From: Takakia lepidozioides
Lineage: Eukaryota; Plantae; Bryophyta
Direction: 5' to 3'
Assembly: GCA_030704615.1 (NCBI GenBank)
Contig: CM060732.1
Span: 71,982,001 to 72,046,000 of the forward strand
Length of the DNA: 64,000 nucleotides
Positions 1 to 64,000 of this stretch are shown piece by piece. Position numbers and translations under genes: made by a program. Positions within the stretch are counted from its first letter, which is position 1, and the number at the start of each line of letters is the position of its first letter. The notes beneath the pieces were generated by a model, which saw only the letters and a list, made by a program, of their open reading frames with translations, ran no database searches and was not told the DNA's origin.

Positions 1-2483
1 CGGGAATCAAATAAACTGGATGTTTAGAGTCGAACACCCGGAGCTGGTAAAGACGCGCTTTGACTTGTCTTTGTGCTTCGCATTTAGGGGCCTGTACACC
101 ATATCCCTGGGAGCAAGCTCCATCATGGAAACTTTGACGTCCTGGGTCGCCTCAAACCCAAAAGGAAATATGTCCTTGTAGTCTTGCTCCAGTCTCTCCA
201 GCATCTTCTCACACTTGTCTTTGTCGAATATGTCTGCAGCCTTGGGTTTCTTGGTATCTGTCATGAATGCATGATCCATCTCCTCCTTTTGTTTCTTTTT
301 TCCCCCTGATGTACCGGCTTCATTGTCATCACCACCGACGTCAATGGATTTCCGTTTTTCCTTCTTTGGCTTCGCTCTTGCAGCCTCCTCCTCCCACGTC
401 TTTACAATCTCCTTACCCTTTAAGTAAAGCACATCCAAGAAAATTCCCCAAGCCATGCAAAAACCTTCATCTGTAAATTGAGTACCATCGTCGCAATATG
501 TGAACCCCGCCCAAATGGACTCTCTCATCATGGCCTTCCTTAGAATTCGTACCTCCAGTTTGAAGCCAAACGTTATGGGAAATCTACCATCTTCCATCAT
601 GAACATTACCAACATCGGAAATTCCACATCCATCTCCAGCTCTACGTCGACCACGTCTGCATATTTGAGCTTGGCGACCTCTGCACCAATCTTGTATTGG
701 AACCGGAACTTATGGTCCGGAGGTGTGCTAACGGGTACAATGCCCCATTTTGTGATCTCCGGGTTCAGCTCAAAAATTGCCAGGTGATCATTCTTGAAAT
801 TCGGAGATTTTCGAGAAACAAATGAACCACAGATAGGTTTGCACATTCCAACAATACAATCCCTCGGGGTAATGTTGTTGTCCACATAACAAACCACCTC
901 GGTCGTCAGACACATATCATGACAACCATACAAGATTCCCAGGACAGTAACCTCCACTGTCCAGTGGAGGTTCAACAATTCACACGCTCATAGCTGACAG
1001 ATAAAAGAGTTCAATTCAGGAGGAAAAAACAATTTCACTTATAAGAAGAATAATACATTTATTCATAGAAGGCTCGTCTCGCCATTCCATACATCATGCG
1101 GTCTCAAAATTGTTCCTATAACGAATATATAATTTCTACAAGAAATCGATATTCTTTTGTAAGATGAGTTTCATCTTTTTATTTTCTTGTATCTACAATA
1201 ACTACAGGAAGCTCTCTCGAATCATCCTCAAGGTTTCAGGGGAGTATCTCTAGGGGTATATGTCGGAGAATCTCCAGAGATGTATTCTGGAGAATCTCCA
1301 GGGACGTACTGAGGAGAATCAGCGGGGACATATTCTGGAAAATTTACTGCATACTGAGGAGAGTGAGGAGTGTATCCTAGAGAGGACGGAAGGACGGATC
1401 CCGAGTACTGTTCACAATCTCCTACAGAAATGTCATTATCTGAATCAGACTGAAGATTACACTCATCATTTTCATCTTTCTCTTCCTCTGTTTCCTCCGT
1501 TGTCTCCCGTCAAATAACTCCCTCGAACATTGATTCGTCAGTGCCCGGATTTATGAAGGTTCGCACGTCAGAGCCCACATCTGATATTTGATTCTCAGAT
1601 CTCTTCTTGAAGGTTTTTGTTTTCGATACAACCAGTGATTCGTCTTGGTTTTCTGCTTCGTTGATGCTTACTGGATCTTGCCTGTGAATGAAGCATTGAT
1701 TTGTTCTAGTATAGGTAGTAAGCTGCAGTAGGTAGAATCACTATAGCAGTAGAAGTATAGATTACAGAAAGATGTGTGCATGACTAGGGTTCTACTATAG
1801 GTAGTAAGCAATATCACTTTAACATCACTAAACAACCTTTAATCATGCATTGACACGTGTCATATCGACCATAAAAAACCTGGCAACAAGTTTTTATAAG
1901 CATAGTCGTAGTTCTGACTGTTAAATACATTTAACAAACCCCTCATATGATGCCACGTGTCTACATATCAGGATGTTTGTAGTTAGGACAATGACTGCAA
2001 GACCTCCTCATTATATGCCACGTGTCCAGATATTAGCATGTTTGTAGTCAAGATAATGACTGTAGGACCTCCTCGTAGATATGCCACGTGGTAGTTTCTG
2101 GAGACACCATATGGCGCATATCCACAAAACCTCCTGGACTTATTAAAAAAAAGACACGTGTACAGTTTGCAGCAGCACACTAAGTCATGTATTGTAGAAG
2201 TACATATGACTGCCACATGACAGTGAGATGTATCACTTGGTTCATCTGTCTGCAATCATCCATGACCGACCATACTGTACTCATTGTATTCACTTGGTTT
2301 GCACGACTTAAAGTCATTGCAGTCATATATACCGTTTATGACTACGGGATAGTCATATATATAGTCATATATACCGCGATCTATTGTAGTGTTAATCTGC
2401 TGTCGATGCAGCTTCCTACGGTCATCTTGACTCCAGAGTTCCACTCCATGGTCGTCGCAGACACTGTCTAATTTTCCTACGTG
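1..2483 (-). mobile_element. End of a probable CMC/EnSpm-like DNA transposon (other end outside the window)
   Basis: Terminus TTTTCCTACGTG at 2472-2483 reads CACGTAGGAAAA on the minus strand, like CAC-starting CMC termini. Clustered subterminal (G/C)ACACGTG / TGCCACGTG motifs at about 1850-2220. TSD cannot be checked. Confidence 0.45.
7..978 (-). CDS. Transposon-associated protein exon of unknown function; C-terminal end resembles the start of a ParB/Srx-like domain
   Basis: 323-aa open frame with a K/E-rich linker, then FPFGFEATQDVKVSMMELAPRDMVYRPLNAKH. Candidate splice acceptor near 995, so probably an internal exon. Likely decayed. Confidence 0.4.
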   Translation of the reverse strand: MLNLHWTVEVTVLGILYGCHDMCLTTEVVCYVDNNITPRDCIVGMCKPICGSFVSRKSPNFKNDHLAIFELNPEITKWGIVPVSTPPDHKFRFQYKIGAEVAKLKYADVVDVELEMDVEFPMLVMFMMEDGRFPITFGFKLEVRILRKAMMRESIWAGFTYCDDGTQFTDEGFCMAWGIFLDVLYLKGKEIVKTWEEEAARAKPKKEKRKSIDVGGDDNEAGTSGGKKKQKEEMDHAFMTDTKKPKAADIFDKDKCEKMLERLEQDYKDIFPFGFEATQDVKVSMMELAPRDMVYRPLNAKHKDKSKRVFTSSGCSTLNIQFI

Positions 2484-4281
2484 CTTTACCAACGATTTCT
2501 AGACAACTAAGAAACTAACCTATTCTGGCAGTACAATGCCGAAACCGCTTGTCTTATGATCAAAAACGATCTGAAAAGAAAAGTGTACCAATATATGCAT
2601 CTACAGCATGCCCCACACCATATAACTCTAACACCAAGCCCATGACCATGTCATATCCGTCATCTTTGCCACTCTTCTCTTTCATTCCTTGTGGTCACCC
2701 ATTCTTTCCACAAATACACGTCAAAGTCGTAGATATAAGATGTCTCAGAGTCTACTAGGACTCACAGTTTGATTCCCCTGCACCTAACAGGATTTTTGGG
2801 CATGTACTGCCGAATAGCACAATATTTTCCTTTATATCTCATTATAACTTCGCATTGTGAGCATTTTGCACCGTTGTTTACATGAACAATTTCATTGCAT
2901 GCCCATCTTACCTTCCAAACCTTCTCATATTGGGGACTAGCACAATCAGAAATTAGAGTCTCGTTGTATGGAGACAGTGGATGATTGACTCAAACCTATT
3001 TCAGGTTATGACCTTTCCCCGGGGAGGAGGTGAGCGGACAATGACAAGAATTGAGCGCTTGGCACAAGCTGTTTTTTTTCATCTACTTGAGAATCGGCAT
3101 CTGGCCACACGACCTCCTTCTATTTGCCTTCTAGAAAGCACCAATTGTGCGCACGAGGATGTTTAGGCCACCGCAAGGCACAAGGAGGAGACGACAAGGT
3201 AAGCAAATATTCTTCAGCCTAGATACCCCAAAATGCACCTCACATGTCTCTTAGTTGCAGCATGCTGCAGTACTACTGCCAAATGACTTAAAACTACCAC
3301 AACCTTTATAAGGCTTGGGGGAGGCGGTGGGGACTAAGACTCCTTTGCCTTCTTCCGCTTTGGTACCATAACTTCATGTGCCCACCATAGCAGCCTACCC
3401 CAAACTCATGAGCTAATGAAGACAAAAACTAAAGCATCCGGCCTAATTTTCTATGCGCCCACTAGTGGACTAAATGTAGGGAAGACAACCCTAGACAAAA
3501 GAGGTGCAAAGCATGAAAACAATGAGCGCAATCAAACCAAGTATAAAGGCTTAGAATCTTACAATGCAAACATTGAAAACAAAGAAAAACTAGGTAGCAA
3601 CCCCGCCAATACAAACAAAAGGTGAAAACCAAAATAGGAACGCCACATCATGCATATGGGAGGCTGCAAAACTAGTGTAGTTCATGGTGCACGAGCTGGA
3701 AGGTCGAACTACACTAGAACACGCATATAAGTGACCTTCAAAGATATTGTACTGAGAGTACAATGAAGGAGAGAGAGAAGATTCAACGTGGGGAAATCAA
3801 CTCGTTGGGGTGCAACATGCGTGGAGTCGCGAGCGGTCATGGTTGTCCCCAGGGTGAACATGCAGCCGAGGTGGTATGTGCCCATTACCACTGGGTTAAC
3901 TTGTCCCAGCTTAAGGCATATCTTAGGGGGAACATCCCTGTAAGGTCTCGGCCAGTGTTAATCATCCCCCAAAGACGGCAAAAGATAGATACACCTCAAA
4001 CTTTTGCCCTGCCGCAATTACTCTAAAGCTAGAACCACGCCAAATAATACCACAACCAACCATATGTTACACTCATCCCTTCACAAAATACTCACTATTC
4101 AGCTGTACGATTCAGGAACGAATATTCTATAGCCGTTGTGACATGCAAAAATATAGCTCTCAGCAACATAAAACAACCCACATATTCCCTGCCACTATTC
4201 TCAACGAACAACAACTCCCAACTATGAACAAATACTGATCCTCCCATCTCCAAACAAGCTAAACGAAAATTACAAAAATGG

Positions 4282-5537
4282 ATGCACAACTATACAACTA
4301 CGCAATTACATATACTACTCATACGATGTGGAGATATCCATCCCAACCCAAGCCCTATAAACCGACCCTGTTGCATAACACCACTAGCTACTAACCCAAT
4401 CATAAATGTTGTCCATATACTAGACCCCATTCAAAACATTGTTAAACGCATATTCAAAGTGGCCAAAACAAGATATGGAATATACTTTTACCCCTCCATA
4501 ATTACGCTAAAATTACAGTATAAGTCACACCTTCTTGATATCTTTGCCTCATTCCTACCTAAACCACAATACATTCTTGACCCAGACAATCCAGATGCAC
4601 CTCCATATGGTATAACCACATCCGAGCACTCACTTCTCGCTCATAATAGTTACAAACTCAGATGCTACCCTAAAGACCATGTATTTTTTACATATATAAT
4701 ATGTATATCACCAAAAACCGAAAAAATGTGACATCATTCTCTCTGAAAAACTGGAAACATGCATACCGTCCACACTATCAAAACTCCAAACACTCCCTGA
4801 ACACCCATCGCAATATAAAGCCCCGCCACACCCCCTCAACTGCCTTCACAACTCTCTTGATCTCCTCCAAGCTCCACTTAGCCAAATTCACCAATTACTC
4901 ACAACGTATCTGTTATCTCTCCCACCCACATCTTGTCATACCCTACAACATATCACCATGAAGTTCCTTTCATATCACCAGAAATCCTCTCTGCCACACT
5001 AAACACCCTCACATATCTACTTGGTTTTTGCACATCCAAACATACACCACAACCAACCACATCGGTTAGTCTTGCTGACACAACACCAAACCACAAGCTA
5101 TACCCCTGCCTCCAACCAACCCTCCTCCTGATGAACAAGACTACCTACTAGATCAGCCCCTAATATGTTTCATATGGAATGTCGGCTCCATCGCCTCTAG
5201 TGTCTCCACCCTATCACTTATACTCCAAGAGCCGAATCCCCTACACATTATACTACTTCAAGAAACCAAACTCCAATCGCATACGTCTAATACGTACATA
5301 AATAAGATATTACATAAATATCATTTGATATACGGTAGTCCCCCTTCACCAGAAAAACACACCAGACAACGCGCCTTACTGTATCAACCAGCACGGGGAG
5401 GAGTAGCAATTGGAATACACAAATCCATGCATTCGCAAGATACAACCTCCAAGATTGTTATCCCAGCTCACCTCAAAACCCACCTACAAATAATGCAAAT
5501 ACACATTGGTCCCTATCCAAAATTCAGTATGTATTAA
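4282..5537 (+). mobile_element. 5' fragment of a non-LTR retrotransposon (LINE): 2A-like motif and AP-endonuclease, decayed and truncated
   Basis: LHILLIRCGDIHPNPSP at 4306-4356. APE motifs in one frame from 5175: WNVGS ... IILLQETKL ... ARGGVAIGI. A/C-rich LINE-like composition; frameshifts between the motifs. Confidence 0.8.
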
Positions 5538-5651
5538 CAAAATTGGTGATATACAAAATTGGCGGAATGCTATTACTGTGTTTTCCAACAATATTCAAGG
5601 TACAACAAGAATGCACATTGTCTATGTACTACGCTGCCAATCATTAAAAGC

Positions 5652-7230
5652 CTAGTCGTCACTATCCGAGGACGAGGGATGTGATGTTGTGGCCTGATTT
5701 GCACTGCCAATACGGAGAGCGTGCGATCGTGATCTTGTGGTCAATGAGGGGCCCAATGGCATGTGATCAATTCTGGCCTGCATCCGCCTACTTCGCGGCG
5801 AAAGTTGACTTTCTTCTTCACTCTCACGACGTGGCGGAGGTGGATCGACAACAAGTGCTCGGGCTGCATGCAAATCGGCAACGAGGGCCCGAAACACGAT
5901 GATAACGGTATGTCCATAGTCGCCTCCATTGCTCTACAACTGCTTTGATGGTAGTTTTGAAACTTTCCAACTGCCTCTCGCAGGCCCTATCCCTAATCAT
6001 TGTGTCGTTTCGACGATAAGCCGCCTCGTGCGCCTCATTCATTCGGCGTTGACATATTATAGCATCTTAATTCGGACAGCAACAAATGTCTCCCAATCGG
6101 TTCTCGGTCATATAATTCGTTCTCCTCCGGCACCCATGGAACCTGTGGGAGCCGGATAAACCTGGACATTCTCTGACTCTAATGCCTTCCCAAATTGCGG
6201 CAAAACTGCTTTCTCTCCCACCAATCGGGAATGCCTCCCGCACGTATGGTTATCTCCCAGTCAAATGTGACCCATAAATACTGGGGATCTTTGACGTATG
6301 TCGGGTTTCCGGCATGTATGCCATGCATATCTCTATCTGCATCCCATACCAAGTTCTTGCCCCAATGCACACAATTTAAATGGTAGCCCATCCAATGGGA
6401 GGTTGTGTCGATTGTATTCAAAACCTATGGGCATCCTTTCCTCCAAGCCCACCAGCTCATAGATCGGCGATGGATTGGTGTACGACATTCTGGGCAAGCA
6501 CTCATCCACAAGGCTTGCGGGATAAGACATGTGAGATGGAACATATGTCCACATGATCCAAGCATATGACATCCCTCTGGGCCGTATGGATTCCTGCACA
6601 TCGAACAAACTGTGCCATCTGATATCCATGTTTATGCTTCTGTTCGACCCCAAAATTCTGTGCTCACATCGATCGAACATAGAATCCACATCTGCCCAGT
6701 TGGTATACCCGGCGAACACGCTTGATGCGATGCGGAGATCGTTATACCTTTGCATGTTAGCATAAATTCTATCCACGCTACGGTTCGACATGCGTGCGAC
6801 ACGTTGCAAGGCTGACAGTGGCCGCTTTACCCATGCTTCTCTGGAGGCCAAATGGGTCGCCCATTGTACCCAATTCTCCCAATCGCCATTCAATGGGACT
6901 CATGCCCGAATCTCCAATGTTTTGGACAAGTGCCATGCAATTGTCATGGCAATGTCCCGCTCCTTTGTAACGCGGTCAACATCAGATATCGAATTCATCT
7001 CGGATTGAATGACGACCCTCGAACATTCCCCGGTTTCCGGTACTGGTTCTTGTCCTTTCCTTCTTCTCTCATCAGCAATTCGTTGTTCCTCAACCATGGT
7101 TTCATCGGCCGCACGGTCAAGGACGTACGTAATTTTGTGAATGATGAGGTCGACACTACGATCGGGCATTGCAAACTCCGTGTCCATATCCACGACGTTT
7201 GTTCGATTCTCATTGTGGACTACGAATGAT
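5652..7230 (-). pseudogene. Decayed accessory ORF (about 500 codons) downstream of pol, unknown function
   Basis: ORFs 6900-7193 and 6333-6893 share a frame, separated by one stop. 6179-6421 and 5824-6042/5652-5897 continue after frameshifts, ending in SSSDSDD*. Confidence 0.55.
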
Positions 7231-7235
7231 ATGCA

Positions 7236-10200
7236 TCAAAATGATACAATATGGCCCAATAGTTTCCCTTTGGTAACCAAAGATTGGCATTTACCTGCAT
7301 TCAGGGAGATTCCATACTCTTTACATTTCTGGAAACACAACTCCAACATCTCAACATATGTTGTTTTACTGCTAAAGACACAAAAATCATCCAAAAAGAT
7401 CTCTATAAATAACCGTAAATAGTCTTGGAAGGCTGTAGTCATCACTCGTTGAAACGTAGCGGGAGCATTGCAAAGCCCAAAAGGCATGACCTTATAGACA
7501 TAAGTACCTCAATCGGTAGTGAAAGTAGTCTTTGGCCGATCTTCCTCTGCAATCATGATTTGATTGTAACCAGAAAACCCATCGAGGAAAGAATAACACT
7601 CATGGCCCGCTACTGCATCCAAGATAGTATCGGTAAAAGGCAATGGAAAGCAGTCTTTCCTGGTCACAAATTCGCACTGCCCGATTGCTTCTTGGGGACA
7701 ACCACTCTCGGCGATACCCAATCGCTATAAGGTACAGGATAAATGAAACCAGTAGCTAACAATTTATCCAGTTCTTCTTTAACCAACAAAGAATATTTAG
7801 GATTCAATCGATGTTGGCGTTGCCGCACTGGCATTGTTCCTTCCTCCAATATAATGCAATGCTGGCAAATTTCTGGGGGTACACCCCGAAGATCAGTATA
7901 AGTCCATGCAAAAGCCGTACGATGTTTCTGAAAAAACTCCTTCCACATAGACAATTCATTTGATGGAATATCCGCAGAGATTATAATTTCATTGGGTTCA
8001 GCAGCCGTATTCAAATTCAAGGTTTGGTAGGGGTCATTCTTCACCAATGAAGCACGATTATCATCAGCCGAATCGTACCACGCGATATCTTCCGACGTGG
8101 AAGTCAATTCCCACTCAGATTCATGCTACACCATGTAGGATGAACGGGCTCCCTCCCATCGCAAAACATCATCATCAAAGTCACTATCAAAATCACCATG
8201 CCAGGGATACTCCCCTAGATTAGCACATCGGTAAATCCGTTGGCTACGTGTATGCTTAGGCGACAGTGGTATGACTTGAAAATCACTATCGGTGTCAGTC
8301 GTCCCTCTTTCAGCTTCGGAAGTAAACTCAGATTCCAGCTCCTGAGTTTCCCCATGATAAGCTACTGGATACATTTGCAAAACCACCTTTTGTTCCCCTT
8401 TACCCAAAGTCAGGGTGCCTTTTCCCCAGTCATAGCTTTAGACTGGAATAACCATGGTCACCCTAATAAAATGGGATAAGAATAGGCAGAGACATTTAGT
8501 CAAAAAACAACATAATCAATGGAGTATTCAATAACATCAACTATAGTTGGGATTGCAGTCAGCACACCCATTGGTTTAACACGACTTTGATCGGCCATCC
8601 TCAACACCAATCGAGTGTTCTGTAAACCACCAAGTCCTAGCTTTTCCATTGTGTCTGAACTCATCAAATTGATACTAGAGCCACCGTCAATCTGGACTCC
8701 AGTAATAACAACGTCATCTATTGTCACATCAAGGACAGGGGCACCTGGATCCGGATTGAGTGTCGATATACTCACTTTGTGGACGTCATTGTTTGATGAC
8801 TGGCTTCTAACCAGAGATGACTGCAAAGAAGATCGACATTGAGGTGCCATAGCCAACAACTGCTGCAAAGAAATAGTAGGTTGCAAAGAATCCAGGTCCG
8901 TCAAAATATCATAATGGACCAAGCCTTTAGTCATCGCCATAACCTGCCTCCGCCGCGATCCCTTGACATGTCTTATCTTGCCATTACCCATTTTCGGACA
9001 AGTATACTTCCCTCGATTCCTCTGCTAGACTGGCTCCGTTCTAGGTTGGGGTATAACAAATGATATTACAGGATCAGGGTCGATAGAGTCCACGATAGTG
9101 GAAGGTGGATGGACAACCAAGCTAGGCGATATCATCGGTGGTATCGAATGAATATTGGGTATGGTCGGCAACGATTGTTGCACCCCATCGGTTGGCTTGG
9201 AGTTCACACTATCGGGGGTCTTTAAGGCATATTCCTCCACAATAGGATCCATCGGCAGTAGCTTACAAGCTTTGGTAGTCACTGCTTTGACCATGGGAAC
9301 ATCTGACTCAACATTAAAATAATAAGATTGCAAGGGGGTATCGGCTACTTCCATCTTGCATTTACCTTTCAAGGTGGCTCTTTTATCAGCCAATAACAAA
9401 TTCGTATCACCTGTCCTATCCTCCACACATTCCTGTACTGTTACTCGATTCACAACTCGATTTGTATTAGTATTTCCAAAAGAATGTGATGGGCCTGCAG
9501 CTGATGGAGCTGTACCTGAAACTGGAGGCATAAGAACTGTTGAAGGTTGCTGATGTATAGGATTTTGAGGATATGGACTCTCACATTGTTCGGCGATATG
9601 GCCCTGACCACCACAACGTCCACACAGCGGTATGTAATCAACCGGGGCCTTTGGATTAGGGCATTCGCTGGCAATATGTCCAATCTCATGGCAACGATAA
9701 CAAACAAGATATTGACCATTCCTCAATCGCCGAGCAGACGGCCGATAAGAAGAATTGGGCTGTTGTGGATACAATTGCTGCTGTTGGGCACCCCCATAGG
9801 TTTGGCCATAGGCCCCCTGAGGTAGTTTTCCCCTCATTTGCTGTCAAGCAGGTTGATTAGCCGGCTGATACCAGCTCTGTGGCCCTCGGGTTGGTCTCCA
9901 TGGTTGCAGACTCTGGGGAGGTTGATCAAACCATTGAACTGACCATTTTGATTGGCAGGTGGTGGGGTTAACCCAATCTGATTGACATCCCATCCAGTTC
10001 TTTGGTTATTCTTAATTGGAGTCAATCCCACGGCTGATTGCAAATGCCAACACTGTAGTATCACATGTCCTGCCTTACCACAATAACCACATTTAGCACC
10101 AGCTCCATTAGTGGGATTGGTCACTGGGGCCAATGGGCACTCATTAGCAAGATGACCATGGACCTGACAATTAGAACACCACGTATTGGTTCTCTGATTA

Positions 10201-11959
10201 TTTGGCTTTGGTCTCCCTTCTCTCTTAGAAGCCAATTGCACGGTCTTCTTAGTTAATGCAACAATCTGTCATTCTTGCGGGTCAATTACTACTCCAGCTG
10301 GTAATTGGTTCTTTAGAGATACAGGGGCAACATTCCCACAGTAGGCTGAGCTGGAGAGGGGAACATAGTCATTGGAACTGGCGATGTTTGTGGGGCCCAG
10401 GAATTAGTGTCAAACATTGTCGTGGGCCCAATTGAATAAGTAGTGACATTAATGATTTCCCATAGCTTTTCCCGATTGATTGCCGCCTGTAAATATGCAG
10501 GAATACCTTCCTTAACAAAACGTTTCGGGTGAATGCAGGGTTGACTGGACCAAAATGGACGTTACCGGCACAGTTTTAGATGATTGCAATTGATGGTGTC
10601 ATCAATTGAATTTGAATTAACTCATTAAAACCAAAAAATATATATGTCATTGGATTCCTAGATTCAATACGCACCCATAGCAACTCTCCAATCATGAATA
10701 TGATAAGAAATGACTCTGCTATGGACTTTTGAACACCGTCATTGTGGACTGTTACCGCAGTGAATGGAATTATAATGGATTCAAGTTCTCCTATGTGCCA
10801 TTGGTGAATTCCATTGAAATTTGGACTTAAGGTGGCCATTTTGGTCCACATCAAAGGTATGGATTTGAAGTGGCAAAATCATTTGTCATGTGACTCATAT
10901 GGACTAATATATGTAAAAAAAATAGGCGTTTTTTGAAAAGTCCATAGCTCATCTTGTTTTTTGGATTTTGGGTGTCATTGTTTTTCTAGAAGTATAAAAA
11001 CCTATAATCTTCAATGGCTAGGTGGCATATTGATTTTTTTTTTGTAAATTCTAATTTTTAGTTTTTCATAATTTCTCTAAATAATACACTAAAATATTTA
11101 ATGAATTATATCTTTAATATTTGGGGTAGATCTCTTTACTAAATATGTTCAAAATACCATTATCTATCACTAAAAAAATATTTTGGATAGTATCATCAAC
11201 TTTTTGTTTTTTGGTCATGGACTTTCATGGAGTAGGATCTGCCGTTTTTGGTCCACTCAACCCTGCAACTGCCCTTTCAGTTCTGTTGGGGACAACCCTT
11301 CTACAAATAGACCCATCTGCATATGGTTGGGAATATTATGATTGTTCCATCGCCGAAGAATATCCTCTAGGCGACCTGCAAAAGAATCTACCGACTCGCC
11401 TATCACCATATGAAGTTCTGTCAATTGCTCCCGTAGGCGATCGGTAAAACCCAAGGGTCGAAATTGTGTTAGGAAAGCTGTCTTTAAGGAATTCCAATCG
11501 GAAAATGCTCCATGCTGTTGCCGATCATACCATTGAAATGCTAACTCACGCAAAGTGGCAGGGAACATTGTCAACCAACAAAATTCCATCCTGGCATTAT
11601 TAGCAATACAAGCTGTCATAAATTGAACCAAATTGCGGTCGGGATATGACCCTTGAAGTCCCGTAAACTGTGGCATGGACGATACATTGACGGTTCTATC
11701 ATTGGGTCCTCCCATGTTCACTACTACTGGGATTGATTGGAGAGATTGATTGGAGAGCGGCCACAATCGGTACTGCCGCCATTGGTGCTAGTACAATAGA
11801 TGGTACAATAGGTAGTGCGAGGGGTGCAATAGGGGGCTCGATAGGTGGCGTCGATGCAGCTGCCTGTGCGGCTAATAATGCATGTCATGCTATCCGTACT
11901 ACCAATCGATCGGCTCTGGCGTTAGCCTTATGCTCCGTGGTTACGGGGGATTCATTCAT
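7236..11959 (-). pseudogene. gag-pol of the gypsy element (Gag, four CCHC knuckles, aspartic protease, partial RT)
   Basis: Gag: LRELAFQWY...LKTAFLTQFRP. CX2CX4HX4C four times in 9025-10241. Protease: VQIDGGSSINLM. RT: WVSPRVVVPKK, YSFLDGFSGYNQI, MPFGLCNAPATFQR, IFLDDFCVFS, LLGHIVS. Multiple stops and frameshifts. Confidence 0.93.
10527..11274. mobile_element. 748-bp non-autonomous DNA transposon inserted in gag; about 29-bp TIR, 4-bp TSD TTTC
   Basis: Left end GGGTGAATGCAGGGTTGACTGGACCAAAA; right end reverse complement GGGCAGTTGCAGGGTTGAGTGGACCAAAA. TTTC at 10523-10526 and 11275-11278. Removing it restores the Gag frame GLSPTELK-RFVKEGIPAYLQAAIN. Confidence 0.9.
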
Positions 11960-12348
11960 ACCCCATAACCCCTTCTTCTTAATTGAGAAAACAAAGTGAT
12001 CTCCTTGATTTCTTGCAACAGACAATTCAAGTGTTGTTGATGTCTTCTCCTGTTCAGGTGACAACTGAATCTGCTCCTCTCGAGCTATCGCCAGAGCTGG
12101 CATCTCCGCTTTTTGTTGGCTTAGCACCCGGAAGTTCAATCGTCTCACTCGCCTTCCTCTGACTCCAAAAGCATTCATGGATCTCTGCCTTCTTATGCTG
12201 ATTACGTAAATTGCAATAAGGACTGAGTTTAATTCAAGTGGGGGAACCTTACTATTACAAATGATTTCCCCTGTCATCTCGTATTCCTTCAACAAAAAGT
12301 AGGTATCTTGAAAATTTAGTAAAACATCACTATAGCAAACTGCATCGT

Positions 12349-12362
12349 CGGCAGCAGCGCCA
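12349..12362 (-). promoter_or_regulatory. Primer-binding site of the gypsy element
   Basis: TGGCGCTGCTGCCG on the minus strand, 6 nt after the LTR-terminal CA. Resembles the TGGCGCCGTTGCCG PBS of Athila-type elements. Confidence 0.8.
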
Positions 12363-12521
12363 AAAAGATGTAGAATAAAACTATAATCAACCCTAAGGAA
12401 ATGATCAATCAGTCTTGAGTTCATTCGCTGGGGAAAGTACTACACGACTGCAACATAATGATGCCATGTTACTCTATTTATCTTCATTCTCTCCACAGAG
12501 AGTTTTCTACCATTACTTATC

Positions 12522-12809
12522 TCAATCTATAGCAACTAAAACTCTACCAGTTTCAATAATATTCCCTCCATTCTCTATCAACTCTATTCCATTGGATGAG
12601 ATCAAATACCATTGTTCATCTAATTCTCTTCTCCAGTAATCTGCTTGATACAAGGTCAATAGCTCTCGACACCATTCTTTACTCACCAACCATAAATTGA
12701 TTATCTCTCTGTCACTACATTACAGTCTTTTAAAGATATCTAACGACAGACTATTAGGTAGTCCAGTAATTAATTCTACAGGATCTACTATCCGTTCTTT
12801 TCCACACAT
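12522..12809 (-). pseudogene. LTR-embedded F-box ORF, copy 3 (one in-frame stop, later frameshift)
   Basis: Manual translation: MCGKERIVDPVELITGLPNSLSLDIFKRL*CSDREIINLWLVSKEWSRAI (stop at 12720-12722), then a shifted tail LYQADYWRRELDEQWY. Confidence 0.75.
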
Positions 12810-12825
12810 CACTATCGATCACTCT

Positions 12826-13111
12826 TCACCACCAATCTTGTTTCTTCAGTTGCTCCAGGGATTTTCCCTCATCAAAGTTATTATTCCATTCTCTCATAAA
12901 TTCAGGATAGCCTTCAAATGGTCTATACCATGTCTGCAACCAACTGTGCTTCCAATAACAACTCATGTATAGAAATGATATTTCCCTATACCATCCTCTA
13001 TTGACTAATTGTAATAAGAATACTTCTTCAAAGCTTCTGAAAGATTATTATCGGTAATCCAGTGATCAATTCTGATACTTCTTTTATTCCCTCATCATTG
13101 CTTTCTGCCAT
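12826..13111 (-). pseudogene. LTR-embedded F-box ORF, copy 2 (small deletions/frameshift)
   Basis: Manual translation: MAESNDEGIKEVSELITGLPIIIFQKL / EEVFLLQLVNRGWYREISFLYMSYWKHSWLQTWYRPFEGYPEFMREWNNNFDEGKSLEQLKKQDWW*. Confidence 0.75.
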
Positions 13112-13146
13112 GCAAATGATTTTACTTCACTGTTATATTCTTTCAA

Positions 13147-13503
13147 TTAATCCAATCGAAGACTCTCTATTTTCATTTCTTTAATCTGCTCCTTCATGAA
13201 TTTTGGATAACCATCTATCGGACAACACCACATACTGATCCATTTACGTCCCAATTGGCGATGTTTATGTAGAATTGATAATTCCTTTCTCCAGGGTTTA
13301 CTCACACTTTCTATTCGAACTAACTCTGCCTCATTGCAAGATAAACTCTTAAATATCCGTATCGATATTTCTCTGGGTAAGCCATGGATTAATTCTTGCT
13401 CAGAATCTTTATCCTCTCCATTTGTGCACATTCTCACTATCTCATATAAATATAATTCTTCAACCATTACATGCAGGATCAAATTCTCATTCCATCGTTC
13501 CAT
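13147..13503 (-). CDS. LTR-embedded small F-box protein, copy 1 (open frame; alternative start at 13431)
   Basis: ELIHGLPREISIRIFKSL...LVRIESVSKPWRKEL matches the F-box consensus (L..LP.E....IF..L......+..VSK.W+.L). Confidence 0.8.
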   Translation of the reverse strand: MERWNENLILHVMVEELYLYEIVRMCTNGEDKDSEQELIHGLPREISIRIFKSLSCNEAELVRIESVSKPWRKELSILHKHRQLGRKWISMWCCPIDGYPKFMKEQIKEMKIESLRLD

Positions 13504-14280
13504 TCTTCACACAACACAAAGTGAATTGAACTTCTTTTTTCTCCTTTTTCTCTTCTATTCATTTACAAACACAACATCACAAGAATGCAACACTTAATCT
13601 ACCATTGAAGAATAACTCTATATTCTAACTCCTACTCACCCTACTCTCCCTGGTTATGGTTCTCTGGCTCAACTGACGCCGTCTGCTTTACATGAATGCA
13701 ATATATAGCAAAGTGCTCCAACAACTTTAATAACCGCTCAACCTCTTATATCCATCCTTTATAATCATTCATCCACTTCTTCTATCATCTAGTCACAGAT
13801 AGACTATCGGTTGCATACAAGATATCGAGGAACATTGCTCTATCGCAGCAATAACCAAGGTATCGCAAAGTATATCGATGGAAAAATGCACTATTTAAAA
13901 AAAAATTGTAACTGAGTCAGAAATTTCTATTATTCTACAGTTTACTAGTGCCTCCATTCTACGCTTCGTCGCTTGGGTAGACATGTCACAGACTATTGGT
14001 TGTTCCCACTGGCTCTATGTCCAGCAACCATCCTTAATTGAATCTCGCTTACACTTTCCTTCCTATTTTTCTGCACCCCGTTTTTTGCCCAAAGCCCTTT
14101 TTGCTCGTTCCATTCTATCTTCTTCTAATTCTTGAATCATCCTCTAATCCTCACAGCCCACACAAACTTGGGGGGCTTATTTTACTATGCACAAATTGCT
14201 CAAATTCTAGCATGTCTTCGTAATACTTCCTAATTGGCATGACTCAGCATAACAGGGACCATGAATGTTTCTGGACCAAT

Positions 14281-14679
14281 AAAGTTATCCGTTAAGTCCC
14301 GCCCTCTTTGACATTCTCATCCATCCCCACATGCGGTTTTGGTGGGCAGTTTGAGCCTATCCGTCAATAAAATTGGCACGAGTTGAGTAAACTGGGCACA
14401 AGCGGAACAAAGATGTAGCAGGGCATTGTGAATGTGGGAAGGGTCAATATGATGGGAGCGTGGGCCTCGCGTCCAGCTCATCCACGTGTCCTAGGACGGG
14501 ACGCCGCACAGAGGAAGATGGGATCAAACACATTTGCGCTGGTTTTTCCTGCTATTTTGAGTTTGGCCCCCTATTTATTTCGCTTGTACTTTGTGGGCCC
14601 GCTTTATAGACGTTCACCCTCTCTTCTGACCAAACTGGCCAAACTCACCCTGCATCCCCTGGACTTAACGGATAACTTT
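14281..14679. mobile_element. 399-bp MITE, 19-bp perfect TIR, apparent 3-bp TSD AAT
   Basis: AAAGTTATCCGTTAAGTCC ... GGACTTAACGGATAACTTT; AAT at 14278-14280 and 14680-14682. Confidence 0.8.
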
Positions 14680-16504
14680 AATAGGTAAGGGAAGTTGGGA
14701 AGCAGGGGGTTCAATCCCCCATCAGTTCGGGGTTCATGTCATGCTTCCAGGGAAGAAGAAGGCCGTTGCAACTTGGCAGTTGCCCCGGGTTGATGAAAGG
14801 CGAAGCCACCCTTGTAATGCTGGGCGATTTTTGCCTTTGGGGGCAACCCACCCCATCGCTCGGGTTTTTAGTGATGTGGCCCAAAACACCCTAGCCGGAG
14901 CAGGCACATTTCCGGCAGCTGGAGGCCTACTTTGTCGTTTGCCGGAAAGTCAATTCTTTTCCCCATCCATGTATGAATCCAAATCCAAATCCAATTTTGT
15001 TTTGGCAGAGGCCTTTGCAGGGGAGTGCTGCATACATGGACCGTTGGAATTTCCTGGCAAGTCCCTATTTCAGGGCATTTGGAAGCCCTCAGTTGACCAT
15101 AGCAACTTGGAATGAATTTTACCCCCCTTGCTTCACATACAAAGCACCCCCCCCTCTAATTTTGGGGGTTCAGGCCCATTTTTGCAGGGTGTACTCCTTC
15201 AGTGGCCCTGTGTCAGAATCTGGAACCCATTCACTTACGAAAAATCTGGAAAATCCGAATTTGGCATGGTCAAACTGTGAGATGCGTCCTACCAACCTGG
15301 TAGGCATCCCACTAGATGCACGCATAATGCATACTTTCTGGGCAGCAAATAACAAAGGAAAAAATAGAGGAGTGCTTAGCTTATAGTATAAGACCCTTCT
15401 CCTGCGTAAAGAACCATGATATTTTGAGTACCTTCTGAATTATTTCGTAAGGTATTTTGCCAGCGTGGCAATGACCTTATGGGGGCCGAAAGGTACAGTG
15501 CAATCTTCTGCCCTATAAGGGCCCCATGTTTGCATGGGGCCTGTCCATTAGATGGTGGTCCATGAATTAAAAGGTGGAGGTTATAGTAAGCTACACACGG
15601 ATTTAAATTAATAACCGTCATGTAAGGGGGGTAAGAGAAAAGAAGGCAGGAAGACAATAGCTATTAAATTGGGGAGAGTTCATGCACCAAATTGGGGTGA
15701 GAAGGTGTGATGTGGTGGTTTCTAGGGGTGACATGTGTCCTAGGGCAGCCTTCTAAAAGGATCCCACCTTGATGGGTCGGCGGGCTTCTAGAAAGGTCCC
15801 ACCGCCCTGAGAGGGTATATAAAGGAGAGGCCCCTGCCTACTACTTACTAAGTTAATAAGTAGTGGGATCTACAGACGCAGGCTAAAAAAAAACGTAAAC
15901 ACGAACCATAGATATATTAATTAGTAGTAGCAGAGCCAATGACGTGCTGTAAGACCCGTTGGTTCCGGGTGTTGGCGGTGTGAGGTTGTGGATAAATCCG
16001 CCAGAGACCAATGCTAGATTTATTTAAGATTTTACATACTCGAGGGTCAATCAAGCCCATTATTGAACAACATATCAATAATAATCAAACATGGATGATA
16101 ACCTACTGTTATCAACCTGGGGCTGGGGTTTAAAAAATTCTTCAACCATTTCTTAAGAACGCCCTCTGCATGTAAAAATTTATACAAACTTATTAAAGTA
16201 ATGTGGAATACTAACTAACTAAATCAATATATTATCTAATCACTAACTAATACTAATGTACTTATTTAGGTGGCTAGAGTTGTGAAGTTAGTTAGTATTC
16301 ATAAGTATTTAAGTAGTTTATATTTTTAAGGTATGGCGTGTAAATTTGGGCAACACTCAAAGTATACTATCAATCAGCGCATGCAAGGAGGTGGCAAAAA
16401 ACAACATGTCCAGCCTCTTCATATTGATATGTGGGAAATCTAGTTTTTTTTAGCCCTCATAAATGTCAATATCAATACCACCAAAGCATTATCGTAGCAT
16501 TTGA

Positions 16505-16563
16505 GCATCATCAATATCATCTCAGCACTTAAAGGCATCATCAATATCATCTCAGCACTTAAA
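16505..16563. repeat. Short tandem duplication (30-bp unit, two copies)
   Basis: GCATCATCAATATCATCTCAGCACTTAAAG occurs twice in tandem. Confidence 0.85.
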
Positions 16564-17930
16564 GGTTATGAACCTGATATTGTCCAACAACGGACCCGCA
16601 GGTCCTATCCGGATCCACATGCCTGCATTGATACCGTCTACGTACCCATCTACCCTCCCAACACTGGCCCAGACCTTACAAGGTTGATGCTAGATTTTGT
16701 TGTGTCCTCTTGTGAAAGATTTTGTACTCTTGGCAGGCAGGCTTTGCCGAGCAAACATCCTTGTTTTGTACTAAGCCGGTAGAGGAAGGGGAATAATCCC
16801 CTCACACCGGAGTATTGGTGGAGATGCGGGGTAACTAAATATGTTAGCAGAAGAATGTCAAGTGAACCCCATAGATCCATGAAATCGGAATGCATTGGTG
16901 TGCCATGACTGAGTTTAGTATTGATTATGGGTTTCTGTAGTTGGGGGGATAAGCCTCAAAAGATCAAGAAACACAACAAATAGTTGTCAGCGGAATTGAT
17001 GAGATAAATATCCACATATATGGACATACCTTATAGCCCACTCCTCAATATTCCCATCACGAAGAAATATTTCTCTGGTATAGCCTTACCCACAACAGGA
17101 ATCTAAATACACAAACGAGAAGCACTAGTATATCCGTGTAGTATTTGTCTTAAGACAAGGCAAAGGATCAGAAACAGCTTCATCGGATATGGATTTATCA
17201 GATCTTTCTACCCATTCTTCATATAACCCTCCCAAAGAATCTGAGAAGATGGCTCCTACACTGTACAACCTTCTCACACTTCTAGGTTGTGACAGAAAAT
17301 TATATGGCTCAATAGAATTAAAAGAACCAGTTTCGTAAAAACTCACATAAAGACAACCGCAAAACATAGGTGAGAATAGAGGACATGTATGGAGCCCAAA
17401 TGGACGACAAAGATGTGGAAAACGTAGGTGATCTGCTGATTTAGTCCATATACACCTACATACGGGATTTTCTCTAATTGCCCTTACACATGAATATTGA
17501 GGGTTTTCTGCAAAGCGAAACGGTGGGATATCATCGTAAATCGCACGCTGCAAGAGAATGAGATAAAAGAGAAGGACTTTCAGACTCAAAATGTTTCTGA
17601 CACTCGTAGATAGTTCCGAGTTCCGGATATCACATCAACATCAGTCTAGAAGATGGCTCTTCCTCAACTGACGAGACAACATGCCTGCCCACTTTCTATC
17701 AAACTACCTCAGTAACAGTAAGCTTTTACTTCAATACATTTACCGAACAAAACAGAAGCTCTCCAGTATCCAAGACGCCTCATCAGGTCTTTCACCAGGA
17801 CAAGGCTGCGGCGCCTGGAGGCACTCGACATCAAACACCCTGCTGCAGACATCCCCAACAGAGCATGTTGCCATCTTACTAACCTTCAGCTAAAACCGAT
17901 TTCGATCAATCAAAATGTCACAGAAAGAAC

Positions 17931-18128
17931 TCATCTAAGGCGACGAGCCTCGCGTTCGGATTCAAGGAGGGTGAGGATATCGCCTTCCCGCACAGGGCCC
18001 TTGACGTTGCGCATAATAAGACGATTCTGGTCGTCCAAAAACTTGACCCGCACCTGCGTCACCTGCCCTCGCGAGCCGGTACGCCCGATCACCTTCATCA
18101 CTATTGCCAATTTCGCGGCTGACTCCAT
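17931..18128 (-). CDS. RPS28: 40S ribosomal protein S28 (eS28), single coding exon
   Basis: [65 protein letters not shown] (65 aa). A CAG acceptor 2 nt before the ATG suggests a 5'-UTR intron. Confidence 0.98.
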
Positions 18129-18342
18129 GCCTGTTCTCCGGACAAAGATCCGCACACAGAACGACCAGGAATGACGACTCTGGTACAACCACAGAACAGG
18201 TAGAAGGCTTCTGCAATCTAGACTGAATGCTCGAGTGATCGCAAGAATGACGACTCTGGTACACCAACAAAACAGGTAGAACTGAATTCTCGAGTGCACG
18301 CAAGGATTACTGACGATGAGCAGATGTGGCCGCACTGCCATT

Positions 18343-18373
18343 GGGTTTAGGTTTTGGCGAGGCTTTAGGGTTA
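18343..18373 (-). promoter_or_regulatory. Telo-box-like motifs upstream of RPS28
   Basis: Minus strand reads TAACCCTAAA and CCTAAACCC. Telo-boxes (AAACCCTA) are typical of plant ribosomal-protein promoters; the match is imperfect. Confidence 0.45.
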
Positions 18374-18792
18374 CCAGTTCTTCATCCTTGAAACGGATGA
18401 ACGTTTCCCATCCGTGTTCTTACCTCATCCGTAGTTGGTAGTGTAGTGTGGATGAATAATTTCCATTTCAACTTTGGTTTTTACTTTTTCTTCTCTCTTT
18501 TTTAAAAAGGTCTTGTCGTTGCTCAGCTTTTCCACAAAGAAATTTTGTAGGGAAGCACCAGAGTATACTAGCTATATGGCTCAGCTTCATCTTCCTACAG
18601 CTGATCGATCGCTGGCAAGACAGGAGTTGCTAGAACATGAAATTTGAATGACTGGGGCAATTCTTCATACAGTGAGTATTGTTTGCACAAATCAGAGAGC
18701 AGTAGAACAAGAACTGTAGATCTATGAAGCCCAAACATTTGATAAGAACCTATGAAGGATACTCTGGATAGAAGAAAATCAGTAGATTTGGA

Positions 18793-21167
18793 TTAATATT
18801 GCATACTATGGTCCAGGAGATGACTAGAATTTGATTGCTCAGGTCGATTCACAAGGATCCGCACTTGATCCCCAATGGCAGCCAGCTCAGCCTCTTTCAC
18901 ATCAAGAGCACCCCTCAGCGTATCATTCTCTCCCAACAAAGTCCTAATTTCTGCATCCTGTTGACGCTTTCTAGCCTCCAAGCAAAGCACTCGGGTGTTC
19001 AGCCTGTTTTTCACGCAAGAACAATCAAAGTATAGTAACTCAGTGCATAGGTTGACAGGTCATTTGTTGTGAATCAAATATGTAATGAAGTTCATCTGAG
19101 AGTAGCAGAGCTCCAATGCAGCACAATTTCATGGCAAAGCACCCAGCTATATGTTGCAGGGAAAGAAGGACGAGGCCCAGAGAGGTGCAGGGAGCATGTA
19201 GTAAACATATAGCTCTTGCTGATCATGTTTAGGTTCATTTTTCTAACTAATGTCCTTTTGGTTGTAGAATCCACTGAGATCTAAAGGATGCACGAAGTAC
19301 CTTGAGAGGGATGCTCAGAAAGACCACAAAAGATCAAGCCTTGTCAATAAAATACACAATTTTTTTGCAGATGCTAAGATAAGCTTACCGCTCAGATAAA
19401 GTCTCAACTTCCTGGATCCGCTTTTCCATGGATCGGATGGTCTCCCGAGCCTTCACCAGGTTCTCCATACTGGATCGCAGCACCCCAAAGTCATGGCGCA
19501 CCCTTGAGAGCTCTTCCTCATTCTCAGTGGCTATCTGCCGCTGACGTGATGTCTCGTTCTCCATGGACTCCAACTTCTGCTGCATCTGCTTCAGAACACA
19601 GCTGGTTCCCGTGGCCAGTTTCTCCATGTCCTCCACACGGGTCCACATTGTGTCTATCTCTTGGGACTTTCTCCACACCTGCCAGTGATTTGCTCAGCAA
19701 GCTTCTCACTGGAATCACGCAATTCTAATGGCAAGGGGTTTAACTAGGCCCCCACTGTCTCCAGTTGACCAATCTGTTGTGGGTCTTTTTAAAAGAAGAA
19801 GATTTGGAGGGAAGTTACACACTGTAATTCCCAAAGCAAGTCGATTCCACTAAGACAAGCAATGTGGCGATCAAAGACAACAAATGAACTTGAATTCAGG
19901 TGCACACAAACAAGTGTAGCTTCTTGTAGGCAATCAGATTCCACCATGTGTGATAGAATCAACCAAGTGTTCCCTGTGCTTGAAAAACTGGCACCTGACA
20001 TAAGCAGAGGGGTTACAGAGCCAATAAATTCCTTACTTTACACATAAGATCCTCATACATATACGTGCACAATTAAAGGTCCAGAAAGCTCTTTGTGTCT
20101 CTCAAAATTTCCACAAATATTTCAGGCTCAAGCTCAACTATGAAGCAAAGGGGAACGAAAGATGTGTACCTCCTCCTGGCTGGCAATCGCCTTCTCACGC
20201 TCTGAATCCATCTTCGACTCGGCCAGAATTGCACGTTTCAGTAAAAGTTCCATCACCTCTGTAATCTGTGTTGCTGCCATGGCTATGCGTTCCACAAATA
20301 GTCCATCTTGTCTGTCAGATTGGCCCTCAAGATCGTTGTCCAGCACAGAAACAAATCCTTGTTCAGGAGTTTTTGCTCCTGAAGGAGATGCCTTCAACAA
20401 TAGGAGACTTGCATCGCCACCCCACTCAGCCATTGGGATCCCCCTTTTATCCACAAGTCCCACACCCTCTTGCTGCTTTATTCCACAGGAGGCATGGGCA
20501 AACCGCGGAATTGTCATGATCTTAGCCTTTGATTTTAAATATGCTAGCAGTGTATCCACAGTCCGTACTCTGCTGCTGAGAAGCTCCATCTCCTTCCCAC
20601 TGCACAGAAGTATAAAAATCAAATATCTATTCAACTTAGCTTGATATTTCCTGTAAACAACGAAAGGATAGAGAAAGATGTTACTTCCGGGAATGAAATG
20701 CAAAGTGTGTGGCATGTTTCCCTAAGGCTCTTTCAGATCAGAAGCAATGCAGGAGGGACAGTGTGACTGAAAATCTAGTCTAGATGTGGGGATCTCTTGT
20801 ACATGAAAATGGAAGGTGATGGGCATCTCCAGGTTCTGGCCATTTCATTCCAGAGTAAAGTTTGGGATAACAGAATTGTTCTTCTTCTGCAGCTACAGCC
20901 TAGATGGCCCCAATATGTCATAACACACTACCAAGAGCACCCTCACATGATTCCCTGCAATGTCCCAGGCAGTTACCAACAGTCTGTATTCAGTACAGAC
21001 GCTCGAAGTTCCACCACCTCCATCTCCAGCTTCTTCCTTTTGGCCACGTCCTGCTGCCATAGCTCTTCTGTCTCCCTAAGCTGTGCTCTCAGGCTCTCAA
21101 CCTCTGCCTCTGTGCCCACCAGCGCCTGCTTCTCAACTTTCCCACTTTGTGGATAAGGCAAATCCAT
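18793..21167 (-). CDS. Plant coiled-coil protein of unknown function; exons about 21167-20977, 20599-20170, 19678-19389, 19003-18793; 5' end uncertain
   Basis: GT-AG junctions join in frame. Conserved-looking block ELLSSRVRTVDTLLAYLKSKAKIMTIPRFAHASCGIK..GVGLVDKRGIP with heptad-rich flanks. Confidence 0.8.
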
Positions 21168-22887
21168 TATGGCTGATGCTATATTCGCTCCTCAGTAGGC
21201 TACATAACTAGTTGCAATCTCCGCTTTTGCATCTTCACCCTTGCTGATGTGGATGACTTGGGCTATTTTATCCTACCACCCACTGGATCAAGACAATGCA
21301 AGTCTTTGAGAAACAACCCAAATGACATAGTGAATATTCCAGCTCCAACATTTTCACACTGATGCATTTCCAACAAATTTTCCCTCGAAAAATTTCTCTC
21401 CATTGGAAATGCTTCAACCAACAAAATAAATTAATGGGGATGTTTGCTCATCAGGATTTTCAACCAGTGAGTCCCATTATGTGAATGGTCCCATCTTTTG
21501 AAATCACAGAAATGAGATAGTCTGCTGCCCTTTCATTCATTCAAATTACTAAAGGCTCTGAGTTTGCCAACAATCCCCAGGTGCATTAAACAAACATCCC
21601 TGCAACACATTGCTAGATTTCCAGTAGAAGGGTATAGGGACATCGACATTTCAGGATTTCAAACGCGTGTACATTCCAGGGGGTTTTAAAGTGTCTAACA
21701 TGCCGTACACCTCGTCGCGTGAGAGCCCATGGCTGTCAGCAAGGAGAAAGTGGCAATGCGTTGCACGGTTAGCATCCCCAATGTAGGATGTGGATATTGA
21801 AGAGGAATTGACTGACTCCTTGATTTTTTCGCTCAAGTACACATGAACCTATTTGCTTGATTTGGTGTATGAGCAATTTCCCATGAATTCTACCGAGCCT
21901 GCTTGAATGCAAGGCGCTGTGCTTCCTGGTAAATATTTTTACCATAATCCTTGCTTTTACTTGGATCATCACGCTATTCTTGAATCATCCTGACGTTGTG
22001 ACTCAGTTATATCAAGTCAAATCATGCCAGAATCCTAAAATCCGGATGTCAAACAAAATGTCAGATTTATCCAGAGTCATCCTTTGATACTAAATTCTTG
22101 TGGTGCTTTATGTGACCCCCCCGCATTCCGGAAATCTGTGAAGAAGACAAAATCCTTCGCTTAACTTTTCACAGAGTCCTGAGCGTGAGAGAGAAAGATA
22201 TGTACCATGGACTTGGAGTCATCTCTTCCAGCACACCCCCCCGCCCCTTCCCCTTCTTGGATCAAACGCCGTTGCCGTTGCCACCCATTAACATCTGACA
22301 TACCATTCTCCACCTTGGAAATTGTATAAGCAATCAATCTTCCTGCCCATTGATAGCAATCCCTAACATGTGCACAAAACCACACGACATTCCATTGCAG
22401 ACCACAACATCACAACCCCCCGCAATCCCAGTCTCTCCTCTTTCCTTCCCCCACAACCAATGCAGCAACCCAAATCTCACCGTTGAAACTCCACCTGCTC
22501 ATAACCCCTCGCTGCTCATGTCGGATCGTAACGCACGCGATTCTTGCTGCACCCATTGCACGAGATAGAATTGATTGTCTGCAATTTACTAGTCACAATT
22601 TCCGTGGCACGCCACCGCATCCATGACCGTTTGAATGTGCTGGGGGTGTGGGCATGTATGGTCATGCATTCATCTATGTGCATGCAAGTTAGCCGCGCGG
22701 TCTCCGCGTGGATTCACCGCGCGGTCCAACCGCCCCCAGGCTCTTCGGCCTCCCTTCCTGCCGCACTCTTGGAGTTTGAATTTCGAATTTCAGACTGATG
22801 AGCCTGTAGGGTTTTGAGAATCTCTCACCTCTCATGTAGTTTCTTCAGCACGGAGGCAGTGGCAATCGTTTTAGACAGCAGAAGAGG

Positions 22888-24723
22888 ATGTCAAGTTACT
22901 ACGACCTCGATGATATTCTTATGGAAGATGAGGTTTGCGCTCACTCTTTATACTCTTTTGCTGGTTCTGTGAGTCTAGAAAGAGGGCGTGAACGTAAGCC
23001 AAGCGAACTAAAAGAAAAATGGAAGGTTGTTCACTCGTCCCTCACTACACAATTGATGCTGTGTTTTTGCAGCCTGTTTCTACCGTGTTTCAGCATGGAG
23101 CAAATGGCGTCGGCTTCCTAGATCCAGGATCTGAGGACAACAATGTACTGATTCTTTCCTCAACTTTAGCGAAGTGTCCAGGAGGGGGAAGAGAGAGGCA
23201 TACAGAAATGGTAGAGGTGCCAGGAAAGATCTCGGATCACATAGACCAAAAGTCACACACGAACAGAAGGATGGCTTCACACCTTGATTATTGTGTCTGG
23301 CAATGTATTCATGGGGAATGTATGTCTGTGCAGGTAGACAGAGGAGCAGTGGTAGACTTGCCGCTATGGTTGGCCAAAGATCTCTCCCAACGGCAGGTTG
23401 TCTATGTAAGGCTTCCAGGCTGCTTTAGTCAGAGGTACGAAATGCTGCCACCACTGTACTGGTTTCATTCCCCCTAGTCTAATGGTCCTGAAATACAAAG
23501 CCATTCATCTTGTTAATCCCTGGAGGCTGTCAAGCTGCTTGAAGAGTAGATCATGATGTATGGGTTTAGCAAGTAAAACTGAAATTAGGGATGTATTGGG
23601 CGTCTTTGCAGGGTGAGAAAGGAAGTGCAAGCAGACCCCGGATGCGTTGACCTTCGAAGTAAATGCTTCTACTTCTATGAGATGGGATGTAAATTAGCTC
23701 CCATGTAAGTTATTCACTTTATTTTGTGTTTTATTTTCGAAGAGGTTTGTGGATGGTAGTTTATGGTGGATCTTCCCTGATGAGATTGCTGGTGCCATCT
23801 ACGGGGAACAGAATAACAGATCCTACATTGGGCGAATTTCTCTTGACTACTCTGCAAGGCCGGTACAAGGACTTGCTTTGCAAGGCACTTACAGCAACAG
23901 TAACCGGAACCCCCAAGTTCATGCACCGTCTTACCCGGGAAGAAACCCGAAGTAAGATCACAATCACAGTTTGGTATAAGTGCTATTTCACTTCTCATTT
24001 AATCAGGGTGTTATATGCCAGTTCAGTTCCTGTGGACGTGCAAGCATTTTTGTCCAGCACAGCACAATTTTCAATTCGGATTGCATGTAGGTGTTTGAGG
24101 CGATGAAGGTGGTTGCATTCTCATATTTCTGAGAATCTATCAGTGTAGAGGTTACCTGTGCTTGTTGAGGTCATCCTTGCCTGGATCCTCCCTCATAAGC
24201 TATTTGAGCTTTCTGTGGACGATATAAAGTTTCATTTTTATTTCAGCTCTCTCTCAGTGGTACATGGTGTAAGTTTGAGGGTACACTAGCAATGCTGATA
24301 TTGACATCATGCTTTTTGTTCGTGACATCAATGCTGCTTGGGTTCGACTTCACAATCAATCCTCTGAACCATAGAAATGTTAACTGTGGCCTGAGTTTCA
24401 CTATTCTGCTGGGTTGAAATCCCTCTCTCTAAGGACGTTGCTATTAGTATTGTGGCAATTATTTGGGATGGTTTCTATGCTTTGCTGGGTGTGAAACTCC
24501 ATGATGGGTCTCAGCAGTTGATATCCTGTAGGCCTATGCTCTCAAACCCTGTTTGCAGGGAGCAGTAAAATCTGACATGAATGTGGCTGGTTGTGACTCA
24601 GTGTTTGAGGCAGGGAGGAACTCCATGAGATCTTTTCAAAAATGGCGACGTCAAGGCCCGAGGTTAGAAAAGGCTTCAGTTTTAGGAAGAAAGAGGAAGA
24701 GGCAAAATGCCCTCCTCTTGTGA
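22888..24723 (+). CDS. PSF3: GINS complex subunit PSF3; exons 22888-22932, 23073-23144, 23334-23434, 23612-23704, 23812-23951, 24602-24723
   Basis: MSSYYDLDDILMEDE, VDLPLWLA, VQADPGCVDLR..CFYFYEMG, RLTREE, FEAGR.SM..FQKW, basic tail. All five GT-AG introns are phase-consistent. Confidence 0.95.
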
Positions 24724-27207
24724 AAATGTATTATACGTAGTAGTTCAACAAATGTCAATTACTTCTGATTCTTGCTGGGAATAAAAGAAACCAGAATCTG
24801 TCACCATTCTCATGGCCTTTTCTGACTATTGCTTCTGCAATGTACGACTCAATGTTGTTGAGAATGTACAGTTGGGGCTAGGGAATCCAACAGCATGCAA
24901 GGGGCCTGAAAACATGCACCCTATTCACTCTTTTTCAGATGCCTCTGAACATATCTTGTTGAACAAGTGCTTCAACCTATCATGTATTGTACTACTCAGG
25001 TTGTTGAGTTGGCAAGAAACTGAGAAAACAGCCTTTGGAACATCTTTGGCACATGGATAGAGCAGGTTTGTTTGCTATTGTTGTTTCTCTCCCTCCCTGG
25101 ACGTCAATGAGTAAAACTTGACCTCTTGTTTATTCAGTGGTGCAATTACAGCCACATTGGTCACCTCTTCTTGGGCACAGGAATTGTGGTTGTGATGCAG
25201 CCAACTTCCTGCTTCTAGTACGTTGTCAAGCCCCTTTAGCTGGTCATGAACAATCTTCTTCTGAGTTGCAAAACTTGATGGAATTTAACGACCAACCCTG
25301 GGAGGACTAGGTCCTCCACTGTGTTCCTCAGCTTTGCAGGAGGCAATCCAAGAAGAGGGGTTAAGTTGTGGGTCGTTACCCTAAAGTTGGCAAGAGAGGA
25401 GATGTTGCAACAAGCATCATCACCATGCCAAAACCTTGTCCTCATTCTCCCCATGAGAGGCTTGCAGTGTCAGACTCTGTGCAGTTGTGAAAGGTTGGCC
25501 ATGGTAGTAGCAAATGGCTGAAGAACAAGCTCTGAGCTGTGTAAACCAATTGTACTGCTGCGAGATTTCTGAAGTGAATGGATCCATACACTGTTAGTGC
25601 TATAGCTAGCCAAGCTGCAAGGAAATGCAGGAAAACTGCAGAAGTAGTGGAGGAACTGAGCGTTGATATGACTTGGTTGATAACTGAAATGTTTCATAAC
25701 AAGGCATACCGAGGCATTCCAGGTTAGTGGTGCATGCCAGCTGGGGCTCACTTGATATTTTTCAATCTTCCAAAGTCCTCTAAATCACAGGCCAGCAACA
25801 GTTGTGAGATACTAATATTCCATGTGAAGAAAAAGTTATCAGGGGGTTAACCACAAAAACCCAGGATTGGAGGGGGAAGTCTCCTATCCAATGATCACTA
25901 ATAGGGAAGTGCAGTTTGCATGTTATCTGGTTTCAGCTGCTTCCAAGTCTTCTTCTTTCCCCCCATTTGAACAAACATAGACGGTATCGAAAGCCGTGGA
26001 TTGTGCTGCAAACTTCTGATGCTTCTGTAGGCCTCCCACTGTGGGAGCTGGCCTATATTTGCTTCTCTTTGAGAATTTGGCAAGACCACACCTGCTGAGC
26101 AGATATCCAAGCATCAACTACTCCATCTTTGAGGCGAGAGGCCTCATTGCAACAACCCTTTTCTGCAAACTAACAATGCCTGCAGAGCTGGGCTCGAATC
26201 CCATCAACGCATCCTTCATTCTTGACTAAGGCCAGCAAGTCAAAGTGGCCTAGTCTGCCTTCTTGACTTTCAATCCTACCAATTAAGGAACTTCACACTT
26301 TTCCCTCGGTTTCAAGTTGAGTCGATCTGGCATTCACATTGTTGTCGCTTCCTCCCTGTAGGCCCCAGGGGCTTTTTAAGTACCTTCATGGAGGTAATGT
26401 ATTCCAAATTACCTTGCTGGAGGTACATAGCACTTGCTTACACTGTGAGGGTTATGGAAAAAGACGCGCACTCCGGAAATTAATGGACGAACTTCGTTGA
26501 GTCAAGCATGGATGAAACACGGGACAGGCATGTGCCCCCCACTTTCGCACGTTCTAAACACCCCTACTAAAAGTAAGATTATATCAATCAGCCCATCCAA
26601 AACCCTCGATTTCTTCCAGCCGTCTTAACTTAATTAAGAGAAAGAGGGTTATATAAACTCCAACAGGAAGGATGGATGATGTCATCCGTGTGAAACGGTA
26701 GGACCGTCCGTTGGTAGGAAGGCAGTCCACTCGTCCACACTGGCTTTATTGGCCGCTCACGGGGTTGTTGGTTGTTGGCCGTCCTTCCGTACTTTCGCCA
26801 CAATTCACCCCATTCTTGTTTCGCCAGCCACAGGGTACCTCCGGGGTAAATTATGGCGAAACTGAGAATGGATGGGAAACTTCCCGCTTTCATCAACAGT
26901 GTTGACTGTCAAGTGCCAAGAAACAAATTGTCCGACATTGTCTATTATTTACTATTATTATTATTCATTTTTTATTTTATTTTTTTGAATTGGAAGAGTA
27001 TTTGTTTTCGTACTACCTACTATATTTTTGATCGTGCAAGGAACATGTCGAGAATATAGAGGCATATAAGACGAACCTACACCAAAAGGGCGCCCTAAAA
27101 TGCGAGAAAAGCAAATGTGAGGAGCTTAGCGCTCTGTGAGATACGACAAATGCAAGAGCGGCTCGTGTGCGTTTATATGCTTATTTCTTACGTCTATATA
27201 TACTAAT

Positions 27208-27363
27208 AGCCATGGTAGATCAAAATTTACCTTCCGCTCTTACCTTTTCACTGCTTGTGATAGCCGGGGTAGATCTCATCTCACTTTTCGCTTTTACCTT
27301 TTCACTGCTTGTGTGAGCCGGGGTAGATCTCATCTCACTTTTCGTTTTTACCTTTTCACTGCT
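27208..27363. repeat. 54-bp tandem repeat, about three copies
   Basis: Units start at 27208, 27262 and 27316: AGCCGGGGTAGATCTCATCTCACTTTTCGCTTTTACCTTTTCACTGCTTGTG.. Confidence 0.9.
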
Positions 27364-28517
27364 GGTCCTCCAAGGTCTCCAGCGATGGCGGAAGAGGTCG
27401 CGCGCTCTTTTTCGACGTTCTTTCTCTCAGGCCATCGTCGTTCCTCGAAGTCTGGGCCGACTCGGCGCTCATCACTGCTCGCTTCTCTGTGTGTAATGGA
27501 AGGACGGTATTAATATGTTTCGGTAGGTTGTCTGTCTTCACTTTGCTTCCCTACATTGGAGCTGTTCGTCTATATTCTTTGCTGATTTCTGCTCTGGGAG
27601 TTGGGCAATCCCTCTATACGAGGATATCGTTTCTTGTGTGTTGAACCTCGTGGTGATACCTGATTGTTCTACATTGTAGTTCTCTGGAATGTTTGAGCTG
27701 GAGCAGGCATTTGAGGCCCTGGCAGCAACACCAGTTGTATGTCTCAATTGTACGTCACTTTCCTGATCTCAGGTTGCTTTGTGAAGCTTTGCGTGTGTGT
27801 GCGCACTTAATAAGATATGTCGCGGATTTTGAAGGTAGCCATGTAGCGCATTGTCAGCCCGAAATCTTAGACCGGTCAGCCCGGAGAGTTACTCCTGAAG
27901 GAACTCATGACACAGGTGATGAGGGAGTGAGTACGTAATTGTAGCACGGGAGCAGTTGCTCACTCAGGTTCAAGTTGTCGGGACTTTTCACTTAGCGAAA
28001 CGTCACGGTTTGATTGCATCCACAAGCACGCAAGATTTTACACGAACATTTCTAGTTTAATACTTCACGGCCTCTAGTCGCATTGTAACCGGGCCTGTCT
28101 GATGGTGTCTGTTTGCAGAGTACTCCATTTTCACGATTTCCCGCTTTTGTCAAGAACTGAGTGACAAATAATTATCGTCCGTAGCTTCAGATCGAAGACC
28201 AACCGGTGGAGGCACAGCTTCTCTAGGCTTCAGTTGCCACAGGGCATGCTGGGCGATGGCGGACTGTTGTGAGATTGTGGAATGCTTTCATGTATGCCGC
28301 CAGACATGATACACTGTTGACATTATTTAGTTCTGCGGCGAAGTTTTGGGGCAGGAAACTCTTTTCTCTGAGAGAAGCACCTTCAAGTTTCTCATCAGTG
28401 CTCAAGCTATATAATAGCAGGAAGCCTGAGAATGCAATAACTATGTAAACGCACAAGCAGGGACAGAGTCTCAGAGAGGATACCTGAAACTGTTATTTCC
28501 TTCTTCCAGTTCAAAGC

Positions 28518-31500
28518 ATGGCGTCATACTGGACATGGATGTGGCTGACAGCGGTGGTTACTATGTTGGCTGTGGCCTCAGCTGAAACTTGCAGTACAAG
28601 TTATTCGTCCAGGAACTTCGCAACTTGTAAGCAATTGCCAGCCTTAGGAGCCACTCTTGCCTGGACACTCTACGAAAACAACAACACCATAGATTTTGCT
28701 TTTTCAGGTACGTCCTGCGGGGAACAAACTCTTTCCGCATTTGCTGCATGCATTAGTGTTTAGTTCCCCTGTTGGTGTTATTGTGCCTTGATGTTGTTCG
28801 AACATTGTTGATAGCCTCCTTTGCGATCAGTAGTCTGAGCCCCAAGAAAGAGCCGTTCCTGGGGGAGAGGAGAATCCGGCCTAAGCCTGGAACCTAAATA
28901 AGATCCGCTGCCCCTTGCACCCTTCCGGGTGTTTCTCCGGGTGACCTGGGACTGGATTAGTTGGGCTACAATCAGTGTGGATTTTTGTTGTACACTTTCC
29001 TATAGTCTCAAAATGTTGACGCTGGAGGACAATGTTTGGGAAATCGGCATTGGGATTTTTGCAGATGCCGCACCAAGTGCTAGTGGATGGGTGGGATGGG
29101 GCATCAATCCAAAATCTGCTACCATGGCTGGCACACAGGCCCTCATTGCCTTTCAGGACTCAAACGGAACTGTGGTGAAAACATACAATGTGACCAGTGC
29201 AAACCTGAATTTTTCTCCCCTCACACCAGGCAAAGTTGGGGTTAACTTCACAGATACTAAAGCAGAGATGGTGGGGTCACAAGTGACAATTTATGCGACC
29301 TTGCATCTTCAACCAGACCAGTCACTTGACTTGATTCATGTGTGGAACCGTGGTTCTACCGTCACTCTCAGCACCTCACAGCCAGCTGCACATGCCTTCG
29401 CCGCTGAAAACCTAGCCAGTGTATCTTCTATTACTATGTCGACTGGAGCTAGCACCAGCATACAGATTCCACACCAGAGATTGAAAAATGTGAGTGGCTT
29501 TGCACAGCTTATAGCCCACACTTTCAGCAGCTTGTCCTTGCTTTGTATTTTCAGGCCTGGTTTTGCTAGGCTATCTCTGTCTACCCTGCACGCTGTAATC
29601 TTCTTGAAATGCGAGGATTTGTGCCAGTCTCATTCTAACTGGTCGTCTTACAAGCCATGTCTGTTGCCATGAGATTGTCTGATGAAAATGAAGTTAGGCA
29701 GAAAACTTCCTTGAACTCGTTTCCAGTCTGTGACATGGGGGAGGACATCATGGATGACCTCACTCTAGGCACTAGACTGAAATTCAAACTCAGGGCAGGA
29801 AGCTTACAGCAAACAGAAGTAGAGAGGAAAGGGAGAGTGCAATTGCCCGTTGTGTGGGCAACCTGAAGACAGTAATCATTTTCTGATACACTGTCCGGGG
29901 TTCTCTCACCAAAGAGACGCTCTCTTCAAATCTATCAAGGGAATTGTGCCTGTACCCCTGTTTACTAACTTTGAAAGTCTCGAGGCTGAGCCAAAAGCCC
30001 AGGCCCTTCTGAGGCCTAGTTTTTGGGCAAATCACACACATCAGATTGATGCTTGTGTGAAGGGATTTCTAGAGGATATCTGGAAAACCCGGATTAATTC
30101 CATATATGAAGGTAAGTCTTACTACCAACGTCAGCCCCTGACAGAGGTAGGTTCTGTCCCTTTTGTTTCCGCTCAAACTGGGCGCAGGTCAATGGCCACA
30201 TGGCTACGGCAAACAACGTCTTATGAATACATTCTAACTGGTCGTCTTACATTTTCTAATTTAGAAGTTGGTTTGGCAATTACATCCAGTAGCATATTTG
30301 TCCTGATTCTATCCAGATGAGTAATCAACAACTGTGGGATACCGGCCGGTACTCTTGCAGACCAACAGTTTTGGAAATCCTTTCGTTTGATGCAAAACAA
30401 GTCAACCATGTAACTTTACTGACTAAGTGCCACAAAAGAGTAAATGCTCTGTCCCTCTGGTAATTGGTTTCCAGCCATGCAAGGCCCAGGTTGAGTTTTT
30501 CTCTTAGGCATCCAGGCACAAGCTTCCATGTGCAGCAGAATAGATGGAACCTGAACGGTGAGGTTAAGGGGTTTCAGCATTTTGCTTAGTTGTTGAATGT
30601 CCACCTGGGACTGTTGGTCCTTTCAGTTTTCTTTTGTGTGCAAGACATATTTTAGTTCCTTAGCTGCTGTCCTTCTGTGTGGGAGTCCTGCAGGAGTCTC
30701 CACCAGTAAACACCCAACTAATTTCCTCCCTGATGCAGTGATATAGGACAAAATCAAACCTGAAAAACAAGTGTAGTGAGTAACTGGTTTTGTTGCCGCA
30801 CTCATTTCAGAGGCATGGAATTATCAGTGCGGTATCCTGGGGGATACTCCTTCCGGTGGGCGTGATGTCAGCTCGATATCTGCGCCCTTTATCACCCGAC
30901 GGTCAACTGTGGTTCTACGTGCATGTCACCTGCCAGTGCATCGGCTATATCCTGGGTGTGCTGGGCTGGGCCATTGGTCTCAAACTCGAGAGCTACAACA
31001 AGAACGCTGTATTCTATAAACACAGGAATTTGGGCATTTCCATCTTTGCTTTAGCTACCCTACAGGTATAAGCCTCCCCACCTTCGTGATCTCTTCGCTA
31101 TTGCAACTCTGTATCTACCATGGCAGATGCTGGGTGTTGTGGTGAGGCCCTCACAGGTAAAATCCTCCCCACCATCCCCACGGCATACTCTCTTTGTGTT
31201 GCAGATCTGATACCTCTGCTATGGCAGGTGATGGCTATACTGTTGAGGCCCAAAAAAGACCACAAGGTGCGAAAGTACTGGAATATCTACCATTATACAC
31301 TTGGTTACACGACTATCATCCTTATCATAGTCAACATTTTTGAGGGAATCAAGATCTTGGCACCTGGCAACGGTTGGAGGCGTGCCTACATTGTGATCAT
31401 TGCCGTCTTGGGTGGCATTAGCCTGCTACTTGAGATTGTCAGCTGGGTTGTTTGGTTTCGACGTCGCCAACAAACCCCTTCCAAGAGATCGGACCAAATT

Positions 31501-31563
31501 CAGGAAACCCAATATGCCGGGAATGGGAATGGGAATGGGGTGCATAATGGGCAAAGGATTTGA
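28518..31563 (+). CDS. DOMON and cytochrome b561 domain protein (CYBDOM/AIR12-like); exons 28518-28707, 29065-29489, 30811-31065, 31228-31563
   Basis: Signal peptide; DOMON motif GWVGWGINP...MAGTQALIAF; b561 motifs RHGIISAVSWGILLPVG, WFYVHVTCQ, HRNLGI, RKYWNIYHY. Phase-consistent GT-AG introns. Confidence 0.95.
29640..30220 (+). mobile_element. 3' remnant of a LINE (C-terminal CCHC finger) in CYBDOM intron 2
   Basis: KFKLRAGSL...CPLCGQPEDSNHFLIHCPGFSHQRDALF...FLEDIWKTR, the typical C-terminus of non-LTR ORF2. Confidence 0.7.
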
Positions 31564-32179
31564 AGTTTGTTGCATAGAGCCTGGGAATTTGAGAGAGGGG
31601 CACAGAAATGGGGAGCAAGTAATCCCATGCATAGAATAATTGCGCAAATGGAGGCTTGATAGACTCCATGATCTATCTCAGAAACTCGTAATCTTGATAA
31701 TCAGGAACCAAGGCTGTTAGGACGCGAAGAGAGACAGAAATTCCTGGCCTGCTGGGGCAACAGCGTTAGGCTGTGTTACCAGCGGCTGGTTTTGAATCCA
31801 CCGGAGATCCCAGGCTGTAACCGTCATTTATGATTTCGAGGAAGTACTGTGGAGCTTTTTCTACATCAGAGCACTTGTAAATATATATGCAGATAGGCCT
31901 GTGCAAAACGTGGACTTTTGTGAGTCTTCTGTGATTGAGCAGTTGTACCTTGAAGCTGATCCAGGGGAGGGACCGCAAACGCTTTCCATAATACATAACA
32001 AGCTCATTGAAGGAAAGTTTTTGATTTTTATTATAATTTGACCCCAGGTCATCTAGGTGGCACTTTATACACTATCCAACTAAGCTACTGACTGGTGGTA
32101 GTTCTACCACTCACCATACATGGAAAGAAATGTCATTAAGCATGCAGCCAGTTGTAGTCTAATCTATGAAATACCAGGC

Positions 32180-32580
32180 AATTGCAAATGCAACTCAAAC
32201 GTTTTGCCCCAGTCCTCGCTCGCCTCAAGGCAAAGCTCTCCTACTGGGGCACGGCCCTCTCTATCACCGGCAGAGCTCTCATTGCTAACCAAATCTTGTT
32301 GGCCTCTACCTGGTTCATTGCCTCTATGGGACCCTGGCGCATACCTTTGCAAGCAAATCAAATAGCTAATTAGAAACTTCATCTGGGGAACCCCCCACTG
32401 CGGGTCACAATCGTCGGGCTCTCCTCTCCTGGGAACAGATTTGTATGAGCAAAAAGCACGGGATCTCGGTATGCTAGACTTTGAATTGCAGGTCAACGCC
32501 CTTCTGCCCAAATGGCTCCGAATCATGAGCGGCGAAAGCACTGAACACACATGGAACATCTGGAGTCCATTAAGATACTG
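32180..32580 (+). mobile_element. L1-type LINE ORF2 fragment (post-RT region)
   Basis: LARLKAKLSYW..LSITGRALIANQILLASTWF...RNFIWG...GLGMLDFELQVNALLPKWL, with frameshifts. Confidence 0.8.
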
Positions 32581-32685
32581 AAGGGCAGAGGGCATGACTC
32601 CAATGTAGAAATTGCCACCCTTTCCTCATGTTGACTGTATTCGGAGATACTGAAATGATCATAAGATATGTGACGGTGCTCAAAC

Positions 32686-32868
32686 CTGTAAATTTGGTCT
32701 TCATGGAGCCTTGACAAGAGACGTTGGATAAACCTTGCTGTTGACTCAGAATCACTGCCAAAGGGCTTCTCTACAATCAGGCGCGTCCACCCCTTCTTGC
32801 TTTGTGCATAATTACTTGAGCAATTGGCCACATCTGTTACCACCTCAGGTGGTACTGATAAAGATGCG
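32686..32868 (-). pseudogene. G6PD: Orphan exon of glucose-6-phosphate dehydrogenase
   Basis: LSVPPE....A...S..AQSKKGWTRLIVEKPFGSDSES...L..LHEDQIYR followed by a GT donor. No other G6PDH exons seen in the window. Confidence 0.85.
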
Positions 32869-33027
32869 GTTTGTATGGTCCCTGTTTCTCTAGAAGACCC
32901 CCTGACCTTCATGGAAAACACTTCTAGACTCCTAATCAACCGTAAGACAGGTCCTTATTATCCTACTAAACAGCTTGCCAACTCCACTAAGTTGTTATAC
33001 AGAGTGAAATGATACCCTCCCTCCAGG

Positions 33028-33028
<1 letters not shown>

Positions 33029-33060
<32 letters not shown>
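33029..33060. repeat. (GA)n microsatellite; a second one lies at about 34038-34057
   Basis: Directly visible. Confidence 0.95.
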
Positions 33061-33062
<2 letters not shown>

Positions 33063-33188
33063 CTTGATCCGAAGCCTGATGGATACATTCCTCACCCTGG
33101 CCAACAGGGGAGTTCGGACAGTCTTGCAAGTCATTCATCCAAAACACCAAAGTTAGAAAAATTGGTCTGCGACTCATTTCACATTTCC

Positions 33189-33965
33189 TCACGAGTAATC
33201 ACCACAAGAACACACCCCATTCCTAAAGTGATGGAAGCGATTGGCATCCCTTGCACAATCTCTCACCCAACAAGCTTGGAGATGAATTTGATGGCGGTGT
33301 GACAATCACCACATACCCCAAGGTTCTTGATTATGCGGATAGGTGTCCCAGGAGACGTGCTGATGAGCCCAAAAGCAAGGGCCAGCTTTTCGCTGGGGTG
33401 GCAGATAGCTTGTTCCTTGGTATGTTGATCCAAATCATATGTGACAAATTGCGTGTCAGGCACATATCTGGCTGTCTAGTCAATCTGTCCAACTCAGCAT
33501 AGATGTCCTTAGTTTGTGGGTGTGATGTATCTTCTACAACAAATGTGTGTATCCTATTATTGACCTCAATCCAGCTGCACCCTGGCTCCTTTTGCACACC
33601 TCTGTACTGCATTTCTTTCCTGACCTTTGCTACATCATCGCACTTCCCAGCTGCAGCATAAATGTTTCAAAGCAGCACATACACTCCAGCATTTTCTGGT
33701 TCCATATAGAATACATTTTGCGGCCCGTTCTGCAAGCTCAACATTGCCAGGGATTCTGCAACCGCCAAGCAAGGCTCCCCATTGTACAGCACTTGGTTCA
33801 AATGGCATTTTGTTGATAAGGTCCTCTGCCTCATCCAACCGCCTACGCAGCCAAGAACATCAATCATGAGGCCATAGTGCTTTTCTTCTGGAGTAATGCC
33901 ATGATCACGACTCATAGAGAGGAAGAAATGACGGGGTTCATCCACTAGACCCACGTGGCGTTCAG
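33189..33965 (-). pseudogene. PLS-class PPR E/E+/DYW RNA-editing factor pseudogene (C-terminal part only)
   Basis: [76 protein letters not shown]. Stops and frameshifts; zinc-ligand His changed to Pro and DYW changed to DYS. Confidence 0.93.
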
Positions 33966-34398
33966 ACAGTTCACAAAGAAAGACGGACTGACTCCCATGG
34001 CCACTGATTCTCAGTAGCGCCAAAGGAAAACCCGCAAAGAGAGAGAGAGAGAGAGAGGGGTGCAAGGGTCAAGAATCTCATGAAGCCATGCCACTACGAG
34101 AAATGATCTTCACAAAACTGGCACTCCGACATACATTCGAGTGCATAGAAATACTTCACCATACTTTAGCGGCTGAAGTTTTCTGTCTTTAGGAGTTCAC
34201 TGAACACACGTTACAAGTAGACAGAATACCGAACACAATCATACTGGCTACTTTTCTTCGAATAAAACTGTCTATCCCCACAAAAGGGGAAGAACATCTC
34301 GACCAGAATACTGCGTATAGTCTTGCAGTAAGTCTCTCTCTCAAAATACTGGTTATTTCCCAGCTCTAAAACACAAAAAGAGAATCTGGCCCCTTACA

Positions 34399-34962
34399 CT
34401 AGAGCTCATCCTCCATGCGCAAGTACTCCCCGAGGTCTGCCTGATGCAAGGCTACAATATCAGTCGGGTCCAATTTGCGGCAGTCCTGCGTAGACTTCGC
34501 TGCCAGCCCAAACCCTAGCGGTACATCCGACATGGAGTAGATCACCACCCCTTGGTACTGAGGGGTGTTGTCCGTAATCCTTCCCAGCCCACTTTTCAAA
34601 ACATTGTTCCCATACAGGAATGACATCTCTGCCGACGGCTTGAGCCATATCTTATGCTTGGCATGAGCGGCAAGGAGGTCAAGGCAAGTCACTGTGAGCC
34701 GAAACTTACCGCTCTTCGTAAATTTCCCCAGACAGGTCCCCAGACCAAAGAGCTTCTCTCGTCCAACATTAGTAGCCCGCTTCACGAGAGCCTCGCTCAC
34801 ATAGTAGACCCGCTGCTTGTGAAGACGAAAGCAATAACCCCCAGGAGTCCCATCAGGGCCTTCATGAGCGGGGCGCTCAATCAAGTGCCGCAGGTTACTG
34901 CCCACAAATTTGTGCAGCTTTTCCAGCACTTGTGTCGTCTCTGCCTCGTCCAGGGGACGCAT
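34399..34962 (-). CDS. NIP7: 60S ribosome subunit biogenesis protein NIP7, intronless
   Basis: MRPLDEAET...[13 protein letters not shown]...[15 protein letters not shown]...[29 protein letters not shown]...[10 protein letters not shown]. Confidence 0.97.
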
Positions 34963-36025
34963 GCTGCTTTGATAATCGGTAGACGACGGCTGTTGGGATG
35001 CTGCTCTTCTCTTCTTCTTTGTCCTAGAACTGGCCTCACCTTTGTTTGTTGGCTCCTCCTACAGAGGGGAGACCACACAAGGGTGTCAAACAGATTGAAG
35101 ATCCTGTAGAATAGGTTCCTCAGTTAACACCTAAATTGAAGGTACGACCGACTTGTTCCTATGTTTGCATGTTCCCAGTTCCCATTGTTAACTACCTCCC
35201 TGTGGAGGTTTCATTTATAATTAATTTTTATGGAGGTAATGTTGTGGTGTGTGCATATTGGACAACTCCTCCGCTCCTTTGCCGTTGCTGCTCACTGACT
35301 CATTTGAAGGAGAAGAATCGGGTGGGCAGATGCACTCTCCCCTTGGCAGCGATTCTTGGGATTGAAACGCTTACTGTGTGAGTCATGCGTGGCTGCCGAT
35401 TGTATGCAATTCAGCGCTGTACATTTCTACTTTGCTGATGTCTGCTGCATTTGCCCCTCTTCCAGTTAGAACTTCAATCTCCTAATGTGAACAACATACA
35501 ACACGTGCATTGATGCAAAAGAGATTAGTCTGAAAGCAAGACATAAGTTCCCCTCTAAGTAACCAATCAAATACCTGAGAAAGCTGGCAATGATGCCATT
35601 TTGAACTGAAGCATAAAACATAAAATCCCCCTTCCCCTGTGATTCTGCCATTTATGGTTCGGAGATTCCACCAAAAACACAACTTTGCCTAGAAGTGCCT
35701 TGCCTCGTTAGTTCTTTCGCCTTGGAAACTCTCAGGTCAGTTTATGCGTACATTTTTTTCACTCAAATGTGGAGGCGGTATGCAGACATGCCCACCACCC
35801 GCTCTTTCTTTGCTTGTGGAGCTATTGAGAGCAAGCAGAACAGGGTGAGACCATCTTCTTTTTCAAAAACATTAGGCTTGGTTTTTCCCTCTTGTCAGAT
35901 TCATCCCTACTTTTCAGATGTCTAATTCTGGAAGTCAGCTCGTCCAGTGAATCCATGTTGGTTCTGAGTGTTTTTGCACGTTACTTCCAATGGGGTTGCA
36001 GGCATATATTTGCAAATTGGAAACA

Positions 36026-36680
36026 GAGGAGAAGCTTTGGAAGGAGTACGTTAATTCAAACCCCAGTCAATGGTGGGACAAACAAGGCAAAAAGGTGCAT
36101 GCCTGTTATTTTATAGCAAATGTAGATAAGAAGATGAATTAATGGCCATCATCCCTCTCTCCCAACATATTTTTGAAGTCTTGTCAGCAATTCAGCATAG
36201 GAACTAGTGTGTGTACCAAGGTAGGGGTGTGTGGTAAATAGATTTTAGGTTGTCAGTATCAGGTGCTGAGGATCTACACAGTTTTTGTTGTTGTTGAAGC
36301 AGGAATAGAAGACAGGTATGGAGTGTGGCTCCAGATCCATTCGAGAGGGCTACATTTCAAGCACAAGAGTACCAATGAGGCATTGTGGATTAATAGCTAC
36401 AAGAAACCTGCACAGGCAAATGGTCAAGTTGGAAGCAGCAGCAGCAGTACAGTCCGATGTTTGACAAAATCCCTGAATGAGGTTTGATCCCGTATAATAT
36501 ACTGATTGCAGGATATACCAAACAGGGTTGTGGTAGGAATGCCTTGGGCAAATGATGCAGGAAGGGATGATGCCCAACCAGGTCACATTTGTATTATCAA
36601 GGTGTGTGCCTGCCTGGCAGCCCTGGAAAAGGGCAAACATGTCCATGCTGACATTGCGAAAACATGTTTCAATGCACATG
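36026..36680 (+). pseudogene. Decayed gene with an OSB-type PDF motif followed by PLS-PPR motifs
   Basis: EEKLWKEYVNSNPSQWWDKQGKK, GT at 36095, AG at 36333-36334, then IHSRGLHFKHKSTNEALWINS. Followed by LIAGYTKQG and IIKVCACLAALEKGKHVHADI. Confidence 0.7.
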
Positions 36681-37184
36681 GTCAAAACAAGAACATGCCA
36701 CTACTTAGGTTAGCACTTTACCTTGAGCATGTAAGCATGGGTCAAGATCCCATATTTTTTCGAAATAGCCGCACTCACAACACAAAACCACAAACTAGTT
36801 GTGAAGATGAAGACTGCCAGATCCACTGGTAGACAAATCAAGAAACGCTACAAGCATTTGGAACCATACAACCATTTTTCAGGTGATAAAGAAAAATCAC
36901 CACCATACCATATAATTACATCGTCAGTCGACCTAAATCTTACCTTCAAGCAAAGAGATGCTAAGGAAATTGAGAGAGTTATCTACCTGCAAAACACATC
37001 AACAGTGACATGGGTGGAAAACTAGCCACAAACACTCGCGTAATCTTCTTGGTTGCTGGTAGCTTCACTTCTTCCCAGCAAATCCAATAGCAGGCTACAG
37101 CAAGCTCTTGGAAAAGGACTTAGAGGAGTAATTAGTCAACAAATGTCTAATTACTCTCTAAGAAGCTTCCATCCCGCCCTATGC

Positions 37185-37560
37185 TGAGCGTATCCCTGCG
37201 ATCATCACACTACAGGACACCACATTTTGTTCAACCATATTTTCAGACACCCCCTTTGCATCCTTGATGCTCCCACATTTGGAATACATGTCCACCAGGG
37301 TATTGTTCAGAGTTATCTGGTACGCTGCCAGCTTTCTGGGTGTTCGCATGGACCTCTTTGCTATGTTCCAATGTTGCCAGGCTGGCACAAGCATTGCAAA
37401 CACAAACAAGCGTAACCTGGTCAGGCTTTACCCCTTAGTGCACCATTTGCTGATCATTGGTTTCGAAAGCCTCCATTCCACAGGTCCATGCTCTGCATAT
37501 GTTGTGACCATTGCACCCCATGACACCACATTGCGGTTATCTATGCTGTGTCTCCAGTTT
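37185..37560 (-). pseudogene. PLS-class PPR fragment
   Basis: NRNVVSWGAMVTTYAEHG, GVKPDQVT, CASLAALEHSKEVH, NTLVDMYSKCGSIKDA...NVVSCSVMIAG across frameshifts. Confidence 0.85.
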
Positions 37561-38262
37561 TGCAGGATCTAGGATCAAAGGCACGTGGTGGCATTGGCTT
37601 TGTAATTGACACTCGTGCAGGTACTAAATTGGGAATTCTGTGTATATACCGTTGGTATTTTTCCCAATCTGAGGGCTGAAAGTAAGAAGATGAAGCTAAA
37701 TGGGCAAGAAAGCTTTGAAGAGCTCAAATTCATCTCTTATATATCATCAACCTCAGCTACAGTTGATGTTTCAACATTGTGGGGCTACTCTTTGTCACTG
37801 GCACCTAGTCAAATGTGTCTATTTTAGAGGACTATTTCAATATAACCATAGCAGCAATCGGCATGATTGTGGTTTTTAATTTTCTCTTGCAGAGTCTATG
37901 GACAGGCTCATGTTCGAGTCAAACGAGTTCGATCATTGTGATGTCAAAACACTCTCTTTTGATTGTGAGGGGTCAGCATGTGAAGTCACTCCTGGAACAG
38001 ACACTACCTTCAGAGCTACTTGCAAAACTAAGCCCAGTAAAAGGTCGGTCATGTGCACAAAACAGAATGCATGTGAGGTAACTTCATGGATATCTTTTTG
38101 CATAGACACATATTAAGACACACGGCGTGTTACAAGTATTATTCATGTTTCTGTCAAGAATGACTGTTTGATCCTTCGTCTGCAGGTTCAAGCTAGTGAG
38201 GTGCATTCAAATGTTTTCAGATAGCAGAGGCTTGTTTGAAACACAGATAACAACCTCAGTCT

Positions 38263-38710
38263 CTAGTTTGGAAACTCCGCCACCGCAGTCTCAGGAACCC
38301 GCAACTCTATCATTCTTTCGACCATCCATAGCAAGTGCGTTGAATTGACACCAGCCGTGTGCAAATCCTGGCGCTGCATGGCCTCAATCTCATCATGCAG
38401 ACCTCGCACGTCTGGGCTTACATATTCTTCAACAGAGTCTTTCATAGTTTTCAAACTGTGTGCAAATTCCTTGCCCAGGACCAGCTGCACTGTGTCGCGA
38501 GAAGCATGCCCACTAAGAAGCCGTGCACAACAAAAGCATTCACTGTCGCCACATTCTGGTGGGCTATGGGTGGCAGCGTGGACGAGCCCGTTCACCATAT
38601 CCTCAAGCGCATTTTCCTTCACAATCACGAACTCCTAACTCTTAAGGAAGGATGTGTAGTTCTTGAGACTGTTATCTGGAGCTGTCAAAGCAAGCCACTT
38701 AACATCTAAG
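38263..38710 (-). pseudogene. Fragment of a BTB/POZ At3g05675-like family gene (central helical region)
   Basis: EDMVNGL...SLKTMKDSVEEYVSPDVRG.H.E.EA.QR..LHTA..N..HLLWMVERMIELRV.ETAV.E, recognised from memory of the family. Bounded by stops. Confidence 0.65.
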
Positions 38711-38858
38711 CAGGAAGTCTTCGGGTGGCTTCCACAGAGAAGAGATAGAGTACCTTTGGTGTAATGTCTTAGTTAGTCTGTACAGTTACACAGATTGATG
38801 TTCATACTTGGCAGCCAACCTTCAAATCGGAACACCCTCGGGCTGGGGCCTTCCCTTC

Positions 38859-39350
38859 CGTGAAGCACCGTTCAGATTTTTCCTTACAAAGCGTAAGATG
38901 CGTCCGACTAAGCTGGGAGGATCTTACGTGATTCGTAATGCACTGCCGTGAGCATCTCGCAGACGTGGCAGGTTCTGATTGCGTACGAGGAGGCCTGCTA
39001 TTTCCTGTAGCATGTGTCCTTCTTTTCATCTCGTATTTTGCGTCCTTCGTGTGTCCTTTATGATGTGACAGGGCAGAAAGACCTACTCAGAAGGTCACTT
39101 TATGACCTGCTCCATCCTTAGCGATAGTGACATTACGTCCTGTAGCGCACTGGAGCGCGACCTCTACGGGCAGTAGCAGGTCGCTGTGACTGGCGGGAGC
39201 GTCGAGCCACGCACAGCTCCTGCTACAGCCCGTAGCGGCCCGCGCTCCAGTGCGCTACCTAGTACCTAAGATGCGTCTGATGCTGGAGCCTAGTTTCTGC
39301 AATGCGAGGAGCGTCAAATAACAAAGGAAAAATCTGAACGGTGCTTTACG
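38859..39350. mobile_element. About 490-bp MITE with 27-bp TIR and an internal long hairpin
   Basis: CGTGAAGCACCGTTCAGATTTTTCCTT ... AAGGAAAAATCTGAACGGTGCTTTACG (one mismatch). No clear TSD. Confidence 0.75.
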
Positions 39351-39522
39351 AGGTTGTTTTTTTCCTCGTCCTACTTTAATATGAGCTACAGGGCTCTGCC
39401 CCTTTCAGTAAATTTAAACAGGAAAAAGAAAAAAATGGAAAAAAAAAGGAAAAAAACAACTAGGATGAAACAGCAGTGAAAATAATGAAGTCTGAATTCC
39501 AACGTTTCAGTAAATTTTATTT

Positions 39523-39525
<3 letters not shown>

Positions 39526-39558
<33 letters not shown>
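39526..39558. repeat. (AT)n microsatellite
   Basis: Directly visible; flanked by two copies of GGATGAAACAGCAGT...AATGAAGTCTG. Confidence 0.95.
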
Positions 39559-39561
<3 letters not shown>

Positions 39562-40126
39562 GATGAAACAGCAGTTAACGGCAAATGAAGTCTGGATTGC
39601 AACGGAGAGCCTTGAATTAGGCCTAGCAAGATGATAATTCGGATTATGACTAGCTGCAAGAACATATACTCATTCTTAGCTCTCCACAAAGAACTCACTG
39701 CAATGTTAGTTTTGGGACCTTTCTACCTATTCGCTTATCCAAATTGGTCTTGCATGTGCGGGTGCAATCCTAAAGAGATATTCCTGCAGTACGTGTATTG
39801 CCTGAGCTCATTCATACCCGACTGCTATGTTCTTCAATATACATACTCATCATACATGTGTTTCTTACCTTGGTTCAACCAGGTATATTATATACCAGTG
39901 TTGGTCTGGTATCAGGTTTAGGACGTACCAGACTAGTCTATACGATGGTGGATGTATTTTTTCCAGATACTGGTATGAGTATGAGTATCATGACCACAAT
40001 ACCAGCTTGTATGAGATCAATTCTGGTGTCATTCCAAAGTCATCTTGACTTACAAGTTTATCACATATCAAGTTGAAAACAAATACAATAAACATAAAGT
40101 AAATATAAATAAGTACATGTATGTAC

Positions 40127-40814
40127 CAGTGTTGGGCGGGTATTATAGTTTCTAATACCAGCCGGGTCCGGGTATTTGAAAAGAGATTAATTTTCAATAC
40201 CAGCCGGTTCTATAGTATTGAAAGATTCCTTTAATTTTAATACCCGCGGTTCTCAATAGTAGTAAGATTTTTTATTTGTGGATGTGTATCAATAAGAGGG
40301 GTATTCCAATCTAATACCAGCCGATTACCAACCCAGATATAAATAACCACTAAATCATTAATCTGTCCTTAAATGGTTTTCCTTAAAAAAATTAGAAACA
40401 TAGTTGATTTCACAAAGAAATTAGTTGTTATGTTGCAAAATTCAGATTTTGCCTTACATAGTTACGTTGTAGATTTTAGTAAGCAAAGTGAAGCAAACCT
40501 CATAGCACCCTCTTACCCTACCCTAACCCGTGACATCATGTGCACCCGAATTTCCTATCCATACCGTAGTATAGTCCATGTTTTTGCCCATAATACGGGT
40601 ATTGGATGGGTATTACCTTGGCAATATCAGCCGGTCCGGTTATCAACCATATTGCCAATACCAGCGGGTTCGGTTATTAACCATAGTATTATAATAACCA
40701 ATACCAGCCGGTTCGGTTATTAACCATAGTATTACAATAACCAATACCAGCCGGGTCGGTTATTCAATACCCTGGTTGATACCATGCCAGACCCTATATA
40801 CCAGTCCAACACTG
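40127..40814. mobile_element. 688-bp non-autonomous hAT element with 8-bp TSD GTATGTAC, nested in a related older element (about 39896-40977)
   Basis: TIR CAGTGTTGG...CCAACACTG; GTATGTAC at 40119-40126 and 40815-40822. Many ATACCAGCCGG subterminal motifs and a 42-bp tandem at about 40655-40770. Confidence 0.85.
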
Positions 40815-41527
40815 GTATGTACACATAATTTATATAATACACATACCAGGGTAAATGAGGAAGACAGGTACAGGTGTTGTGGCTGGTATGAGGAAACGGC
40901 TACAGCCTGGTCTGGTCGTCTGCTCCCTGATACCAGGGTTGATACCCGGGTCTAATACCCATACCAGACCAACACTTGCATATGCCAGTTCAACGCTGGT
41001 CTGAATGCTGCTTGTGCATTTGCGGTCTAGGTACACCCATAAATCAATAGTCTAGACCCTTCTAGTTCAGAGATACACACATTTTGTTGAAGGAGTCACA
41101 GTAGCATCACGAGTGATTAAGACAAGTAGCATCCACGACTGAGCGACTGAGCTCATCAACGGCGGTAGAGGCAGGCTACAGCATATGATGTAAGATCTGA
41201 TCTTCTACCTTTCGAGCACCCAACAGTTAAAACATGCCAGCCATGGCTGGCATAACCAAGCACTTGCTAAAGCCTTAGAAAAAGCACTTCCCTCTTTGAA
41301 GGGTGGCAACCAAAATTGGCCATCTACTGTACAGGATATATACCTCTAGTATGTTATTGATTTACATCTACTCTTCACATAAATAAGATCTGGAGTCGGT
41401 TCCCAGTCACTGGGACTTCCCATGGATGCCATCAGTTGACTGCTGGTGATCTTCAAGTGTTGCTAACTTCGAAGGAACTGTTTAGTGTGGGTCTTCGTGG
41501 TCGTTGTGGGTATGGAAGAGATGCACA

Positions 41528-44500
41528 TCATTGGACACTGCACGTTTTGGGTACAAAGCCGATGCGCTTGGCGACAGTATCGTACACAACTTGAAAATTT
41601 TGCTGCTGGAGGCTGCCGATAATACTCATGTCGGGTGACTGTGCTATTGACAGACAGTAAGACTGACTACTTTCGAGGTAGATGAAATAGTTGCTTTGAG
41701 GCACCTCCATATCCGCATTGGCAAAGTGGAAGATGAGATTCGGTACTTTGGGTGGTTGAGCTTTTGTACCAGAGAAGCACAAATCAAGGCCCTGGAAGTT
41801 GTTCGCATTCCTTGGATATGAAATTGTGGACGCATTCATCGCACTCAAAACTGCATTGTAGGCACCTTCTGTCAACTGTGTGACGGTGGTACCTGAATCG
41901 AAAATTGTTCCACCACCTCCCACTCGGTCGATGTCGAATGTCCCTGCTGGAATTGCAAGCAATTGACCTCCCACAGTAATTCCTGTGAGTTGCACATAGT
42001 AGTATGTGGGCTTCTTTGGGTTGGTCAGAATGCCAGTGTATTTGACATTGGGTAATGTGGGCACTGCAGCTTCTCCAAAGAGTAAGGGGCTGGTCTGTGT
42101 AGCAGGTGCCTGCCAATCCACTAGACAATAGGAAAATTTTCCCTGGAGGACAGACTTCAGCTGTGAAGGAAAAGAAAGAGAGCCTTGGCCCAAGCCCAAC
42201 AGCCCATCCGCACCAGCAAAGGAGCCTTCGTTATCATGTCCACAGCCGAATGCAAAATTTGAGAGCTGCAAAACAAGATACAAGTGTTCATGCACATGTC
42301 TACTCCAAAAAGTACAAGACATTGCATGAAATACGAAGAGAATCAAGCATGAGTCCAGTGACCAGGAAGTTGAATAGGTAGGTGCCCATTACTACTGTGT
42401 GACTCTACAACATCCCCAGAAATACCCTACTGACACTGCACAGCAAGGGATAGGCTGGGAGAGATATCGAACCACCAATCACAAAGTTCAGTTCATGGTA
42501 TATTGAGCACTAGCATTGTTGTCTCTGAAAAATGCACTATGGTGACGGGACACTAGTACATACCCTCATCCATACCACCACAGCAAAATACTAGCTGTAC
42601 AAAATCTCACAAACAATTCACAGGACTTGTCTACAAGCTTGAGTTTGCAGCTGCTGACTCATCGCACTGTTATGAGAGCACATGGGTCTGGACTACTCTG
42701 CTCACTACCTTTCCACTCCGAGGAATCTGAACAACATGCTTCCACTGGGGTCTTCTGTCATGAAAAGGATCACATGGAAATGACCTTACCTGCTGTGCTT
42801 GCCCGCTTACTGCATCCAGCGTAATGGTATCAAACACAAAGTCGCCAGTTGACAGAGAGCCATCACCATAGGCATACCAGTAGACACAGCCTGTATTGTT
42901 GCACATAGGATAAGGAAGCCCCTGGCACAGTGCACTGTTGCAAGCTAACTGCAGACACCCCAACAACATTTGTAAGATGTTGTGTTAACAACCATACCAA
43001 ACTATAGAATGGAGAGGAAAAACTAGCTCTCCAAGGGACGATCTCTGCTTTACATGTATCAAGACACTTCTTTGGTTCCTACTTCAGCAAGTGTGGGAAT
43101 AAACAGACACCCACAACCGCTGGTGAGGTAAACCTTGCACAATATCCATGGAAGATGATCCATAGAGCCCCTGCTGCGATAATCTGCCTGAAACAACAAC
43201 GCTTGGCAACGTTCCTGAGGCCAGCAGACCGCCAAATACCAGCCTATGACGTAGTACGTGCCGTGGACTAAAAGGTAGACATCGAGCATACTGGCAGCCC
43301 GCTCATGCATAGGATACCCCATATTAGGCTATTTTTTCATGTACAGAGTGGCATATCGAGCTGCAGGAGGAGAGTAATGCCTATGTCAGGTTTGCTCTCC
43401 GAATACACCCAAGGTCGTTAAGGTGAGATCTTGGTTGTCAATCTCAACTGGAGTGCATGTGTGTCGCTGAGACACATAGCATCGCAACATATCTGAGTGG
43501 CGTCTTTGGCCACAAAACACTGACCGTCCGACAGTCAACATTTGCACAAAGGTATGATCGGAAGAGTTATCTCAGCGAAGTCGACGGGAATGCAGAGACG
43601 TACCTTCGTGTATGATGTAGAGTTGTTAGGGCTGAACAGGGAGTCGTTCTGGGGGTAGCACTGTGCGCACGGAGAACATTGTACCCATGTAAGATCGCTG
43701 CCTGTGTCCACGACAACTGAGAAGATCCGTTCAGGTGTGCCGAGTCTTACTGTGGCCAGATACTCGCCCCTTGCTGCAGCGACTGGTGCTTCAAACCCAC
43801 CTGTACAGAAGCATGAGGGAAACACTGTCCATATAAATGTCCTCAGGCAACTTAGGTTAATGGAATGAAAGACGGAGAACGTAAGCCAGCCCTAAGCTTA
43901 TTGGAAAGGGCTGAAAAGGTTGTTAGCAGTAGGCAATTATCGCTGCTGCGCATTAAGTCAAATGGAGGAGAGTACAATCTCTAAGAGGACAAAGTGTTCC
44001 AAAAAGAGAGCAAGAGACAGACATCAAACTTTAGCTCCCTGGGCTGAAGGGCAGGCGTACATCAGAAAGAACAACAAGCATTTCTGAGTCTCGCTAAAAT
44101 GAAGGACCTGGCTCTATGTATACAGACCTGTATAGAATGCCCTTGCATTTTTTCCACATCCCCACAGAACAGCTGAACTGCAAACCTGTCAGTCCTGTTC
44201 TAACGATAAAAAAAATGATGACTGGAACACTAGTTGAAATTGCAGAGGGAAATATAAATTGCATTACCTGCGGCTATGCCACCTCCAGCTCCAGGCCCAC
44301 TTTTGGTTCCACGCACAGGCCTGCCCTTAAGTCGTTGTCGCAGCGCGTTGGCCCGAAGTGAGCTTCTTTGGATTGCACAGTGAAGACGCTCGTGGTCCGG
44401 ACTTCTGCTGGATTGTGGTCCGCAATGCCCTTCTCTCCGCCGAAGCTCCACTTTCACACCTTGACCCCTATGATTGCTACCTCTATGACTATTCCTTCTA

Positions 44501-44703
44501 TGCAAAAGACTACGTCTACCTTCTCCTGTTTGAAACGCACCCGCGTGAGAAGGCAGGCCAACATTGGAGTACAACTTGGCCGCGGGGTGCTGAACTATCA
44601 AGCTAGATTCGTACGTGTTCAAGTCAACTGGAAGAGAATGCGAGACTTGGCAAACGACTGCGTGATATAGCAATGCTACAGAACATATCAACCTCGCTCG
44701 CAT
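41528..44703 (-). CDS. Secreted A1 aspartic protease, nepenthesin-like; exons 44703-44268, 43800-43604, 42948-42790, 42265-41528
   Basis: Signal peptide MRARLICSVALLY..; GEYL..VRLGTP..VVVDTGSDLTWVQC; YGDGS; FAFGCG; GLLGLG; TIFDSGTT; IIGSLQQQNF. Phase-consistent introns. An upstream in-frame ATG is also possible. Confidence 0.95.
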
Positions 44704-45647
44704 TCGTATCACATGACACGCGGATTCATCCTTTATACACCTGCCATGAGTGGCACTCCCCGACATACTTCCCGAGTCAGCGCAGATCTGCTCTTCTGGG
44801 GAGAAAGGAACACAGACGGACAGACAGAACAAAGAACCCTCGTGCCCACAAAAACCCCTAGCTAACAGTTGTGCGGGTGGTTGGCCAACAAGCGAGAAGG
44901 AGACAACTCGTACAACACTTCTACACTCTTCCACTTATCCGTACGACGTTCTCAAAGCACACCTAACTCAGCCCTCTCCACTATACGCTCTCCGTCGTGC
45001 AACCGAGCACATCAAGCTCTCACGATACAAAGTGGATCCACTGGAAGAGCGACCCCTGCATACACTTGAGTGTACATGCGTGCGTGTTGACAGAGAGACC
45101 CTGGAGCAGAAGGCCGAGAGCTGGAACGAGTCCGTGTGCAGCTTGGGTGTGAGCTCCCGATACTAAAGTACAGCGAACCAACGTCACCCCTCCCCACCCC
45201 ACCCCTCCCCACACTCCCCTGCCCTGTAGCTACATGCAGGGCCTCGTCTGATGCGAGCTCGATGCAAGCACGCGAGAGAGAAGGCAGTTATGGCAGCGCG
45301 ATGTGGAGGCTGCCGTGACAGACCCCGCCTTAATGCGCGTGCGGACAATGTTTATGATCCCCACCGCGTTACGCGCTTATCACGTTCGGCACCCCCGACC
45401 CTAATCTCTTTCCTCGTCTCCATTCCCTCACATGGATGAGAAATACATTCATCCAGATCCTGGCTACAGCACAGCTGGCTATAGCCTGCATGGCTAACAC
45501 CTGGCTAAACTCCCTGCGCCCTAATTAGTCACTACACGTTGCTCAATACTCACTACACGCTGTGACTCACCACTCACTAGTGACTAACCCATATCACCGC
45601 CCAAATCTGCCACGTGTAAGGGATCAGAAGTACACTTTATGTAGGTA

Positions 45648-45760
45648 GGCAGGAATGTAGGTACCGACCGTCGGTACCTATATTCCTGCCTTACCAAGGC
45701 AGGCTGGAATGTAGGTACCGACCGTCGGTACCTATATTCCTGCCTTACCAAGGCAGGCTG
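45648..45760. repeat. 54-bp tandem duplication, each unit a near-perfect palindrome
   Basis: GGCAGGAATGTAGGTACCGAC-C-GTCGGTACCTATATTCCTGCC; GGAATGTAGG starts at 45652 and 45706. Confidence 0.9.
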
Positions 45761-46629
45761 TGTAGGTAGGAGGTACGTGAACAGTGCATGGAGTAAATAG
45801 GGCGTGTCAGAGTTTTCGGACACTTGTTGTCTCTGCATTGAGGGTATCGTTTTAGATTTCTGGCTTATTTTTAGGCCGGGAGATATTTGTCAGGGGCTGA
45901 TTTGTCTTGTAGGTATTCTAAGACTAAATTTGAAGGCCGCATTTAATCCGACTAAGAGTACCGTGTATGATAATAAACCGTGGTGGATGAGAAATTGTGA
46001 CGACCATATCGTTACATAATCTACGGTGCTAATAATATTGTATTGTCAGGCCCTGATTTATCTCTTATTCTAAAATTTGCAAGAAAACTGTTCGCCTCAT
46101 TTAATGGAATTTTTCCCAACAAAAATTAAAATATGCCATAGCGTGACTGAGCTTAGTACAGAATATCATTTCAGAACAAAAGAACGTTGAACGGCAATAA
46201 TCACCCAATAAAAGGAAAAACTTGATGCCGTAAATTAAAAAAATGTGTGTGGAAATTTGTAGCTGTGGTAATCGGTAATCTAGGTTTGCGGTGTGGGTCC
46301 GGGCCTAAGAACGGGTTCGACATGTGAAGCCCGTGATGTTTGCCCCGCCCGGCCCGACCCGACCCGTCCTGCCTCGCGCGCAAGCTTTCAGGTCCGCCAC
46401 CTACTTTGACTTGGGTTTGCCCATGCTACCGTAGTTGACCTGCACCCCAGGTGTGGCACGTGCCAGAAGCCATTCTGCGTCATTAGGGTGTGGGCAAAAC
46501 AATGGAGATTAAACCGTCATCATACGCTGCACTTACTACACTCTACCTCTGCTCATTGCTGTGCCCAACTAAATTGCTAAAATAATCATGCTCCCTTAAT
46601 TTACAATTTACAAGGATGAATGAACACCT

Positions 46630-46858
46630 GCGGTTGGTACCTCAGTTGGATAAGTGCGTTGTGCATGTCACCCTGGTGGTTCAGGGTTCAAATCCTGCTA
46701 CTAAGTCCTGACCGGTTGGTCTGGGGGTTATCTCGTTATTTCCTCCCGTGTGTTCAATGGCTTATCTGAAAGGGGTTTCATTTTCCCCCCCCTCCTCAAG
46801 GGCCTAAACTGTGAGCAGTTGCTCCTAGGTTCCTTTAGAAAAAAAACCAAATAAAAAG
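46630..46858 (+). mobile_element. tRNA-derived SINE
   Basis: A-box-like TACCTCAGTTGG (46638), B-box GGTTCAAATCC (46685), unrelated body and A-rich tail. No proper acceptor stem. Confidence 0.65.
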
Positions 46859-49283
46859 GACCAAAATAACTAAATGTTATTTGTTAGATGTTACAATTTG
46901 GATGCTCCCTTCTGTCTGGCTTGGATAAATGTTGATTCATTCATACTTAAATATTTTCATCAAGGTCATTGGTTCTGATAAGTGGAATAGGACCTAGAAG
47001 GCATGCGACTTGGAAACACTCAAACAGACGGTGATCTGTACAAGAATGAAATTTAAATAAAAATAATAGGTATAATAAAAGGATTCAGAAACCCCGGCCT
47101 CAAAAATTAGTAATTCCGGATTACTCTCTATATTTGTTAAAAAAAAACATAATTTGACCTTGCTTTGATGCTACATCTATAGTTGTTAATCTTAGATCTA
47201 CCACGCTGGTTACTGTCTGGTTAGGTCTTCGTTAACCTCTTTTCGTTGTTCAACAATTCATCAACAATTAACCAGGCGAGACTGTGTAGGGCATGGATGA
47301 TGGATATGGTAGTTCATCCATCCATAGGTAGCGCAGGCAGCGTGAGTCTAGCCGGTCATCGCAATGATGGACGGAACTGCGACGGAGCGGAATCTGGCAG
47401 ACTGCCCAACTGGTGCCGGAAAGCGAGGGGGGCCTCTCAGGTAGTCCGGCGCTGAGGTCTGCGGCTCAAATCCACAACAAGCCCATGTCAGACATTCGTT
47501 GGGTGAATAGTCTACAATTAATCTGTCTATGTATGATTGGTGGTGCAAATAATATCGTATAAGGTACAAGCGGCGGCTGTAGGCAATGATTGGTGCTCTA
47601 GAAACAGGATACCCAACGGCCAATAATTTACTGTAAAATTCTACTTGGATCCCCGGGTCGCAGTGCGGGGATGAATGTCCAGTCGTGGGCCGCATTGATG
47701 GCCCGGATTGTTTCACAGCACACTCATGCCCATCCCCATTCATTTTTAGTATCCATCATACACGCATCTTGGTGGACCTGAAATTAGATTTTTTTAATAA
47801 TAAAATTGGGGTCTTTAAGTTTAAAGGGACCGTTCGGAGTCGGTATCATATATACAACTAACCTGTTAGGATTTCTTTTCTTTTCTTTTAATTTTCTCTT
47901 TCAGGTGTTCTAATGTTTAGAAGTTTTTGAAATTTAAAAAAAGGAAGGGATCAAGAATGTTCTTGCAGAGGAAAAGGATAAACCTGGAGGTATTGATTTT
48001 TTATTTATTTTTAAACATTTTGGGAACAGGGGCTGGCCCTGGATGGAACTTTATTGAACGATTATTGAAGGGAAAAAAATTAAAACCCTTGATTGCCTGA
48101 GGGCTGCCATAAGGCTTAAACTCACGGTAGGCCGTGTTGATTTTAAGTTATTGAAATTCACGTTAGATCGGATCGAGTCGGCATTTATATATATATGTGA
48201 CAGGCTACACGAGCCACATCCGGTAGATCCAACAACAGTTCTAACGACGTTCTTTCACTTAATATCATTCATTCAATTAATATCATTCATTCGATCTACT
48301 GCGCAAATGTTGATGAGTTAGGTCAGATTGGCACTGTGACGACTATATATATGCTCATTAATCTTAGACCAATAAATAAAATACATGGACGGATGTGACA
48401 GTTTGGGTGACTTCTCTCCCCACACCCATACATACATGAGATGTAAGGGTGTATGTAGACACCAGAGAATTGGCTTATGAATTTTCTTACGTTGGAGTAC
48501 TAGAAAAGGAGACATGAGCATCCTACCAAGGACTTCTGACCCTCATAGACTTAGTTATAGGTGGACTCTCTCCCTTCCCGGTTGTGGTGTCTAATGTTGT
48601 GAGGAAATTTGATGTTTTATATATCAGCCGATTACATTAGAAATGAGAAAGCTCCAAAAATGCCGGAATCAGAAGATCTCAAGACATCCCCTTGCCAGGT
48701 GGCCACAAATATAATCTTGAAGCCTATACATTATATGAACAAGTGGAATTTATGTTTAGATGGCCTCTGGCATTTCTATATCTTGTTATCAAACAAGCCC
48801 AAGTTTCTATGAAAGAAATAAACCTATCCAAATTCAAATTTGTAATATTATTATTAATATTCTTTAAAAATTGAGAAGAGGGTCCGCTCATGACATGCCT
48901 CATCGTCTATGAGGGAACACCAATAATATATTACTATCCGGATTATAACCTGCCATTCTTAATGCCCGGTAAAGGGTTCGTACCCTGTTTCTTTGGGCCA
49001 GTTGTCCCATATCAAATCAAACACAAAACAAATACAAAAAAAACCAGTTCTCAATAGATGGCGGTTATCTGAGTTCTTCATAGAAGAGAGAGAAGGATAT
49101 TATACTTTTGGATCTCCACAAGATATACATATATCCAAGTTGGGACCGCCGAGGATCTTAATCCCTAAAGGACCACAAGGCCCATTTTGGGCCACGGCCA
49201 TCCCTCTACAGCAGTTGGATTTCATGAAATCGAACCGTGAAAAGCTATTGTCTTTACAATTTATTTATTTTTAATATGTTGTT

Positions 49284-50030
49284 GGGCAATTGCAGGATAG
49301 GGTGTCTCATTTTGACAAATGGTGACATCCATGAAAGTCCATTGCTTTTTTTTAGCATATTTTTTCAGTTTGATTCTTATAAAAATAGACAATAATATAC
49401 TTAACATCTTTAGTTTAAGGTCTAATCCCAAATATTATAAGTATAAATAATTATAATTTTTAATCTTTAATTAGAAAAAAAAAATTAGGAGTCAAATCTC
49501 AAGTGTATGACCATTTGTCCATATACAACCTGGCCATCCTAGATTATATGTTTGTATATTTTTAGTAAAAGATGATATCCCAAAAAACCCAAACGACAAT
49601 ATGCTATGACTAGTGAAAAACACATGTTTTTTGGTGTATAAAAAAGTCCATAGTTTGGTAAAAATTTGATAGATTTCCAAACTACTTTCACCTATTGAAA
49701 CATTGCATAATTTCTACACATGGCTTTTTGTCCTTATCACAATTGGTTATATTTAGATATAATTTTTAGAGTCCATAGCACAAAAAACTATGCCGATGAT
49801 AAATCAGTGTTCTGAGATTCAAAAGTCCATAGCATTCTTATACAATTTATCCAATTTGAAAAAAATCGTTACATTATATAGGTCTCGTAGGTGGTATACA
49901 AAAACCAATGTCTTTTAAAGATTAACTATTGTGAACAATGAAAAAGATAACATGAAGCACAGTCACTGAAAAATAGTCCGATGACGTCCAAACTGAGACA
50001 CCATATCTTGAGAATATCTTGCAACTGCAC
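49284..50030. mobile_element. 747-bp non-autonomous DNA transposon related to the 10527-11274 element
   Basis: Left GGGCAATTGCAGGATAGGGTGTCTCATTTTGAC; right GTCCAAACTGAGACACCATATCTTG..TATCTTGCAACTGCAC. Flanks TGTT/TATT; shared internal AAAGTCCATAG motifs. Confidence 0.75.
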
Positions 50031-53000
50031 TATTGGCTCTAAAGTTGGAGGCATGTATGAGACAATCTCGCGAATGGATCTGCCAAGTATATGAAGCATT
50101 CATATGCACGTTATCTTTCCAGCTCACATCAGCCTCGAGCCCCGCCACCCTCCCCGGCCCCTTCCGCGAGCTCTCTTCCTTCACACTGTTACGTTGCATG
50201 TGCTTTTGTTTCTTTGAACTCTATAGCTTCAAGTTTTCATTCCTTGCTTTTGGCTTAGGCATTTTAAGGGTTTATGTAACGTGCATTATTCTGGTTCTGT
50301 GAGTCATTTGCATTTCTGATGAGCGCTACCTACTTTAGTACCTTGTTTTCTGATTGCATGTGGATTGCATTTATGTGGTTGCACTTGCACTTGGCTTGTA
50401 TCTAGCTACTGGATTTAGGGTTTTCATTTGTATCTCACTCGCAGCCTTTTGAGTTTTTGACGCAGTGTAGCTAGGGTAGAGCTAGTGCGGCAGATTGCTT
50501 TCATTTTGAATTTGAAAGCAAAGAACTTGGAGGCCATGGCATTCCCTCCAGGGCCACATAGATTGTAATGGCTTGGGCTATTGGAGTTGGGGCTACTAAG
50601 ATCAAGCATTAAGGTGTGCCAAGTGCTTGAACATTAAGCATTTGTTGTCTTTGCCAAAACCCAAGCGTAAGTTTAAGTGGCCTGCCAGCAACTTCAAATA
50701 TATGTTTAGAAGACAATGTGCTAGTATACTTCAGTGAGAAGAGAGAAAATGTGAAAGATAATTTGATGGGTTCTCAGCTGAGTTGAACAGTTTATTTAGG
50801 AAGAAAATTTGGCCTAATCATGAGGTCCAAGGGGATCAAACAAGCTGTAAGGGAGAGAACAAGTTGACCAATTAAAAGCTTTGAGGGAATGGTTGCTTCA
50901 GTCTGAACCCACAAGTCAGTCCCTAGTGCAGTATAGAGATCCGAGTCAAGAAGAAAGTCACTCCACCATGAACCAGAACTAGTATGCTACAATGGGTTGC
51001 TTTGTTCCAAAATTCAACTTAGCAGTTTGCAAGGATCACCCAGCATTAATAACACCTGTGAGGCAGCCAAAGATCTTGGGGGGAAAAGAAATTCCCCCTC
51101 AAACTCTTGATTCGAGTAAAGATGTAGAGAGGAGGCCCGAGCAGTTGAAATAGTAGATTTCACTCCCCATCACACTAGATCCAAGGCACATAAAGTCAAC
51201 GACAAAGACAAGTTTTCACATCATTGTTGAAGAATATCCCCCCTCCAAATGGCTATACAAATCCATCGTCTTCTTGGGATGTAGATATTCCCACGACTGA
51301 GCTTGTGTGTGACCATGACAACTTGGAACATAGACTGGAATATTCCTCATATTCCAATAGTTTTGAGGTGCACCTGACACGCCAACTATAGAGTAAGGAA
51401 CCACTATCAAGTTGCACATGACGAGTTGTACAAGGCTGGGGTGATTTAACAAAACACTTCCAGGAAAGTTTGTTTAGATTGGCTTAGCCTTGTGTAAGCA
51501 TTTCTTCAAATAACAATGTTTCCTCTCTAGATGTTGTGTATGTTTTGAGTACTGACAAGAAGTTCATATCAATGGGGCTCATATCAATGTGGGGCCTAGA
51601 TGGACGCAGGTATAGTTTGAGCATACACCATAGTGCAGATGAACTTTGGTCCTTTGGTATGAATGATTGTATGATTACCGACCAAGAATGGTATTCCCTT
51701 ATCTCAATTCTCTTTGGTTTTGTCTCATTTTTGGTATAAAAGGTTATTTAAAGAATCTCTCTGCTGGAAATGTGGAAGCTATGATACGTTGTATCAGTGT
51801 AGCAAGACTTTGGGATTGGCATTTACCCTTGTTCTCATATCTTCTTGTCTTCTTACTCCCCCACTTTCCTGTTCCCTAAAATGTGCATTGGCTGTTTAAA
51901 AAATTGTGGGGTTTGTCTCCCTCTGTCAATGACCCATGGCAATTTCAAACTAGTTTATGTATGCTTGTGGGTAGGAATCCCACACCTGATTGTGGTAGAA
52001 TTAATATCATGTGAGGACCATGGCCTCGAGGGTATGTCATAGCCAAGTTTGTTATGATTTGGCAATAAACACATTATGTATACCCCTTTTCTTCATACTT
52101 CTCACAAAGCAGTGTGACGACATGAAATCAGTGCTACTTATCTCACATCTCTAGTGGTAGGTGGGGGTGTAGAGTAGCAGTGATGGATTCATTTTGTGGT
52201 TCCTTGCTTGATTTGGACCAGCCTTAAAATCAACACTCAATTCCTTGTAACCCGAGGTCAACCATGGGTGAGAATTGTGACAATTTCAGGCTGATTCTGA
52301 AAGCCCTATATTTAGAACAGCACGAATGGCCATGGGACAATTCATATTCAGCTGAGACTACTGCCCTCGTTGTAGCCAGTGTTCGCAGTTGCTGGTCAAG
52401 GAATATACATCCTTTTGATCTTCCGTCTTTTACTCCATCCGATTTTAGTGCAGCTTAGCTAGTTATAGTTTTCTGGTTCTGGTGGCAAGTTGTTATATCT
52501 GCTTAGAAGGTTGAAAGAGGAAACTCAATCAGGCTGGAGTCAACTACTGTTGTATTAACCCACCAGTTCATTTGGGTAAGTAGCTTCAATATGGATCTTG
52601 ACACAAGTGTGTAAGAGAAAAAACAAAGAAGGAGGACAAATCCAGGAACTAACGAGGCTTTGGTGAGAGGTGAGCAAGGAGATTTGGTGATCGAGAATAC
52701 GGTAGCCTTGAAGTAATGAGCATGTAAACCAGCTAAGACTTTTGAGGTGGCCTACATTCAAAGCATGGGCCGGAAGATCTAGTGTTAGAAGATCAGTACT
52801 TACTCTAACACAAGATCTTCAAGTGCATGCATTGGATAAGGCTTCACAGGTGCAGACATCAGCGAAAAAACAAATTAGAGGTTTCCGGTGACATCCTCAA
52901 ATATGGAATTGTATGAGATGACATTCATGACACTACCCTCATGGCTATATATGCCGAACGTAGTTGTCCCATTTGACAGATTGATCATCCTCGGGATATT

Positions 53001-54129
53001 ACATGTTCATCTGTATTGGGGGCAAGTGTTATGGTGTAGTCAGCCCTGACTTTGGCCCACATGCGAGGCACTTGGTGGTTGGGCATGCCAATGGGTTCAA
53101 CTCCCACTTGGATCTTGCACTGAACTTGTATTCACTTCACAAAGAAGCCTTCCCCTTTTGTATCTCTAGGACTTGACAAATTTTTATATGAACTTGCAAA
53201 CAATACACACATTGACTTTGATCAACATTTTAGGACTTGGGCATTTTCCCCGCAACATTTAGTTGGACTTCAATCACCAATTTGTGTGTTCCCAAATGTG
53301 GCCACTGTCTACATTTGGTCAGAGGGATGAATTGAGTTTTAGCCAAAATTCTCTATTTTTACTATTTCTGATTTAGAGAAGTTTATAGCGGGATGGTATG
53401 CAAATTTGGCAGTCTTACCATTGTCGATCATGGCTACTTTGCTTTTAGCAAGGGTGGCTATTGGATGGCAAAAGAAGAATAGCTAGCAATATTGTTCACA
53501 ACTTCACTACCCAATCCAGGTTAGGTATTAAGGAGGCCCCATCAAATTTGCATATTTTGAAGTGAAAATTTTCATACATATGCTTGACTTGATTATGGAC
53601 TAGAATCCATTCCCAAATTCCCATGTTGTTTCCACAGTTTATTCTACCATCCAACAGAGACAGTCGCGCCATTGGCCCAAGATCAAATTTTATAATCTCG
53701 GAGATCCGACGGTGGTTTCCTGTTTTTTCCACCATTGGATGCGGAAGCTGGTATGTGGGCATCCAACCCTACGGTGGACAAGATTGGTTCGGTGATGGCT
53801 GGGTGGGAAAGAGCTGGCTAAAATGGCAGACAAATTTAAACTCGAGATAAGCATCTTGCGATTTTGACGACCATTTATATGCAATTGTAGGGATGACCTT
53901 GTGTGTGCACTTGGCTACAATTATGAATGCGATTTTGAGTGACCCTGTCTGTAAATGATAATTGTCATGGCTCCACTGAAAGTTCCAAACAATTTTAAAT
54001 AGAAGTACTTCTTCAGTGATTGTTTCCCTCATCCTGTTTAGCAATGTGGAGCTAGATGCTAGTGTAGATCCTGAGGCAGTTGTGGTCAACCCAGCCTTCT
54101 AAGCTGAGACTGCAGTGGAGTTGTTTAGA

Positions 54130-54930
54130 CCAAAACGGAATACGTATGAGCTTGCTGCTTAACAGACACTTTCAGGATATTTGGGCTAGTAAACTCCTAT
54201 GGGCCGCGTCAGTATGTGGGAATGATAACAAAGTCCATCAAGTACGCTGTAAGGTCTGCACTCGTATAAAGGGTAGAGAGAAACTCCTTGCTCCAAAACT
54301 AGACTTTTTATGGAAACATGCAGGGCGTCGAAAACTGGGCGAGATACAATTGTGCAACAGGTTGCAGTTGGTGCCACGATGGACATGAAAAAATTGGTCC
54401 AAATTGCTCGTCTTCCATTTGCTACGTTATGGGCGACCCATGACTGATCATAAACATATCCAGTCTTTGTTTGCATTTTAGAATGTTCATAACAACCCAA
54501 CGAAGCACTAGTCTGATAACTCTAGCAGATGGCAGACTTCATGCACCGCATTGTACTCAAGGCCACCAATTAGGCAGTATGGAAATTCAAGTTTGTGTCA
54601 TTGTCAGCAGATGAGGTGACGACAAATTTTGATAATCAAAATTGGCTTTTGTACTGCATGCATCTGTTGTCCGAGATTGGAAGAGGGTTCATATTTTGCT
54701 CACCCTTGAGTGTATGGTGGAAGGGGGAGATACTGATAATTTGAAATATGTGATATTCGGTGTTGTGCTGAACTATGGTGGTCTATTTGAGAAGCAGGTT
54801 GGAGAGCGTCTCCTATGCTTGGGAGCTGATGGAGTTTCAGTATTTCAAGGCATAACGACAAGAGACACAGTGCAGCAACCCAAAGATCAGCGTGCCCCTT
54901 ACATGACTGGCATTCATTGCATGGCACACG
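54130..54930 (+). pseudogene. hAT-superfamily (ZNF862-like) transposase remnant
   Basis: VRCKVC..IKGREKLLAPK.D.LWKHAGRRK; SLSADEVTT; LGADGVSVFQG; GIHCMAH (the CxxH motif). Confidence 0.75.
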
Positions 54931-57773
54931 TTGGAGATTTTGGAGATCTATGTCATTTATGACGAATATGTAGATGTCTTCCCGTTCCGTTGCACAATAT
55001 CAATGCTTTCAGCTTTGGCGGCACATATTGTACACAACCCATTGCTCCCACCATTTCCCCCACTCTAGCTCTCACCTTCTCTTGCTCCTTGCAACTTCTT
55101 CCTCTTGCTTGGCCTCTCATCCTTTGAAGATCAATATGCCTTTGCGTTGCGCTTATCGTGCCTCCTGACATTGTTGAATGGCGGCGTTACAGTTGTCCCA
55201 CGCATTGAGAAGGCAGAAGAAGCTCCTGTGAGCACACATGCGGGCATGTGAAATTGTTTTCCGTTGGTTGGGATGTAGCGGAATTCACGGAAGAAAAGCA
55301 ATCCCACAATTTTGGTGCCTTGCGGTTTGCAGCATGAGGCTCCAACGGTGTGGACAATTGTACCCCCTTCTCTACGACTTCGCACTGTGATACACATTGG
55401 TGGGCCTTCCATGTCCATTGGGATCTTGGGTTTGCAATAGGGAACGCTCAGCTTAGAAGTCTGTATTGTGGCCAAAATGATTTACAATCATGTTTTTCAT
55501 TTATTGATTACAACTCTTGGCATATTGTATTCGCCAATTGTTCACAGGTTTGTGTGCATGAGCCTCCAAATCAATTCGGCCTTTGTGGTGGTGATACTCT
55601 CGTAGGTGAATCTAAATGTCAATTTAAGTGGAACACCACAAACGTTTAGATCATTGTTTGGAGTAGAAATCTCTAGGTGTGTCTCAGATGTCTCTTTTGC
55701 TGCAACTGTGAAATGTCAACGTTTGAGGATGTACTAACTCGCAAGGTTTCTAGGGTTCGTGGTGAGAGAATATTCCGCTGTTTATAAGTGCATACCATCT
55801 TTGTATTTTCCCTTGAGTGAAGTCCCTTCTCTATCTTTTTTCCGATTCTTCTTCTTCTTCAACGCACATGTGGAATCTATAACCACATATTGTGTTTCTT
55901 CCAGTCACAAAGGTTTATTTCATTCTTCATTAGCATCATTATTCTCAAGCGTGAAGTCTTTTGTTTGATTCTTCTCAAGCACACAAGTGGACTCTACAAC
56001 TAGCTCTAACTTCTTGATTCTTTCTCAAGCGAGAGAGTCCGTATTTTGATTCTTTCCAAGCGTACAATATACCAGCCTCCATACGTCTCCTCAATTGTGT
56101 TATGCAAGGCCTCACATCATGCACCGGATTAATGAAATTTTGTATGTTGCAAGATATGCAGTTTACGCACCTGGAAATCCATATAAATGTCAGTAATATC
56201 TTTACCAATATCTTTTCAGTTTATTTTTTAAATTTATACAAATACATGTGGCTTTATGTGCCATTGTAAGTGTGCTTCAAACAAAACTGTTTATGGAATG
56301 CTATTTCATAGTCCTAATTTCAACAATATAATTTGTGGAGGGAACGCTTCGTAATCTATCTTTGTTGTTCATTGTCATATTGTACAAGTTGGTTTTACGA
56401 TGCTATCTTTTAAAAATTAAAATTCCTCAAATGTGATGCAAATTGAGGCTTGTTTATTGAAAGCGCAGCTAACATGCTCCTAGATTAGCAGCTTTATCAA
56501 TCAAACATATTCTTAAGTTGTGCTAATCAGTCTCTCATAATAAATGCAGTATTTTAGTATTTTAACAAGTTTCTCAATGAAGTATTTCAGTATTTCAGCA
56601 AGTCTCTCCGCCTCATCAACATGAATGTGAGATGAATTTCAGATGTGATGTAAATTTTCAAAGTGGATATTTTATTGGAAGCTAACAGGCCCATTGGTTT
56701 TGTACCTCTATCAATCATTTTTTTTTTCTTATTCAGTTTTTTACTTAAGTTGTGTTAATAATTTTCTCAACAAGTATTTCACTATATCATGTCATGAATA
56801 CAGCAAGTATCGTCACTAAACATTTCAGCAAATATTTCAGTTTTTCAGCAAGTTTCTCAATCTCATCAATATGATTTTTCAGAAGATCAGTTTCTGGTCT
56901 CATACATTAACATGCAATTTTTGCCTTAGTTTATATTGAAACGGACAAAGGCAAGGCATGGCCATTTCGTGCATTGCCAACGCATTCCACAGCGGCTGAT
57001 GCCTACATTGTATCCTGCTTTTCGGCATTGTCCTGGACCTTTAGTAGTTTCTTTGTGTACATTCTCTGCCCTCGTCGGTCTTCTAGGGGGAGATACTGTT
57101 TTGCAATCTTGAGATCCTTGCAAATATTTTGCTCTTCATCTTCCTTGGTTTAACATGTTCATTCATGTTTTTTCTAATCATGTAGCCTTAACTATGCCCA
57201 TCTCTCACATTTAATACTATTAATTGAATGTTATGTTGTGACATATGAGGTTAATTATTTAAGTATATTGATTTTTGGAAATTTTGTCTCAATTCCTGAT
57301 TTCAGTTTAGTTTATATATTGGTGTTGTGAATAATAAAGATAAAGTGTGCAGCGTGATTAATTTATTTTATAATCAATTTTACTTGCTTGAAAGATGAAA
57401 TATTTCAAAATATTTATTTGTAGGATGAGTTGTTTTAAAATATCTATAATTAATAATTATGCTTTAAAATACTCTCTTATGTAATATTTTCATTCCATTG
57501 TGTGGTGAGGGTGGAGCCATGGATTCTTTAGTTTGTTCAGAGTTCATAAATCCAATAGATAAGGGCATACTACCATTTCACTAGTGCTTGTGGGTTCAAA
57601 AACATATACATGTGTTGGATGTCATAAAAGTGTCCACCTTCCCATCGGAAAGCAATGGGCCATTAAGGTCAAGAGATAGAAATTATGCTTGCTTTGACAA
57701 GAGTCCACATTAGAAGATAAAAATAAAAATTGTTCATGGTCTTTTCTGGACCACACAAATTTGTTGTAGTTTA

Positions 57774-59142
57774 TCAATATATGAAGCGAGACGTTTGTTT
57801 GTTTGTTTTGTCATGTTGAGATGTCCCAAACTGTGGGCCCAGCCCTGGTGCTTGATACCGTTGGAAAGCCCTCGATGAGGCGGGGTGCACCGACTTGGTC
57901 TCATAATTTTTGGACATGTGGTGTGGGAGATATGGAATTTGAAGTACTTTTGGTCGTTGGAAATTCGTGAAAAATAGCAAGGTGGGCTTTCCTGGGACAA
58001 TGATTGGGGCCTCGACAGGAGATATATGAATAATGATTGGATATGTTACTACTCAATAAGTTCATGGAAAAAAATAAATGGGACCTTGACATGGGAGACG
58101 TACCAAATACATAGGAGATTACACTTGGGCTTAGATGACAATGGACACTTAGGCCTCTACATGGGAGATGCACTTGGATACATGAATAGAAGATTGCACT
58201 TGGGCTTAACCCTTAAACGACCAGTGGGGTAGTTTGACTTTTCCTCCTAAATTGACCCCTTTGGAGGAAAATCAATATTTCGCAGCGAGTTTTGAAGATT
58301 TCGCAAAAATAACCGGACATAATGTGACTACCTAGCACCTGCAACTACTGCCCAAATTGCGGGCCAATCGGCGCAGATCTGCCAAAACGCACCCGTTGAC
58401 AGTGGGGCCCAATTTTCCAACATGTGGTAAGGAAAAAAATGTATTTTTTAGTTTTTTCATATTTTGGCTGACGGGATGAACTCTGTTTCATCTGAAAGTT
58501 GGAGCACTTCAAGCAGGAGACATCCTCCACATAACGTAGGAAAAAGAGGTGGATTTCACCCAGTAAGCACTAGGTGGCAGTTGGTCAAAGTTTGGAGGGT
58601 AGACCTGCACACGACACAACAGACACATGCAACAAACATGCAAGCAAGAGAGACCAAACACGCGAAGCAAGAATTCACACGCGAAAGACCATAACTATGC
58701 CCTAACATGGAATTTCCCTAATCGGCAAAAGGATCCTGGCGCTCCACTTCGGCCCCCATTCAATGGCACAGACAAAATCCGAAAAAATTATTAATGTTCA
58801 AAGTTTTCAACGGCCCGTTGTGGGCCTAGTGGTCGTTTAAGGCCTCGACATAGGAGATGCACTTGGATACATAGGAAATTGCACTTGGTCATATACAGTT
58901 CTTCACACATGGGCCAACGGCATAGGCTACACTAGAGGTCGCACTTGGGCCTCAACATGGGAGACGCACTGGGATATATTGAAGATCTTACACTTGGGCT
59001 TAGATGACACTGGACACCTGGGCCGATGGCACATGCTACCCTAGAGGTCGATTTGGGCCTTGACATAGGAGACACACTTGGATAAATCGGGATTTGCACT
59101 TAGACTTGGATGACACTAGACACTTGGGCCAACGGCAGCTAG
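57774..59142 (+). mobile_element. Non-autonomous Helitron-like element
   Basis: A|TC at 57773/57774 and CTAG|T at 59139-59143. 5' part TTTGTTTGTTTG...GTTGGAAAGCCCTCGATGAG resembles moss repeats. Internal CACTTGGGC/GGAGA repeats. Subterminal hairpin is weak. Confidence 0.6.
58210..58842. mobile_element. About 630-bp TIR element inserted in the Helitron-like repeat, with TTAA-rich ends
   Basis: CCTTAAACGACCA (58211) ... TGGTCGTTTAAGG (58842). Interrupts the host motif CACTTGGGC|CTCGACATAGGAGA. Confidence 0.65.
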
Positions 59143-60459
59143 TTTTGGTTTATGGAAACTTCGAAAATCTATGGGTTTTTATTGGATATTTTTGAATATC
59201 CAGTGACCAATGGGAGTATGTCTAATTGTCTAGACAGATAACATAAATTATTTTAAAAATAAATAAGCAAAGCCTAAATAGACCAGATGTCGTTTTTACA
59301 ACAATTAACTAGAACTATCCCTATGTTCAAGAATTGTAAGGAACCAGGAACCGGAACTTCCTCAATAAAAAATATCTGGTACCAGCACCGGACCTATCTA
59401 TTGAAATAGTTGTGGAACCGACCGGGGTCCTTACAAAGTGCATGAACTGTCCAACACCAAGTCTTTGATTCGGTTCCAAAATGCAAGAACTGGCCAACAT
59501 GGAGTCGACCTTCATTGATTCACTTTCGCCCACCACATGTCCAATCAAATAATACCATTTTTTAACCCTTTCTCGTATAAAATGCATCATATATTTCTAT
59601 ATTAAATATTTTATTCAAAGAACTATCTCATTTTACAATAATAGGGTCATGAACGCAAGCGTGCGAGAAGGACGGTGGGCCCCTCGTCCGGACGAGGGGC
59701 GCCCCCCCACCCGCCCGCCGCTGCTGCCGCGGTTGCACCAGTCGCGGTTGCCCCTCCCGGGCTCCGTCCACCGGCCTGTCCACTTCGGCCGGTCCGTTGG
59801 GGCTAGTCCGCTCCCTCTAGTCCGCGTGTCCGCGTGTCCGCCCGCCCGCAAGATCTGGGCCGTCCACGACGAATCCCATCGCAGCCCTCCAATTTAGGGC
59901 CTTATCTTGCCATTGCCATCAAGATGTCGCTCTTTGTTGTACGCAACTGCGGTGCGTTCGGGCGGTAGTCGTTGCCTGGTGTTCGTGTCTTTGTGTTTTC
60001 GTGATATTTTGTCATGATGTGGAAGGGCAGGAGAGGAGTCGGAGCCCTACAGCCACCATCGTGCATATGCTTCCATTATTTTCGTCATTTTTTTGTTGCT
60101 GGTGGGGCCGTTTTTGCGATTTCATTGTACATGTAATGCGTTTTGCCCACTTGGTTTGGCCTCTGTCCGGTCATCGTAAAATGGCCAATGTGTTGTTAGG
60201 GTTTATTCCAATGGGCCGACCGATTACAAGCCTGCCTAAAGACGACCTTAGTTTACATTTGGGATATGGTGTCGTTCAATTTTATAATTATTCATGTTGA
60301 GGTAGCCGCATCCGTCCGTCAGATCACCTCCTCAGTCTGGAACGGTAACCATGGGCAAGATGATAGTGAAAATCGCCGAAGCATATGCACATGAGGGCGT
60401 GTAAAAACATTGCAGATTCCATATCCAGCCATGAACTGTTATGTGTGTCGTGGGCAGAG

Positions 60460-63400
60460 TTATCGTCAGTCTGTCAATTGTGTCTGCTGGGCTGTGTTAG
60501 CCTGAGACTCGTGAACTATCTCACATCTGCTGTATGGGTCTCCCTGTAAAAAAAGTCAGGTTCGCAGCCAATACTTGTCGGCCTGGATACCCATATGTCT
60601 GTTGCTCGCGAGTCTGTTGCGATGTTAGTCTATCCTGACAACAGTCTTCCGGCGTCTGTGTACGTTGGTATGTTGTGAGAAACTGTGAAACCATGGTGCC
60701 GCGTCGAAAATTTAGCGTTACACCATTCCGTCTGCCAGTCTGTTGTCCTGCCAGTCTTTTCAGCTAGTCTGTTGTCTCTGTCGCATCGTCAGTCTAGTCT
60801 GCCTGCAGCTTGTTACAGAGGGCGACGGAACAATGACCATGTTGACCTGCCAGTCTGTCGAACTGCCAGTTTGTCTGTTTTGTATAGTCTGTTTCGTCGT
60901 CAGCCTGTTGTAGTCGGGTGGACTTGTTTAGTGGATTACGTGTTGGTCTGCTCAAATCAGTCTGCTGATTCTAGTCTGCTTGACTCTGTCTGCTATTCAC
61001 TCGGTCTGCTGTGCACTGGGTAAACCTAGTAAATGCAACGGCGGCGGTGGCGGCGTCAATCATGGTGCATCACGTCGTGCCGTGTGTGTACTGCATTTCC
61101 GCTCCCGGGTCAGCTTGAACTTCAACTTCGCCTTCCCGCCGGTGTTGTGGTCTGCTTTTATGTCAACGTCTGTCTTCCTTGCGCAGACTTCTTTCCGCGC
61201 GCAGATTTGGAGAGTCATCTTAGACCCCAATAGTCGCCAAGACCGTTGCTCCCGTAGGCCGTTGCGTGTCTTCTGCTGTGTACTTGTAGTTTTGGTTCTC
61301 GCTTCTCTGTCTGTCCTCGTATGTAGTGCTCGTTCTCGCCGGTTCTCGCACTTTCTGGACTCCTCCATTCTTTGCACTTCTCCCTTTTTGTTGGGCCCTC
61401 TGCCTTTCTCTGTTGTGTTGTGTTGTATAGGCGATGGAGGAAGCCTGCGCGAAGGGCGGACCCGACTGATTGCCATGGTCTGCTGAGTCTTGTGGTTTGC
61501 TGAATGGTCAATAGAGCTCCGAATGCCCAATGGATCGTGTGTGTTTTGCTGCATAGCAGCTAGCTCCCGTATGAACCGACTTGTGGTGAAGCCGACAGAC
61601 CTATTTCTTGTGTTGTCGCGTAGTCTGTTCATCTGTGGAAGACTTCACCAGACTGTATACGTCCATAATTAGGTCTTCTGAAATGTTTTTGTCTACTGAA
61701 GTCCAGATTGTCTGCTAAGGTATGAGTGTCTGCTAAATATCATGGTCTGCTGAGTATTGTGGTCTGCTGAATGTGGATTGTGGGCTGCTGATGGTCTGTT
61801 GATTGTCTACTGAGTGTCATTAAATTCAGTCAGTCCAATGGATCCGGTCTGTCCGATGAAGCTCATTTGTTTTTGCGGCACAACACACTGCTCAGTCTAT
61901 TCGCAAAGCCATATCAACTTGGCGGACACCACGTCAGGAACCTCCTTTGCAAGTGCGTGAGGTGCGGCTTGAAGTGCAGCGGGTTCGCGAGTACATTTTG
62001 ATGAAATACCCCGGATCGGCAGCGGCCATAGACGAACTTGACACGGAGTCGGCAGGTCCCCTCCAGCAGACCGCTGATTTCATCACTCCTCAGGAGACCA
62101 CAGCAGACCGCGACAGACCTTAAGAGACCCCAGCAGACCTCATCACACCAAACCACAGTGAAGCACACGCCATCAATCATGAGCATGACTCCGCGCACCT
62201 GGGCAGACCGAACCACGCCTCAACAGACCTCATACCTGAGACTGGACCAATTGGACAGGGTGAAGACTATGCCCATTTCCCCTCCACTGTGGGCATTTTT
62301 GGGGTGTGGAGATCGCCGTTACCGGTGGCGCCGAAGAACGCAGAGGATCCTACACTTCCCCGCTTCAGGATTGGTGACACAAGTGCCCATGTGGACTGGT
62401 ACAGTGACCTGCATCACATTGTAACGGGCCGGAGGTGGCCCTTTGTCCCTTATCTCTATTCCATGGAGTATACTACGGAAGAAGCCAACCATGTTCTGGA
62501 GCAAGCAGGGAAAGTTGTTGTTTCTTCTTTGAGTGAAGTAAATGAATCGCCACTCCTTGTTCAGCTCCTCTTTATGGATGACCCTCGCCCGGAGGAGGTG
62601 CGGCATATGGGTATGGCACACCCAACATTCGGTGTCCGCAAGAAGCACTTGTCCACAGTGACTGCAGTCCACTTCGACCGGATGGCATCATCGTTCCTTC
62701 AGCATCGGTGGATGCAGTTTGGAAATTTCACATCATACAAGAAGTTGCTGAAGGACTTGCCCACTCTTCGGCAAGACTTCCTACATGGATCACAGGCATG
62801 AGAGTCTGTTACAGACGGATCACAAGCACGAGAGTCTGTTGTAGATGAGGCTATGTTGTGGTTCTCGTATGTAATGGAGCGTGCTGTCTTTGACATTGTC
62901 TTGCTCAAACCAGACGTGTTCAGAGTATTGTGGTCTGGCTCGCCGCATCACGACTGCAGTTCCGCGCTTGCCCACCTTGATTCCGCACTGCTGGACCGCC
63001 AAATTAAGGACATCGGACTCGTTGGAAATTTGCTGGAAGGTACTCGCGCGCTGCTCTATCTCATTCATTGCTCCCCGCCCCCCCCGCCAATCCTCCACCG
63101 CATGGCAGAGCAGGACAGGCAGCAGACTGACAAAACTGCCAATGAGAGTGCACAGACGACCAAAGAGGAGACTACCCTGGACACTGTAGAGTACACTGGC
63201 CAAGAGACTAACCAGGATAAAGGGCAGGAGACTGCCGTGGGTGCAGATGGCGGTCTGCTCCTGCGTCTGAGAATCCCTTCCACCAGACTCCACATTACTC
63301 TGCCCAAGAGACTACACACAGGTCTGCTCAGACAAGTTCACAAGACTCTGGTCAGCAGACAACACAAGACTCTGCCGAGGTGACTGCCCTGCTTAGAGAG

Positions 63401-64000
63401 TCTGCCCAGAAGACTACAGCAGACTCTGCCTACCCGACTGCACATGAGTCTGCCCATGTGACTGCAGCAGCAGACCCTGCCCGCCAGACTGCGAATGAGT
63501 CTGCCCAGGTGACTGCAGCAGCAGACCCTGCCCACCAGACTGCGCATGAGTCTGCCCAAGTGACTGCAGCAGCGGACCCGTCCCACCCGACTGCGCATGA
63601 GTTTGCCCAGGAGACTGCAAAAGCAGGCCCTGCCCACCGGACTGCGCATGAGTCTGTCTGGTTGACTTCAGCAGACACACCCCAACAGACTGCAGTAAAC
63701 AATTCCCAGCAGATTGCAGCAGACCCTCTCCAGCAGACTGAACAGATGACTGCACTTGAGTTTTCCAATGAGACTTCTTCAAAGTATGTCTAGCAGATTG
63801 ATATACAGCCCGCCCAGAAGAGTTTCAATGAGGCGGAAGTTGAGGACGTCCGCAAGCAGACTTTGCCTTCACCGTCTCCGTGTGCTCCTGCTCCTGCCAA
63901 TGTTGGGTCAACAACAAAGACAGGCGGTCTGCTCACACCGCCCGATTCTCGTGTTAGTTCAACGCATGCCATTCGTGAGGCTGCGAGGACTCGACCGGCA
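60460..64000 (+). mobile_element. Unclassified CAGAC/GTCTG-rich repeat element with a decayed plus-strand ORF (about 61838-64000), running off the window
   Basis: Dense GTCTG (60.4-61.9 kb) then CAGAC/GACTG motifs. ORF pieces 62289-62801, 62853-63383 and 63380-63793 are broken by stops and frameshifts. No recognisable domain. Confidence 0.45.
63400..63660 (+). repeat. 51-bp coding minisatellite, about five copies (TAHESAQVTAAADPAHQ)
   Basis: Units start at 63437, 63488, 63539, 63590 and 63641. Confidence 0.9.

Follow-up and report, generated by a model that had tools for sequence, protein, structure and literature searches.

What might the long terminal repeat (LTR) of a retrotransposon encode? 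LTRs are regarded as control regions without coding content, and anything encoded in them is concealed by repeat masking. The question is raised by a 64,000-nucleotide stretch of Takakia lepidozioides DNA (the window), in which a 1.57-kb unit with the features of the 5' LTR of a truncated Ty3/gypsy-type element contains three small open reading frames (ORFs), one after the other and all of the same sense, which the initial annotation had taken for a cassette of F-box genes. How it is answered depends on whether the unit is an LTR, whether the ORFs do determine F-box proteins, whether they belong to a family of elements or to a single copy, and whether selection has acted on their products. In the reading that we prefer, to which we would give a probability of roughly 0.55, a high-copy Ty3/gypsy-type family carries in its LTR three F-box-only mini-genes, the likely SKP1-binding products of which would serve the element.

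The ends of the LTR-like unit (Table 1) are of the TG...CA type and form a perfect inverted repeat of 10 bp (TGTAGAATAA at 13939-13930 and TTATTCTACA at 12378-12369, both on the minus strand). The initial annotation had described LTR boundaries with an adjacent primer-binding site (PBS), and of this the perfect terminal repeats, and a site beginning with TGG 6 nt further on, were confirmed; the PBS-like stretch was not matched to a tRNA, and a search for one within the window found none. The segment 12349-12380, which takes in the LTR end and part of this stretch, is common to contigs of another, transcribed family (runs X5 and X6). A TATA-like box had also been placed at about 13705, and TATATAT is indeed found there, upstream of the units, though as a motif only; several ATGs intervene between it (13707) and the first unit.

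Table 1. Features of the truncated element and of the three F-box-like units in its LTR-like unit, in window coordinates and in order along the minus strand.
Feature	Position	Strand	Basis or remark
LTR-like unit, putative 5' LTR of truncated Ty3/gypsy-type element	12369-13939	-	1571 nt; TG...CA ends, contig depth
TATA-like motif, TATATAT	13701-13707	-	pattern scan; motif only
Unit 1, intact F-box-like mini-ORF (94 codons and stop)	13147-13431	-	ORF list, Pfam
Unit 2, first piece (start codon to ...GLPIIIFQKL, then stop after frame change)	13031-13111	-	translation
Unit 2, second piece, in another frame (F-box remainder, tail, stop)	12826-13029	-	translation, BLASTP
Unit 3, first piece (start codon to ...IFKRL)	12723-12809	-	translation, BLASTP
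Unit 3, in-frame stop private to the window copy	12720-12722	-	contig comparison
Unit 3, second piece (F-box remainder, tail, stop)	12522-12719	-	translation, BLASTP
PBS-like stretch with TGG start, TGGCGCTGCTGCC...	12345-12362	-	6-nt spacer after LTR end
gag (Retrotrans_gag)	11257-11766	-	PF03732, E 3.2e-13
CCHC zinc-knuckle part of gag	9025-10241	-	PF00098, E 8.5e-8
Protease and reverse transcriptase (RT), up to truncation point	7239-8991	-	PF13650 (weak); tblastn with pol of L001

Directly downstream of the LTR-like unit, and on the same strand, come gag, its CCHC part, protease and RT. The element has been compared with two relatives from metagenome assemblies, L001, which belongs to another organism, and L002, the gag proteins of which are 59-68% identical to that of the window element (68% in the case of L001). 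The match of pol to L001 (tblastn) breaks off inside RT, at window position 7239, having reached residue 508 out of 699, and the window element has neither an integrase nor the end of RNase H, and a 3' LTR is missing too. The copy in the window is thus an old one, truncated at its 3' end and interrupted by a foreign insert inside gag. Because of the 3' truncation there is no twin LTR or target-site duplication here that could confirm the boundary, and when the LTR was compared by BLASTN with the entire window it matched nothing but itself, neither a second copy nor a DNA-level tandem repeat being found.

How many such units does the genome contain, and where do they end? When contigs of two DNA runs from the same organism (X1 and X3) were aligned to 11000-14400 at a likeness of at least 80%, 1049 and 1334 pieces, respectively, were placed there, with likenesses of 80-99% that were spread from 99% to below 90%. 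Summed contig depth, which is only a rough guide to copy number, was 1200-2600 within the LTR-like unit in X1, and about 300 in the bin just outside it (13964-14077). At this outer end the depth fell about fourfold, from 1217 and 2006 in the two runs (bin 13850-13963) to 307 and 710 (bin 13964-14077). On the inner side, depth in X1 was 350-980 over most of 11342-12253 and about 1160 in the bin adjoining the LTR. The LTR-like unit is covered 2-4 times as deeply as the internal 5' part. LTRs together with solo LTRs would give just such a pattern.

These data bear on the idea that the 1.57-kb stretch is no LTR at all, but a repeated leader or some other repeat lying upstream of a truncated element, in which case the F-box genes would not be LTR-borne. 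The window does lack a second LTR and a target-site duplication, and the PBS-like site 6 nt past the end has not been matched to a tRNA; on the other hand, the stretch ends in perfect TG...CA inverted repeats, a site beginning with TGG stands directly before gag on the same strand, and the depth of the unit, with its drop in the bin past the outer end, is difficult to reconcile with such an arrangement. We regard this as the least probable of the alternatives considered here. The assignment of the unit as an LTR rests on its ends, the PBS-like site and contig depth.

Within the LTR-like unit, and wholly inside it, the array occupies 12522-13431. The motif ELIxGLP occurs at 13395, 13072 and 12776 in units 1, 2 and 3, giving intervals of 323 and 296 nt, which agrees with the spacing of about 300-320 bp originally reported for three sense-strand units. 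Each unit has about 95 codons, and the spacers between the ORFs are just 35 and 16 nt long. The three have a common build (unit 1 being taken from 13431), in which a start codon is followed by 11-13 mostly charged residues and then by ELIxGLP. The description of each unit as possessing its own ATG, a short charged leader and the beginning of an F-box agrees with this. In the window copy the frame of unit 1 is open further upstream, to an ATG at 13503 (13503-13147, 118 aa), but all other copies that cover the site have a stop at 13452-13450 in the leader (contig alignment). The 118-aa frame is thus peculiar to the window copy, and for the family the ATG at 13431 is the most likely start, giving an ORF of 94 aa.

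As had been noted from the outset, units 2 and 3 are damaged in the window copy. Unit 2 is broken at two points, by a short deletion after GLP (a loss of four residues relative to units 1 and 3) and by a change of frame near 13031; unit 3 has a single in-frame stop. The pieces can nevertheless be aligned with each other and with unit 1: the second piece of unit 2 matches unit 1 (BLASTP E 8e-11), the second piece of unit 3 matches unit 2 (E 4e-9) and unit 1 (E 8e-6), and the first piece of unit 3 matches unit 1 (E 6e-5). The F-box region is followed by a tail of about 45 residues, rich in W and containing GYPxFM in units 1 and 2, which matches nothing. A repeat search and BLASTN within the window did not detect the units as DNA repeats, and a hidden Markov model (HMM) built from the three found no further units in any of the six frames of the window.

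Are these proteins F-box proteins? Scoring against PF12937 and PF00646, as had been suggested in the initial annotation, gave a divided result. Unit 1 in its 94-aa form (residues 16-49) just passes for PF12937, the F-box-like family (E 2.3e-5, 24.5 bits, cut-off 24.3), and the 118-aa form falls just under the same cut-off (24.1 bits); for PF00646 unit 1 remains below the cut-off of 20.5 (E 1.4e-3, 18.9 bits), and the pieces of units 2 and 3, scored alone, give nothing. In an alignment of the units, ELIxGLP...IF..L...(V)(S/N)(K/R)xW is found in all three, and comprises the L-P, the hydrophobic core of helix 1 and the V-x-K-x-W of F-boxes, which substantiates the proposal that the units, strongly diverged as they are, have kept the consensus residues. 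The spacing of these residues is the same in units 1 and 3, and unit 2 is shortened in the window copy only. Neighbours in a protein language model include small F-box clusters, with scores of 0.88-0.91 in the case of unit 1 and of 0.77-0.82 when the second piece of unit 2 was used, and are to be taken as leads only. Structure prediction contributed little: the AlphaFold2 model of the mini-protein is poor (mean pLDDT 59), with helices at residues 20-29, 34-41 and 46-56, and a Foldseek comparison of this low-confidence model with the PDB gave no match at E <= 0.001. Sequence and profile searches of PDB chains likewise revealed no F-box protein, the rows returned being chance ones (E >0.4). All in all, the units are likely to specify F-boxes, even if by formal tests the assignment is a borderline one.

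The array is not an accident of the window copy. The contig pieces from X1 and X3 cover every bin of it, several hundred related pieces being found over its whole length, and the suggestion that it is the property of a high-copy family, as opposed to a one-off insertion, is thereby borne out. The lesions are private. The stop in unit 3 begins at 12722, where all 22 contigs from X1 and all 18 from X3 have a different letter, which gives a sense codon. As for the breaks in unit 2, other copies have loose ends there, at 13053 and 13028, both with extra letters; the frame of the upstream piece stays open in the former and that of the downstream piece in the latter. (These ends were checked by script and left unjoined.) The damage to units 2 and 3 is therefore limited to the window copy, other copies being open at the sites concerned. 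Not all copies are complete, since in each run one contig joins 12873 to 13106, and some copies must consequently lack most of unit 2.

If the array is ancient and its products are useful, the units should bear the marks of selection at the protein level, as the initial annotation had supposed. The comparison of synonymous and non-synonymous change was made between the three units of the window copy, on a protein-guided alignment, and gave dN values of 0.59-0.87 and dS values that were 1.8-1.9 or not computable. At first and second codon positions the units show an identity of 0.41-0.62, and at third positions one of 0.33-0.43, for which composition would predict 0.28. The coding frames contain no stop in unit 1 and one in unit 3, where composition would predict about eight per unit (at a stop probability of 0.088 per codon), and the other sense frames of the units have 8-15. 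Gaps tell a similar story. Among the longest contigs listed, those that are 11-19% unlike the window over the coding parts have none (records 3, 5, 12 and 13, and record 11 in its longer piece), whereas those over the non-coding segment 13500-13880 have five each (records 6, 7 and 14); and the well-supported insertions and deletions in the LTR, among those listed, all lie upstream of 13431. That units at synonymous saturation have kept both their frame and their F-box residues implies long-term selection on the proteins, although some of the divergence between the units may have preceded their capture. Each of these lines of evidence has its weak point, but together they indicate long-term constraint, or purifying selection, on the proteins, and the early view of a cassette under selection has to this extent been strengthened by the dN/dS values, the stop counts and the gap-free diverged contigs.

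The same observations tell against the possibility that the units are sub-repeats of the LTR with a role in cis, whether as enhancer or promoter modules or in RNA structure, and that their frames and likeness to F-boxes are by-products. The U3 part of an LTR often contains tandem sub-repeats, and the regular spacing of the units (296-323 nt) would be in keeping with such an origin. Yet the units are unrecognizable as repeats of DNA and are clearly related as proteins (with E values down to 8e-11), it is the first and second codon positions that are most conserved, and each unit has one nearly stop-free frame; a DNA or RNA element would give the opposite pattern. A role of this kind seems to us very unlikely.

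The main rival to our preferred reading is of a different sort, namely that pieces of a host F-box gene were captured, being either triplicated in the LTR or taken up as an array, and that they have no function, their open frames reflecting recent copying from an intact master element. There are precedents for capture: Pack-MULEs, Helitrons and LTR elements acquire gene fragments, and plant transposons often pick up pieces of host genes, those for F-box proteins among them. The many degenerate copies with deletions inside the array, as deduced from contig joints, are also what might be expected of functionless cargo, and so is the outcome for X5 and X6, two runs guessed to be of RNA, in which no contig falls on 12482-14191; the coverage there is confined to the region of the LTR end and PBS, and comes from the contigs of the other family mentioned above. 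It is less easy to see why functionless fragments that are synonymously saturated should have kept frame, length and motif, or why copies up to about 19% unlike the window should be gap-free over unit 1. Captured fragments resemble the array in being host-derived F-box sequence in a mobile element, but they are usually partial, single, internal and decaying, whereas here three complete small ORFs, with signs of coding constraint, are situated in an LTR. On balance we consider the capture of inert fragments unlikely, while giving it more weight than any other alternative.

No parent gene was found in the host, which says little, since exact look-ups showed that the proteins of the host genome are not represented in the collections searched. 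A word-indexed search for homologues of unit 1 was blank, and carries little weight for the same reason, as was a search of protein collections with a profile of the units. In a phmmer search of unit 1 against 1.84 billion representatives, again not including host proteins, the only hit was a low-complexity repeat protein (P0001), which was spurious and was dismissed as a homologue.

No relative of unit 1 was detected in metagenome contigs, and there are no F-box units in L001 or L002 (the sequence of L001 has no 5' LTR, which prevented an LTR from being defined for it). In place of such units L001 has other ORFs, located after the integrase gene. Thus, the F-box cargo is not general to the lineage. 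A pattern combining the LTR end with the PBS-like stretch had 69 matches in metagenomes, but we attribute these to chance, as none was accompanied by gag, RT, the units or similarity to the LTR. We consider the F-box array to be real, family-wide and, as a cargo, probably functional.

What, then, might the cargo do? Each unit would encode an F-box-only mini-protein, made up of a short charged leader, an F-box and a W-rich tail of about 45 residues, and these proteins could be produced from any transcript that contains the LTR, be it the full-length RNA or an LTR-only RNA, including those from solo LTRs. Through the F-box, the mini-proteins would be expected to bind host SKP1. The short tail might then recruit a target for SCF-dependent degradation, or SKP1 might be titrated, with the element benefiting in either case. 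Candidate targets would include a host restriction or silencing factor, or the mini-proteins might serve to control the proteins of the element itself. Judged from the sequence, such a hijacking of SCF is plausible. A point that counts against it, and against the preferred reading as a whole, is that three closely packed ORFs on one eukaryotic mRNA would be hard to translate. The more specific suggestion that the LTR encodes SCF substrate adaptors, supplied both by full-length copies and by solo LTRs, which send a host silencing or restriction factor to degradation, is by analogy conceivable but distinctly doubtful. If adaptors they are, each of the three diverged paralogues might have a target, or a SKP1 partner, of its own.

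Several known systems share one or other of these features. Genes lying in LTR sequence occur in animal retroviruses, in the form of MMTV sag (in U3) and HIV/SIV nef (which overlaps U3). Like the proposed products of the array, for which action on the host is a suggestion, these are host-acting accessory proteins encoded in LTR sequence and hence in both LTRs; they differ in belonging to animal retroviruses, in being specified by a single ORF that is expressed from spliced mRNAs or an internal promoter, and in having no F-box. The array itself may be situated in U3, like sag, or else in R/U5, ahead of gag. F-box proteins that co-opt SCF are known from polerovirus P0, nanovirus Clink and VirF of Agrobacterium, P0 being the model for the F-box-dependent removal of a silencing factor, AGO1. 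They have in common with the predicted products of the units that they are small or minimal F-box proteins of a genetic parasite of plants, but there is no sequence relationship, and here the carrier is an endogenous retrotransposon. For the anti-silencing version of our reading, there is a functional analogy in VANC, the accessory protein by which Mutator-like transposons of the VANDAL type counter the epigenetic silencing of their own family by the host. VANC is likewise an accessory protein encoded by a transposon, though it is the cargo of a DNA transposon, binds DNA and has no F-box.

A further comparison is with the additional ORFs (aORFs) of plant LTR retrotransposons, such as ORF1 of Ogre and the antisense ORFs of Retand/Tat elements, which are described from the interval separating the LTR from gag or from that separating pol from the 3' LTR (PMC7264820). 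In these, too, coding capacity beyond gag-pol is carried by whole families of elements, with functions that are not known or are regulatory. However, aORFs lie outside the LTR, whereas the units described here are all inside the LTR-like unit and form a tandem set of three paralogous mini-genes. The review of aORFs mentions neither an F-box nor an ORF within an LTR (PMC7264820), and our full-text search of the literature found no report of F-box ORFs in LTRs. To judge by sequence, the array would combine themes of all these systems and is a member of none of the families concerned.

If the preferred reading is correct, every solo LTR of the family could act as a gene whose product connects with the ubiquitin system of the host, and plants would possess a new class of transposon counter-measure, or of transposon self-regulation. 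Were the anti-silencing version to apply, the array would be to a retrotransposon what P0 is to a polerovirus, or VANC to a VANDAL transposon. The preferred reading, if correct, would also argue for scanning libraries of LTRs for hidden coding cargo.

Elsewhere in the window, a land-plant or streptophyte host is indicated by the genes surrounding the element, which include those for NIP7, an aspartic protease of the TAXi type and a DUF568/DOMON protein.

Variation within the array of three F-box-like mini-ORFs (units 1-3) carried by the LTR is indicated by contigs from the two DNA runs of the same organism: in both, one contig per run joins position 12873 of the window to 13106, skipping 232 nt and having six other letters between. 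From these joints, it follows that some copies of the family are without most of unit 2 (12826-13111, minus strand) and carry two units. The array also has a strongly skewed composition, its sense strand (window 12525-13431, minus strand) being 36% A, 28% T, 24% G and 11% C, and in the window-wide profile GC skew is strongest here and at 4001-6000.

A different kind of extra cargo is found in a relative lacking F-box units, an element on a metagenome contig (L001) whose gag is 68% identical to that of the window element. Where the window family has F-box units in its LTR, this relative has two ORFs following integrase (see the table), for which no Pfam hit is on record.

How widely might the end of the LTR be shared? 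In two runs tentatively taken to be RNA, contigs matched only at 12238-12295 and 12349-12380 (within window 12238-12380), segments that cover the LTR end, the PBS-like site and the start of the leader, and on either side of these matches the contigs continue into unlike sequence. These two runs seem to contain a second family, possibly as transcripts, that shares the LTR end and PBS. A long open frame also spans this junction (see the table); no Pfam family was assigned to it, the HMM built from the F-box units does not match it, and it lacks an F-box-like motif. Elsewhere in the window, the genes for NIP7, a TAXi aspartic protease and a DUF568/DOMON protein (also in the table) together indicate that the host is a land plant or a close relative.

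Features of the LTR end, the related element and neighbouring genes
Feature	Location	Strand	Description
179-codon open frame	window 11885-12424	-	begins in last 56 nt of LTR, crosses PBS-like site into leader
Two ORFs after integrase	L001 6174-7341	sense	258 and 87 aa, many charged residues
NIP7 gene, intronless	window 34399-34962	-	pre-PUA and PUA domains, 187 aa
TAXi aspartic protease	window 41528-42346		
DUF568/DOMON protein	window 28929-29672		

The gag of the window element is itself split by foreign DNA, an insert some 780 nt long (window 10509-11292), across which the match to the L001 gag jumps from 11275 to 10519. The insert has imperfect terminal inverted repeats of 47 nt (72% complementary), and at 11000-11341 the summed depth of contigs reaches 5-10 times the LTR value. 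In appearance the insert is a MITE-like element of very high copy number.
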